DNA from: Eledone cirrhosa
Taxonomy: Eukaryota
Length of the DNA: 64,000 bases
Direction of reading: 5' to 3'
Assembly: GCA_964016885.1 (NCBI GenBank)
Contig: OZ024743.1
Coordinates: 230,950,001 to 231,014,000, forward strand
Part shown: piece by piece, positions 1 through 64,000 of the stretch
How the letters are laid out: every line of letters begins with the position of its first letter
Numbering within the stretch: the first letter of the stretch is position 1
Program-made: the position numbers and the translations under genes
The notes under the pieces: generated by a model
The model's database searches: none
What the model was told of the DNA's origin: nothing
Seen by the model: the letters and a program-made list of their open reading frames with translations, nothing else

Positions 1-467
1 TCCCAGCATTTGATATGAAATAGTTTGAAAGAGACTTAACTATCATTTGTAAGGGGTTGTGAGACCACGTCGAAACTCTATTTAAATGCCTTGCATTACT
101 GAAGAAATACATCGCTAGTGAAAAGATGTGAAACGCTGAAATACCTATCCATTTCCATTCATCTATTAACAGAGCCTGATGTATACTCTATCAACAAAAC
201 GAACACCAAATCTATATAGTGGTTGGTTTCATTAACAACACAACACACTTCACACTCACTTCACTCGACAGGAGCCAATATGTGAGGGCTGCAAGCTATA
301 TTTAGATTTTCACAATGGAAACAAACTTAAACTAAACTTTGCCTCACTTAATTAAATGTTTGATGTCGTAAGCGACGGTAATTAACTTATTTATATGTTG
401 CTCAAACTTATTAATCAAGCACATTCATATAGAGAAATGAAAACTACCACTACCTATATATATACAG

Positions 468-810
468 GGTTCTTATATATTTTATATATATTTGTCCTTA
501 TCGAGCCCTCTGGATTTTGTCTTCACATTTATTATTACTATATATATTATTACGATATATATAAATATATATAACGTCTCGTTCCTGTCTTCCTTCGGTT
601 GCAACGTTTTTTGAAATATTTACTTCTGCGTTCACAGATTGACTTTTTTAGTTTCAGAAGATCCCGTTAAGGGTGAAAGCAGCGATTCTTTGCTTAAACT
701 TTAATCTGTTATTTTAATAAATATTTGCTCTACGGTTCTTATATATTTGATATATATTTATTCTTATCGAGCCCTCTTTGGATTTTAGTCTTGAAATTTA
801 TTATTATTAA
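468..810 (+). mobile_element. PLE pLTR-like remnant with partial tandem duplication
   Basis: About 563-810 is near-identical to about 51431-51660. 468-540 repeats 734-810. Contains an HHR and ends in (TA)n. Confidence 0.6.
634..709 (+). ncRNA. Type I hammerhead ribozyme, variant core CAGAAGA
   Basis: acagatt..agttt CAGAAGA t-ccc-gttaa-ggg-t GAAA gca..tgc TT aaact..aatctgt. Stems I (with internal loop), II and III all pair. Second copy at 51482. Confidence 0.65.
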
Positions 811-821
811 TATATATATAC

Positions 822-897
<76 letters not shown>

Positions 898-989
898 CTC
901 TGTGTGTATATAAGTGTGCGAGGTGTATATTCGAGTAAACCCACCACGATATATTTGTGTTATTCATTTTGTTCACGAACAGGTGAACA

Positions 990-1275
990 TCGGTCCATAT
1001 AGATTTGATCATCAGATCTAAAACTTTGACAATGTCTACTGGTTGTTGAGAAACTTCAAGTTTGTTCGTTGCTCTGTGCTCTTTGCTTGACGACATGAAA
1101 CAGAGGACATGTATATAAAATTATGAAGAAAAAAGTTTGATCGCTGCAGAGAGCTAAGATTACAGTTACATACTCCAGGGGGATTACTTTGAAGGAGAAA
1201 ACTCTTATTGTGAAGTTGGGTTTGAAATGAATCTTTTGTGACATCAGTCCTGGAACTTTTCTGACACACCTCGTA
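990..1275 (-). mobile_element. Decayed Tc1/mariner 5' end (TIR plus start of transposase)
   Basis: Minus strand begins TACGAGGTGTGTCAGAAAAGTTCCAGGACTGATG, a mariner-type TIR. The downstream frame reads EQRTNLKFL, like the mariner transposase N-terminus (EQRxxIKF). Confidence 0.55.
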
Positions 1276-1366
1276 CGTCGTGCAGCTGTAATGCAACAAA
1301 TCTCTCACGAGTAGAGGCAGCTCAATCCCAAGCATCGGACCCAGATACTGTTAGATAGTCAAGATT

Positions 1367-1595
1367 ATAATTGTTTCTACATTTGGCACAAGGCCAACAA
1401 TTATCCAGTATATTACTGCTACTTTATTTTATCAACCCCGTAAGGATGAAAGGCAAAGTTAACCTCGACAGGATTTGAACTCAGACCGTAAAGGGACGTA
1501 ACTATGCTTTGAAAGCATGGCGTTCGATAGATAGTCAAGATTATAATTGTTTCTACATTTGGCACAAGGCCAGCCATTATCCCAGTGTATTACTG
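1367..1595 (-). mobile_element. tRNA-derived SINE (family S1) with local partial duplication
   Basis: Matches the recurrent unit ggcacaaggcc..tactttattttatc.accccgtaaggatgaaaggcaaagttaacctc..gatttgaactcag, with B-box GAGTTCAAATC on the minus strand. 1352-1394 is repeated at 1528. Confidence 0.75.
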
Positions 1596-1880
1596 ATAGT
1601 CAAGATTATAATGCCGGACATTTCGTTCCGCCTTAATCATGCCAATCAAAATTTTAATCTAAACCCCTTGACGTGTGTGCCATGAAGGAAGGGCTGTAGT
1701 GCGACTCCCTCAAACATGAATTCGCCTCAAGAGTGACAGAAGTCTTGACCAAACTATATGAGGCGCTCTTTGTAGAGGATAGATCTAACGTAGGCAAATA
1801 ACGGTTATGATGCATTTCAACTGGTATGTTTTACTGGCCGTATAATACTCCCAAGTTAAAGCAATACATAGATTCATTCA

Positions 1881-1919
<39 letters not shown>

Positions 1920-1931
1920 GCACGCACACAT

Positions 1932-1990
<59 letters not shown>

Positions 1991-2869
1991 GTGTGTATGT
2001 GTGTGTTTGTGTGTGCGTGTATGTATATATGTATGTAGGTATGGAATCATATTTGTATTTAAACCATTGAAGTTAGGTGTCTTTGCGTCTAACAAAACCT
2101 TTCGTAAAATAAAATTAATTCAAATTAACATAGACAGTTAAAAATCCACGTTGTTATTTTTGGGTTGACTTTGTCTTTCTAAAATATAGTACCAGTAATG
2201 CACTGGTTAATTTCTGGCTTTGTGCCAAAAGTAGAAACAATTATTTTCCTTTGTACCTACTCTCTCTTTCACACACACCCACGCATACACACGCACACAC
2301 ACACACAGACCCCCACACACACACAAACACATACATACGCACATATGTTTTGTCAAATTGATACATATTTACACACGAACATTCAGGTACAAATATAGTT
2401 ATACATAAATAAATGTATGCACCGATACCGAGATATCGTGAGTGAGGGACATACAATGTGTAAGTATGTGTCTGTTCTGCCTGTATTTGCGTGCGCATGT
2501 GTTTGTTTCCACCAGAAAATAGATCACCATATAAAGGCAAAACACATCCATATCTGATTTCTTCTGAAGATTACATTTTGTCCCATATGCTGACAGTGTA
2601 GCATATATGTAAGACTTGGTAACGGGAACGCGGAAATTTACAGAACATATGCTGCACACATCCCCACCTAAATACATTCGTTTATTCTTTTAATGGTTTC
2701 AATCTTGAAACTGTGACATTGCTATGGCGACGTCATACTGGGCTACAGTCGAAAGTATTGACCCAAGTGCATATTTAATTGATGTGTCTTTGTTTTTGTA
2801 TTGAAACAGTAAGTTACGGATCAGAGGCATACCCACGAACGTAAACATAGATGCATATGCACACACACA

Positions 2870-2939
<70 letters not shown>

Positions 2940-3662
2940 TTTGTACAGACCAAAAACAAACATGGACACACCTCTAAACTTACATTCTGGACGAATCAGC
3001 AACAAAAACACACGCATACGAACATGTACACAAACACACATTCACACAAATACACACACACACTCTCTTTCTCTCACTCACTCTCTCTCTCTCCCTCTCT
3101 CTTCCTCTCTCTCTCTCGCTCCCTCTGTCTCTTTCCCTCCCTTTCTCTCTTTTAAACTTATACACACATACTTACAGCTTCGTACAAACAACAAAACATC
3201 ACACACTTCCACATACATACATATCCCCTCTAAATACAAATGGATTGTTTCCTTTTCAGCACGTTGTAGATCAATTTGATCAAAGACTTTCTAAAGATGG
3301 TCAACTGAACTTCCTACACAGTAAACGACCCTATCAATAGTTTTCCAGTAGATGGTGAAATGGGCAGAACTACTTTTTCCGAAGAATTTCTTTGGTTTCT
3401 GCTCCTGCTCACTATCCTCTATCATTCTATTTCTTCTATAATTTCTCATTATATTTTCTGATAAAGGACTTACGTGTGAAGTGTTTTCCTACTATATTAA
3501 GCGTTAAACTAATATATACTGTATCTTCAATTTACTTCATTGCCTGTGGTGTTTTTCAGATTACTTTTCATACACACACTCACCGACACCCACAACCCCA
3601 CACACATACGTACATACATACATACATACATACATACATACATACATACATACATACATACA

Positions 3663-3693
<31 letters not shown>

Positions 3694-4774
3694 TTCGATT
3701 TACAAATATTATAATTTATTCTCCTAGAGACATAAATTCGATCGATGACGATTTAGTTATCTTTCGTTTACAAATTCTAGTTTAGAGCTTTGATTTTTTT
3801 ATGCTGCGAGAATTCTTTTGTTCTCACACCCGAAAATAACCGCCAAAATATTTCAACTAGTGGACTTCATATTTGGAGTAACGTCACAGAACTACAGACC
3901 GGTTTACCGCTTCAATGATACAAGCAGCCTTACATTCTGTGGTACAGTCGGTTTTTCTTTTTTTTTGTAAAGGAGGAACCCTGCAGACAAAGGAACTCCA
4001 GTTTGAGTGTGAAAGAATTATATGTATATGTATTACTTGTGCATTATATAACTTCCTGAGGTTCCAGAAACCTAGGTGTGATTTTATCGATTATATTGAT
4101 TTTAATTAATCGGAGATAGTCCAGGTATGAAAAACCTTTCATATGTATGTAGAGTTTGTATAGTTTGTGCCTTCAGTCGGTTATCTTGGTGTCACATTTT
4201 ATAACTACGGTGTTTAATTCTGGACTCAATGTTTGTTTTTAAATTTCGTTCCATTGAGTGCTCCGTGATCACCTCAAAACAAATCGAATTGTACATGCGT
4301 TACTGCAGCTAAAATTCAATTTACAAATATTATATCTATCTCTCTCTATATATATATAACGTGTGTGTGTGCGGGGGGTTCGAGTGTAAGTACGTATGTA
4401 TGTGTGTATACATAATGCATATATACATGTCTATATATAAGGAACAAAGAATCAGTGTGGCATCTTATACACATTTATTACGTATTACATATGTTTCACT
4501 GTCGATCAGTTCGAGGAACGATCTATTAATGATCGAACCTGACACTGGAATCGGAAGCTCCTCAGATACGTTTTAATATGCAGGAAGGTGTCGTTTGAAG
4601 GAGATTTAAAATATGAAAGACAGAATTCATGCTCCGCAGATGCATTGAAAGAGAATCGCGCAGGTTGGATGGACACAAATCGTAAAAGAAAATACCTGGT
4701 ATAAAATAATGGTTTCTTATATAGGCAGAATACCACTAATTTGAGGGGAGGGAAAAGTCGATTAATTTGACGCC

Positions 4775-4926
4775 AGTGCATGACTGGTTCTTTATTTTAT
4801 CGACCTCATAAGGATGCAAGGCAAACTTAACCTCGGCGGGATTTGAACTCAAATCATAAAGGCCGTAACTCTATGCTGCAAAGTATGGCGTCCGACCCTC
4901 TACCGATACTGCCAATCCACCGCCCT
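4775..4926 (-). mobile_element. tRNA-derived SINE (S1)
   Basis: Same family. Head ggcggtggattggcagtatcggtagag (A-box-like) and B-box on the minus strand. Confidence 0.75.
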
Positions 4927-5059
4927 CACCTGGTATAATATAATGGAAAGGCAAGTAGAAGAAGTTTCTGATACCAGTATAATAAGTCTTCACGTACGTA
5001 GTTTTATTAGTTTTCAAAGAGCTTCAGCATGACGGTGATAATGCATGATAGGTATGGTG

Positions 5060-5350
5060 CTTTGAAACACAGGTACAGTCAAAATTGTATTATAACATGC
5101 GTGACTGAGCATTCCACAGGCAGGTTCACTTCACATGAAGACGCATGGAGATTGTGAGTGACATACCTCCGCTCATTGATTTAGATGGACAATACATTTT
5201 TGCCAGCTGAGTGAACAGAAGCAACGTGAAAATAAAGCCGTCGCTTTACATACATATATATGTGTGCCTCTGTACGTACATGGTCCGGTAATCGATCTCT
5301 AGACCTTACGATTGTAAGCCGAACCCTTCAACCCCCTAGCCACGTGCCTT
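5060..5350 (-). mobile_element. Second tRNA-derived SINE family (S2), diverged
   Basis: Minus-strand head gcacgtggctag..tcgattaccggacc resembles 25480-25610 (minus) and 33583-33650 (plus). Confidence 0.5.
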
Positions 5351-5812
5351 CCCTTAGAGATACACAAAGAGATATAAACCCGTTAACTAATCCTTTCACT
5401 GAAAACAATTGCCGAAAATACCGTTGCCCCATTTTCAGAAGATGGGAGGTCTACGAAGAGTTGTTTGATGTTATCGTAACGATCACACATTTGCTACTCA
5501 CCTCTCTCTCACTCTCACTCACTCTCTCTCTCACACACACACGCACAGGCATAGACACACAGGCACACACATACACACAGATACAGATACAGATACACAA
5601 TGATTGATGTATACACGCGTATACACTGACAGACACTCACGAACACACAAAATCCACTTGACATGTCTTGTCACTCTGGAATGTTCCATTCGCCCCTGTT
5701 TGTCTAAGCAGCTTCTGTATTTGTGGTCGCGGGTCGGCGGGAACATAACGATGTTGTACTTAGTAAAGAGAAATGAAATAACAAATACAAATCAAAACCA
5801 TATGTGTATATA

Positions 5813-6300
<488 letters not shown>

Positions 6301-6828
6301 TAGGGAGGGAGAGGAAGTCGAAACAATAAGTAAATCAATATGGAGTAAATATATAGAAGAATACCAAGAAAGTTAAAAATATAAAAAAACAATTTCTGGT
6401 TACTATTCCATAACCACAGTCATCAAGTCTCTCACTGGTACTGCTAAACTATAGAAAAGTTTACTAGGTGGGACGGAATTGTAGTGAGACCATTTTAAGA
6501 GTTAGTAGTAATTTAACCGAGTATCTCTTACGGTGACAGGTCAACAAGTGGAGGGCCAAAATACTAAAGAAACTACCACGAAATAATAATTCAGAGTCCT
6601 GAAACTAATAAGAAATAATTGTCTCTACCCTAGGCACAAGGCCAGCAACCACCCAGTGCAAAAAATGAACTAATACGAAACAATAATTCAGAATCCCGAA
6701 AATGAATACTAATACTATCTCTAAGGGTGCCGCTACGATACAAAAATTCTAGTGCAAACTACATAAATGCTCGTACGAAGTATATGAAAAACCTGATACG
6801 GAAAATTAATTCAGAATCCCCCCCGATT

Positions 6829-7134
6829 ATTGAACGTCTGAAAGTATATACTTTCCTTATGCATATTAACGGCTGAGCAGCCTAATTTGAATATCAAGTG
6901 AGTTAATCGGCAGGGCGCACCGAAAACGATAAACGGAAAAAATGAAACGAAGTTACATTTCAAACTCTTAGTACGGCTGTTACTTAAATATAAGTTTGTA
7001 TACGTACATACACTTCGTTTCATTTTTCCGTTTATCGTTTTCGGTGCGCCCGGGTGATAACTGGCTTGATATGCAAATTAGGCTGCTCAGCCGTTAATAT
7101 GCATATGAAAAGCATATACTTTCAGACGTTCAAT
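6829..7134. repeat. Imperfect fold-back inverted repeat, arms about 120 bp
   Basis: 6829-6953 is the reverse complement of 7013-7134. The spacer is also copied inverted near 7435-7520. Confidence 0.85.
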
Positions 7135-7142
7135 CATCTGGC

Positions 7143-7199
7143 AGGAAGGTATACAGTGCTGACGATAGCTAATAAGCTTGAAACTAGTACATCGTTCCT
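7143..7199 (+). ncRNA. Minimal type I hammerhead ribozyme (PLE type)
   Basis: gtg CTGACGA t-agct-aata-agct-t GAAA ctag TA cat. Palindromic ACTAGT stem III; distal stem I aggaa/ttcct. Confidence 0.7.
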
Positions 7200-7313
7200 T
7201 TGTCAGTGTTGAACAAAAGGGCAACGATTGCTGCTAAACACTGTACGGCTTAATTCGGGATGTTTGTTTACAAACACACCGAGCATTATAATAAATGTTC
7301 GGTAAATTCATAC

Positions 7314-7388
<75 letters not shown>

Positions 7389-7528
7389 CATGTATGTTTA
7401 TATATACATACTACTGTACATCTGTATAGATATGTGTATGTACGTATACATACTTATATTTAAGTAACAGCCACACTAAGAATGAGAAATGAAACTTCGT
7501 TTCATTTTTTCCGTTTATATATATATGT

Positions 7529-7599
<71 letters not shown>

Positions 7600-7600
<1 letters not shown>

Positions 7601-7920
7601 TTAGGAGAAAGTATGACCCCGACGGCAGAGCTGAAGCCGTTTCGACGGCTATTTCTGGACTAAAGTAAGAGTTTGTTTAGTCTGGTAAATAAATAGCCGA
7701 ACTTTGCAAGCGGTACATCCTTATATGGGAAGATTGTAGTTGTCAAGAGGATTGGTCAAAATGTGTAGCAGACACAGAAAAGTCTATCATGACAGTGGGT
7801 GGGGGGTGTTGGTGGCTGAACTTGCCTGTAGAACGATAGGGAGTGGGTAGAACCGGTCAAGCGTAGAAGATGAAATCTACACGGCAAATTCTAAGGAATG
7901 TGTAAGAAAGTAGGGAAGAG
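7600..7920 (-). mobile_element. PLE pLTR-like remnant (same family as 5912-6300)
   Basis: Shares gaccccgacggc..gccgtttcgacggcta and ggattggtcaaaa. The CUGA strand is decayed. Confidence 0.5.
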
Positions 7921-8592
7921 GAGATTGACGATAAAAAGGTTTCTTTAGAGCAAGAAGAGGTCAAATTATTTTATTTGAAGGAATAGAGCGTATATCTTGG
8001 AAATGTGGTCCCAGATATGTAATGCCTCTTCTATGGTAAAACGTATAACACTATGTGGATTACTTGTGTTCATCACAAATTTTGTACACATTGTAATACA
8101 TACGACCTCCTACTATCATCAACATTTTGGAAAATAATAAATAGCGAATCATAATGACTGGGTGTATAACTTTGAAATCCTTCGTTTCTATAACAAACCC
8201 AATCAGCCTACATTTTCGCGTGGACCTAATTTCACAGTGAGACTAAATTTTAACCAAACAACCGACGCGTTCTGGATTTTCTCAATGAAACGACGCCTAG
8301 TACATCTCAAAATTATTGGAAATGTCTACCAATCAGCAAACACCCTGAGATTTCCACAAATTCATCGATGCTTTTACCAAATTAATGACACACAAATATT
8401 TCTACCAATTCGTGGACGCCTTACGATTTCTCTCAATACACCGAAACCTTTCTAATTGTAACAACCCACCAATGCCTAGTATTTCTACCAATCCACCAAC
8501 AACTTAGTAATTCAACCAATACTTCAATGCTGTACCATTTCAAACAATTTACCACGACCTTTTGCAGGTTAACGATCTACCACTATTCTATG

Positions 8593-8654
<62 letters not shown>

Positions 8655-8859
8655 TGTGAGAAAAACCAGACCCTCCATCTCAATTCTACTTTTGAAAAGC
8701 AGTAGAACTGCGAAACCGGTAAAGGAACCAAATAAATATATATATTTTTTTTAAATAAGACTCCAGTTGCATTTTCAATTTCATCTTTTTTTCTTTATAC
8801 TTTCACTCGTGTAGGACACCTCGGTTATTTTTCATTTTGTTAAAAAAACCTCTTTTCTA

Positions 8860-8862
<3 letters not shown>
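8655..8862 (+). repeat. Dispersed repeat, probably PLE terminal remnant
   Basis: Homologous to 26610-26762 and, inverted, 43678-43790. Has an HHR-like 3' half GAAACCGGTA at 8712 followed by AATAAA. Flanked by microsatellites. Confidence 0.5.
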
Positions 8863-8941
<79 letters not shown>

Positions 8942-10265
8942 CACATCTTCGCGCAGATCTAAGTATTAGTTTTTAATGGATATGCTGCATGTCGATTTTG
9001 AAATTCGGCCTTGATTGATGTGACCTACGGCCGAAAATATTCCAGCTTTTACCAACGGGTAATTATTGTCGCGACATAGTGCATACAGGACTATCGTATC
9101 AAATATTTTCTCCATTTTTTTCAAAAGAGCTCGGTGGCTGATAGAAGAGGAGAACCACAAGGGCAGTGGCTCCCAACCTATTACTAAGGACCCATTTTAT
9201 ATGAATGAACTTTCCCACGCAATCTTTCACTTCCCTCACACATTGTTATACAGCTAGAATAACAAACACATGACAAAATTGTTTATATTTACAGGAGAAT
9301 GTATGCCCAATGGCCTGTACTTATATTTTTAACAAGGTAATTAAAATGTTGACCCTATTTTTATTTTTGCGAACTGTCAGGACTCCACTGAGGCAAATTT
9401 GAGAATAACTGCAGAACAGCTTTGAATAAAATGTTTTGTATTTCAATTCAATCTTTACGTTGTGACTTCAAATCCCACCGATGTCACATTTGTCTTTATT
9501 CTTTACAGGGTCGATAAAATAAAGTAACACTTAAGCACGGAATTTGTTATAAACAAGCTTTTTCTTCCGTAGAATTGCAGGTGTGCGCTTAAATGAGAAG
9601 CCGTTATTTTGTTCATCCTGAATGGATATATAGCTCTGCTGATCTTGGGTAAGAATTGAAATCATGTAAGAGGATAGAAATCAAAAGGGCCTCCATCTGA
9701 CACTCTACAAAGTCTGCTACACATATTGTACACCTTGCGATAACGCTAATAATATGAAATGTATCGTTTGGATGTCGTTAGTAAAATTCAGTTTCATTAA
9801 CAGTGGTTGGCCATGAAAAATAAACAGAAATAGTAGAAATAATAAGAACAATAGAATTTGTTTAAATGGTAGCATCTGTGCGTGTAGATATATTTGAGTG
9901 AAGGAAAGAGAAAGACAGGAGTGGAGATGGAGAAAGGTCGGAATGCAAGAATGAATGAAGAATTGAATGGAAGGAAGGAACAAAGTAAGAACAAAAGAAG
10001 AGACAAAAAGATGGAGTGTTAGGATAAATGATTTTAGTCTTTTTTTAAATCGTTTTTTAGAAATTGTTTGTAGATAAAGCAGTTATGTTTTGGTTAGTGT
10101 AAAATGTTTGTTTATGTGAGTTTATGTAGCAGGGAGTACAACATAGAAAGAGAACGAAAAAGGAAAGGGGAGTGATAGAGACGAGGGAGAGATGAAGAGA
10201 TGAAGAGAAGTGAAAGAAGAAGAAGAGAGGAAGAACAGTGGAGGTGAGAGAGCCGGAGAGACAGC

Positions 10266-10337
<72 letters not shown>

Positions 10338-11769
10338 GAGAGAGAGATAATGGGGCAGAAGAAGGAAAAATAAGAGTGAAACGAGGGAGAGATAGGGACA
10401 AAGAAGCAGAGAGAAAGAGCAGGATTAAACGTAAGTGAGAAAAGCAAGAAAGTTAAATGAAAACAAAACATAGATAAATAATATCCTTAAAACAAACAAC
10501 CAAAGTTTTCAAGGCTAACAACAACAGCAACAACAGCATCAACACAACCACTATCACCATTAAAAACAACAGCATAGATACATAATTACTATTTGCTTTT
10601 AGTCATATTAATGTTTGTTTTACAACTTGGAATTGTTAATAAGGTTTCTCTTATGCTGGTATTGTTTGTTTTCTCACTTGCAATTGTTTACAATGCTAAT
10701 TCTTTTTTCTTATTCTTCTCTATCCTCTCTTCTTTTTCTTCCTCTCCTTATCTTCTTTTCCTTCTCTACTTTCTCTTCAGATATTCCTCGTTTTTCTTCT
10801 TTTTATTTCCTCTTAGTAATTATTTATTAATTCCCCTCCCTCAATTTTATTTGACAGAACTTACTTCTTCTTTTCCTTCTATAACTCTTTAGCCTGTCCT
10901 CTGCCTTCCTGAATTTTAGTTCTTTTATCTACGTTTGCTTCTTCTTTTTTCTTCATTTTAAATTATTTTTGTCTCTCTTCATTTGTATTTTTCCCTTTCT
11001 TGCCTACTTTTAACTTTCCTTCTTTTTTTTTCGCCTGTTTAATTTTTTTCTTTATAGTGTCTCTTTCTCTTCTCGTTTTTTTTTTAAAGTTCGTTTCATC
11101 ATCCATTTATTTCTTTTGATGTTTCTCTCTCTCGCTGTGTAATTATTAAAACTCTTCATAGTGGATTATTTTACACTTCATTGTAGAAATTATATTTACT
11201 TCAATGAAAAATAATCTAAAAGAATAATCACTGTTAGCCGCTAAATATGACGTCAGTTTCCCTTGTATTAACGTTAACTCAGAAACAAGAAAAATAGATA
11301 AAATACTTTACGTATAATGACTAACAGTAACAATATAAATCAACCAATGAATGTTTGCCATGATCTTTCGTTGGTTTGTTCTGTCTTTCTGTAGTGCAAC
11401 ACATCATTTACAAGTAGCGTCATAGCAAAGCGGAGAAAAGTGTAAATAGTTTTAATCATTTGCTACAAATTCACTTTTTCAACAAGTTCTTAAAGGAAAA
11501 ACTTTTGCATTGCACCCATTTTCGGGGATTTCTTGCAAGGGACGGTCAGTTAGTCCAATGTATTGTTAATCTACTTCCAAACAAAACTAATTTGTGTAAC
11601 GAATGTTTGTTATAATTTATTAAACTAATTTTCCTCGTCATTACATCTTCGGTAATTATTTATTTGCGATCTTTCTTTACTGTAGCTTCTCGGTTGTAGA
11701 TGACCTAAACAGTGAGGCCAATTAGGCAAATATGTATAAATAAGATCTTTTCTTTTTCAAAAAATATAT

Positions 11770-12256
11770 CAGATATTTACCCTGCGTCTTATAAGGTCAA
11801 GGGTCAGTTTGGAATACTGGCTAGTGGAAGTCTACTGCTGCAACGACACTTACATTAAACCGCAAACATCTCTGCAAATGAAGGTGGTGATCGGTTCTAA
11901 ACCGACAATAGTAATTCTTTTCTAAAAAAAAGGTTCAATTTTTACAAATGTTATGATGAATAAAATAAATTTATTTTCATTCTCTTTTGTTTTAAAAGTG
12001 TACTAAATTATTCAAAACAAAAATATGATGTAGAGAATAAACCAAATTTATTTTCATACTTCCTTACGTTTTACAATATACTAAAATAATACAACTGGAA
12101 TTACGACGTAGAATTACTATATAAAATACGGTGTACAAACATTATAGTCTTCCCTTGATGAAGTTTAAACATATTTATCTATTCGTTTTTAAATGCCTAA
12201 CCAAATTAAAGTGCTTCCTATAAGACCAATCGTCTTATAAGCCGGCAAATAAGGTA
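11770..12256 (-). mobile_element. Possible pogo/Tigger-like DNA transposon remnant
   Basis: Minus strand from 12256 reads TACCTTATTTGCCGGCTTATAAGACG, like pogo-type termini. The subterminal cgtcttataag motif recurs at 11786. Confidence 0.35.
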
Positions 12257-12344
12257 TATAAGTATTTCCGGCAAAACAGTGGAGTGGGTCGTACGGTGTT
12301 ATTACTTGTCACATGATTTTGCGTGGCACATTTTGAACTGTGTA

Positions 12345-12534
12345 ATAATTGTTTCTACTTTTGGCACAATGCCAGCAATTACCCAGTGCATTACTAGTAC
12401 TTTGTTTTAACGACCCCATAAGGATGAAAGGCAGAGTTAACTTCAGCGGGATTTGAAATCAGAATGGAAAGGTCCGTAATTCTATGCGTCAAACCATGGC
12501 GTCCGAACCTCTACCGATACTGCCAATCCACCGC
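12345..12534 (-). mobile_element. tRNA-derived SINE (S1), near full length
   Basis: Matches the S1 unit along its length. Confidence 0.75.
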
Positions 12535-13017
12535 TGTGTAATAACAATTGCAGGCTTGATCAGAGCAAGAAGTGCCAATAATTAAGACAGCCAGTTTACC
12601 AAGTGTAACTTAAAATTATCTAATTTAGGAGAAGTAGCGCATATTTGTAGAACTAGTATAGGCGGCTATATACACGGGCACAGCCCTGCTCACATTAAAT
12701 TATTAACTCAAACAGTGTCCATATGGTAAGAGATCATTCAAGTACCAAAGCCTTATTCAATAACATAGGCATGTTACTACATCGCAATGCTTGCACAATA
12801 ATACGTAAAGTATTGATTCCGGGAATTATAATAGTTGTGATGAGGCAATATGACACAACATACGTGTGATGCTAAACCAATGTCATTGTTATAATCAAGG
12901 CTTGAATATACGCAATGATGAGTCACGAGATTTATAAAGCATATATGTACCAATCTTATTTTTAAAATTCTCTATTGGCAACACATTTCAATAATGCATT
13001 AAGCACACACACACACA

Positions 13018-13152
<135 letters not shown>

Positions 13153-13358
13153 ACACACACACGCACACACACACACTCACACATATATATATATATATAT
13201 ATATTCGAAAACAGATTGTCGGATAGTTGACGAGATTGAAATTCTCACAAAATGTATATTATCTCAAATGCAGTTTTTTGCTATAAATAATAACTTAGAA
13301 ACTCGGGTATTTTACACTTATAGACGCACAAAATTTGCAGCAACCGCTACAGAGAATC

Positions 13359-13503
<145 letters not shown>

Positions 13504-13604
13504 TATTGAAATTTCCGTTGGAAACAGAAAAGGTCATAGAAGTGAAGAGTGCTCTATGTAATTATCAGAGCAAAATTTAATGTATAAAAATCAATACAAT
13601 ATAA

Positions 13605-13680
13605 TTACCTCATTACCAGAGGTTTCCCGAATGAGGCGAATACGAAAGAAACGTCTTCATTCGTTCGTCAGACGAGGCAA
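13605..13680 (-). ncRNA. Type I hammerhead ribozyme of the PLE-B terminal region
   Basis: ttgcctcgt CTGACGA a-cgaatga..tcattcg-g GAAA cc-tct-gg TA atgaggtaa. 9-bp stem I, 7-bp stem II, GUA site. Confidence 0.8.
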
Positions 13681-14423
13681 TATAAAACATGGGTAAATAC
13701 TTGGAAAGTCTCATCAAGAAAATCAAAAAAAGGATATAGACAAATGAGTTAGAAATTGAAATATATAAAAATCTATCAAGAAATATAGTTAGGTGTGTGT
13801 ATATGTATGTATATACGCTCACAGATGTGCATATATGTGTTTGCACATGTGTATACGTATAGTGAAAAAGTGTGCGTAAATATAAAATTTAGGGTGTATC
13901 TGTATGTCTGTATTCTACAGACAGAATAGATACATCATAAGAATAGGAATATGAAGGCGCGCGCATAAACACACTTACATACACGTACGCTTAGATGCTG
14001 AAGTAAAAGAGGTAAGGGAGTGTAATAATTAAAGAAAAGTATCAATCTCGATATATTTATAAAAATGTAACAATAAATTAGAAAGAAAACATTTTTAGAA
14101 AGAAAAAATTAAAGAAAAGAAGACAAAAACGGGGTACATACATACACAGACACGCATATCTCACAAAAGAAACGCAAAAATATACATGCTTATATACACA
14201 TGCACACTTACACATCCATACGTTCGATACGTACATACACACACACACACACTCATACTTACACTCACGCATATTGACCTGTTTGCATGCACACGCATAA
14301 AAATGAGTAAGTAAAAAGGGGGGGAGAAGAAAAAGGGAACACAACATAAAACCTAGATATCAAAACACTGATATAAAGACACATACACATACGCATAATT
14401 TATATATACACACACACATATAT

Positions 14424-14473
<50 letters not shown>

Positions 14474-14487
14474 TTTTAATATAGATG

Positions 14488-14538
14488 AGATTCTACAGGA
14501 CTAGAACTGTTTCATTCATTAGAAATCATCAGGAATCT
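14488..14538 (-). ncRNA. Type I hammerhead ribozyme (inverted copy, PLE-A)
   Basis: Exact reverse complement of 21446-21496. Confidence 0.8.
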
Positions 14539-15284
14539 GGGTATCAAAAAATAAATATGGTATTTATAGGTCTCTACAAGTGGTAGGAGAGGGTGGGGAG
14601 TGGGATGGGTGCAGGTCATTGGTTGATAGAGAAGGGAATTCATTAAAGGCTAATTCTACATAGCTATAGTTAATTTATATTTATTTATGTTTTTAGAGTA
14701 ACAAAGGCAGACAGAAATCTATAAACAAGTTCCGGATGGCATACCATTCCTTGTCAATAAGTTTCTCTTAAGCTAGCAGATGTCTATAAAATCAGTGGGG
14801 GGTCATTCATGCTCGATAGAATTAAAGAAAAGGGAGATTCTTTAAAAGCTAAAGTCATTAAGTTCTGCTAAGTGACAAAGGTCTAGGGAATTCTGCAGAC
14901 AGATTCAAAATACTGAGTGCATATCTTACTATTATCTTCGAACTTCTCTTAAACTAATCAACAATATGCCAAATCAACAGACACATTCACAAAAAAACAA
15001 AGAAACCCCAAAAAGACCAAAAAAACAGAAAAACAAAAAAAGCCACACCTAAAAAAAACCACCAAAAAAACACACATACTCACTCACACACTTACGCGCA
15101 ACCATAAACACACACATAAACACAAATACACACATAAAAACACACACACATATATAAAAAAAGTATATAAATATATACAAATATATATTCATGTACACGC
15201 ACATGCATACACACATACATACATACATACATATATAAAATACATATACACATATACATACGCACACATATATAATACATATAC

Positions 15285-15369
<85 letters not shown>

Positions 15370-15514
15370 TATACATATATACACATATATATATATATAC
15401 ACACATACACACACACACACATACATACATATATATATACATATATATATACACACATACATATATATACACAAATATATATATATATATATATATACAC
15501 ATACATATACATAC

Positions 15515-15549
<35 letters not shown>

Positions 15550-15684
15550 CACACACACACGGATACACACGCACATACACATACATACACACATACACAC
15601 ATATATATACACAAGTAAATACACTCACACGCATACATACAAACACGAGTATACATATGTATAAATATCTATACACACACACAT

Positions 15685-15739
<55 letters not shown>

Positions 15740-15852
15740 CATATACACACATACATACACACACACATACACATATATACACATACATACACATATATAT
15801 ATATATATACATATATATACATACATATATATATATATATATACATACACAC

Positions 15853-15897
<45 letters not shown>

Positions 15898-15960
15898 TAC
15901 ATACACACACATATACATACATACATATATATATATATCTCTCTAAACACACACATACAA

Positions 15961-16065
<105 letters not shown>

Positions 16066-16239
16066 TATATACACACATATATATATACACACACATATAT
16101 ATATACACACATCTATATTAAAACTATTATACTCTGCTATGTATTGAGTACCTTACTTACTGTGGTTACCTCCGATTCAACCCGGAATAACGTACATTTT
16201 AGCACTCTCTGTGCCCCTTATAACCATCATCAAGAAACC

Positions 16240-18381
16240 ATGCTGACCAAACTCGACCTTGATATTTCCTTGAAGAACATCCCTATCCCTCCAAGGAAAC
16301 TATACTTAAAAACACTCATCAGACGTACCGACGAGTTCATCAAGCGAATTAGATGGAGGGCCTTCTTCCTCGACAACCCTGATGTAGCATCTACCAATGA
16401 TGAGAAGTTCGGCTTCAAAACGAATAAGACACCACCCACCAACAGCCTACTCCAACCATTTGAGGAAGACCTCTTCAAGATGATCAAGGATATTAAATTC
16501 CGTAGAGCCACCACACCATTCCAGGCCTACTTAAATGCCGAATTACGGAATATAAAAAAATCCCCTAATCTTTATGTCTCCTCCGATAAAACCAAAAACG
16601 TTTATGAGGTAGACCCACAGACCTACAATAAGCTGGCAAAAAATACCATCACGACCACCTACAAAAAGGTAATAGAGAGGGCGCTGACTGAGACAAACGC
16701 GGCCGGAAAAGAAATCGCCAAGTCCCTTAAATTACATGACCGAACCGAACCTTTAAGGGTAAAGACCCCACACTTTACCCTGAAGGACCATAAGGGAAAC
16801 TTCCTCAACAAACCATCAGTCAGACTTATCAACCCCACTCGCTCCGACATCGGCTCTATCAGTAAGAAGATCCTGGATAGAGTTCTACCATTATTGCGGG
16901 CGGCCTCACCACTTCCACTCTGGAGTAGAACATCTGAGGCAATATCATGGTTCCAAGAATTACCCGATAAACACCACACTCGCTTCCTGCAACTCGACAT
17001 AGAAAACTACTATGCCTCTATCTCGGAGCCCCTCCTGAAGGACGCAATTAACTTTGCCAGGAATTTTACCACCATTACCGATGCCGAGCAAGTTATTATC
17101 CTCCACGCTCGTAAGACCTTTCTATACCACGATGGATCTTACTGGATCAACAAGAAATCTCAGACCCCATTTGACGTTAGCATGGGGGCGAGTGACTCGG
17201 CTGAAATTAGCGACCTTGTGGGCCTGTACATCCTACATAACCTGAAGAACCTCTTTACCGGCCTTACTGGAGGTTTATACCGAGACGACGGCCTCTTCGC
17301 CCTGCATAAGGTTAGCCCCAGAACCACCGATGGGTTTCGGAAAAACTTAAGCTCTTTCTTCTCTAATCTAGGATTTAGTATTACTATAGATTCTAATCTG
17401 ACTAGGGCCAACTTCTTAGATGTCACTCTCGACCTAGATACTTCCCTCTATTACCCGTACCACAAACCTAACGAGTCCCTTAAATATATTAATGTTAATT
17501 CAAACCACCCCCAAAACATTACTGATAACCTAGTAAAAAGCGTCTCTATTAGAATATCTGGCCTCTCCGCCAACAAAGATATTTTTAATGCATCTGCCTC
17601 CTACTACAACGACGCCCTAGCCCGTAGCGGATTTAAAGATAAGATAACTTACCTAGAAACCACCGCAAAATTGCAGAGGAGGAATAGACATAGGCAGATT
17701 AGCTGGTACAACCCTCCCTTCAATAGAGAGGTATCTACTCCGATAGCTAGGATTTTCTTCACTTTACTGAAATTACACTTCCCCATACAACATAGGTACT
17801 ACACCATCTTTAATAAGAACACTATAAGACTGTCTTACTCCACCACACCTAACCTAGCTAGGAATATAGCCAACCACAACTCTAAACTAAATAAGCCAAC
17901 CACCTCCGAAACCAATCCCCGGACTGGGGCTCTATGTAATTGCCTAAATAAGGAAACATGCCCACTAGAAAACAAATGCCTCACAAACGACATCGTATAC
18001 AAATGCGATGTCATCTCGGGCACCGAGGATTGCAAAAAAACTTACATCGGCATGACATCCAACACCTTTAAGACCCGCTGGTATGCCCATACCCACTCCT
18101 TCAGAAGACCGGATAAATCAAACCAAACAACACTCGCCTCCTACGTTTGGGACCTCAAAAGGAACTCCACCCCCTTCACGCTTAATTGGAAAATACTCCA
18201 GAAAGCGCGCTCTTACGACGGAGGACACAAGGGCTGCGACCTTTGTATTTCAGAGAGTTACGAAATTTTATTCGCCAAGGGCCCGCTACTGAACAAACTC
18301 TCTGAACACTGCCCGAACTGCATGCACAAGAACTTTGCAACATTCAAACACTTTAAGCCAGTGTTAAAGCCCGATGGCTAA
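16240..18381 (+). CDS. PLE reverse transcriptase + C-terminal GIY-YIG endonuclease, 713 aa from the first ATG (Naiad-like by motif, inference)
   Basis: Uninterrupted ORF. N-terminal [19 protein letters not shown] and DKT motif. RT motifs LDIENYY, SMGASDS, LYRDDG, NFLD. Cys-rich linker CNC..CPL..C. IVY..YIG..R..H endonuclease and CDLC..E..N..CMH. Confidence 0.95.
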
Positions 18382-18529
18382 AAACGACCTCCCCCTATTG
18401 GCCCCTATACCTCCTCCCCACCCTACCCCCACCCCTCCTCAACCTGAAATACGGCCACTATGGTCATGTGAGTACCTCTTTTGTATCTACTTTTTCTGCC
18501 TGTAGAGGTGTCTTTATGTGCCTGTGTAT

Positions 18530-20900
<2,371 letters not shown>

Positions 20901-21445
20901 GTGAGTATGTGTGTTTTTTTGGTGGTTTTTTTTAGGTGTGGCTTTTTTTGTTTTTCTGTTTTTTTGGTCTTTTTGGGGTTTCTTTGTTTTTTTGTGAATG
21001 TGTCTGTTGATTTGGCATATTGTTGATTAGTTTAAGAGAAGTTCGAAGATAATAGTAAGATATGCACTCAGTATTTTGAATCTGTCTGCAGAATTCCCTA
21101 GACCTTTGTCACTTAGCAGAACTTAATGACTTTAGCTTTTAAAGAATCTCCCTTTTCTTTAATTCTATCGAGCATGAATGACCCCCCACTGATTTTATAG
21201 ACATCTGCTAGCTTAAGAGAAACTTATTGACAAGGAATGGTATGCCATCCGGAACTTGTTTATAGATTTCTGTCTGCCTTTGTTACTCTAAAAACATAAA
21301 TAAATATAAATTAACTATAGCTATGTAGAATTAGCCTTTAATGAATTCCCTTCTCTATCAACCAATGACCTGCACCCATCCCACTCCCCACCCTCTCCTA
21401 CCACTTGTAGAGACCTATAAATACCATATTTATTTTTTGATACCC

Positions 21446-21496
21446 AGATTCCTGATGATTTCTAATGAATGAAACAGTTCTAGTCCTGTAGAATCT
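21446..21496 (+). ncRNA. Type I hammerhead ribozyme (PLE-A 3' pLTR)
   Basis: agattc CTGATGA t-ttc-taat-gaa-t GAAA cag-ttctagtc-ctg TA gaatct. Predicted cleavage after 21490. CTAG palindrome in loop III. Confidence 0.85.
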
Positions 21497-21579
21497 CATC
21501 TATATTAAAACTATTATACTCTGCTATGTATTGAGTACCTTACTTACTGTGGTTACCTCCGATTCAACCCGGAATAACG

Positions 21580-21645
<66 letters not shown>

Positions 21646-22300
21646 CACGCACGCGCGCGCACATACGTAGTCGCTCATGTACATATATAGAAAGTGTACA
21701 CACATTAAGGCGTTCAGCCATATTGATACAGGGTGTAAAAAACTTGTGGATAAGTAAGTACAAATATAAAATTGTAAGATTGGCTGCGCAAAAATAAAAA
21801 AATAAAAATAAAAATGAAAAATATATCTGGATTGGAAAACACAAATGACATGTCTAATCAGTTAGTGAAGGAGAAAGGGAAGTAAAAAAAGGGGGAAGTA
21901 AAAAATGGAAAGTGAATCGGAGAATAAAGGGGGGGGAGGTTATTGGTGGATGTGAAGTACAAATAAAAAAAAAAATAAATAAATAAAAAATAAGAATAAA
22001 AATAAATTAAATTATTGACAAGGATAAAAATGAAAGTAAGTCAGAAAGGGTAATTAAAAAGAGAATAATAAGAGTTTATGGAGGATAAGTATCTGAAAGT
22101 GTGTTAAGTTTATATGAGCTGGAAAGCAGATGTGATTTCATGTGTGGGCAACAGGTGAAAATGTCCGTCTTTGTGTTCAGGCAGGTCTTTGGTGATTTTA
22201 GATTTTGCAATATCCAATATTTTCCATTTATGCAGAGCGTGCATTTTCTTGTTCCTCTAGCATATTCTTTAGATTGGTTCAAAATTGACCAATCTAATTT

Positions 22301-24130
22301 CAAATCTTCTAATAATAAGTTCATCTTCTCCGATAAAACTAAAAACCTATATGAAGTTAATAATAATTTACACGACCAACTATTAATAGATAATATCACC
22401 TCTAAATACCAAATAGCTAATATAAATACGTACCATAATATAAATAAGGAAGCTAAAGAATTAGCTGTTTCTTTAAAAATAGATAATAGGACAGAAAAAC
22501 TTGCTAAACGTCCTGCGTATATCACCCTTAAAGATCATAAACCCGACTTTATTAATCGTCCTAGTTGTAGATTAATCAACCCTGCTAAGACTGATATTGG
22601 TCTTGCCAGCAAAAAAATTTTAAATAAATTAAATACACACATTAGAAGTAAGTCTAAATTACTCCAATGGATAAATAGCTCTTCCGTAGTACATTGGTTT
22701 AATAATATTAAAAACAAAATCAGTTCTAGATTCACCCAATTTGACATTGTTGATTTCTACCCATCTATTACTTAGACCCTTTTAGCGAAAGCTTTAAATT
22801 TCGCTAGAGGGTTTACTAATATCTCCGATATTGAAGAGAATGTCATCTTGCATGCTAGGAACACTCTACTTTTTAATGATAATGACACTTGGGTAAAAAT
22901 ATCTAACCCAGAGAACCCATTCGATGTCTCAATGGGCTCTTACGACAGTGCTGATGTTTGTGATCTGGTCGGCCTATTCCTCTTACATACACTTAAAGAA
23001 AAATTTCCTAACCATATTTTTGGGCTTTATCGCGACGATGGTCTAATACTTTCCCATACCACCATAGCCCATAACTTAGATAGATTAAGGAAAGACTTAA
23101 TAAAAACCTTCGCTAGTTTTAATCTTAAAATTACTATTGACACTAACCTTTCCAACGTAGATTTCCTAGATATAAACCTAGATTTGCCTACTGCTTCTTA
23201 TAAACCATACCATAAACCTAATGAAAACTTAAAATATATAAATAAAGGATCTTGCCATCCACCTATAGTTTTTAAAAACCTTATCCCTAATATTAGCCGT
23301 AGGATCTCCACCCTCTCTTCCTCAGAAGCTATTTTTAATAAGGCATCCCCCTACTATTATAAAGCCCTCCAAAATAGCGGTTTTAGCGAACCGATTAAAT
23401 ACATGCCTAACTATACTAACTCTATTAAACATAAAAATAGGAAAAGAAAAATAATCTGGTTCACACACCCCTACTCTCTAGCAGTTAAAACTAATGTAGG
23501 CAAAAAATTCCTTGAGCTCCTAGATAAACATTTCCCTAGAACACATAGATACTATAAGATCTTTAACAGAAACTGTGTCAAAATTAGCTATTCCTGCGGT
23601 CCCCCTATTAAGTCCTATATCCTCAACAAAATATCACCTAGAGAAAATCAAACTTGCTCCTGTAGAATCAAAACTGAATGCCCATTACAAGGCAAATGCA
23701 ACACCAAAGCCATTGTATATGCGGCTAAAGTGACAACCATCAGCAACAACCATCCAGCCACCAGTGACCGATATGTGGGTATGATGCAAGACAAATTCAA
23801 AACGCGTTATTACTCACATGTTGCATCCTTTCGACATCCAGAAAAAAGAGTTCAACAGCTCTGGCTAGCAGAATTTGGGATTTGAAAGACCAAGGCATCC
23901 AATATAAATTAGATTGGTCAATTTTGAACCAATCTAAAGAATATGCTAGAGGAACAAGAAAATGCACGCTCTGCATAAATGAAAAATATTGGATATTGCA
24001 AAATCTAAAATCACCAACGACCTGCCTGAACACAAAGATGGAAATTTTCACCAGTTGCCCACACATGAAATCACACCTGCTTTCCAGCTCATATAAACTT
24101 AACACACTTTCAGATACTTATCCTCCATAA
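22301..24130 (+). pseudogene. PLE-B RT + GIY-YIG ORF, 5'-truncated and disrupted
   Basis: SDKTKNLY, FDIVDFYPSI, SMGSYDS, LYRDDG, IVY..YVG and CTLC..CPH motifs. In-frame TAG at 22773-22775 and a frameshift near 23850. Confidence 0.92.
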
Positions 24131-24214
24131 ACTCTTATTATTCTCTTTTTAATTACCCTATCTGACTTACTTTCAATTTTGTTCCTTGTCAATAATTTCA
24201 TTTATTTTTATTCT

Positions 24215-24337
24215 TATTTTTTATTTTTATTTTTATTTTTATTTTTATTTTTATTTTTATTTTTATTTTTATTTTTATTTTTATTTTTATTTTTATTTTT
24301 ATTTTTATTTTTATTTTTATTTTTATTTTTATTTTTA
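24215..24337. repeat. (TTTTTA)n hexamer repeat
   Basis: About 20 copies. Not expanded in the inverted arm (about 21960-22010). Confidence 0.9.
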
Positions 24338-24636
24338 CTAATAACCACCCCCCATTATTTCTCCGATTCACTTTCCATTTTTTACTTCCCCCTTTTTTAA
24401 CTTCCCTTTTTCTTCACTAACTGATTAGACGTGTCATTTGTGTTTTCCAATCCAGATATATTTTTCATTTTTATTTTTATTTTTTTATTTTTGCGCAGTC
24501 AATCTTACAATTTTATATTTGTACTTACTTATCCACAAGTTTTTTACACCCTGTACCAATATGGCTGAACGCCTTAATGTGTGTACACTTTCTATATATG
24601 TACATGAGCGACTACGTATGTGCGCGCGCGTGCGTG

Positions 24637-24695
<59 letters not shown>

Positions 24696-24699
24696 ATAT

Positions 24700-24730
<31 letters not shown>

Positions 24731-24969
24731 GCGTATGTGTATGTGTCTTTATATCCGTGTTTTGACAACTAGGTTTTATGTTTTGTTCCTCTTTTCTTCT
24801 CCCCCCCCCTTTTTACTTACTCATTTTTATGCGTGTGCATGCAAACAGGTCAATATGCGTGAGTGTAAGTATGTGTGTGTGTGTGTATTTACGTATCGAA
24901 CGTATGGGTGTGTAAGTGTGCATGTGTATATAAGCATGTATATTTTTGCGTTTCTTTTGTGAGATATTC

Positions 24970-25195
24970 TTAGTAATAGTATTGATTTGTATTCTGTTTT
25001 GGTTTTAAGTTTTACCGGTTGCGCATTTCTAATGCTTTTCAAAAATAATTTTGAATTAGAGCAAACATCACGGACGCTCTAATTAGAGCAAACATCACGG
25101 ACGCTCTATCTCAGAATTATTTTTGAAAAGCATTAGAAATGCGCAACCGGTAAAACTTAAAACCCAAACTGAATACTAACCAATACTATTACTAA
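24970..25195. repeat. Fold-back inverted repeat (arms about 83 bp) with duplicated 27-bp centre; PLE-like remnant
   Basis: 24970-25053 mirrors 25114-25195. aattagagcaaacatcacggacgctct occurs twice. The arm resembles 8683-8722. Confidence 0.8.
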
Positions 25196-25479
25196 TTCTC
25201 ACTTATTCCTAATTAAACTATTTTTCACTGCGAACAATTTCTCATCATTTTCTTTTCCGTTTACCAATATATCATAACTTGTGTGTTACACCTCTGTTCT
25301 TTTAAATATATATATATATACATATATACATATATACACATATATATATATCGTCAGTCGATCGGAAAGATCCCAGAGCTCTTTCGCTTAACGTGTGGGG
25401 TGGGTTTCATTAAAGCGGACCGTTGCCGAGGAAACAATATTTCAATTCATCTTTCCAATTGATAAAACTCTCTGTTGGT

Positions 25480-25610
25480 CGCAAATCCAGGCAGAAGGAG
25501 CCAGGTGAAATAAAGTGCCCTGTTCAAGCACATAACGCATCCCTCGGTCCGGGAATCGAAATCACAATCACACGATTGTTAATCCAACTCTCTAACCACT
25601 CAGCCATGTG
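25480..25610 (-). mobile_element. tRNA-derived SINE (S2) head
   Basis: cacatggctgagtggttagag (A-box) .. atttcgattcccggacc (B-box) on the minus strand. Confidence 0.6.
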
Positions 25611-25691
25611 TGTCATACACACTGACATACACACATACACACACATATATATATATACAGACACACATGCACACACACATACACACACATG

Positions 25692-25726
<35 letters not shown>

Positions 25727-25734
25727 TATATATA

Positions 25735-25812
25735 AAAAGTTTGTCCTTCATCAGTGATCTTCCAACCATCATAGGCATTTCATCGCTTTAAAGACCATAT
25801 ACCTCCGGTTGG
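25735..25812 (-). ncRNA. Candidate rearranged (non-circularly permuted) hammerhead ribozyme, copy 1
   Basis: aggtat A tggtctt taaagcgat GAAA tgcct..aagatca CTGATGA a. Stems I and III are kept through G-U pairs. Confidence 0.6.
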
Positions 25813-26550
25813 TGCGAACAACGGCTAAAAAAAGTCGTTGGGACACGTAAATAAAGGGGACGCGAGGGTAAACAAACAAAATGGTTAAGCAACAGAAAGT
25901 GATGAAGGAAAAGACAAGTCCCAGATTTCTATGAATTTAAGTTCGGTGAAATCGTGAACGAGAGAATAAAGACCATCAAACCTGGTTGAAATGTGAGCAA
26001 GGAAGGAATTTCGCACAGGTCTAACGGGAGGAAGAAGAGGTCTAGTCTGCGAATTCGGTAAACATAAGTTCTGTGAAATCGCAGACGAGAGAGAAAAAAA
26101 ATTCATACCAGCTTGGTCAGCGTGCGGGAGAAAAAGAATTACACACAGGTCAAACGGGAAGAAAGGGGAGGAGAGGTAGTGACAGAGAAAGAATAAGTGA
26201 AGGGTGAGGAAGAGGCTAACAGAGAGAGAGACTGCTAGAAAGGGTAAAGATACATAGAACTAAAGAGACGGGTAGCAGCAGAGGAAAAATTATATGTGTA
26301 TATATGAAAATAATGGAGCTGCGGCGTTGCAAATGGGTTACAAATATCTAAGCATATATCAGCAAAAATATTTGCAGAAAAACACGCACAAATATATAGC
26401 AGTAGAGAGAATGAGGAGATAGAAGGAGGTGAGTGAAGTAGAGATAGACCGGCAGATAGAGCAAAGTGAATTGGATTTGGATTCTATGATTAGTGAAAAA
26501 CAAAGCCTTAAAATAAGTTCTTGCCTATACGAAAGTATCAGATAAGTAGC

Positions 26551-26585
<35 letters not shown>

Positions 26586-26771
26586 CTACTTATAAATATT
26601 TATATATATTGTGAGTAAAACCACAGACCCTCCACCTCAACTCTACTTCTGAAAAGAAGTAGACTCCAGTTACATTTTCGATTTCATCTTTTTTTCTTTA
26701 TACTTTCACTCGTGTAGGAGACCTCGGTTATTTTTCATTTTGTAAAAAAACCTCACTTTCTAACATATATT

Positions 26772-26816
<45 letters not shown>

Positions 26817-27360
26817 ACGCTTTTGTCTGAATATTTATATAAATGGATAAACATATATATATACGTCTCTGTTTGAGGTTGTACATTTACATAGATAGGT
26901 CATTATATATATATATATATATATATATACAGAGAGAGAGAGAGAGAAAGACATTGGGAGAAGGCGAATGCCCTGAGAGACGTGGCATGAGCAAAACTAA
27001 ATAAATAAAACGAAATCTAAAATCATGTTTATCACATTTCCTAGTTCCCTCTGACCAAACATACAATTTACTTTTTATAATTTGTCTCTTTACATATTTA
27101 AATATATATTTACTGTTTCCGGGGAATTTTATATATTCAGTGACCGACCAAGGAGTTTTTACCTTAAATTTGCCCTTGTTAATCTCTTGGTTGCAAAGAA
27201 AGATGTGATAGTTTCTTTTCCAAATATCAAGATGTTTTCTTAAAAGCTGGAAATTACCTCTCCTTTTATATCACAGATGATAAGGTTTACTTTTTCCTAG
27301 AAACGATCGTAAAGCAGTGAAGTACATTTCTAATGACTTGATTCTTTATTTCATTGTATT

Positions 27361-27409
<49 letters not shown>

Positions 27410-27410
27410 G

Positions 27411-27456
<46 letters not shown>

Positions 27457-28138
27457 ATAAATATATAAATATATATGTACATGCATACATACAAACATAC
27501 ATAGGTACATACATTCGGATGTATTTATATAAAGATATAATTGAATGTCTGAACCGAAAATTGAAATGAAAATCTTATGAAACTCTTACACTTCATTTCG
27601 CACATTTCCACACGTTATGTGAGTTTTGTTTTGGTGGGGAAATTATTCTCTCCTCTTCTTGTTTCTCAGAAGCAGAAAGGTTATTTTATATATTTATTTA
27701 TATATTTAATTTGTTGGGGAGTTGGGTGGATGGATAAATAGATGGAGGTGCAGGAAACATCCTCATTGTCTGGGCAAAGATCAACACAGTGGAAACGTGT
27801 TGCCATTAGCAACACAGCATCCTTCTTTTTCTAGAATGAAGGAAATTATTGATTTCATAGATCAATTGAACGACACCGTTCATCTGATGGTTTCCTTTCA
27901 GATCTTCTTTGATCTTATTCAGATGAGAGGAAAGAGTCTTTTGCAGAACTGACATGTATGAATGCGTGTCCAATATATACGGACTCTAAACTTTATACTG
28001 CAGTACACAAAGCTAGCACAACCACACAATCTCCACAGACAGATAGAGGCACGCATGTTCACTGACATACGAACCATACGTACGTATATTTAAATATATA
28101 TATATACACATATACATACACACAGACACATATACACA

Positions 28139-28216
<78 letters not shown>

Positions 28217-28306
28217 TATATAGCCCTATACATATATACACACTTTCACATATATATGTAGATAAAGAAACCACTAACAGACGCACACACAGACACATAC
28301 ACACAG

Positions 28307-28337
<31 letters not shown>

Positions 28338-28531
28338 AACAAACAAACACACACACATACACACACACACACACACGGGGACACACACATACATATATAG
28401 ATAGATAGATAGATATAGATGTATATATAGATGTGTGTGTGTACGTGCTTACGGACATTGATGAAAATAAGCAGATTTACCGTACATACTGATTCATACA
28501 AATACACTCACACATATACGCACACTCATTC

Positions 28532-28587
<56 letters not shown>

Positions 28588-28714
28588 CTATGTTTTTATT
28601 CAAGTGTGGATGGATAAATGGAAGGATAAATGTATGTCTAACTTTCTATATATCTATCTAGCATTCTAGCCTTTCTCTGTATATCTCTTTGTATCACTTC
28701 TTCTCTATGTATGT

Positions 28715-28797
<83 letters not shown>

Positions 28798-30279
28798 TGG
28801 TATTTTTATTCAATACAGAGTATTATAAGTAAATCTAAATCCTCAAATGCAATTTAATTGTTGAAGTTAGTTATTCAATAATAAACGGATTTCGACGAAG
28901 GTGAAATGGTTGATGGTTTAAATTTTAGTCCGGGACGGAATATCGTGATTTTATTTAAGAATAACAAGGAATGAATAGAGTTTATACTCGTTTCTATTTA
29001 CTCATTTATTTATCTATATAGAACTGATATCGATTCCTGAGCGGGCAGCGCGTTATGTAATTGATCAAGGCACGTTTTCCATGCGGCATTGACACCGCAC
29101 TGCATCGACTTGGATAACATTGACGCCGTGACTAAGAGAGACCTGCATACGTGTATAACAACTGACCTTGAACAAAACACCTTCAACGAGGTTTGTGTCT
29201 TGCAGAGATACTTACCAGTACACAACTTACGATGGTGTTTTTTGCGTGTTCCTAACAGATCAATTATACGATATTATATTTTTGCATATTTATAACATGA
29301 ATATATTTCGACAAACGATATATGCTATGCCATAGGATCTTAACACTTGATCTAGTCGCAGACACGCCATCATTACATACCATTTGATCTGGTGATTTAA
29401 ATCTAGCCTGTTTGAGTGCCCTAGTCTATAGATCAACGGAGTAGCTTGCTCAGGAAATTAAAATACAAGTAGAAGGTGAGGGTTGGAATTTTAAATACCG
29501 CGTTGACATACCACTCTCGTGAATTTTGCCCACCGTAAAATGATATTAACACCAGCAACGAAGAATGACACAATGTCATCCAGTAGATAAAACTTAAAGC
29601 TGTGGAATCATTGATAAAATTTGAAATTATATTCGTTCAACCTAAATATAAAGAAAACATGATTTTTTAATTTTTAATAAGAGATAAAACTTGAGCAAAT
29701 TCCTGTCGACAATATATTAATTTACAACATGATTGCTGTAGAAGCATACACAGTCCCACATATACAATTCTTGATGAGTTAACTTACAATCCCCACACAC
29801 ACCTACACGCACACATTCTTTTTCTCGGAAAATTAATTGAACAGCCCACTAATGTACGGTTGACGAGAGAAAGAAGGAAGAGAAAATGACAAGAGAAAAC
29901 GGTGTGTCAGAGTTTGAGTTAGAAATATAAGCGTGAGACATCGTTGTAGGTTGGACGTTGTGAGATATTAAGAGGATCGATGCGAGGTATTAACATGGAA
30001 GAGTCAATTGTAGAATGTTAGCCTAAAAATCTGACCTTAAAATAATTCGACACTAAAACGCGCATTCAAAGTATATATTTCATTCCCATTTCTGAGCCTT
30101 TTCTTTAGTTTTACTGATACATTTATTTTCCCGAAAACACCTCATGAAAGAAGTGATATTCCTCGTGTGTAATGAAAATTCTTGTTGAAAATATTCTAAA
30201 TTGTATCAATTGGTAGACAAAATAAACATATATGTCTGTGTGTATAATACGGTTTCTGTATAATAGTTTAATAGTTTCT

Positions 30280-30440
30280 AATTTAGGGACAAGCCCTGCT
30301 ATTTGAAGTCAGGGACAAGTTGATTATATCAACCTCGATACTTGAATGCTACTTTATTTTATTGAACCCAGAAAAATGAAAGGTCATGTAAACCTCGAAG
30401 AGATTTGGAATGAGAACGCAAAGATTTAGAACAAATATTG
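30280..30440 (-). mobile_element. Diverged S1-like SINE
   Basis: ctactttatttt..cccagaaaaatgaaaggt..aacctcg..gatttg matches the S1 core. Confidence 0.5.
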
Positions 30441-31014
30441 CCGCATGTAAACTATTTTTATCAATAAGTATTTGCAACTTTTCCGATTGAAATTAATATT
30501 TTTAAGCTCCTGTATGAGAGGTCCTCTAATTTACCCATGGATTTTAGTTCAAAATTTCTATTTTGCGAGAAAATACTGTATTATCTTTTATTTATATATA
30601 TAAGCAGTTAAGAAAACATCTAAGCTCTTGTTTAATCACCTCCAATATGTACTTTCGTGGGCGAATATATTCATTAACACTAGAAATATTTCTCTTTTTC
30701 CTCATACATCATTTAAGTATGTGAGTTTATGTGTATATGGTATATGTGTGTATTTCTGTGAGTGTTTCTGTGTGTATAGATATTCTACGTGACAAAGTAT
30801 GCACGTACGAGAAAGAGAACGCATGTATGTATAATCATCATCGTCGCAAATACTATTTCAACTAAACTTATATAAATATTCAATTTGAACGTGAAATCAG
30901 ATTGTCTATTCATATTCCAAATTGTCCACGCTAGGAAGGTATTATTGTAGTATACATTAATGTACATATATAGATAAACACAAACACACTTACACACTTC
31001 TATATAAATAGGTG

Positions 31015-31065
<51 letters not shown>

Positions 31066-31069
<4 letters not shown>

Positions 31070-31324
31070 CGATATATATATGAATGTATATATAGTGTAT
31101 TTTGCAATACACTGTATGCTTAATTAAAAGCATTTCGAAGACCTTATGCTATTATTTTAGAGTAGTGACAGTCTCACTTACTTTAAATTTTCAGCAAACA
31201 TTTTAAAGCTGACAGATCTCTGTTTCGTAAATTTACAATAGCATAAGGTCTTCGAAATGTTTTTAATTAAGCATACAGTGTATTGCAAAATACACTATAT
31301 ATACATTCATATATATATCGCTAT
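31066..31324. repeat. Fold-back inverted repeat (arms about 88 bp); third copy at about 31517-31610
   Basis: 31066-31153 mirrors 31237-31324. The arm has an HHR-like 3' half GAAAtgct..agcaTA. Confidence 0.8.
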
Positions 31325-31602
31325 TTCAGAGCACCAATTCTAATTTTCAATTTCTGCTCGACCGGCAGCCGCTCTGTTTAATCAGTTCCTGATTATTACT
31401 AGAATTCTATAAGAATCAAACATTCACGATTTTCAGCAAACAGGTGGAGTACTTAGCTTTGATAAGTACCAAAAAGTACGTAACAGAGCTATGTCAGCTT
31501 TATCTCCCCTGTTTGCTGTCACTACTCTAAAACAATAGCATAAGGTCTTCGAAATGCTTTTAATTGAGCATACAGTGTATTGCAAAATACACTATAAATA
31601 CA

Positions 31603-31669
<67 letters not shown>

Positions 31670-31673
<4 letters not shown>

Positions 31674-31913
31674 TTAATATAGATGAGATTCTACAGGACG
31701 AGAACTGTTTCATTCTTTAGAAATCATCAGGAATCTGGCTTTCCAAAATGAATGTTGTGGTATTTATATCTTTTCAGGTGGTAGGAGAGGGTTGGGAGTG
31801 GGATGGGTGGAGGTCTTGGTGATGGTTATAAGGGGCACAAAGAGTTCTAAAATGTAAGTTATTCCGGGTTGAAGCCGAGGTAACCACAGAAAGTAAGATA
31901 CTCAATACATAGC
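31670..31913 (-). mobile_element. Non-autonomous miniature relative of PLE-A (leader joined directly to the HHR region)
   Basis: The minus strand matches PLE-A 16136-16235, then jumps at about 31815 to PLE-A 21367-21515. HHR at 31686-31736. Confidence 0.8.
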
Positions 31914-32305
31914 CAGATTCTTGATGATTTCTAAAGAATGAAACAGTTCTAGTCCTGTAGAATCTCATCTATACTAAAACTTTTTTGGAAAGCCAGATTC
32001 CTGATGATTTCTAAAGAATGAAACAGTTCTAGTCCTGTAGAATCTCATCTATATTAAAACTTTTTTGGAAAGCCAGATTCTTGATGATTTCTAAAGAATG
32101 AAACAGTTCTATTGCTGTTGAATCTCATTTATATTAAAACTTTTATACTCTGCTATGTATTGAGTACCTTACTGAGTATAAATGTTTTAATATAGATGAG
32201 ATTCTACAGCACTAGAACTGTTTCATTCTTTAGAAATCATCAGGAATTTGGCTTTCCAAAAAATTTTTTATATAGATGAGATTCTACAGGACTAGAACTG
32301 TTTCA
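31911..32305. repeat. 80-bp tandem array of PLE-A-type hammerhead ribozymes (3 plus-strand units, then 1.5 minus-strand units)
   Basis: agccagattc starts at 31911, 31991 and 32071. HHRs at 31915-31965, 31995-32045, 32075-32125 (plus), 32199-32249 and partial 32279-32305 (minus). Confidence 0.9.
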
Positions 32306-33139
32306 TATATATATATATATAAAATAAAAGAATATATATATATATATGTATGGATATATGCATGTATAAGGATATATGTACATAACATATATTATACAGA
32401 AATACATACATACTTGTATTTATGTATATATGTTATGTACATATATCCTTATACATGCAAGCGCGTTGACGCTCAAGCACACATGAGTACGTGTTTACAT
32501 GTTGGCGTCCGGAAGTGATACTTGTACGTGTTTTTATTGTCATTAAGAAACACACAAAAGACACATATATAATCATATACAGAGAAACACTATTTTATAC
32601 ATAATACTATAATCTGAAAATCTGCTCCGTAATATCCAGAACCTCAGTGAATGATAAAAAATAGACAAAAACTCTTTGAAGAGGGATCTGTATTGTTGTA
32701 AAAGTTGTAGGTTCCTGGTGGTGATTTGTTTAACAATATAATGAGAGTGGGTGTAGAGAAATGAACAAATATTAGAGATTAAAGATGTTGAAATTTGCAG
32801 AAGGAAAGTGTCCTTGAGAGAAGTAGACAATGCTTGGAGTGTGCTGAAATGAGAAAAAATAAGTGTGGATATTAAGGTAGAAAGCGCAGTTGTTGCAAAA
32901 GCTGAGATTAGAGAAAAAAGTAGGGAGATAGGTAGAGAGTGGAAGAGAGTCAGAGATGCTGGTAAATATTAAGTTAGGTGTTATAACAAGTGGCAAAGTT
33001 GATACAATGCTCTTCTCACGAAATTTATGTTATCAGTTCGATTCCCGGTTGCACATCACGTTCTAATTTCGGATCACCTGACCGGTAGTACAAAGAGATC
33101 ATTTCCTGCTGGTTACTTTTAGGGATAGTTCTTATAAGG

Positions 33140-33548
33140 GTTTCTGATTCAGGCACAAGGCCAGTAATTTGGGGGAAGGGAAAGTCAATTAATTCCACCC
33201 CGGTGCGTAACTGGTGCTTTATTTTATCGAACTCGTAAGGATGAAAGGCAAATCTAACCTCGGCGGGATTTGAGATCAGATCATAAAGGGCCGTAACTAT
33301 ATGCTACAAAGCATATTGTCCGACACTCTACCGATACTGCCAATCCACCAACCTGGATAGTTTTAATAATTGTTTCTATTTTTGGCACAAGGCCAGTAAT
33401 TTCCAGTGCATTACTGGTACTTTATTTTATCGACCCCGTAAGGATGAAAGGCAAAGTTAACCTCGGCGGGAGTTGAACTCAGATCGTTAAGGGACGTAAC
33501 TATGCGGGAAAGCATGGCATCCGACCCTCTACCGATACTGCCAATCTA
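33140..33548 (-). mobile_element. Two tandem S1 SINE copies
   Basis: S1 unit at about 33140-33350 and 33367-33548. Confidence 0.75.
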
Positions 33549-33997
33549 CTGGCTAGTTTTAATAATACTAGTTGTAATGGTGAAGGCGCGTGGTTTAGTG
33601 GATAGTATGTTTGACTCAAGATCATTAGGTCATGAACTCGATTCCCAACAATTCATTGTATCCACGAGCACCCCAGTTTATTTCAAGTTACTCCAGATCT
33701 CTCAGCTGAAAAAAAACAATAGTTTTATCTCTAATCCAAACTAGCTGAAGACGTGGAATTTCCACAGTTTAATTAGAAATAACAACGGAATATTAAAGAT
33801 CATTATGACATTTAGAATATATTATTTATAATTTGTTCTTAATTACATATATGCATCAGAAAAAATTAAGTCGAATAACCTGGTTGAAAATCCAAAATGC
33901 GAATATTTAATCATTTATAACTTCATGATACACTATAATTATCTTTAAGTAAGTTATTTCTCAGTTCTCTATCTTCACTTCACTCACTCTTTCTCTC

Positions 33998-34146
<149 letters not shown>

Positions 34147-36419
34147 CACATATATATATATATATATGTGTGTGTGTATGTGTGTGTATGTGTGTGTGTG
34201 TGTGTGTAGGTATAACACACACACACACACACAAACAACCTTTCCGCCTATTTTTCATAAAATCGTAAGATTGAAATGCTTTCGTCGTTGCTGCCATCTC
34301 TCCCCCCTCTCCCCCTCTCTCTCTCTCTCCCTCTCTCTATCTCTATCTCCCTCTCTCTCCCTCTCCTTCATACATACTCTTACCGTCCCCTTCCCATAAA
34401 GAAGTGACTTTGTTCCAGTACATGCGTCTCGAAGTTCGGATTCTGCTCCTCTACTGGTACGGGTTCGTTAAACTGTAACTACACACAACTACCCAATTGT
34501 CTGATGAGAAACGAATGCTTAACGAGAAATGCAAGGCAACTTCGTCTGAAGAGACACATAATTATTATACGGAGGCTACTGCTAACGTTTTCAAAGGAGG
34601 TATTATTCATAGATCCACTTATTTAAAGCCTGAGCCTAAATCCATTCTTGTCAAAAGATTTATAAATACCGAAAAATAAACATATTGATTCCTATCCCTC
34701 ATATTTTACAGTACATCGCCGAGGCTCTTACCGAGAGTACATAAGAAATGTGAAATCCTGCTTCCAGAACTCATTGGAAATAATATCACCTAAAGTTGTT
34801 ATCGTTCTTGAATAGATTTGATATTTAACTGCCCACATTAAGTCTTCAAATTTTATACTAGCTATCAGTTATATATTATGCAATATTCAGTTAAAAAGGC
34901 CGAATCTGCTGACGAGGATTTCCTCCTGAATATTAATCAGTATACAAAGTTTTAACACGAAGCCTAACCGAAAAAACTATACCTTATTTTGGAAATGAGC
35001 ATCTCAGAACTGACTCCATGGAATCAACTACCAAAGGATATATTCTTAAACTTCTCAGCTGATATTTGTTTTATATACAATGCAGTTTCGTGATCTGTAT
35101 ATATACTTTATCCAGTTTCTCTAAGATCACACTGTGTAAATGTTTGATGTGTTTTAATTAAACACATTTTAGTGCTATTTGATTTGAATACCTACAGTAT
35201 CCTTTTTACCTAAACTCTAGATATCGAAATAATTCCTATAACACCGAAACATGTCTGGTCATCTCTATGCTAATAACATATAGTGACTTAATACTCTTTA
35301 TATCAACATTTGATTGGGTGGCATCTTAACTCATATAAAACTATATATTATCCAATGCAAAACCCATGTCCTTTGTATCATCTTTTCTCACTTCTTCGTG
35401 TTTTCCCCTAGTATAGTGAAGGACTCATCAGGAAATTATTATTAAATTGAATACATGACGACTATATTACTAGAAATACTATGTAAATTAATGTACTAAT
35501 GGAAATGCGAAATACAAATACACTGTGAAGGAATGCTATCGCGAATGCATATATTTCTGTGGTGTCTCTCCGATCAGACTTGTTATATATCCATTAGGTA
35601 ACATCCACTTATATAGTCGATCACTTCTATAACCTACCTTACTAATTGAAATTCACATATAAAATAACCAAGTTAATGTATCATCTTGGAACAGGTGAAG
35701 CGATAGAATGTAAACTTATTAATCAACTGTATGAAAAATATTGAATTTGTTCACACTGGTACGTATAGTAATGATAGATAGATTTAAAAAAAACAGTTTC
35801 CATTAAGCAATGCAAAATATCACTTAAGATTCATTGAAAAATAATCAAACAATCCTCAGTTATCTATTTCTATTTGTATGTTTATTTATGCGCAGTTATC
35901 TTTTCTCAGCATTGTTTCTCTATTTTCTCTCATATATCATTATATTAAAAGAAACTTTGATTTAACAATATTATATTTAGTAAACTAATACAACTAGCTA
36001 GGAGTACGCAGAAGTAAATAAATGTCTTGGAGTTAATCTTTCTGGGGTGCAATAGATCAAAAGAAGTACAGGTTACGGGGAAAGATAGTAATGTGTCTAG
36101 CTACACATTAGGAGACACTTCTATGAATGGAAGCAACGGCAAAATCGTATTGTCTCCTTCAGGATGATAACTACCTACCTTCAAGGTGGCACTGATTATA
36201 TTGATAAATATATGAATACAAATGATATAAATGATATACACATAATATAAATTCTAAAATGTTAAATAATGTCAAAAATAGTATGGTGGATAACAAAACT
36301 AAACTCGCTATAAATCTTACTTTCAAATAATTCTTACTGTTCTTTAAGTAAACTAAAGTCTCTCCTTTCCTCTGAACAATTACTACCCATTTCTTCTCTA
36401 ATTTGTGTCTGAGAGGCCA

Positions 36420-36780
36420 CATGATTTGACACGTTCTCTGCTCGCAGCTTAGTCACTTCAGTCACAAATCCCGGTACTGCACCCCGGAAGACGAAAAGAT
36501 ACCAGTGATTGTCAGGCTGTTTCCTCTTCGAACCGGTCACCGTTGAGACCTCAGGCATTGTCGGACCATGTACTGCCAAACTCCCCCGTAAGATGGGAAA
36601 GTAAGCAGTCGGTCTGAGGAAGAATTTCCGCGAGCTTGGGTGGCTGTTGCAACAGGCCATTGTCCGCAAAAATGCTTTTGCAGTTTTATCCGTGAGGTGC
36701 AGCCACAGCACCACCACGCCCTAGACCCAGGCCCCAACACGCTTTTCTATCCAACTCCTTTCTTCTGTGGCTTTAGAGTC
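36420..36780 (+). mobile_element. Possible decayed LINE ORF1 (zinc-knuckle-like) fragment
   Basis: GC-rich island in AT-rich DNA. Frameshifted W..ATGHCPQKC resembles a CCHC knuckle. Weak. Confidence 0.25.
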
Positions 36781-37079
36781 CTTGATTTTCCCCTCCTTTT
36801 CCTGTCATTTATGGGTTTTGTAGTCTTTTCCATTACTTTGCGAAACAGCCAGATCTGCCCTTCTTTACCCATTCTCAAGTTGTAATGTTATTTAGACAAT
36901 CGTAAACAAAATATTACATTTATTATTTCTGTCTGTGGGTTGAAAGTATTAGGCTTCATTGTTGAATATACACTGCAGCGTGGATTGGGGGGTATTTTAC
37001 CCGATTTTTAGTGTTCTCAGCTCGAGATATTCTGCATGTCTAACCATATCAACTCACTCGACGTTTCTATGTGTATTTA

Positions 37080-37149
<70 letters not shown>

Positions 37150-38810
37150 GTGCTGGGTGCGTGTGAGTGTATGTGTGTAGGTGCGTGTGTATGTGTATGT
37201 TACCTTTAAAAGTTCGTACCACAAATGTTTGGATAATGCTGCTACCAGAAATGATATATTAAGACATGAGTATTAATATGCATGTCTATGAACGCATTCA
37301 TAATTACGTACCTTCATCGATGTATAATATATATATACATACATACGGTAAAGCATTGATGTAATTCAATTCGAGAACTCAACGTTCATTTCCACATAGG
37401 AATGACAGAATATTTTTAGAATAAAGAAATACAAAGTCGTTTAGATGTTAAAGTCTTTTATTTATAAGGCCGTGATACTTATTCCGATGGTGACAGTGGC
37501 CGCACAATTCTGCATAGTACCCAGTGCTATGATCTTACCAGACAGCTTCGTACATAATATGGTGACAATCAGGAGGTAATCCATAATTTAAGTGACAAGG
37601 GAACAGAGAAACACGGTATTCATGAAGCGAACGATATAATTGCACAATAGAACATATCAAATTTTAACAGGGGACACCGTGTGTTGAATGTAAGACAACA
37701 TGGTTTATTACAGTATCCTATTACAATTTAACAAAAATTTAATAAAAAATATATATATTTCCCTCATATGTATCCTTCACATATCATGAATACATTTCAC
37801 TAAATATCGGTGCAGTTCGATGATCAATGTCTATGTGAGAGTATCTTTATATTCTTTTATATATTGAGCTTCGGAGAATACATTAATTTATGTATGATTA
37901 TAGTCTCAATACATTATCAATTAAAATACGTCGACATTTATATTATATGGCAGAATTCATTTACCCGACGCAGCCAAGTAGAGTAAGCAGCTGTTTCAAA
38001 ATGGCGTCTAAGCACTGAGTGATCATCAGATCCATCGTATTCGGATAGTGTTAAGGTGTATGTGAGAATGCTTGCGTTTGTGTCAGTATATACATTTGTG
38101 TGATGGCATTTGTATATATGCCTGTGTGTAAGTATGTGCTATAAATATTTGCGTGGCTTTTTTGTGTGTGTGTGTGCATTCGGATGTATGCGTGCGCTAT
38201 GAGTATTTGCTTGTATGTGTATGCCTGTATGTATGTGTAGGTATGCACCAGTTGTATCTATGTGTTTATTTGTGTGTATTTGTGTTCGTGTATGCGTGTG
38301 TATGTATATGTTTGTATAAATATATGATATGAGTAGACTATATGAGTATTTTGTGTATGCGTGTTTCTCTGTGTGTGTGTGTATTTGGTGGTTCATCGTT
38401 CACACATCGTTCCTATGTTTCGTTAAAAGCTTTTAATAATAAGCTTCTTCGTGACAGCCGCGAGATGAGTTGAGAATCTACTATATCAATAAATAGATAA
38501 ATAATAAAACAAAAAAAAAATCATAATTAATGTGAAAGTCGAAACCTTGTTTCGCTCGACATTGCTCATTTTTGCCGTTGCTAACACGTGACTTTGCAGG
38601 GCGGGAATACTCTAGAATTAGTAAGAACGTTCAACTTGTTTGGATGCAAATGAATAATAAATAGCTGATAATAGCATTTAGGCTAAGATGGATCCAAGAA
38701 AGATGAGATAGCATGTCAGAGGGAGATACACTGATAGATACCTAAAAACACACCCACATAAAGTGATTCATAGACACACACACATACAAACGTACATACA
38801 TGCATATATA

Positions 38811-38909
<99 letters not shown>

Positions 38910-39371
38910 CGTGTGTGAATTTTCGCGTTTAATGTATAATGTAAATACAAGCGTGAGGACTACATTGTTATGCTATCGACTAAGAAAAGGATATGAAAAT
39001 GTTCACCACCAGTGTCAACATCCCCGCAATCAAAGAAATGACTCTCAAATCACATACTTCCCTCATCTAGAGTGAAGTTCACATTGAACAATGTACTTTT
39101 CAAACCCGTTGATCACAGGTCTGTTTCATGATTGAAGATTGTGTAGAGGGAAAATATAGGCTTCGTAACGTTCCTTGTGAAATTCCCAAATATACGAGTC
39201 CCAGCATAGGAATATTTAAGATAAAATTATTTTATTTTGAAAAATATGCAAGCATACAAGAACAAAAAGAGAAACACAGACACTCATATGCATATATAAA
39301 AATATATACATGCAAACCTATATGATATATGTATATAAACACAGGGTCGCACACACACACACACACACACA

Positions 39372-39406
<35 letters not shown>

Positions 39407-39483
39407 CACCATCTTTGTTTGTTTACACTCTCGTGTCCCCTTCATTTACGTGTCCCAACGACTTTTTTTAGCCGTTGCTCGCA

Positions 39484-39561
39484 CCAACCGGAGGTATATG
39501 ATCTTTAAAGCAATGAAATACCAATGATGGTTGGAAGATCACTGATGAAGGACTAACTTTA
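39484..39561 (+). ncRNA. Candidate rearranged hammerhead ribozyme, copy 2 (inside remnant 39405-39565)
   Basis: ggtat A tgatctt taaagcaat GAAA tacc aatgatggttgg aagatca CTGATGA aggactaa cttta. Stem III 5 bp, stem I 7 bp, distal taaag/cttta. Confidence 0.65.
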
Positions 39562-39729
39562 TTCATATATATATATATGTACTTATATATATATAAATTT
39601 ATATATATAAGTATATATATATATATGTATTACATATATATATACATATATATATATATATATGGTGGCTGCCAACTCGTTTTCGAGTACGGCCACTACT
39701 TTATATCTATGTAGGAGAACTCCTACCGA

Positions 39730-40010
39730 TCCGCTGAATGAATGTAACTTTAGTCCAGCCAGCGACTTGAAAACTCTGGTACAAACACTACACCTGTGAC
39801 AATTATTGACACATGGTGCTAGGCCCATGGTACCATGTGACGACAAGTGCAGAGAGATCTCCAGATACAAAGCAATGCCTGTGCCGTGAAGCTTTTATAG
39901 TGAGCAAAGGCACTGCACAAAGCCAGTCCCACTCTCTTAACCAAGATGATATTTACCAAAAAGAAGAACAAGTCAACATCATTGGATACCATCAGGGTTG
40001 CAGGTGTTAT
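39730..40010 (-). mobile_element. Possible RTE-like LINE 3' fragment
   Basis: The minus frame ends CSVCTRVFKSLAGLKLHS, a C2H2-like C-terminal motif seen in RTE-type ORFs. Confidence 0.3.
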
Positions 40011-40027
40011 ATCAGAGTTTTCCTTCT

Positions 40028-40090
<63 letters not shown>

Positions 40091-40750
40091 GTGATTTTGT
40101 GTGCGTACATACATACAAACATTAAATAAATACATAAGTACGCACGAACTCGCGCAAATAGTTTGGAATTACAAAATTGAAGTAAAATAAATAAAGTGAA
40201 CAAATTATATCAGAATATGCAATAACAAAAAAACATTTTTTATGCTTCCGTCTTGGTTTAGTTTTTTGTGTTTGCTTGTTTATTTGTTTGTTGTTAAAAT
40301 GAGGCCATTTTTTATACAGTTGATATCATCGTTGGTGATAATTATTGTATAATGATGTCCCCATCACACAGCATCCCCTAGTGGTAACACTGTCACTTCT
40401 TCACAGCTCATACATAATAGCGAAAATGACAGGACCGAATGTGATACAAAATACGACCTTGTCACGTGTCATGAAGAGAAAGTAGGTGTTTGTTAATGAG
40501 TTCGTTTTTGATCCCCGTATGCCATTCACTAATTAGTATTTATATTATATGTGAGAATTAGGCTTTTTAAATGCGTGCGCATCTTTATGTGTGCGCGATT
40601 ATGTGTATGTGTGTGTATGTGAGCCGGAGAGTGCGTGGAAGTTGCCTTCAAAGTGTATGTCTGTTTCTGCCTCTCGTGTGGCTGTCTGTCTCTCATTGTC
40701 ATTTTCTCTTTATATCAACCAAATTATCTAAAACAACTCTGGACAGTCAT

Positions 40751-40862
<112 letters not shown>

Positions 40863-40871
40863 TTATATATA

Positions 40872-40917
<46 letters not shown>

Positions 40918-41030
40918 CTTACTTATGAGTGTGCGCGTGTGTACTTGTACTTGTTTCTGCGTGCGTATGATTGTGCGTATATTTATAAACATATATATAT
41001 AGACGTGTGTGTATGTGTGTATTTGTGTAT

Positions 41031-41117
<87 letters not shown>

Positions 41118-41134
41118 TGTATGAGTATATTTAA

Positions 41135-41178
<44 letters not shown>

Positions 41179-41229
41179 TTAAATATACACACGCGCAAAC
41201 ATATTTATATACATGTAAGTTTGAAGATA

Positions 41230-42200
41230 GACGCAGAAGGATGGACGATGTCCTTGACAGACCTGAACAAGGACTCAACATTCTGCTGCTAGGATCTTTT
41301 AAACTACCAAGAGTCAAATGGCATGAGGGCCACCTTCTCCCTGGAATGACATCACTCGAACAGAACCATACGTAGTCCCTGCTGTCCCTCACACACAGGC
41401 TTTTCATGGAACCAGCAGTACACCTTCTAACAAGAGGTGAGAATATCCTGCATCTCTGCTTTACAAATAACGCAGTGCTCATCCACAATATAGTAGTGAT
41501 ACCAACGGTTTTCGCGGATCATAAATTAGCAGAACGAATTATATATGATCTGAGAGTGTCAGCAGAGATGCAACCATTAAGAAGCACCGGGAATTAATCC
41601 AAAGTAAACTTTCACAAGGCTAACTGGAAAAAGATCAAGAAAGAGATCTGGAAGCAAAAATGGAGAGACAACATAACCACACAAGACACCGATACACATT
41701 TTCCACATTTCATAAAATAGAAACTATATGCCATAAGTTTGTCCCGGAAAAAAAGGCCAACGTACACAAAAATCTCATTCCCAGAGACAGGAAAATATTT
41801 ATGAGACGAAGAAGTAAGCTCTAAAACCAGTTAAATGCACAACAGAAAAAAAAAGAAATAACCCTTTCTGAAACAGGCACTTCTTGAAATTGAAACTGCA
41901 CTCAAACTTTCCCGTGAGAAGGAGAGAGCAGAGAGAGAAGCCAGGGCCATAGAACATATTAAAACAAGCCTTAAAGCCTTCTTTAAATTTGCAAAAGAAA
42001 CTGCCTCGGCGCACTGCAAGATTGGGCCACTCTTCCATAAAAATAAATGGTTCATTAACCGACGATCCCCAAGGGATGACTGAAATACTGAATGAATAGT
42101 TCAAAAGCGTGTTCTGTTCATACCGCCATTGAGGCACATGAAATTAATAAAACCAGAGGATTTCTTTGATTTCATAACACAACACTCCACCGTGCCAATC
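41230..42200 (+). pseudogene. CR1/L2-group LINE ORF2 fragment (end of AP endonuclease plus linker)
   Basis: [13 protein letters not shown] (GDFN-like), [16 protein letters not shown] (SDH-like), then KAFFKFAK..IGPL..MTEILN. Stops and frameshifts are present. Confidence 0.75.
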
Positions 42201-42717
42201 TGAACATCGAATACATTTGCGCAAAAAGTAGAAGTGGTCTACATAATTGCTGCAGATTTTGTTTTTTATCAGATTTACCTTCTCCTAGAGAGTTATCTTA
42301 ATGAAGACAAGCTGACATTTGCTCCACAAAGAAAAACAATTATTGGATGGCTGTTGACTCTCCTGAGTTGCCCCGGCCTTTGGGGGGTTTTGTTTTTAAT
42401 TCCTCGTGATGTCCAACATCCCCCTCCTCCCGAAGCAATGTTGCCGTCGATTCGATCATGCACAGGTTGTACTGGGTTAAATATGATCAGTAACGCTGAC
42501 GAGCGACCTTACATACATATACTTACATTCATACATATACACATGCATAGATACATACATTCATACATACATACACACATTTATACATACATACAAACAT
42601 ACATACAATATTACATTCACGCATGCATGGATACATACGCACATATACATACTTATATACGCAAATAGATGAACACACATGCATATAAACATGCATATAT
42701 TAATACATGCATACGTT

Positions 42718-42834
42718 CTGAGTTCAAATACCGGCGAGGTTAACTTTGTCTTTCATCCTTACGGGGTCGATAAAATAAAGTACCAGTAATGCACTGAGAT
42801 AATTGCTGGCCTTGTGCCAAAAGTAGAAACAATT
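42718..42834 (+). mobile_element. S1 SINE, 5'-truncated
   Basis: ctgagttcaaat..gaggttaactttg.ctttcatccttacggggtcgataaaataaagtaccag. Confidence 0.75.
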
Positions 42835-43125
42835 AATACATGCATACATACATGCAAACATACATGCATACATACATGCATACATACACGCATATATACA
42901 TACATATATTCTTACAAACATGCGTGGCTAGCCGTTTCTAAATGCACATGATATTGTTAAATATATGGTTAAACAGGAATTCACATATGAAAATACTCAA
43001 AATGGATTCAATGTAAGAAAAGGGATTCAATGATATTGGAATTTATGAGACAAAAAATGTTATCAGCAGGAAATACGTATTCACACACATACTCTCACGA
43101 AGACACACACACAAACACATACGTA

Positions 43126-43239
<114 letters not shown>

Positions 43240-43250
43240 TAAAAAAAACG

Positions 43251-43542
43251 AAAAATCAGTGATGCATCTGGATTCAGTTTATTGCGTGTTACAATTGTTT
43301 CGCCGGCAGGTAGCTCGAGACATAATCATTGTATGGATCTGGCTGATTCTACGGCTGCAGGTATCTCTCGGACACGGGTAGTTCGTTCGGAGCAAATTTT
43401 CTCCGAACGAACTACCCGTGTCCGAAGGAACCTGCAGCCATAGAATCAGCCAGATACATACAATGATTATGTCTCGAGCTACCTGCCAGCGAAAACAATT
43501 GTAACACGCAATAAACTGAGTCCAGATGCATCACTGATTTTT
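43251..43542. repeat. Fold-back inverted repeat (arms about 142 bp, 8-nt loop) with about 85-bp one-sided tail; PLE-like
   Basis: Centre ggag-caaatttt-ctcc at 43389-43404. The arm has the HHR-like 3' half GAAAcaattgTA and AATAAA. The tail has TATTGAGTGC. Flanked by (TA)n. Confidence 0.85.
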
Positions 43543-43952
43543 CCTTTTTTTATAATATACACACTCTACTTCTGTATGAATATTGAGTGCTAATTTTGGC
43601 ATACCGCCTATGGAAGCACCATAGCTACCATTATACACAAGTATATATATATATATATAATATATATAATATATATTAGGAAGTGAAGTTTTTTTTACAA
43701 AATTTAAAAAAAAAACAGGTGTCCATCACGAGTGAAAGTATAAGGAAAAAATATGAAATCGAAAATGTAACTGCAGTCTTTTTTCTAATAAAAATTATAT
43801 ATATATATATATATGTATATATATAGAGTTGTATATAGTATATATATATATATATGTATGTATATATATTATGTATATATATTATATATATACAACTGAT
43901 GTATCTATATATATATGTGTATATATATATGTGTGTGTAATAACATACACAA

Positions 43953-43999
<47 letters not shown>

Positions 44000-44180
44000 G
44001 TATATATATATTATATATATGTATAATATATATATATATATATAACATATATATATAAATATATATATATCAACCTTTGTAAATGGAGTATATTGTGTTG
44101 TTTACTTCCTAATTAAATAGCTTTGTGTCATACATAGAACATTCTTTTTTCCTTTTCCTTTTTCTTCTGAAATACTTAAC

Positions 44181-44231
<51 letters not shown>

Positions 44232-44307
44232 ATATATTAAATGAGAGGTATAGAGATTGTTTTAGCAAGAAGCTTAACATATAACATATATAACATATAT
44301 AACATAT

Positions 44308-44504
<197 letters not shown>

Positions 44505-44717
44505 CGTTTCTGAATTTGTTTAGCAAGATTCTTTATCTGAAATCGTGTGTTGAAACCGATATTGTTATACTTTGGGAGGGCCATGTTGCCAATAAGAAAC
44601 ACACGCACCAGTTGCTTTCACTTCAATTTAATTTAATATATATTTATAAATTTACAAATTTATAAATTTCTGGTTGGTTGGTTGGTTCCACAACCAGATA
44701 GTTGTTTATATATATAT

Positions 44718-44762
44718 AGTCATAGTTCTTTCGTCACACACTCTGTGACCTCTTCAGTGACT
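44718..44762 (-). ncRNA. Minimal type I hammerhead ribozyme (mirror copy)
   Basis: Reverse complement of 44890-44934. Confidence 0.75.
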
Positions 44763-44889
44763 GGGGATTTCTTTCTTCGTTTCTGTGCCTTTCCTTTCTT
44801 CTATCCTACGCCATTTTGTTTGTCTGTGACAAACAAAATGGCGTAGGATAGAAGAAAGGAAAGGCACAGAAACGAAGAAAGAAATCCCC

Positions 44890-44934
44890 AGTCACTGAAG
44901 AGGTCACAGAGTGTGTGACGAAAGAACTATGACT
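44890..44934 (+). ncRNA. Minimal type I hammerhead ribozyme
   Basis: agtca CTGAAGA g-gtcaca..tgtgac GAAA g-aa-c TA tgact. Confidence 0.75.
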
Positions 44935-45089
44935 ATATATATATAAACAACTATCTGGTTGTGGAACCAACCAACCAACCAGAAATTTATAAATTTGTAA
45001 ATTTATAAATATATATTAAATTAAATTGAAGTGAAAGCAACTGGTGCGTGTGTTTCTTATTGGCAACATGGCCCTCCCAAAGTATAACA

Positions 45090-45145
<56 letters not shown>

Positions 45146-45528
45146 ATCTACCTGTATATGAGATGACAGATAGATAGATACATGAATAAGTAAATAAATA
45201 GATAACTCAATTTCTCAATCATTGGAACCATTTCATTGCACATAAGGTAAACTGAAACTGTTTGCAAGTACGTGGCTTGGATTGTACTTCTTATTTAATG
45301 GGAAAACACTGTCACATAGTGATTAACGCTGAATCACCCTGAGAATTACGTAAACTATAACAAAGTCAGTGGAATCCTCCGCTACTTGGATATAAAATAC
45401 AAGAGCATGCTATTGTTTTGTTTAAAGAACCAGAAACTTCGTGGTCGTACCGACATATGTACATTCCACTAATATACAAGCATACATATAAATGTTAGAC
45501 ACACGCACATATATGCATGCATCTATCC

Positions 45529-45619
<91 letters not shown>

Positions 45620-45678
45620 ATATCTCTCACTCTCTCTCCCTCTCTACTTTTCTTTCCCTCTTCTCCCTCCCTCTGTCC

Positions 45679-45754
<76 letters not shown>

Positions 45755-45978
45755 TTATATATATATATATATATTTGTGTGTATGTTAGTGTGAGTGTGT
45801 TTGGATTTGTGTGTGTCTGAATGCATGTCTGTGCGTATGTTGATTAATATATAGTGATATGTATGTACACCAATATATACATACATATATATATACATAT
45901 AGGTAGATAAATAGATAGATGATAGATACACATATATATAAATATACATTTATATACATTTATATGTAGGTATGTGTG

Positions 45979-46107
<129 letters not shown>

Positions 46108-46116
46108 ATACATGTC

Positions 46117-46168
<52 letters not shown>

Positions 46169-46513
46169 TTCTGACGAACAATAGTATGAGAGAGAGTTAC
46201 GTGTTGGTTGAGAACATTAGAAATAGAGAGATAAATAGATAAAGAAATAGATATATAGAATTAGACTCAGGGTAGTTTTTCTTGAAAACAGGAAACCTAA
46301 TCAACGTAGTGAGGAAAGAAGCACCTAAACTACCATTTCAAAGAATGCCTACATTTCCTGAAATTTAACTCTGTTACGTCCGGCCATTGGTTGCGATGAA
46401 AGGACCTTAATTCTCTTGTTTGTCTTGCACAAAATGCCTTTCTCCGATTGAAAAGGAATTTATATATATATATATATATATATAAATATGTGTGTGTGTG
46501 TATCTATGTATCT

Positions 46514-46600
<87 letters not shown>

Positions 46601-47439
46601 TTATATATATATATATACATGTATATATATATGAATATATATATATATATATATATTGATATATAGGGAGTTAGAGATTATTACACCTTAATAGATATAC
46701 ATATATTGATATAGACAGATACATACATACACACACATATATATACATGTGTGTGCATGTGTGTGCGTGCGGGCGTGTGTGTTTGTGCGTGTGTGTATGC
46801 GTATATGTGTGTCTGTGTGTATTTGCATGTAGGTAGTTACATACAAAACATATTGGGGATTTTGTGTTTGCTAATCTTAGAACAAAGCTAAAGGTCTAAC
46901 AACCAACTCTATGGTATTCCTGTTAGTTGGTTCCAACTTAGCTGTGGTGAGTTCGAACCTTCAAGAAATATAAGAAATTTGTATACGACTGTCTTAAACA
47001 AGAATATAGATGTATTTGTTCTGGCTTTTAGCTCTCTGAATTCAATTGCCCTCGATGTCTGCTTTGCCTTACGTCATTTTGTCCTAGGGCGACCGATCAA
47101 TAAATCCATGGACGTTTGAATAGTGCAATTGTTTTATATTAGGACCTACTTTTTTGCAATATATGAGCAATCTGTATGGTGTCTACAAGCAGTTGCAACC
47201 GGGAGATAGGATCAGAAATGGAAATCTAATTTCCTTGGTCCGATTTGTAGAGGAGCGCCATTCCTTTATTTAAAAAAAATATTAATCGACACAACGGAAC
47301 ATTTTCAGAAAACAAACAGCCATAAGTAAAGCGAGGGAGAATTAGAGAGACGGGGGCGGAGAGAAAAAGGAAAAAGAGAACGAATAAAATTGTGGTGATT
47401 TAGAGGCAAATACATATGTATAAATCATATGTTACTTTC

Positions 47440-47474
<35 letters not shown>

Positions 47475-47479
47475 GACAG

Positions 47480-47517
<38 letters not shown>

Positions 47518-48503
47518 TAAACCTTTGTTTCTACTGCCTCTCTGTTTTTGTTCCCGTTCCAGTTTTCACTATATATATATATTTATATATATATATACAC
47601 ATACATAATTGTGTATTAACATACAAAACTATACGCATATATTCGTAGACACACTAGTACAGATATTTCCACATACACTTAACGATATATAAACACTTCA
47701 AGTACATCTGACACACATACACACTCACACACGCACTTCTTCAGTACATCAAACAGTAATGTCCACTTCAACTTCACATAAATACACACATACACATGAG
47801 AACATAGTCCTACGCACATGCAAATAGAAACACAGAAGCAGACTCACTGAAACACAATCATATATAAATGTGCATAGGTTCACATACAGACACAATGAAA
47901 CACACACACACACAAACCAGAAGATGTGCATGTGAACCCTCTATCTCTTGCATAGACACATATGCACTCATGCAAACATATAAAGTTTCAAATAACATAG
48001 GCACATGAGTAACTAAATTTAACTTCATAGTCCAGCGATTCACAATGCATTTACTCACACAGATGAACACATCGCATAAGCACACAGAAATACATAATCA
48101 CACATAATTTCAAATATCATCTCCTCATAATTTCAAATATCATATACACATTTATACATAACAACCTCGTATCATACACATGCATACATGACATGCATCC
48201 AGACAAGGACATAATGCACTCATGCACACACCTACGTTCAACTATCGTGTGCATCATTTACAAATTTGCATATACGAACTCTATGATATATAATGGCAAC
48301 TAACATATACGTACGCCATATATACATAAACATATACATATGCGCACATATATCCTTTCAAAGGTGAGCATAGTACACACAACTATATACAAATATTCCA
48401 TATTATATAATTGTAATATATACACCACGTATGCCTGCATGGACATGTACAAATCTAGACAGGCACTTTCTCAAAACTCTTGTGCTACACACTCACACAC
48501 ACA

Positions 48504-48539
<36 letters not shown>

Positions 48540-48552
48540 TATATATATATAA

Positions 48553-48596
<44 letters not shown>

Positions 48597-48647
48597 GAAA
48601 AACAAGGGAAGAGGAATACTGCGTGGTTGCACATGGGTTACATATTA

Positions 48648-48725
48648 TAAAATTAGTTCCTCATCAGTGATTTGGTAACCATCATTCGTATTTCATCGCA
48701 TTAAAAATCAGATACCTCAGGTAGG
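48648..48725 (-). ncRNA. Candidate rearranged hammerhead ribozyme, copy 3 (diverged)
   Basis: gtat C tgattt ttaatgcgat GAAA tac..aaatca CTGATGA g. Stem I changed compensatorily (C-G to U-A) and the cleavage triplet is AUC. Confidence 0.6.
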
Positions 48726-48954
48726 TGCGATCAATAACTAAAATAAGCTATTGGGACAAGTGAATCGCGTAAAGCGAGTGAGACAAGTAAACAAGAAGAA
48801 GGACAAGCAAACCGAAGGTCGGAAAAACAGCAAGCAACATGATGGTTATGCGGTCAGCATAATCTGGGTGAATTTCATGAGCGGTCAGAAAAACAGACCG
48901 TACGCCGTGAATGAGGTGTGAAAAAGAAGGAACCCCACTACTAACGGAAATAAG

Positions 48955-50473
48955 GGAAAGAAAGATCTTCGCTAATGGTGTGGCCACCTCCATATTATAT
49001 GGTGGGTTATACCAACAAATGCGACGAGATCTATTTCTTCTAAGTCTATTTTCGTACTCTGTATATGCTACATTATCGACAAATCCACTTCGAGCAAGAG
49101 CTTCATTGTAATAAGTGGAATGGTCGTTGAAAATACGCTCGTTGGTGGACAGACGGGAAAGCCTCAACGAAACGTTTCTTACCAGGTTCTTGGTTATGCT
49201 GGAAGGATGGTTGGAATGCTTACTTATGTAATTAAGCGTATTATTCGGCTTTCTATACGGGTAATACAACCCATTCAATAAATTGAGGGTAACGTCAAGG
49301 TAATTAACGACCGAGAGATTGGCCTCAACCTGTATAGAGAGGTTGAAGCCTTTAAAGAAGGCTGTGAGTTCTTTTCTGAACCTGTCGCAAGCACGAGGTC
49401 CGCACTTAGTCATGGTTAAAAGACCATCGTCATGGTACAAACCACCGCTCGCGTTGGGGAATACGTCCTTGATAGGGAAAAGAAGGAAAAGGCTGATAAG
49501 ATCAGTAACCTCCGCAGAATCACTGGCGCCCATGCTCACGTCGAATGGGATACTATTGGATTTTTTGATCCAAATAGAGTCGTAGAAAATTAATCACCGA
49601 CTTTCGGGCATTGAGGATGACATCAACTTCGAAATCCTTAACCACTGTGAGTGTTTTAGCGAAATTGATAGCTCTAAGGAGAAGTGGTAAAGTGATGGAG
49701 GAGTAGTAATTGTTGATGTCGAATTGGATAAAACGGCAATGTTCCTTGTTACATATGCCGTTGAACCAATCAATCACCGCGAAAGAATTGTTCCACAGTG
49801 CAAGAGGGGCCAAACTTCTAATTTCAGGTATAATTCTATCAAGAATCGTTTTACTAAGTCTACCTAAATCGGACTTCGTAGGGTTAATAAGCCGAATAGA
49901 GGGGTTGTTCGGAAAATTGGATTTGTGATCCTTCAGGGTAAAGTGGGGAGAAATAGGGTCCAGAGGTTCGGTCCAATCCAGGATGTTGAGATCAGATGTG
50001 ATTTTAAACCCAGCATCGTTGATTTCATTGATGTCGCACCGATTAGTTTTACGGTAATCCTTAGTTACAGCATTATGTAGTAGTTGATGGTAAGTACTGC
50101 GCTCCACTTGATATAGGTTGCCAGTTTTGTCGGAATGGACGTACACGGCATTAGAATCCTTAATAGAACGAATTCTATTCTTCAGGTCTTGCTGGAAGGA
50201 ATTGCTCCTATTCCGAAATTTGATACTCCGAATGAGTGCCAAGACATCATTTTCGAAGGGTAGCAATGCTGGGTTACACGGGGGGTTATTATAGGTTTTA
50301 AATCCAAATATATCCTGTTTGTTGTCTGCTTTTCGCGGGTTATCGAAATAAAAGGCACGCCAACGCAACCTTTTAATGAACGCGTCTGTTTTCTGTATCA
50401 GTCGTTTTAGGTATGTTTTCCTGCTTGGTACGGGTATGTTCTTTGTAGAAATATTCAGATGTTGTTTCTGCAT
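48955..50473 (-). pseudogene. PLE-C RT ORF, frameshifted and lacking the endonuclease
   Basis: ISTKNIPVP..FIKRLRWRAFY, SDKTGNLY, FDINNYY, SMGASDS, LYHDDG, WYNPPY. Frameshift near 49580. Homology to PLE-A stops at about 48955. Confidence 0.92.
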
Positions 50474-50599
50474 GATGAATATAAGTCAGTAGAGTGCCCA
50501 ACCGAGGGAGCCAGTTAGTTATACCCTAATGGATAGTACGATCTATACGTGGATATTTTACGTCTTGATGTGGGAGCTAATTATATGTTTTATTTAACC

Positions 50600-51660
50600 A
50601 TTACATATTTGCATAGGTTAGTATATATTACCCGTATGTTTCGTGAAGATACGTATACCTTCTCGTACGTATATTTGATTGTTTATGTTATGGCGTAACA
50701 TTTTTTTTTTTATTTTTTTTTTTTATTCTGGTACATATGGTTTTGGCTATGTGTATACGGGAGTTTTGCGTCTGTGTGAGTATGCTGGTTCGTACGTATT
50801 TACGGTGTGTGTATATGTGTACTTCATGTTTTTGTTGACTTACGTCTCCGAACATTCGTGTATTTACATGTATGTATGTGTGTGCGCTTGTTATATACGT
50901 ATTTATTTATTTATATACGTTTATATATTTATTTATTTATTTATTTGTATGCACGCATACACACACACACACATATATATATATATGTGCGTGGTTTTGT
51001 ATACCTATGGTAAGTGTTTTGCGTATGCTTGTGTATGTACGTATTTGTTTGCGTGTATGTATTTATTTATTTCTATTATTTCTGTATTGTATTTATTTAC
51101 TTTGTTCTTAACACTGTAGCGGAGATTCATTTGGTCTCCTAGTTAGAATTTTAGTCTACGACTTCTGCTATACCATTTACATGGTTTTGTCTTTGCGTGC
51201 TATTGTTCTCCACGTTCCACATATGACGTATTACCTTCGTTTTTTTCGTTCATTGCCAGAGAACGTCTCTATGAACCACCTAAGAGAACAATAGTCTACG
51301 ACCTCTTTTATACCATAAATGTGGTTCTGTCTGCGCAAAATTGTTTTTCACCGCTCCTATTAATGACGTATCTTATTCGTTTTTCCCCGTTCTTTGCCAG
51401 CGAACGTTTCCACGAACCAAAGTATCGTCTTCCTGTCTTCCTCCGGTTGCAACGTTTTTTGAAATATCCAGTTCTGCGTTTACAGATTGACTTTGTTAGT
51501 TTCAGAAGATTCCGTTAAGGGTGAAAGCAGCGATTCTTTGCTTAAACTTTAATCTGTTATTTTAATAAATATTTGCTCTACGATTCTTATATATTTGATA
51601 TATATTTATCCTTATCGAGCCCTCTTTGGATTTTAGTCTTCAAATTTATTATTATTACTA
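50600..51660 (+). mobile_element. PLE-like 3' region, inverted relative to PLE-C, with ~140-bp internal duplication
   Basis: TG/TA-rich tract, then diverged direct repeats 51152-51278 and 51292-51419, then an HHR and tail shared with 563-810. Confidence 0.55.
51482..51557 (+). ncRNA. Type I hammerhead ribozyme, variant core CAGAAGA (second copy)
   Basis: As 634-709. The stem II change C-G to U-G keeps pairing. Confidence 0.65.
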
Positions 51661-51723
51661 TATATATATATATATATATATACTTAATGTGTATGGAATT
51701 GATATGTTATCGTACATATACAT

Positions 51724-51801
<78 letters not shown>

Positions 51802-51846
51802 ATGCATATATACGATATACGATAACATATCAATTCCATACCCATT

Positions 51847-52210
51847 GGTAGGGTCGGATGCCATGCTTTGACGCAAATAGTTACGGCCCTTGCCATTCTG
51901 AGATCAATTTCCACCGAGTTTAACTTTGACTTTCATCTTTACGGGGCCGATAAAATAAAAGTACCAGTAATGCACTGGTAAATTGCTGGTCTTGTGCCAA
52001 AAGTAGAAACAACTATAAGGGGCGTGGATTGGCAGTATCGGTAGAGGGTCGGACGCCATGCTTTGACGCAAATAGTTAGGGCTCTTGCCATTCTGAGTTC
52101 AAATCCCGCCGAGGTTAACTTTGCCTTTCATGCTTACGGGGTCGATAAAATAAAATTACCAGTAATGCACTGTGTAATTGCTGGCCTTGTGCCAAAAGTA
52201 GAAACAATTA
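51847..52210 (+). mobile_element. Two tandem S1 SINE copies
   Basis: Units at 51847-52014 and 52021-52210. The second has A-box tggcagtatcgg and B-box gagttcaaatcc. Confidence 0.8.
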
Positions 52211-52856
52211 TATTACGTCTCACACACACATAATCTTAGCAATAGTATTATCATTTACATACACACAGACACATACAAGCAAATTAAATAAACACAGAAA
52301 CATAAATAGTTGTACATGTGTATACACATGCTAACACTTGTACATCAACCACACGCATGCATCCGCAAAACAAACCCATATTTATATAGAAAAATGATTC
52401 CTACATACACATATAAATATTATAGATTATCCACGTTACAAATTTATACACACCCAGAGAGACACATATACTATCTCAACACAAACACACACATACGACC
52501 AATTACACAGCTGTGTCTACATTCACTACACAACAAGATTAATCCTCCACCGTTTTTGGCTATGATCATTAAATTATTCAATGTGGTGAACATCCATTTC
52601 GTTAATTAACGTGTTAGTGGTTAAATATTACACAGACACGTGTACCATTTAACGTATTCTAAAGTGATTTAACATGATTCTACATGACGATCCATCCAAA
52701 GGGCTTATACATAGTTTCCGTCTAACCACTTTCATAGTTTAATCGAGGTTATTGTAAAGACACTTCTCAAAGATGCCACGCAGTGGGTTTGAAATCAAGG
52801 TCTAATGATTTCAAAGGAAACTTCTTAACTACTCACACATCAAAACAATATTATCT

Positions 52857-53066
52857 GGTGAATTGGCAGTATCGGTAGAGCGTCAGACACCATGCTTTGC
52901 AGCACATAGTTTACGGCCCTTTGCAGTCTCAGTTCAAACCCCGCCGAGGTTAACTTTCCCTTTCATCCTTACGGGGTCGATAAAATAAAGTACCACTAAC
53001 GTACTGGGATCGATTTAATCGACTTTCCCTCCCTCCAAATGACTGGCCTATACTAGAAATCAATAT
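52857..53066 (+). mobile_element. S1 SINE, near full length
   Basis: ggtgaattggcagtatcggtagag..agttcaaaccc..ctttcatccttacggggtcgataaaataaagtacc. Confidence 0.75.
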
Positions 53067-53989
53067 TATCTGCTTTCACAACACATCAGGCACGACTACA
53101 CAGTATATATCATCAGCTCTACACTATTCCTCACGTTTCCATGCTACACCACCAATGTACAATTACACAACACTCCACACCTTACTATTCACAACCCCAG
53201 ACCACGCCGCCATTGCATAACTGAACAACATTACGTGCCCCCACTACTCCGATCCACGTCTCAATTGCACAACTACCCAATATTACTCGCTTCACTACTC
53301 ACACGAGCCCCCCACGCAGCCACAGTACGACTACACAAGACTTCAAACACTACTATCACTCGGCCACTCCAGGCCTCCATTGCAACAACTACACAACACT
53401 ATGCCGCCTCTCCACAAATCCACTGCACAACTATACACCACTACACTCACCTCCAAACATCAATTGCTGAACAACACACCACTACACACCATTTCTCACG
53501 CCTACATATATCTACTGTACAACTACACGCCATTAATAACACCACTTCTTACACCTCCACTCCAAACCTCCACTCCACACCTCCACTCCACACTTCCACT
53601 CCACACCTCCACTTCACACCACCACTCCACACCGCCACTCAACACCTCAACTCCACATCTCCACTCCACAACTCCACACTTAATATCCACCACCACCTCT
53701 CCACAACTACACATCTACTCCACTCCTCTACTCCATACTTCCAATCCACACCTCTACTCCACACTTCCACTCCACACCTTAACTCTATATATCCACCCCA
53801 CCACTTCAGGACTACACACACTACACACACACCAGACATGTCTAACTGTAGCCTTAAGTACATTCATCTTGTCTCATCTATTGTTGGCCCGGACAACTTG
53901 CTTTTGCCGGGTTTCTCCCATCCCTTTCATCTTTTGACATGCTTCTTGTTTTGTTGTTGTAGCTATTGTTGTTGTTTTTGTTGTTCCTT

Positions 53990-55290
53990 GTGGTGATGGT
54001 GGTGGTGGCTGCGTTACTGGTACTGGCATGTTTGTTGTTTTTGTTGTTGTTGTTGCTGGTGGCGGCGGTGGTGGTGATGGTGGTGGTGGTGGCGTTGCTG
54101 GTAATGGCATGATTGTTGTTTTTGTTGTTGTTGTTGCTGGTGGTGGGGGTGGTGGTTGTAGTGGTGGTGGTGGTGGCGTTGCTGGTAATGGCATGATTGT
54201 TGTTTTTATTTTTGTTATTGCTGGTGGTGGCGGTGGTGGTCGTAGTGGTGGTGGTGGTGGCGTTGCTGGTATTGGCATGATTGTTGTTTTTGTTGCTGTT
54301 GTTGCTGGCGGTGGCGGTGGTGGTGTTGATGGTGGCGGTGGTGGCGTTGCTGGTACTGGCATGATTGTTGTTTTTTGTTGTTGTTGTTGCTGGTGGGGGC
54401 GGTAGTGGTGATGGTGGTGGTGGTGGCGTTGCTGGTACTGGCATGATTGTTGTTTTTGTTGCTGTTGTTGCTGGCGGTGGCGGTGGTGGTGGTGATGGTG
54501 GCGGTGGTGGCGTTGCTGGTACTGGCATGATTGTTGTTTTTGTTGTTGTTGTTGCTGGTGGTGGCGGTGGTGGTTGTAGTGGTGGCGGTGGTGGCGTTGC
54601 TGGTGTTGGCATGATTGTTGTTTTTGTTGTTGTTGTTGCTGGTGGGGGCGGTAGTGGTGATGGTGGTGGTGGTGGCATTGCTGGTACTGGCATGATTGTT
54701 GTGTTTGTTGCTGTTGTTGCTGGCGGTGGCGGTGGTGGTGGTGATGGTGGCGGTGGTGGCGTTGCTGGTACTGGCATGATTGTTGTTTTTGTTGTTGTTG
54801 TTGCTGGTGGTGGCGGTGGTGGTTGTAGTGGTGGCGGTGGTGGCGTTGCTGGTGTTGGCATGATTGTTGTTTTTGTTGTTGTTGTTGCTGGTGGGGGCGG
54901 TAGTGGTGATGGTGGTGGTGGTGGCGTTGCTGGTACTGGCATGATTGTTGTGTTTGTTGCTGTTGTTGCTGGCGGTGGCGGTGGTGGTGGTGATGGTGGT
55001 GGTGGTGGCGTTGCTGGTACTGGCATGATTGTTGTTTTTGTTGTTGTTGTTGCTGGTGGGGGCGGTAGTGGTGATGGTGGTGGTGGTGGCGTTGCTGGTA
55101 CTGGCATGATTGTTGTTTTTGTTGTTGTTGTTGCTGGTGGGGGCGGTAGTGGTGATGGTGGTGGTGGTGGCGTTGCTGGTACTGGCATGATTGTTGTTTT
55201 TGTTGTTGTTGTTGCTGGTGGGGGCGGTAGTGGTGATGGTGGTGGTGGTGTCGTTGCTGGTACTGGCATGAATATTGTTGTTTTTGTGGT
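53990..55290. repeat. GGT/GTT-based minisatellite, 81/84-bp units, about 16 copies
   Basis: The ggcatg marker recurs every 81 or 84 bp from 54025 to 55265 (one 82-bp unit). Higher-order period 249 bp. Confidence 0.92.
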
Positions 55291-55589
55291 AAGGTTTGTT
55301 GCTGTTGTTGTCATCATCGTTGTTGTTGTTGTGGTGGTGGTGGTGGTGATCCTGGCTGTTGCAGTCGATGTAGTTGTTGTTGTTGGTGATGGTGTTGTTG
55401 TTGCTGTTGTTGTTGTTGGTGGTGGTGGTGGTAATGTTAGTGGGGCGCTAATGGTGGTGGTGGTGGTGTGGATGTCGTCATCAATGCTAGAGCTGATGCA
55501 AGCATTACTGTTGTAGCTGTTGCCGTTGTTATTGTTGTTCATTTTGTAGCGATAATGTCGGCAATAGGTATCATTATTGGTGAGGTAAT

Positions 55590-55790
55590 ATTTGCATTGA
55601 CAGTATCGTTAGAGCGCGGACAACACGCTTTATGGCATAGAGTTATTGCCATTTACGTTTGAGTTCAAATCCCATAGAGGTTAGCATTGCATTTCATCTT
55701 TTCGTACCAGTAATGCACCGGGGTCAATTTAATCAATTTTCCCCTCCCACAGAATTTTTGGTTTAGCGCTTAAATCAGAAACCAATATTG
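55590..55790 (+). mobile_element. Diverged S1-like SINE
   Basis: ttgacagtatcgttagag..tgagttcaaatccc..gaggttagc.ttgc.tttcatc. Confidence 0.55.
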
Positions 55791-56039
55791 GCTGTTGTTG
55801 TTGTTGTTGTTGATGTTGTGATAATACTGGTTGTTTTTGTATACTTTGTTGTTGTTTGTGTTGTGACAATGTTGACTTTATTCCTGTTATTGTTGCTTTT
55901 GGTTTGGTAAATTGGTTGTTGTTGATTTTGTTGTTGTTGTTTTGTGTGTTTGGTGCAGATTTTTACCGTGTGTGTCTGTAGTAGCACTGGTTGTTGTATT
56001 TGTGGATATTGCTGGAGTTTTTGTAGTAGTGGTATTGCT

Positions 56040-56680
56040 AGTTGTTAATGGTGTTGGTGGTGGTGTTGCTGTGTTCTATTGTGTTGCTTTTGTTGTTAGT
56101 TATGGAATGATTGTTGTTGTGGTATTACTGGATGTTGCTGTTGTTGGTTGTGATGTTGTTGGTGTTTTATTGTATTGCTTTTGATGTTGGTTTTGGTATG
56201 ATTGTTGTGATATTACTGGATGTTGTTGTTGCTGTTTATTATGTTGCTTTTGTTGTTAGTTATGCTATGATTGTTGTTGTTGATATATTACTGGATGTTG
56301 CTGTTGTTGGTTGTGATGTTGTTGGTGTTTTATTGTATTGCTTTTGAAGTTGGTTTGGTATGATTGTTGTGATATTACTGGATGTTGCTGTTGCTGGTGG
56401 TGGTGTTGTTGTTGCTGTTTATTATGCTGCCTTTGTTGTTAGTTATGCTATGATTTTTGTTGTTGATATATTACTGGATGTTGCTGTTGTTGGTTGTGAT
56501 GTTGGTGTTTTCTATTACTATTGTTGTTGCATTTAATACGATTCTTCTTCTTGTGGTATTACTGGCTGTTGTTGTTGTTGGTTGTGATTGTTTTATTGTG
56601 TTGCTTTTGTTGTTAGTTATCATATGATTATTGCTGTGGTATTACTGGCTGTTGTTGTTGTTGATTGTGATGTTGTTCAG
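56040..56680. repeat. Diverged GTT-rich minisatellite
   Basis: tattactgg(a/c)tgttg recurs about 7 times with an alternating two-subunit pattern. Confidence 0.75.
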
Positions 56681-56939
56681 TGGATATTTAAGAACGATTA
56701 GTAATCATTTTCGATGAACACATCATTGATGAGATGTGTCCTATCTTTCTAATTATGAATTTCATATAATTCTTAATTTAAATGAACATATTGACATGTA
56801 ATATGTTTTGTGAGTGTATGGGTGTATGTGCGCATGCAGGCGTATGTCTCTGTGCACGTATGTATGTGCTTGTACGCATACATACGTGAATACATACATA
56901 AATATCATTACTATTTTAAATGATATATATATAACGATG

Positions 56940-57080
56940 GAGTTGTGTTAAGGAACCAGATGGACCATAACGCAACAGAGTAGTCTATACTTAGGGTAGT
57001 AGAGTGGGTAATAGGATAAGTATGACCCCGACGCAGAGGTCAAGCCGTTTCGACGGCTATTTCTGGACTACATGAAACTC
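56940..57080 (-). mobile_element. PLE pLTR-like remnant (family of 5912-6300), truncated within the HHR
   Basis: Shares aaggaaccag.tggaccataa..cttagggtagtag and gaccccgacg..gccgtttcgacggctat. Confidence 0.55.
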
Positions 57081-57224
57081 TTTTAACCATCTTTTGATCT
57101 TATATATTATGTATACACCAGTCCTACAAACTGTAGAGTGCTTCTTATCCGATATCTGCATTGCTTTATTGTACTACAATAAAACTCACCTCCTACATAT
57201 ATATACATATATATATATATATGT

Positions 57225-57257
<33 letters not shown>

Positions 57258-57260
<3 letters not shown>

Positions 57261-57560
57261 TAGCGAGGTTTTTTATATGAAATCGTGTGTCGAAACAGAT
57301 ATTGTTATACTTGGGGAGGGTCATATTTGCGTAATATTGCCAGAATTAATAACAGAACACACTCACTATTTGGTATTTATATATATATATATATATATAT
57401 TTCGTTTCTGAATTTGTTTAGCAAGATTCTTTATCTGAAATCGTGTGTTGAAACCGATATTGTTATACTTTGGGAGGGTCATGTTGCCAATAAGAAACAC
57501 ACGACCATTGGTGCGTGTGTTTCTTATTGGCAACATGACCCTCCCAAAGTATAACAATAT
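57258..57560. mobile_element. Remnants of the 44501 family: diverged copy, then tail plus short fold-back (57457-57560)
   Basis: 57400-57503 is near-identical to 44502-44606. Hairpin arms of about 47 bp. Confidence 0.8.
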
Positions 57561-57566
57561 ATATAT

Positions 57567-57729
<163 letters not shown>

Positions 57730-57730
57730 G

Positions 57731-57809
<79 letters not shown>

Positions 57810-58169
57810 CGAAGACAGGCATACTTGATACACATAGAGGAAGACAGGCGCAGGTTCTTTTAAATATATAGATTCCATATTTACACGTACCAATATGGAA
57901 TGTCCAAGAGTTTAATAGGTGAACGTTATGCTACGTGATATCATTTGTCTAAACTCCTAAACATAAATTTGTGTTGGATACAAAACTCTAACAGTGTGTG
58001 CCTCTCTATAATACCCCCCACATCTTTCATTCAAGTCCTTCTATTACTGACTCCACCTCTTTCTCTTGTTTCTTCACAGTTATGTGTGTGTCTATATATG
58101 TGTATATATATATATATGTATGTATATATATATATATATCTATGTAAATATATATATATATATACACAC

Positions 58170-58295
<126 letters not shown>

Positions 58296-58296
58296 G

Positions 58297-58346
<50 letters not shown>

Positions 58347-58418
58347 TAGATATATATATATGTATATATATATATATGTATATACAAGTATATATATGTA
58401 TGTATAAGTACATGCATA

Positions 58419-58454
<36 letters not shown>

Positions 58455-58472
58455 TATATACATATATGTATA

Positions 58473-58507
<35 letters not shown>

Positions 58508-58719
58508 TTTTCCTAACTTCCTTCCAATCTACGTATATATGTAATTACATGGGAGTATATATGTCGATACTTTCCTCTCTATATGAATGCCTAACCCTGA
58601 TCGCTCTTTTAAAAACGCCCATGTACTCTTATGTTACTCCCTCTCTCTTTCTGTCTCCATATCTATATATATACACACACACACAGACACACACACACAC
58701 AGAAACACACAGACACACT

Positions 58720-58766
<47 letters not shown>

Positions 58767-59348
58767 CTCTCGGTGTGTATGCATGTGAGAGCAAAGTTGC
58801 GTAGGTAGAGAAGAAAGATACATATAAATGGAGGAAGGGGGATAGAATGAAAGTAATGGAGTGAAAATGAAAGCGCAACTGAAGGGGTTTGGGAGTTTAT
58901 GAAATGCTTAGTCTGTACAAAATAGCATAAAGAATGTATCCTTTACCCCCCCTCCCCCCCAATGCTTTCTTGAAACACACTTCACCGCCTCCCTGCTACA
59001 TACATGGAAAACCAGCATTTATAAACCACTCATGTTTACAACCGTCCGCAGAATCTAGAATCTAAAACGAAAGTTTTGCGCTAACCCACACCATCCCCCA
59101 ACACTAGCTTCTACTTGACGGTGTTATAGACTACTTCTCACATACAATCATACACCACACACACATCAGATACACACCACACACACCACATACACCATAC
59201 ACACCGCCTTTCCTTACCTTTCGCCTACTCTAAAATACTTTCTTTTCTTAACCATTACCTTAGCCCCTTTCTCCTACTTCGCCCACTCTAATTACCCTCT
59301 CTTTCCCATTCGTTTACTCTACCCGTTCTCGCTCTCTTACCCACATAC

Positions 59349-59457
<109 letters not shown>

Positions 59458-59582
59458 AATCTATCGTCGTAAAAATGTATAGCGAGTGCGGTTACATGGT
59501 TAACTGGTTAGTAGATTGAACTCATTCCACTCCACTCCGATATCTCACTTTTTCCTTTTCTGTCAATACATCTCTCTCTCTC

Positions 59583-59677
<95 letters not shown>

Positions 59678-59804
59678 ATCTCTCTCTTTCCCTCTCTCCC
59701 TCCCTCTCTCTGTCACTACATCTCTATTTCTCTCTCTCACTCTCTCTATCTATGTCTCCCTCTAACTATCTCTCTCTTATATGTATATGTATATATATAT
59801 ATAT

Positions 59805-59894
<90 letters not shown>

Positions 59895-59899
59895 AAAGG

Positions 59900-62800
59900 T
59901 AAAGAGAAATAACAACACAATCGGTACAGTATATGGAAGGGATATATTAGGTTAACGCTTGATATAGCAGGAAGTTTACATACATTTCAAAGCACGTGTA
60001 AAAACATATAACAAATCTAATTCAACAATCGGAGGCCTCAATAGGGAGGGGCGTTGATGTGGGTCGCACACTCCCCCGAAAAAATGTGCAACCCCACCTC
60101 CTCGGGAACACAAAGAGCGGGTGCTCCCTCCTCTCCTCCTTCTTCTCCTCTCTCACCTACAGGCTGATATAGAGAGAAGGCCCATTCACTCGGGCCATTC
60201 TCGCCACTTTCACCCACCTTTCATAAAACTTGCTGGGGTAGAGAACCTCTCTCTCCATTCTGATCCTTCTTCTAAAATGGTACTTGAAAAAAAGGACCAG
60301 TTGTTGGCCGGAGAGAAAAGTGTCTGACCTCAGCCCTTTCAACCTCGTCCACAATACAACCTCTTTCGCCATAGTTATCACACAGAGAAAAACCGGCTCT
60401 CCTTCGATTTTGAAGGGGGGAGGCGGTTTGATCGTGACAATGTACTTGGTGGTCAACCGGATTGGTCCCACCCGCGACAGTTATCGTTCCACATAGCCCC
60501 ACAGGTCAACAACGCCCGGGCAGTGTAGGAATGCGTGCGCGACGGTTTCCTCGTCACGCACGCATCTCGGACAGATCTTCGAGGTCTCCCTACCCGGGCG
60601 CCCGTGTCTGTAGAGCTTGTCCCGAACAGGTAGAGCTCCTCGGTAGCACTGCCAAACCAGGGACTTTTGGAAGTTGTCGATCGATCCCGGGCCAAACGTC
60701 CTACCGAACAGAATGGTTAGCTCGTCTTGCTCTATGGCCAGAGCCTCTCCGAGAGCGTCGTTGCACATGGGGCGCACCAACCCCTCTATAGAATGTTGAG
60801 GTTGAGTATCCACTGATTGCCGGATCCACTTGCCAGAGGGCCGCGAGCACCTGGGCACATTCAATGTGACAGTCGCCCACTTTTCTCGGTCTTTGCTTGA
60901 GCCAGGTATGCAGCTCGGTGAGTGAGACGAGTCTCGGAAAGGCTCGCCTCACAAAAGGGGCCCACACCGGCTGACCGGTGAGGAATACCTGGAGGTGCCG
61001 TAGCCTTAATGCGTGTATACGCATCGTCAGCCACGGTATACCCAGCCCTCCGTTCGAAGGGTGTTGACAGCAGATGGATCTTCTCACCAAAGGAGCCCGC
61101 TTCTTCCAAAGGAATCGGAAGAGCGCGAGCTCCATTTTGGCGAGTGTTTTCGTTGAGCAAAGCACGACGGTCAAGCGGTAGTAGATGACTGACGCTATAT
61201 AAGTGTTTGCCACCTCCGCTCGATCTTTCAGGGATAGTTTGCACTACTCGGCCCACTTCTGGGCGAGTGCAAACACCCTACTCGTTACCTCGTCCCAGTT
61301 TTTCTCCATCTGGAGGTCTGGTCGAACCAGACCTCCAGATGGAGGTCCGGTCCGAACCAGACCCCGAGCAGCTTCACCGTTCCCTCCGTCCACCGTCCGA
61401 CGGCCTCGTCGGAGGGCATCGGTTTGGCTCTCCACGTTCCGTGTTGCAAACCGACGGACTTGTCCCTGTTCAGCTTGGCTCCTGTAAACCTTTCGTATTC
61501 CTCCAGTAAGGTGCCGATCTGCCCGATTTCCAAGACGCACGATACCATTACTGTCACGTCATCGGCGTAGACCGACACCGCTTTCCGCAATCCCGGTTCC
61601 AAGGGGATTCCCTGCAACAGCTCCAACTTCCGCAGTAGTCGCTCGAGAGCCAGCACATACAGCATGGAGAAGAGAGGTCATCCCTGTCGGATGGATTGCG
61701 CGATTTGGAACGTCTCCGAAAGGTAGCCGTTCGCATTGACCCTTGAGCAGGTGTTGCTGCGGTGCATTGCAGCAATCGAGCCCCTGAAAACGAGTCCGAA
61801 GCCTGCCGCCGCGAGCACCGCATTCAGGTCGACCCTATCAAAGGCCTTAGATTCATCCAAGTTGATCAGGGCCCCACCAAAGCATTCTGCATTTCTCCCA
61901 CCAGGTTCCCGACGACAAGCGCCAACCTCTTCGCTAACACCTTGGCCCAAAACTTTAACTCTGTGTTTAGCAGAGTTATGGGCCAGAAATTATCTATGTC
62001 ATCCCTCTTGTTTTCGTCCTTCCTCACCAGCGTGACAACGCCCTTGGTCACAGAACTGGGAATTCTCCCGTTCTGTTGCCAGTTGCAGTAGATCGCCTGG
62101 AGGATTTCGGAGAACAACTCCGGCATCGCTACATAAAGATCGTATGGTAGACCATCGAAACCGGGAGATTTGCGTTTGCCGCATAGGCTCAGCGCTTCCC
62201 CTAATTCATCGGCTGAAATCGGCCTTTCGCAGGACCCGCCTCCCCATCCGAGAGCCGCGGCAAACCGTCGAGGTATGGACCGAAGTTCATGTCCTCACCC
62301 GGCCCGCTACCCATCCCGAACAGTTGTGCAAAGCACCGTTGAAAGGCCGCGCACATCCTCTCTGGTTCAAGGATCACGCGTCCATCCTGGTCCTTCAAAG
62401 ACCGAATCGTGGACTTGTTTCCACTTTTTGCCCCTGTCACACGGGCCCAACTAACAGCTTTGACTCCCTCGTTACCCGGAGCACGTATTTTACTCCTGAC
62501 AACACAGCGCTCGTGCTTCACGTCAAAGAACTGGTCTAGAGCCGTTCTTGACGCCAGCACGCCGGCCACGTTGCCCCACCTAATCGCCTCTCCTAATCTA
62601 TCTATCAATTCCCTTTCAGTTCTATTCCTATCTGATGCTAATTCCTGACTAAAACCTATCGATTCTATTCTAAGTTGTCTCTTGAGAGAGCCCCACCACC
62701 TGCTATTGACAATTGCCCCCGTCAACCGCTGCTTAACTATAGTGCTAATCCGCTTACTGTAAGCTTTGTTTGTCGGTAAGGACAAGTTTAGTTTCGAGTA

Positions 62801-63900
62801 ACCGGGTCCTTGTATATGGGTTCTGTCAAGGTTGACCACTCCGTTCACCAACTTGTGATCCGAATAGTCAACCATGAACATTCGGGGATAGCTTAATATG
62901 TCCCTATCCTTTTTTCTAACTAGGAACCTATCTAGGTATGACTAGATGTTCCGCTCCGATTAGTCCACGTCCACAGTGGCACAGTCGAAAAACTAGTCGA
63001 TATTTATCTGCCAGATCAAATCGGCCGATTAACCGTTTGAGGCTGTTTCGCCCCCGTCTATCGGGACATGCCCCTACATAGTCCCAACGTGCATCAAGGA
63101 TACCATTCCAGTCCCCCACTAAAAGCAAGGAGCGAGACGTTCCCAGAAAAGTCTCTAGGCGTTGGAAGAAGTCCGATCGCGGTGTCCCAGATGGGGCATA
63201 CGCTGCCAGCAGCCTGAAGGCTCCACCTTCACTACTGCCTACGTCTAGAACCACCAGTCGACCTCCGGGTTCAGGTGTACCTTCCGTGTTTTCGCAACAG
63301 GACGACCACCCTGCACCCCCCCCCCCGCTGACAGAGAGATGCATAGATTTCAAAGTCGTCGAAGATGGGGGCCAGTTGGTGCTCGCTGCTGATCCTGGAC
63401 TCGCAAATAGCTACCACTTCCATTCTGTGCGACCTGATGTCATTTAAGAGTTTGCCCTGCTTCCAGGGCATCCCCAGGCCGCGCACATTTAAACATCCAA
63501 CTCTTATAACAGCCATGTTGGTGGTGAAGAGTTTAGAGTGTAGAAAAAGGAAAATACACCTACCTGTCCTTCTCCTGGGGACCAGGCTGCACAATTTCCC
63601 TGGGGGTGTCGGCGGGGTTGTTTTGTGGGGTGGTGGTTTGGGATGTTGTGGGGACATCAGTGGGTGGTGGGGTGGGGGTGTTTGGTGGGGGAGAGTCGTA
63701 TGAGGTGGTGGTGGGAAAACATTTCAAGCAGCTGCTACGTCTAGTACAGTTGTTCCCCACGTCCTCGGGAAAGTTCTGTTTGAGCATTGCGTAGGTGTCC
63801 CTTGGGACGCTAATCATTTTTAAATGCGGTTTAGTCGCCGCGTTGGTTAACATTTTCCCTTCGGTTTCCACCGAAGGGTCTTTATCTATTGTTTGCACAA
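59900..63900 (-). mobile_element. Tx1/L1-clade non-LTR retrotransposon, decayed; may continue beyond the window
   Basis: GC-rich block with a complete ORF2 trace, a probable ORF1 C-terminus upstream (63560-63898) and a 3' UTR ending at (TA)n near 59890. Confidence 0.85.
60157..63516 (-). pseudogene. LINE ORF2: AP endonuclease + RT + zf-RVT-like CCHC, several frameshifts
   Basis: GCLNVRG..CESR, YAPS, GDWN, SDHKLV; PITLLNTELK, LDESKAFDRV, SIRQG, YADDV; LPVRDKL..CPRC..ETVAHAFLHC. Confidence 0.9.
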
Positions 63901-64000
63901 GTGTTTTGTTGTTTGTGTTGATGTATGTATACTGTTTTTGTTGTGGTGTGTTTGTTTTTGTTTGTTGTTGTTGTGTGTGTTTGCGTTTTATAGTATTTGT

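What the first reader, a model, noticed from the sequence alone, without database searches (positions are those of the whole stretch)
31911..32305. 80-nt tandem array made almost only of hammerhead ribozymes
Seen: an exact 80-bp period, each unit being a 51-nt HHR plus 29 nt. There are three plus-strand units and an inverted pair with the same period. With 31686-31736 that is five complete HHRs and one partial in 620 bp. Units 1 and 3 have UUGAUGA (C3U) and unit 2 is canonical. Known: minimal PLE hammerheads can cleave as dimers through palindromic loop III, and animal non-LTR retrozymes are tandem HHR repeats of a few hundred nt that yield circular RNAs. Inference: a transcript would be cut into 80-nt monomers. 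The array could be the rolling-circle RT product of an unusually small circular RNA parasitising PLE-A.
Basis: partly seen in the sequence, partly recalled or inferred. Interest (0 to 1): 0.72.

Follow-up and report, generated by a model that had tools for sequence, protein, structure and literature searches.

The report
Penelope-made hammerhead arrays and giant satellite
This short run of 80-base repeats, each carrying a predicted self-cutting RNA motif, is a one-off piece of a Penelope-type jumping gene that was likely copied several times over while it inserted, and a 78-base sister repeat elsewhere in the genome has grown into a 377,000-base satellite of about 4,800 such motifs.

Summary
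The array is real: three 80-bp units, a fold-back copy and a fifth hammerhead; only three of the five keep the canonical core. It is the terminal-repeat hammerhead of an abundant Hydra-type Penelope element (about 15,000 dispersed copies), inside one TA-targeted insertion. The 80-bp junction occurs nowhere else, even with two mismatches. Unit 3 runs on into native element sequence, which an 80-nt circle cannot supply, so a mobile 80-nt circular parasite is not supported. The genome holds 14 such arrays (61-262 bp), each with its own junction; one lacks half the core and one includes host DNA. Best reading: the reverse transcriptase re-aligned on a linear RNA during insertion (inferred; DNA-level expansion is the main rival). 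A 78-bp sister unit forms a 377-kb satellite of about 4,800 hammerheads, with no extra conservation of the core, against a reported maximum of 300 units. No RNA data were available. The scan earlier noted 311-463-bp retrozyme arrays with Penelope-type ends in this genome, but not this family.

The parts
31606..31669 (.). (TA)n target microsatellite, left
   Evidence: Hydra elements insert into (TA)n
31670..31820 (-). Arm A: 3' end of the element at the short reverse-transcription start (about +21 from the cleavage site), hammerhead at 31686-31736 (canonical core, loop III palindrome broken), TATA-like box at 31761-31768, native 3' region back to -129
   Evidence: (L085)
31814..31913 (-). Arm A continued: 5' leader +33..+132 joined to -129, i.e. 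an ORF-less junction that occurs once; it ends at the inversion into unit 1
   Evidence: L085; 0 of the other 46 matches span this junction (40 of 1,868 candidates scored)
31911..31990 (+). Unit 1: hammerhead 31915-31965 with C3U, predicted cut after 31959, then the junction (+25 joined to -58, 3-nt T overlap)
31991..32070 (+). Unit 2: hammerhead 31995-32045, canonical core, U-U at the base of helix II, 4-bp helix III with CUAG palindrome, predicted cut after 32039
32071..32173 (+). Unit 3: hammerhead 32075-32125 with C3U and further changes, continuing into the native 5' leader to about +55
32174..32306 (-). Fold-back copy of units 2-3: hammerhead 32199-32249 (canonical core, one stem I pair broken), a third copy of the junction, and a partial hammerhead ending in (TA)n
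16110..21584 (+). PLE-A, a related full-length Hydra-type Penelope element: 713-aa ORF at 16240-18381 (RT plus C-terminal GIY-YIG), terminal repeat with hammerhead at 21446-21496, TATA-like box 30 nt upstream of stem I
14468..14960 (-). Inverted terminal-repeat copy of PLE-A, with hammerhead at 14488-14538

Best explanation
The array is a locus-specific by-product of one insertion of a Hydra-type Penelope element, in which the element's reverse transcriptase likely slipped back and recopied the 80-nt stretch around its hammerhead. Shown: the unit is the element's own terminal repeat from -58 to +25 around the cleavage site, embedded in a TA-targeted, inverted insertion, with a junction found nowhere else. 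Inferred steps: copying starts at one of two fixed internal sites (+15..24 or +87..94) on an uncleaved RNA and passes through the hammerhead. The enzyme lets go at the U-run just upstream, re-anneals by 2-3 nt to a U-run just downstream, and repeats, as telomerase or DRT2 do on a linear template. The hammerhead is a passenger. Later DNA-level turnover can amplify such a seed; this is the likely origin of the 377-kb 78-bp satellite on C28.
For: (1) The junction is unique. (2) 14 arrays with two or more copies of one junction (61, 64, 78, 80, 86, 110, 146, 191, 195, 199, 211, 221, 250, 262 bp) have 14 different junctions. Only the 78 recurs, as an 8-mer on C1 that is 96% like C28 units and lacks insertion ends. 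(3) In 6 of the 7 arrays whose junction lies inside +94, the first-made end runs past the junction into native sequence, so the template was longer than the unit. (4) The 61-bp array lacks CUGAUGA yet repeats its junction, and a 32-nt non-ribozyme stretch is reiterated inside the 146-bp array. (5) Arrays end at the family's start sites: 53 of 99 sampled copies end at +7..24 and 40 of 99 at +87..94. The 191- and 195-bp arrays carry the same junction on both arms of an inversion, and all 191-bp units share private variants, so the repeats existed at insertion. (6) 7 of 8 cleanly aligned junction types overlap by 2-3 nt, against 21% by chance. (7) A purified Penelope enzyme starts internally at two sites, uses uncleaved RNA and extends both strands (PMC11167929).
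Against: No enzyme or RNA data. Six arrays (86, 191, 211, 221, 250, 262) fit a pure circular template equally well. The 199-bp array contains 21 nt of host flank in every unit, and the C28 satellite shows that DNA-level expansion happens here. Why landing sites are constant within a locus but differ between loci is unexplained. Units 1 and 3 share C3U while unit 2 and the fold-back copy do not, which suits later DNA exchange better than one continuous copying run. 0 of 99 dispersed copies end at -55..-59, so the U-run is not a general stop. The overlap figure is inflated: it was maximised over a panel of native copies, and 6 junction types (78, 146, 195, 221, 250, 262) were dropped as unresolved. 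Exact-anchor searches miss arrays: 1 of 3 found independently was missed.
Confidence: 0.5

Rival explanations
1. The junction was made once, by a template switch during insertion, and the extra units came later from DNA-level duplication or unequal exchange at the locus.
For: The 199-bp array duplicates host flank in place. The C28 array reached about 4,800 units at 92.6% neighbour identity. C3U alternates among units, and unit 3 carries several extra changes. The preprint favours local amplification.
Against: Multi-junction arrays (14) outnumber the single-junction tandems seen (3: the 168-bp locus, arm A of this locus, L147), and several are 98-99% like PLE-A. The same junction sits on both arms of inversions whose outer ends are insertion ends.
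Confidence: 0.27
2. A one-off RNA circle templated rolling-circle copying. The circle came from a junction-bearing dimer, possibly this locus itself, or from a ligated fragment, and the enzyme switched between it and the linear element RNA.
For: Six arrays fit a circle end to end. 13 of 14 arrays keep a complete hammerhead, although most were found with patterns that require it; the 3 of 3 found without that requirement are complete. The circle model is proposed for Penelope elements and retrozymes, and earlier notes on larger families in this genome favour it (unchecked).
Against: No source locus was found for any junction. Native sequence lies beyond the junction in 6 of 7 short arrays. One array has no intact core. 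Junction overlaps point to base-paired switching rather than end ligation. The 80-nt circle folds weakly (-9.4 kcal/mol).
Confidence: 0.17
3. The 80-nt unit is an established, mobile minimal retrozyme family that parasitises PLE-A.
For: Retrozyme consensus lengths go down to 51 bp. The 78-bp unit is present at two loci.
Against: The junction is unique. Only 1 of 3 plus-strand cores is canonical. The units come from a sister subfamily. The second 78-bp locus has no (TA)n target or family end, and 6 of its 7 whole units have no exact copy on C28, which suits an older DNA-level transfer.
Confidence: 0.05

Closest known systems
Hydra-clade Penelope-like elements (Craig et al. 2021, PMC8557442; passages and section 11 read)
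   Same: C-terminal GIY-YIG, DKT, CxCX5C linker, CxxC and CxH motifs, RWR at the RWK position, (TA)n targets, hammerhead in the terminal repeat, partial-tandem and inverted insertions with tails.
   Different: The array has no ORF. The section read does not describe reiterated hammerhead-only units. PLE-A spans about 5.5 kb with microsatellites, against under 3 kb described.
Metazoan non-LTR retrozymes (Cervera and de la Pena 2020, PMC7229834, passages and Discussion; Li, Clavereau and Pollet 2026 preprint 10.64898/2026.07.22.740005, parts 1-3 of 5)
   Same: Tandem type I hammerhead repeats, non-coding, derived from Penelope terminal repeats. The size lies within 51-972 bp. U-U at the base of helix II, as in axolotl HHR_Amex2.
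   Different: Each junction here is single-locus rather than a dispersed family. The window array fails the preprint's 'active' rule if C3U counts as incomplete. No circular RNA is shown. The C28 array has about 4,800 units against a reported maximum of 300.
Hammerhead-bearing satellites: newt satellite 2 and Schistosoma W-elements (PMC7229834, PMC8490949; passages)
   Same: Satellite arrays whose units contain a type I hammerhead.
   Different: Those units are about 330-400 bp (W27.2: 403 bp, about 100 copies). Here 51 of 78 bp is hammerhead, and the seeding insertion is still readable at the array's left edge.
Repeat synthesis on a linear RNA: telomerase and DRT2 (PMC12039810; passages)
   Same: Proposed working principle: a reverse transcriptase re-aligns by a few bases and recopies one template stretch.
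   Different: Those are programmed, with fixed boundaries. Here boundaries vary by locus and the activity is only inferred from genome sequence.

Membership tests
Type I hammerhead ribozyme | Core CUGANGA / GAAA / UH with three helices | tested here: met
   Met for unit 2, arm A and (with one stem I mismatch) the fold-back copy; units 1 and 3 have C3U. Family norm: C3 in 78 of 79 dispersed copies.
Type I hammerhead ribozyme | Match to an Rfam hammerhead model | tested here: not met
   No hit on these units at gathering score or E<=10.
Type I hammerhead ribozyme | Self-cleavage | not testable with these tools
   Active fold -4.2 versus minimum -7.6 kcal/mol; swapped dimer -15.5 versus -25.7. 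Penelope hammerheads cleave weakly or need protein.
Non-LTR retrozyme | Tandem non-coding repeats, each with a type I hammerhead | tested here: inconclusive
   Window: tandem, but each adjacent plus-strand pair includes a C3U unit. C28: met, with 3,007 of 3,960 78-bp units having an intact core.
Non-LTR retrozyme | The same unit dispersed at many loci | tested here: not met
   80-bp junction at one locus; 14 arrays, 14 junctions.
Non-LTR retrozyme | Expressed as monomeric circular RNA | not testable with these tools
   Needs RNA data that were not on hand.
Hydra-clade Penelope-like element (parent family) | C-terminal GIY-YIG, DKT, CxCX5C, CxxC/CxH and RWK-like motifs | tested here: met
   All read in the 713-aa ORF against the clade description; RWR stands for RWK. 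Pfam GIY-YIG is only a weak hit, E 0.067.
Hydra-clade Penelope-like element (parent family) | (TA)n targets, tails, inverted partial copies | tested here: met
   93 of 99 sampled copies end at +7..24 or +87..94, most followed by (TA)n.
Hydra-clade Penelope-like element (parent family) | Placement in the clade on an RT tree | not tested
   No tree built.

The most novel reading that the evidence does not exclude
Penelope reverse transcriptases, the sister group of telomerase, have telomerase-like repeat addition on a linear RNA. They stamp out hammerhead tandems with a new period at roughly 1 in 1,000 insertions, without any RNA circle, and these are the raw material of retrozymes and satellites. 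One of them became a 377-kb array of about 4,800 minimal ribozymes that, if transcribed, would be cut into 78-nt RNAs.
Probability: 0.3. Interest if true: 0.8.

Novelty: new variant of a known kind. Interest (0 to 1): 0.52.

Why it matters
How Penelope elements make tandem copies, and how retrozymes are born from them, is open: RNA circles are assumed but not shown. This family offers 14 single-locus arrays with readable breakpoints, a full-length ORF in the window, and a giant satellite whose seeding insertion survives at one edge. That makes circle versus re-alignment directly testable with a published in vitro assay. The clustering of 5' ends 30 nt below a TATA-like box also predicts a transcript that starts at the first base of the hammerhead. 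The window array by itself is a minor, partly decayed copy.

Tried and rejected
No RNA holder listed; no verdict on expression. Contigs of runs X1-X3 (one sample, kind unknown) were laid on the window locus and on the C28 edge. They hold the family, a 78-type junction, and the C28 inversion centre at the depth of the unique flank. They match that flank with 0 differences, so they may be the assembly's own sample and are not independent; no contig spans the window array. Rfam: no hit at gathering score in the window or in three C28 pieces. Selection on the ribozyme in the C28 satellite was tested and not found: base-corrected core divergence ratio 0.88 (3,960 units) and 0.90 (1,081 distinct units), permutation p about 0.28, units not independent. 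A single higher-order repeat was not found at lags 1-59. My idea that all arrays break at the transcript's 5' end was rejected: only 4 (146, 168, 191, 199) break at -45..-49, and most others at -51..-79. Of 15 loci fetched, 8 were not simple tandems (separate or inverted insertions; L153, L154, L159-L164), and 2 of the 5 matches were inversion junctions; these were dropped before counting arrays. The flanking 80-bp C28 satellite is unrelated to the hammerhead, and all but 2 of its first 100 listed matches lie on C28, so nothing points to a genome-wide centromeric repeat. Lunse et al. 2017 (PMC5785218) was not held, so the effect of C3U stays open: C3G and G8C abolish cleavage of another Penelope hammerhead, while rare natural core variants only slow it.

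Full report
Observation. Units 1 and 3 have C3U; unit 2, arm A and the fold-back copy have the canonical core. Each motif is a type I hammerhead by core and helices: 6-bp stem I, a weak helix II closed by U-U, and a 4-bp helix III whose loop holds a CUAG palindrome. Rfam does not score it, and the active fold is not the minimum-energy one. A helix-III-swapped dimer of units 1-2 gains 6.7 kcal/mol over two monomers but stays about 10 above the minimum. Cleavage is untested.

What the unit is. The same motif sits in the terminal repeats of PLE-A (21446-21496 and 14488-14538). PLE-A's 713-aa ORF has the motifs given for the Hydra clade: DKT, CxCX5C, C-terminal GIY-YIG, CxxC and CxH, with RWR for RWK; no tree was built. 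An exact 25-mer of the motif has 7,698 reverse and 9,867 forward matches. 2,219 of these lie in the C28 array, leaving about 15,000 dispersed copies. At least 3,250 copies keep the upstream TATA-like box. Two subfamilies differ just upstream of the hammerhead. The window units belong to the minor one (20 of the first 100 matches; 2 of those 20 carry C3U), not to PLE-A's. Numbering from the cleavage site, the unit is -58 to +25 with a 3-nt T overlap.

How the family inserts. I mapped 99 of the first 100 matches (all on C1). 53 end at +7..24 and 40 at +87..94, mostly in (TA)n, and 3 run on into the ORF. These match the two internal start sites shown for a purified Penelope enzyme, which also uses uncleaved RNA and extends both strands (PMC11167929, parts 1-2 of 4). 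55 of 99 have their 5' end at -35..-49, and ends beyond about -118 partly reflect limits of my reference. The TATA-like box lies 30 nt upstream of the first base of stem I in 34 of 45 copies and 32-33 nt in 10. I infer a transcript that starts at the hammerhead's edge. Many copies are back-to-back arms with one short and one long end.

The locus. From the left: (TA)n; a minus arm starting at +21, running through a hammerhead to -129 and then jumping to the leader (+132 back to +33); an inversion; units 1-3; native leader to +55; a fold-back copy of units 2-3; (TA)n. It is one rearranged insertion with two different junctions. The TATA-like box of arm A points away from the array.

The 80-bp junction matches only here, exactly (2 of 2) and with up to two mismatches (2 of 2). 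Searches for tail-to-head junctions at periods of about 35-305 bp plus a leader search gave 14 arrays with a repeated junction: 61, 64, 78, 80, 86, 110, 146, 191, 195, 199, 211, 221, 250 and 262 bp. All junctions differ. These searches need exact anchors and missed 1 of 3 arrays found independently. Matches listed after the C28 array were not visible, but my C28 pieces account for 1,936 of 1,951 and 2,614 of 2,659 of the remaining forward matches, with losses expected at 38 piece borders; 2 reverse matches were not seen.

Which mechanism. Against a circle of the unit alone: in 6 of 7 arrays with a junction inside +94, the first-made end continues into native sequence; the 195-bp array has native sequence upstream to -85; the 61-bp array lacks half the core; no source locus was found. 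Against purely later duplication: the 191- and 195-bp junctions are on both arms of inversions that end at insertion sites, all 191-bp units share private variants, and repeated junctions outnumber single ones 14 to 3. For base-paired switching: 7 of 8 resolved junction types overlap by 2-3 nt against 21% by chance, with 6 types dropped as unresolved and a bias upward. For DNA-level events: the 199-bp array repeats 21 nt of host flank. Six arrays fit a circle equally well. I commit to re-alignment of the enzyme on a linear RNA during insertion (0.5), with later DNA expansion (0.27) and a one-off circle (0.17) as rivals. The analogy to telomerase and DRT2 comes from passages of PMC12039810 and is not evidence.

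The C28 satellite. G000:C28:30,496,746-30,873,729 holds 4,816 hammerhead hits counted over 10-kb pieces, all but one on one strand, a few counted twice at borders. 3,960 of 4,712 measured periods are 78 bp, 95.8% like their majority sequence; 3,007 of 3,960 keep the core and 2,180 keep core and stem I. The core is not better conserved than the rest. The left edge preserves the seed: (TA)n, a minus arm ending at the long start site, junction-like sequence and an inversion into the array. The array lies between inverted blocks of an unrelated 80-bp satellite and next to an 18-bp satellite, so ordinary satellite turnover is the likely amplifier. An 8-unit piece on C1 is 96% like C28 runs and has no insertion ends.

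Comparison with print. Hammerheads in Penelope terminal repeats, weak dimer cleavage and the circle model are published (PMC4209133, parts 1-2 of 4; PMC6765202 passages). Animal retrozymes of 170-400 nt give circular RNAs (PMC7229834, passages and Discussion). A 2026 preprint derives them from Penelope terminal repeats, reports 51-972 bp and at most 300 units in 35 genomes, and saw cleavage in 1 of 9 dimers (parts 1-3 of 5); its supplementary tables, which I could not see, may list short units like these. Six paper searches listed no hammerhead-only satellite of thousands of units and no reiterative copying by a Penelope enzyme; I read only the papers named here, and the library lacks most subscription journals. 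Earlier notes of this scan describe 311-463-bp retrozyme arrays with two arms in this genome (unchecked), and none by sequence for this unit.

Verdict. Observation confirmed; interpretation partly supported. The window array works like a nascent retrozyme but fails membership on dispersal. It is a new variant of a known kind. Its interest comes from the series of arrays and the satellite rather than from this copy: 0.52.

Noticed in passing
G000:C28:30,496,746-30,873,729 (L038-L076): 377-kb satellite of about 4,800 78-bp hammerhead units of this family, with the seeding Penelope insertion at its left edge.
   Followed up: yes
L083, L084, L036 (left) and L076:9577 to L082 (right): Unrelated 80-bp GA-rich satellite in opposite orientations on the two sides of the hammerhead array (883 forward and 896 reverse exact matches), plus an 18-bp satellite of about 19 kb on the left. 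The near-equal periods (78 and 80) are unexplained.
   Followed up: partly
G000:C28: C28 (136 Mb) is numbered after much smaller contigs (C27 is 22 Mb). From recall, chromosome-level assemblies often list a sex chromosome this way; untested.
   Followed up: no
L076:3732-4893; also left of the 86-bp array in L035: 422-bp repeat (2.8 copies) with its own hammerhead core interrupts the right end of the C28 array; probably the roughly 420-bp retrozyme family of earlier notes.
   Followed up: partly
window 21416-21446 and dispersed copies: TATA-like box exactly 30 nt upstream of hammerhead stem I, and 5' ends of copies piling up there: a predicted transcription start at the ribozyme's first base.
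   Followed up: partly
L156 (G000:C9:42,923,400-42,927,000): Four tandem copies of a Penelope insertion together with 21 nt of host flank, bounded by a 6-nt direct repeat.
   Followed up: partly
window 31018-31669: A separate inverted-repeat element beside the array (154-nt arms, 96%), with a weak Hammerhead_HH9 match at 31442-31517 (E 0.0034, below gathering score): likely a decayed copy of another ribozyme-bearing family.
   Followed up: no
window 22089-24130 (+) and 48748-50485 (-): Two further Hydra-like Penelope ORFs, each split over more than one frame.
   Followed up: no
window 53990-55287: 84-bp tandem repeat (15.7 copies), open in several frames; one minus-strand frame reads as Pro/Thr-rich repeats, possibly a mucin-like exon.
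   Followed up: no
window 60481-63723 (-): Fragmented LINE-like endonuclease and reverse transcriptase frames (label from recalled motifs).
   Followed up: no
L018 (G000:C28:30,777,808-30,781,035): An insert of about 250-280 bp ending in (GAT)n interrupts the satellite at two nearby places, i.e. it was duplicated along with the array.
   Followed up: no
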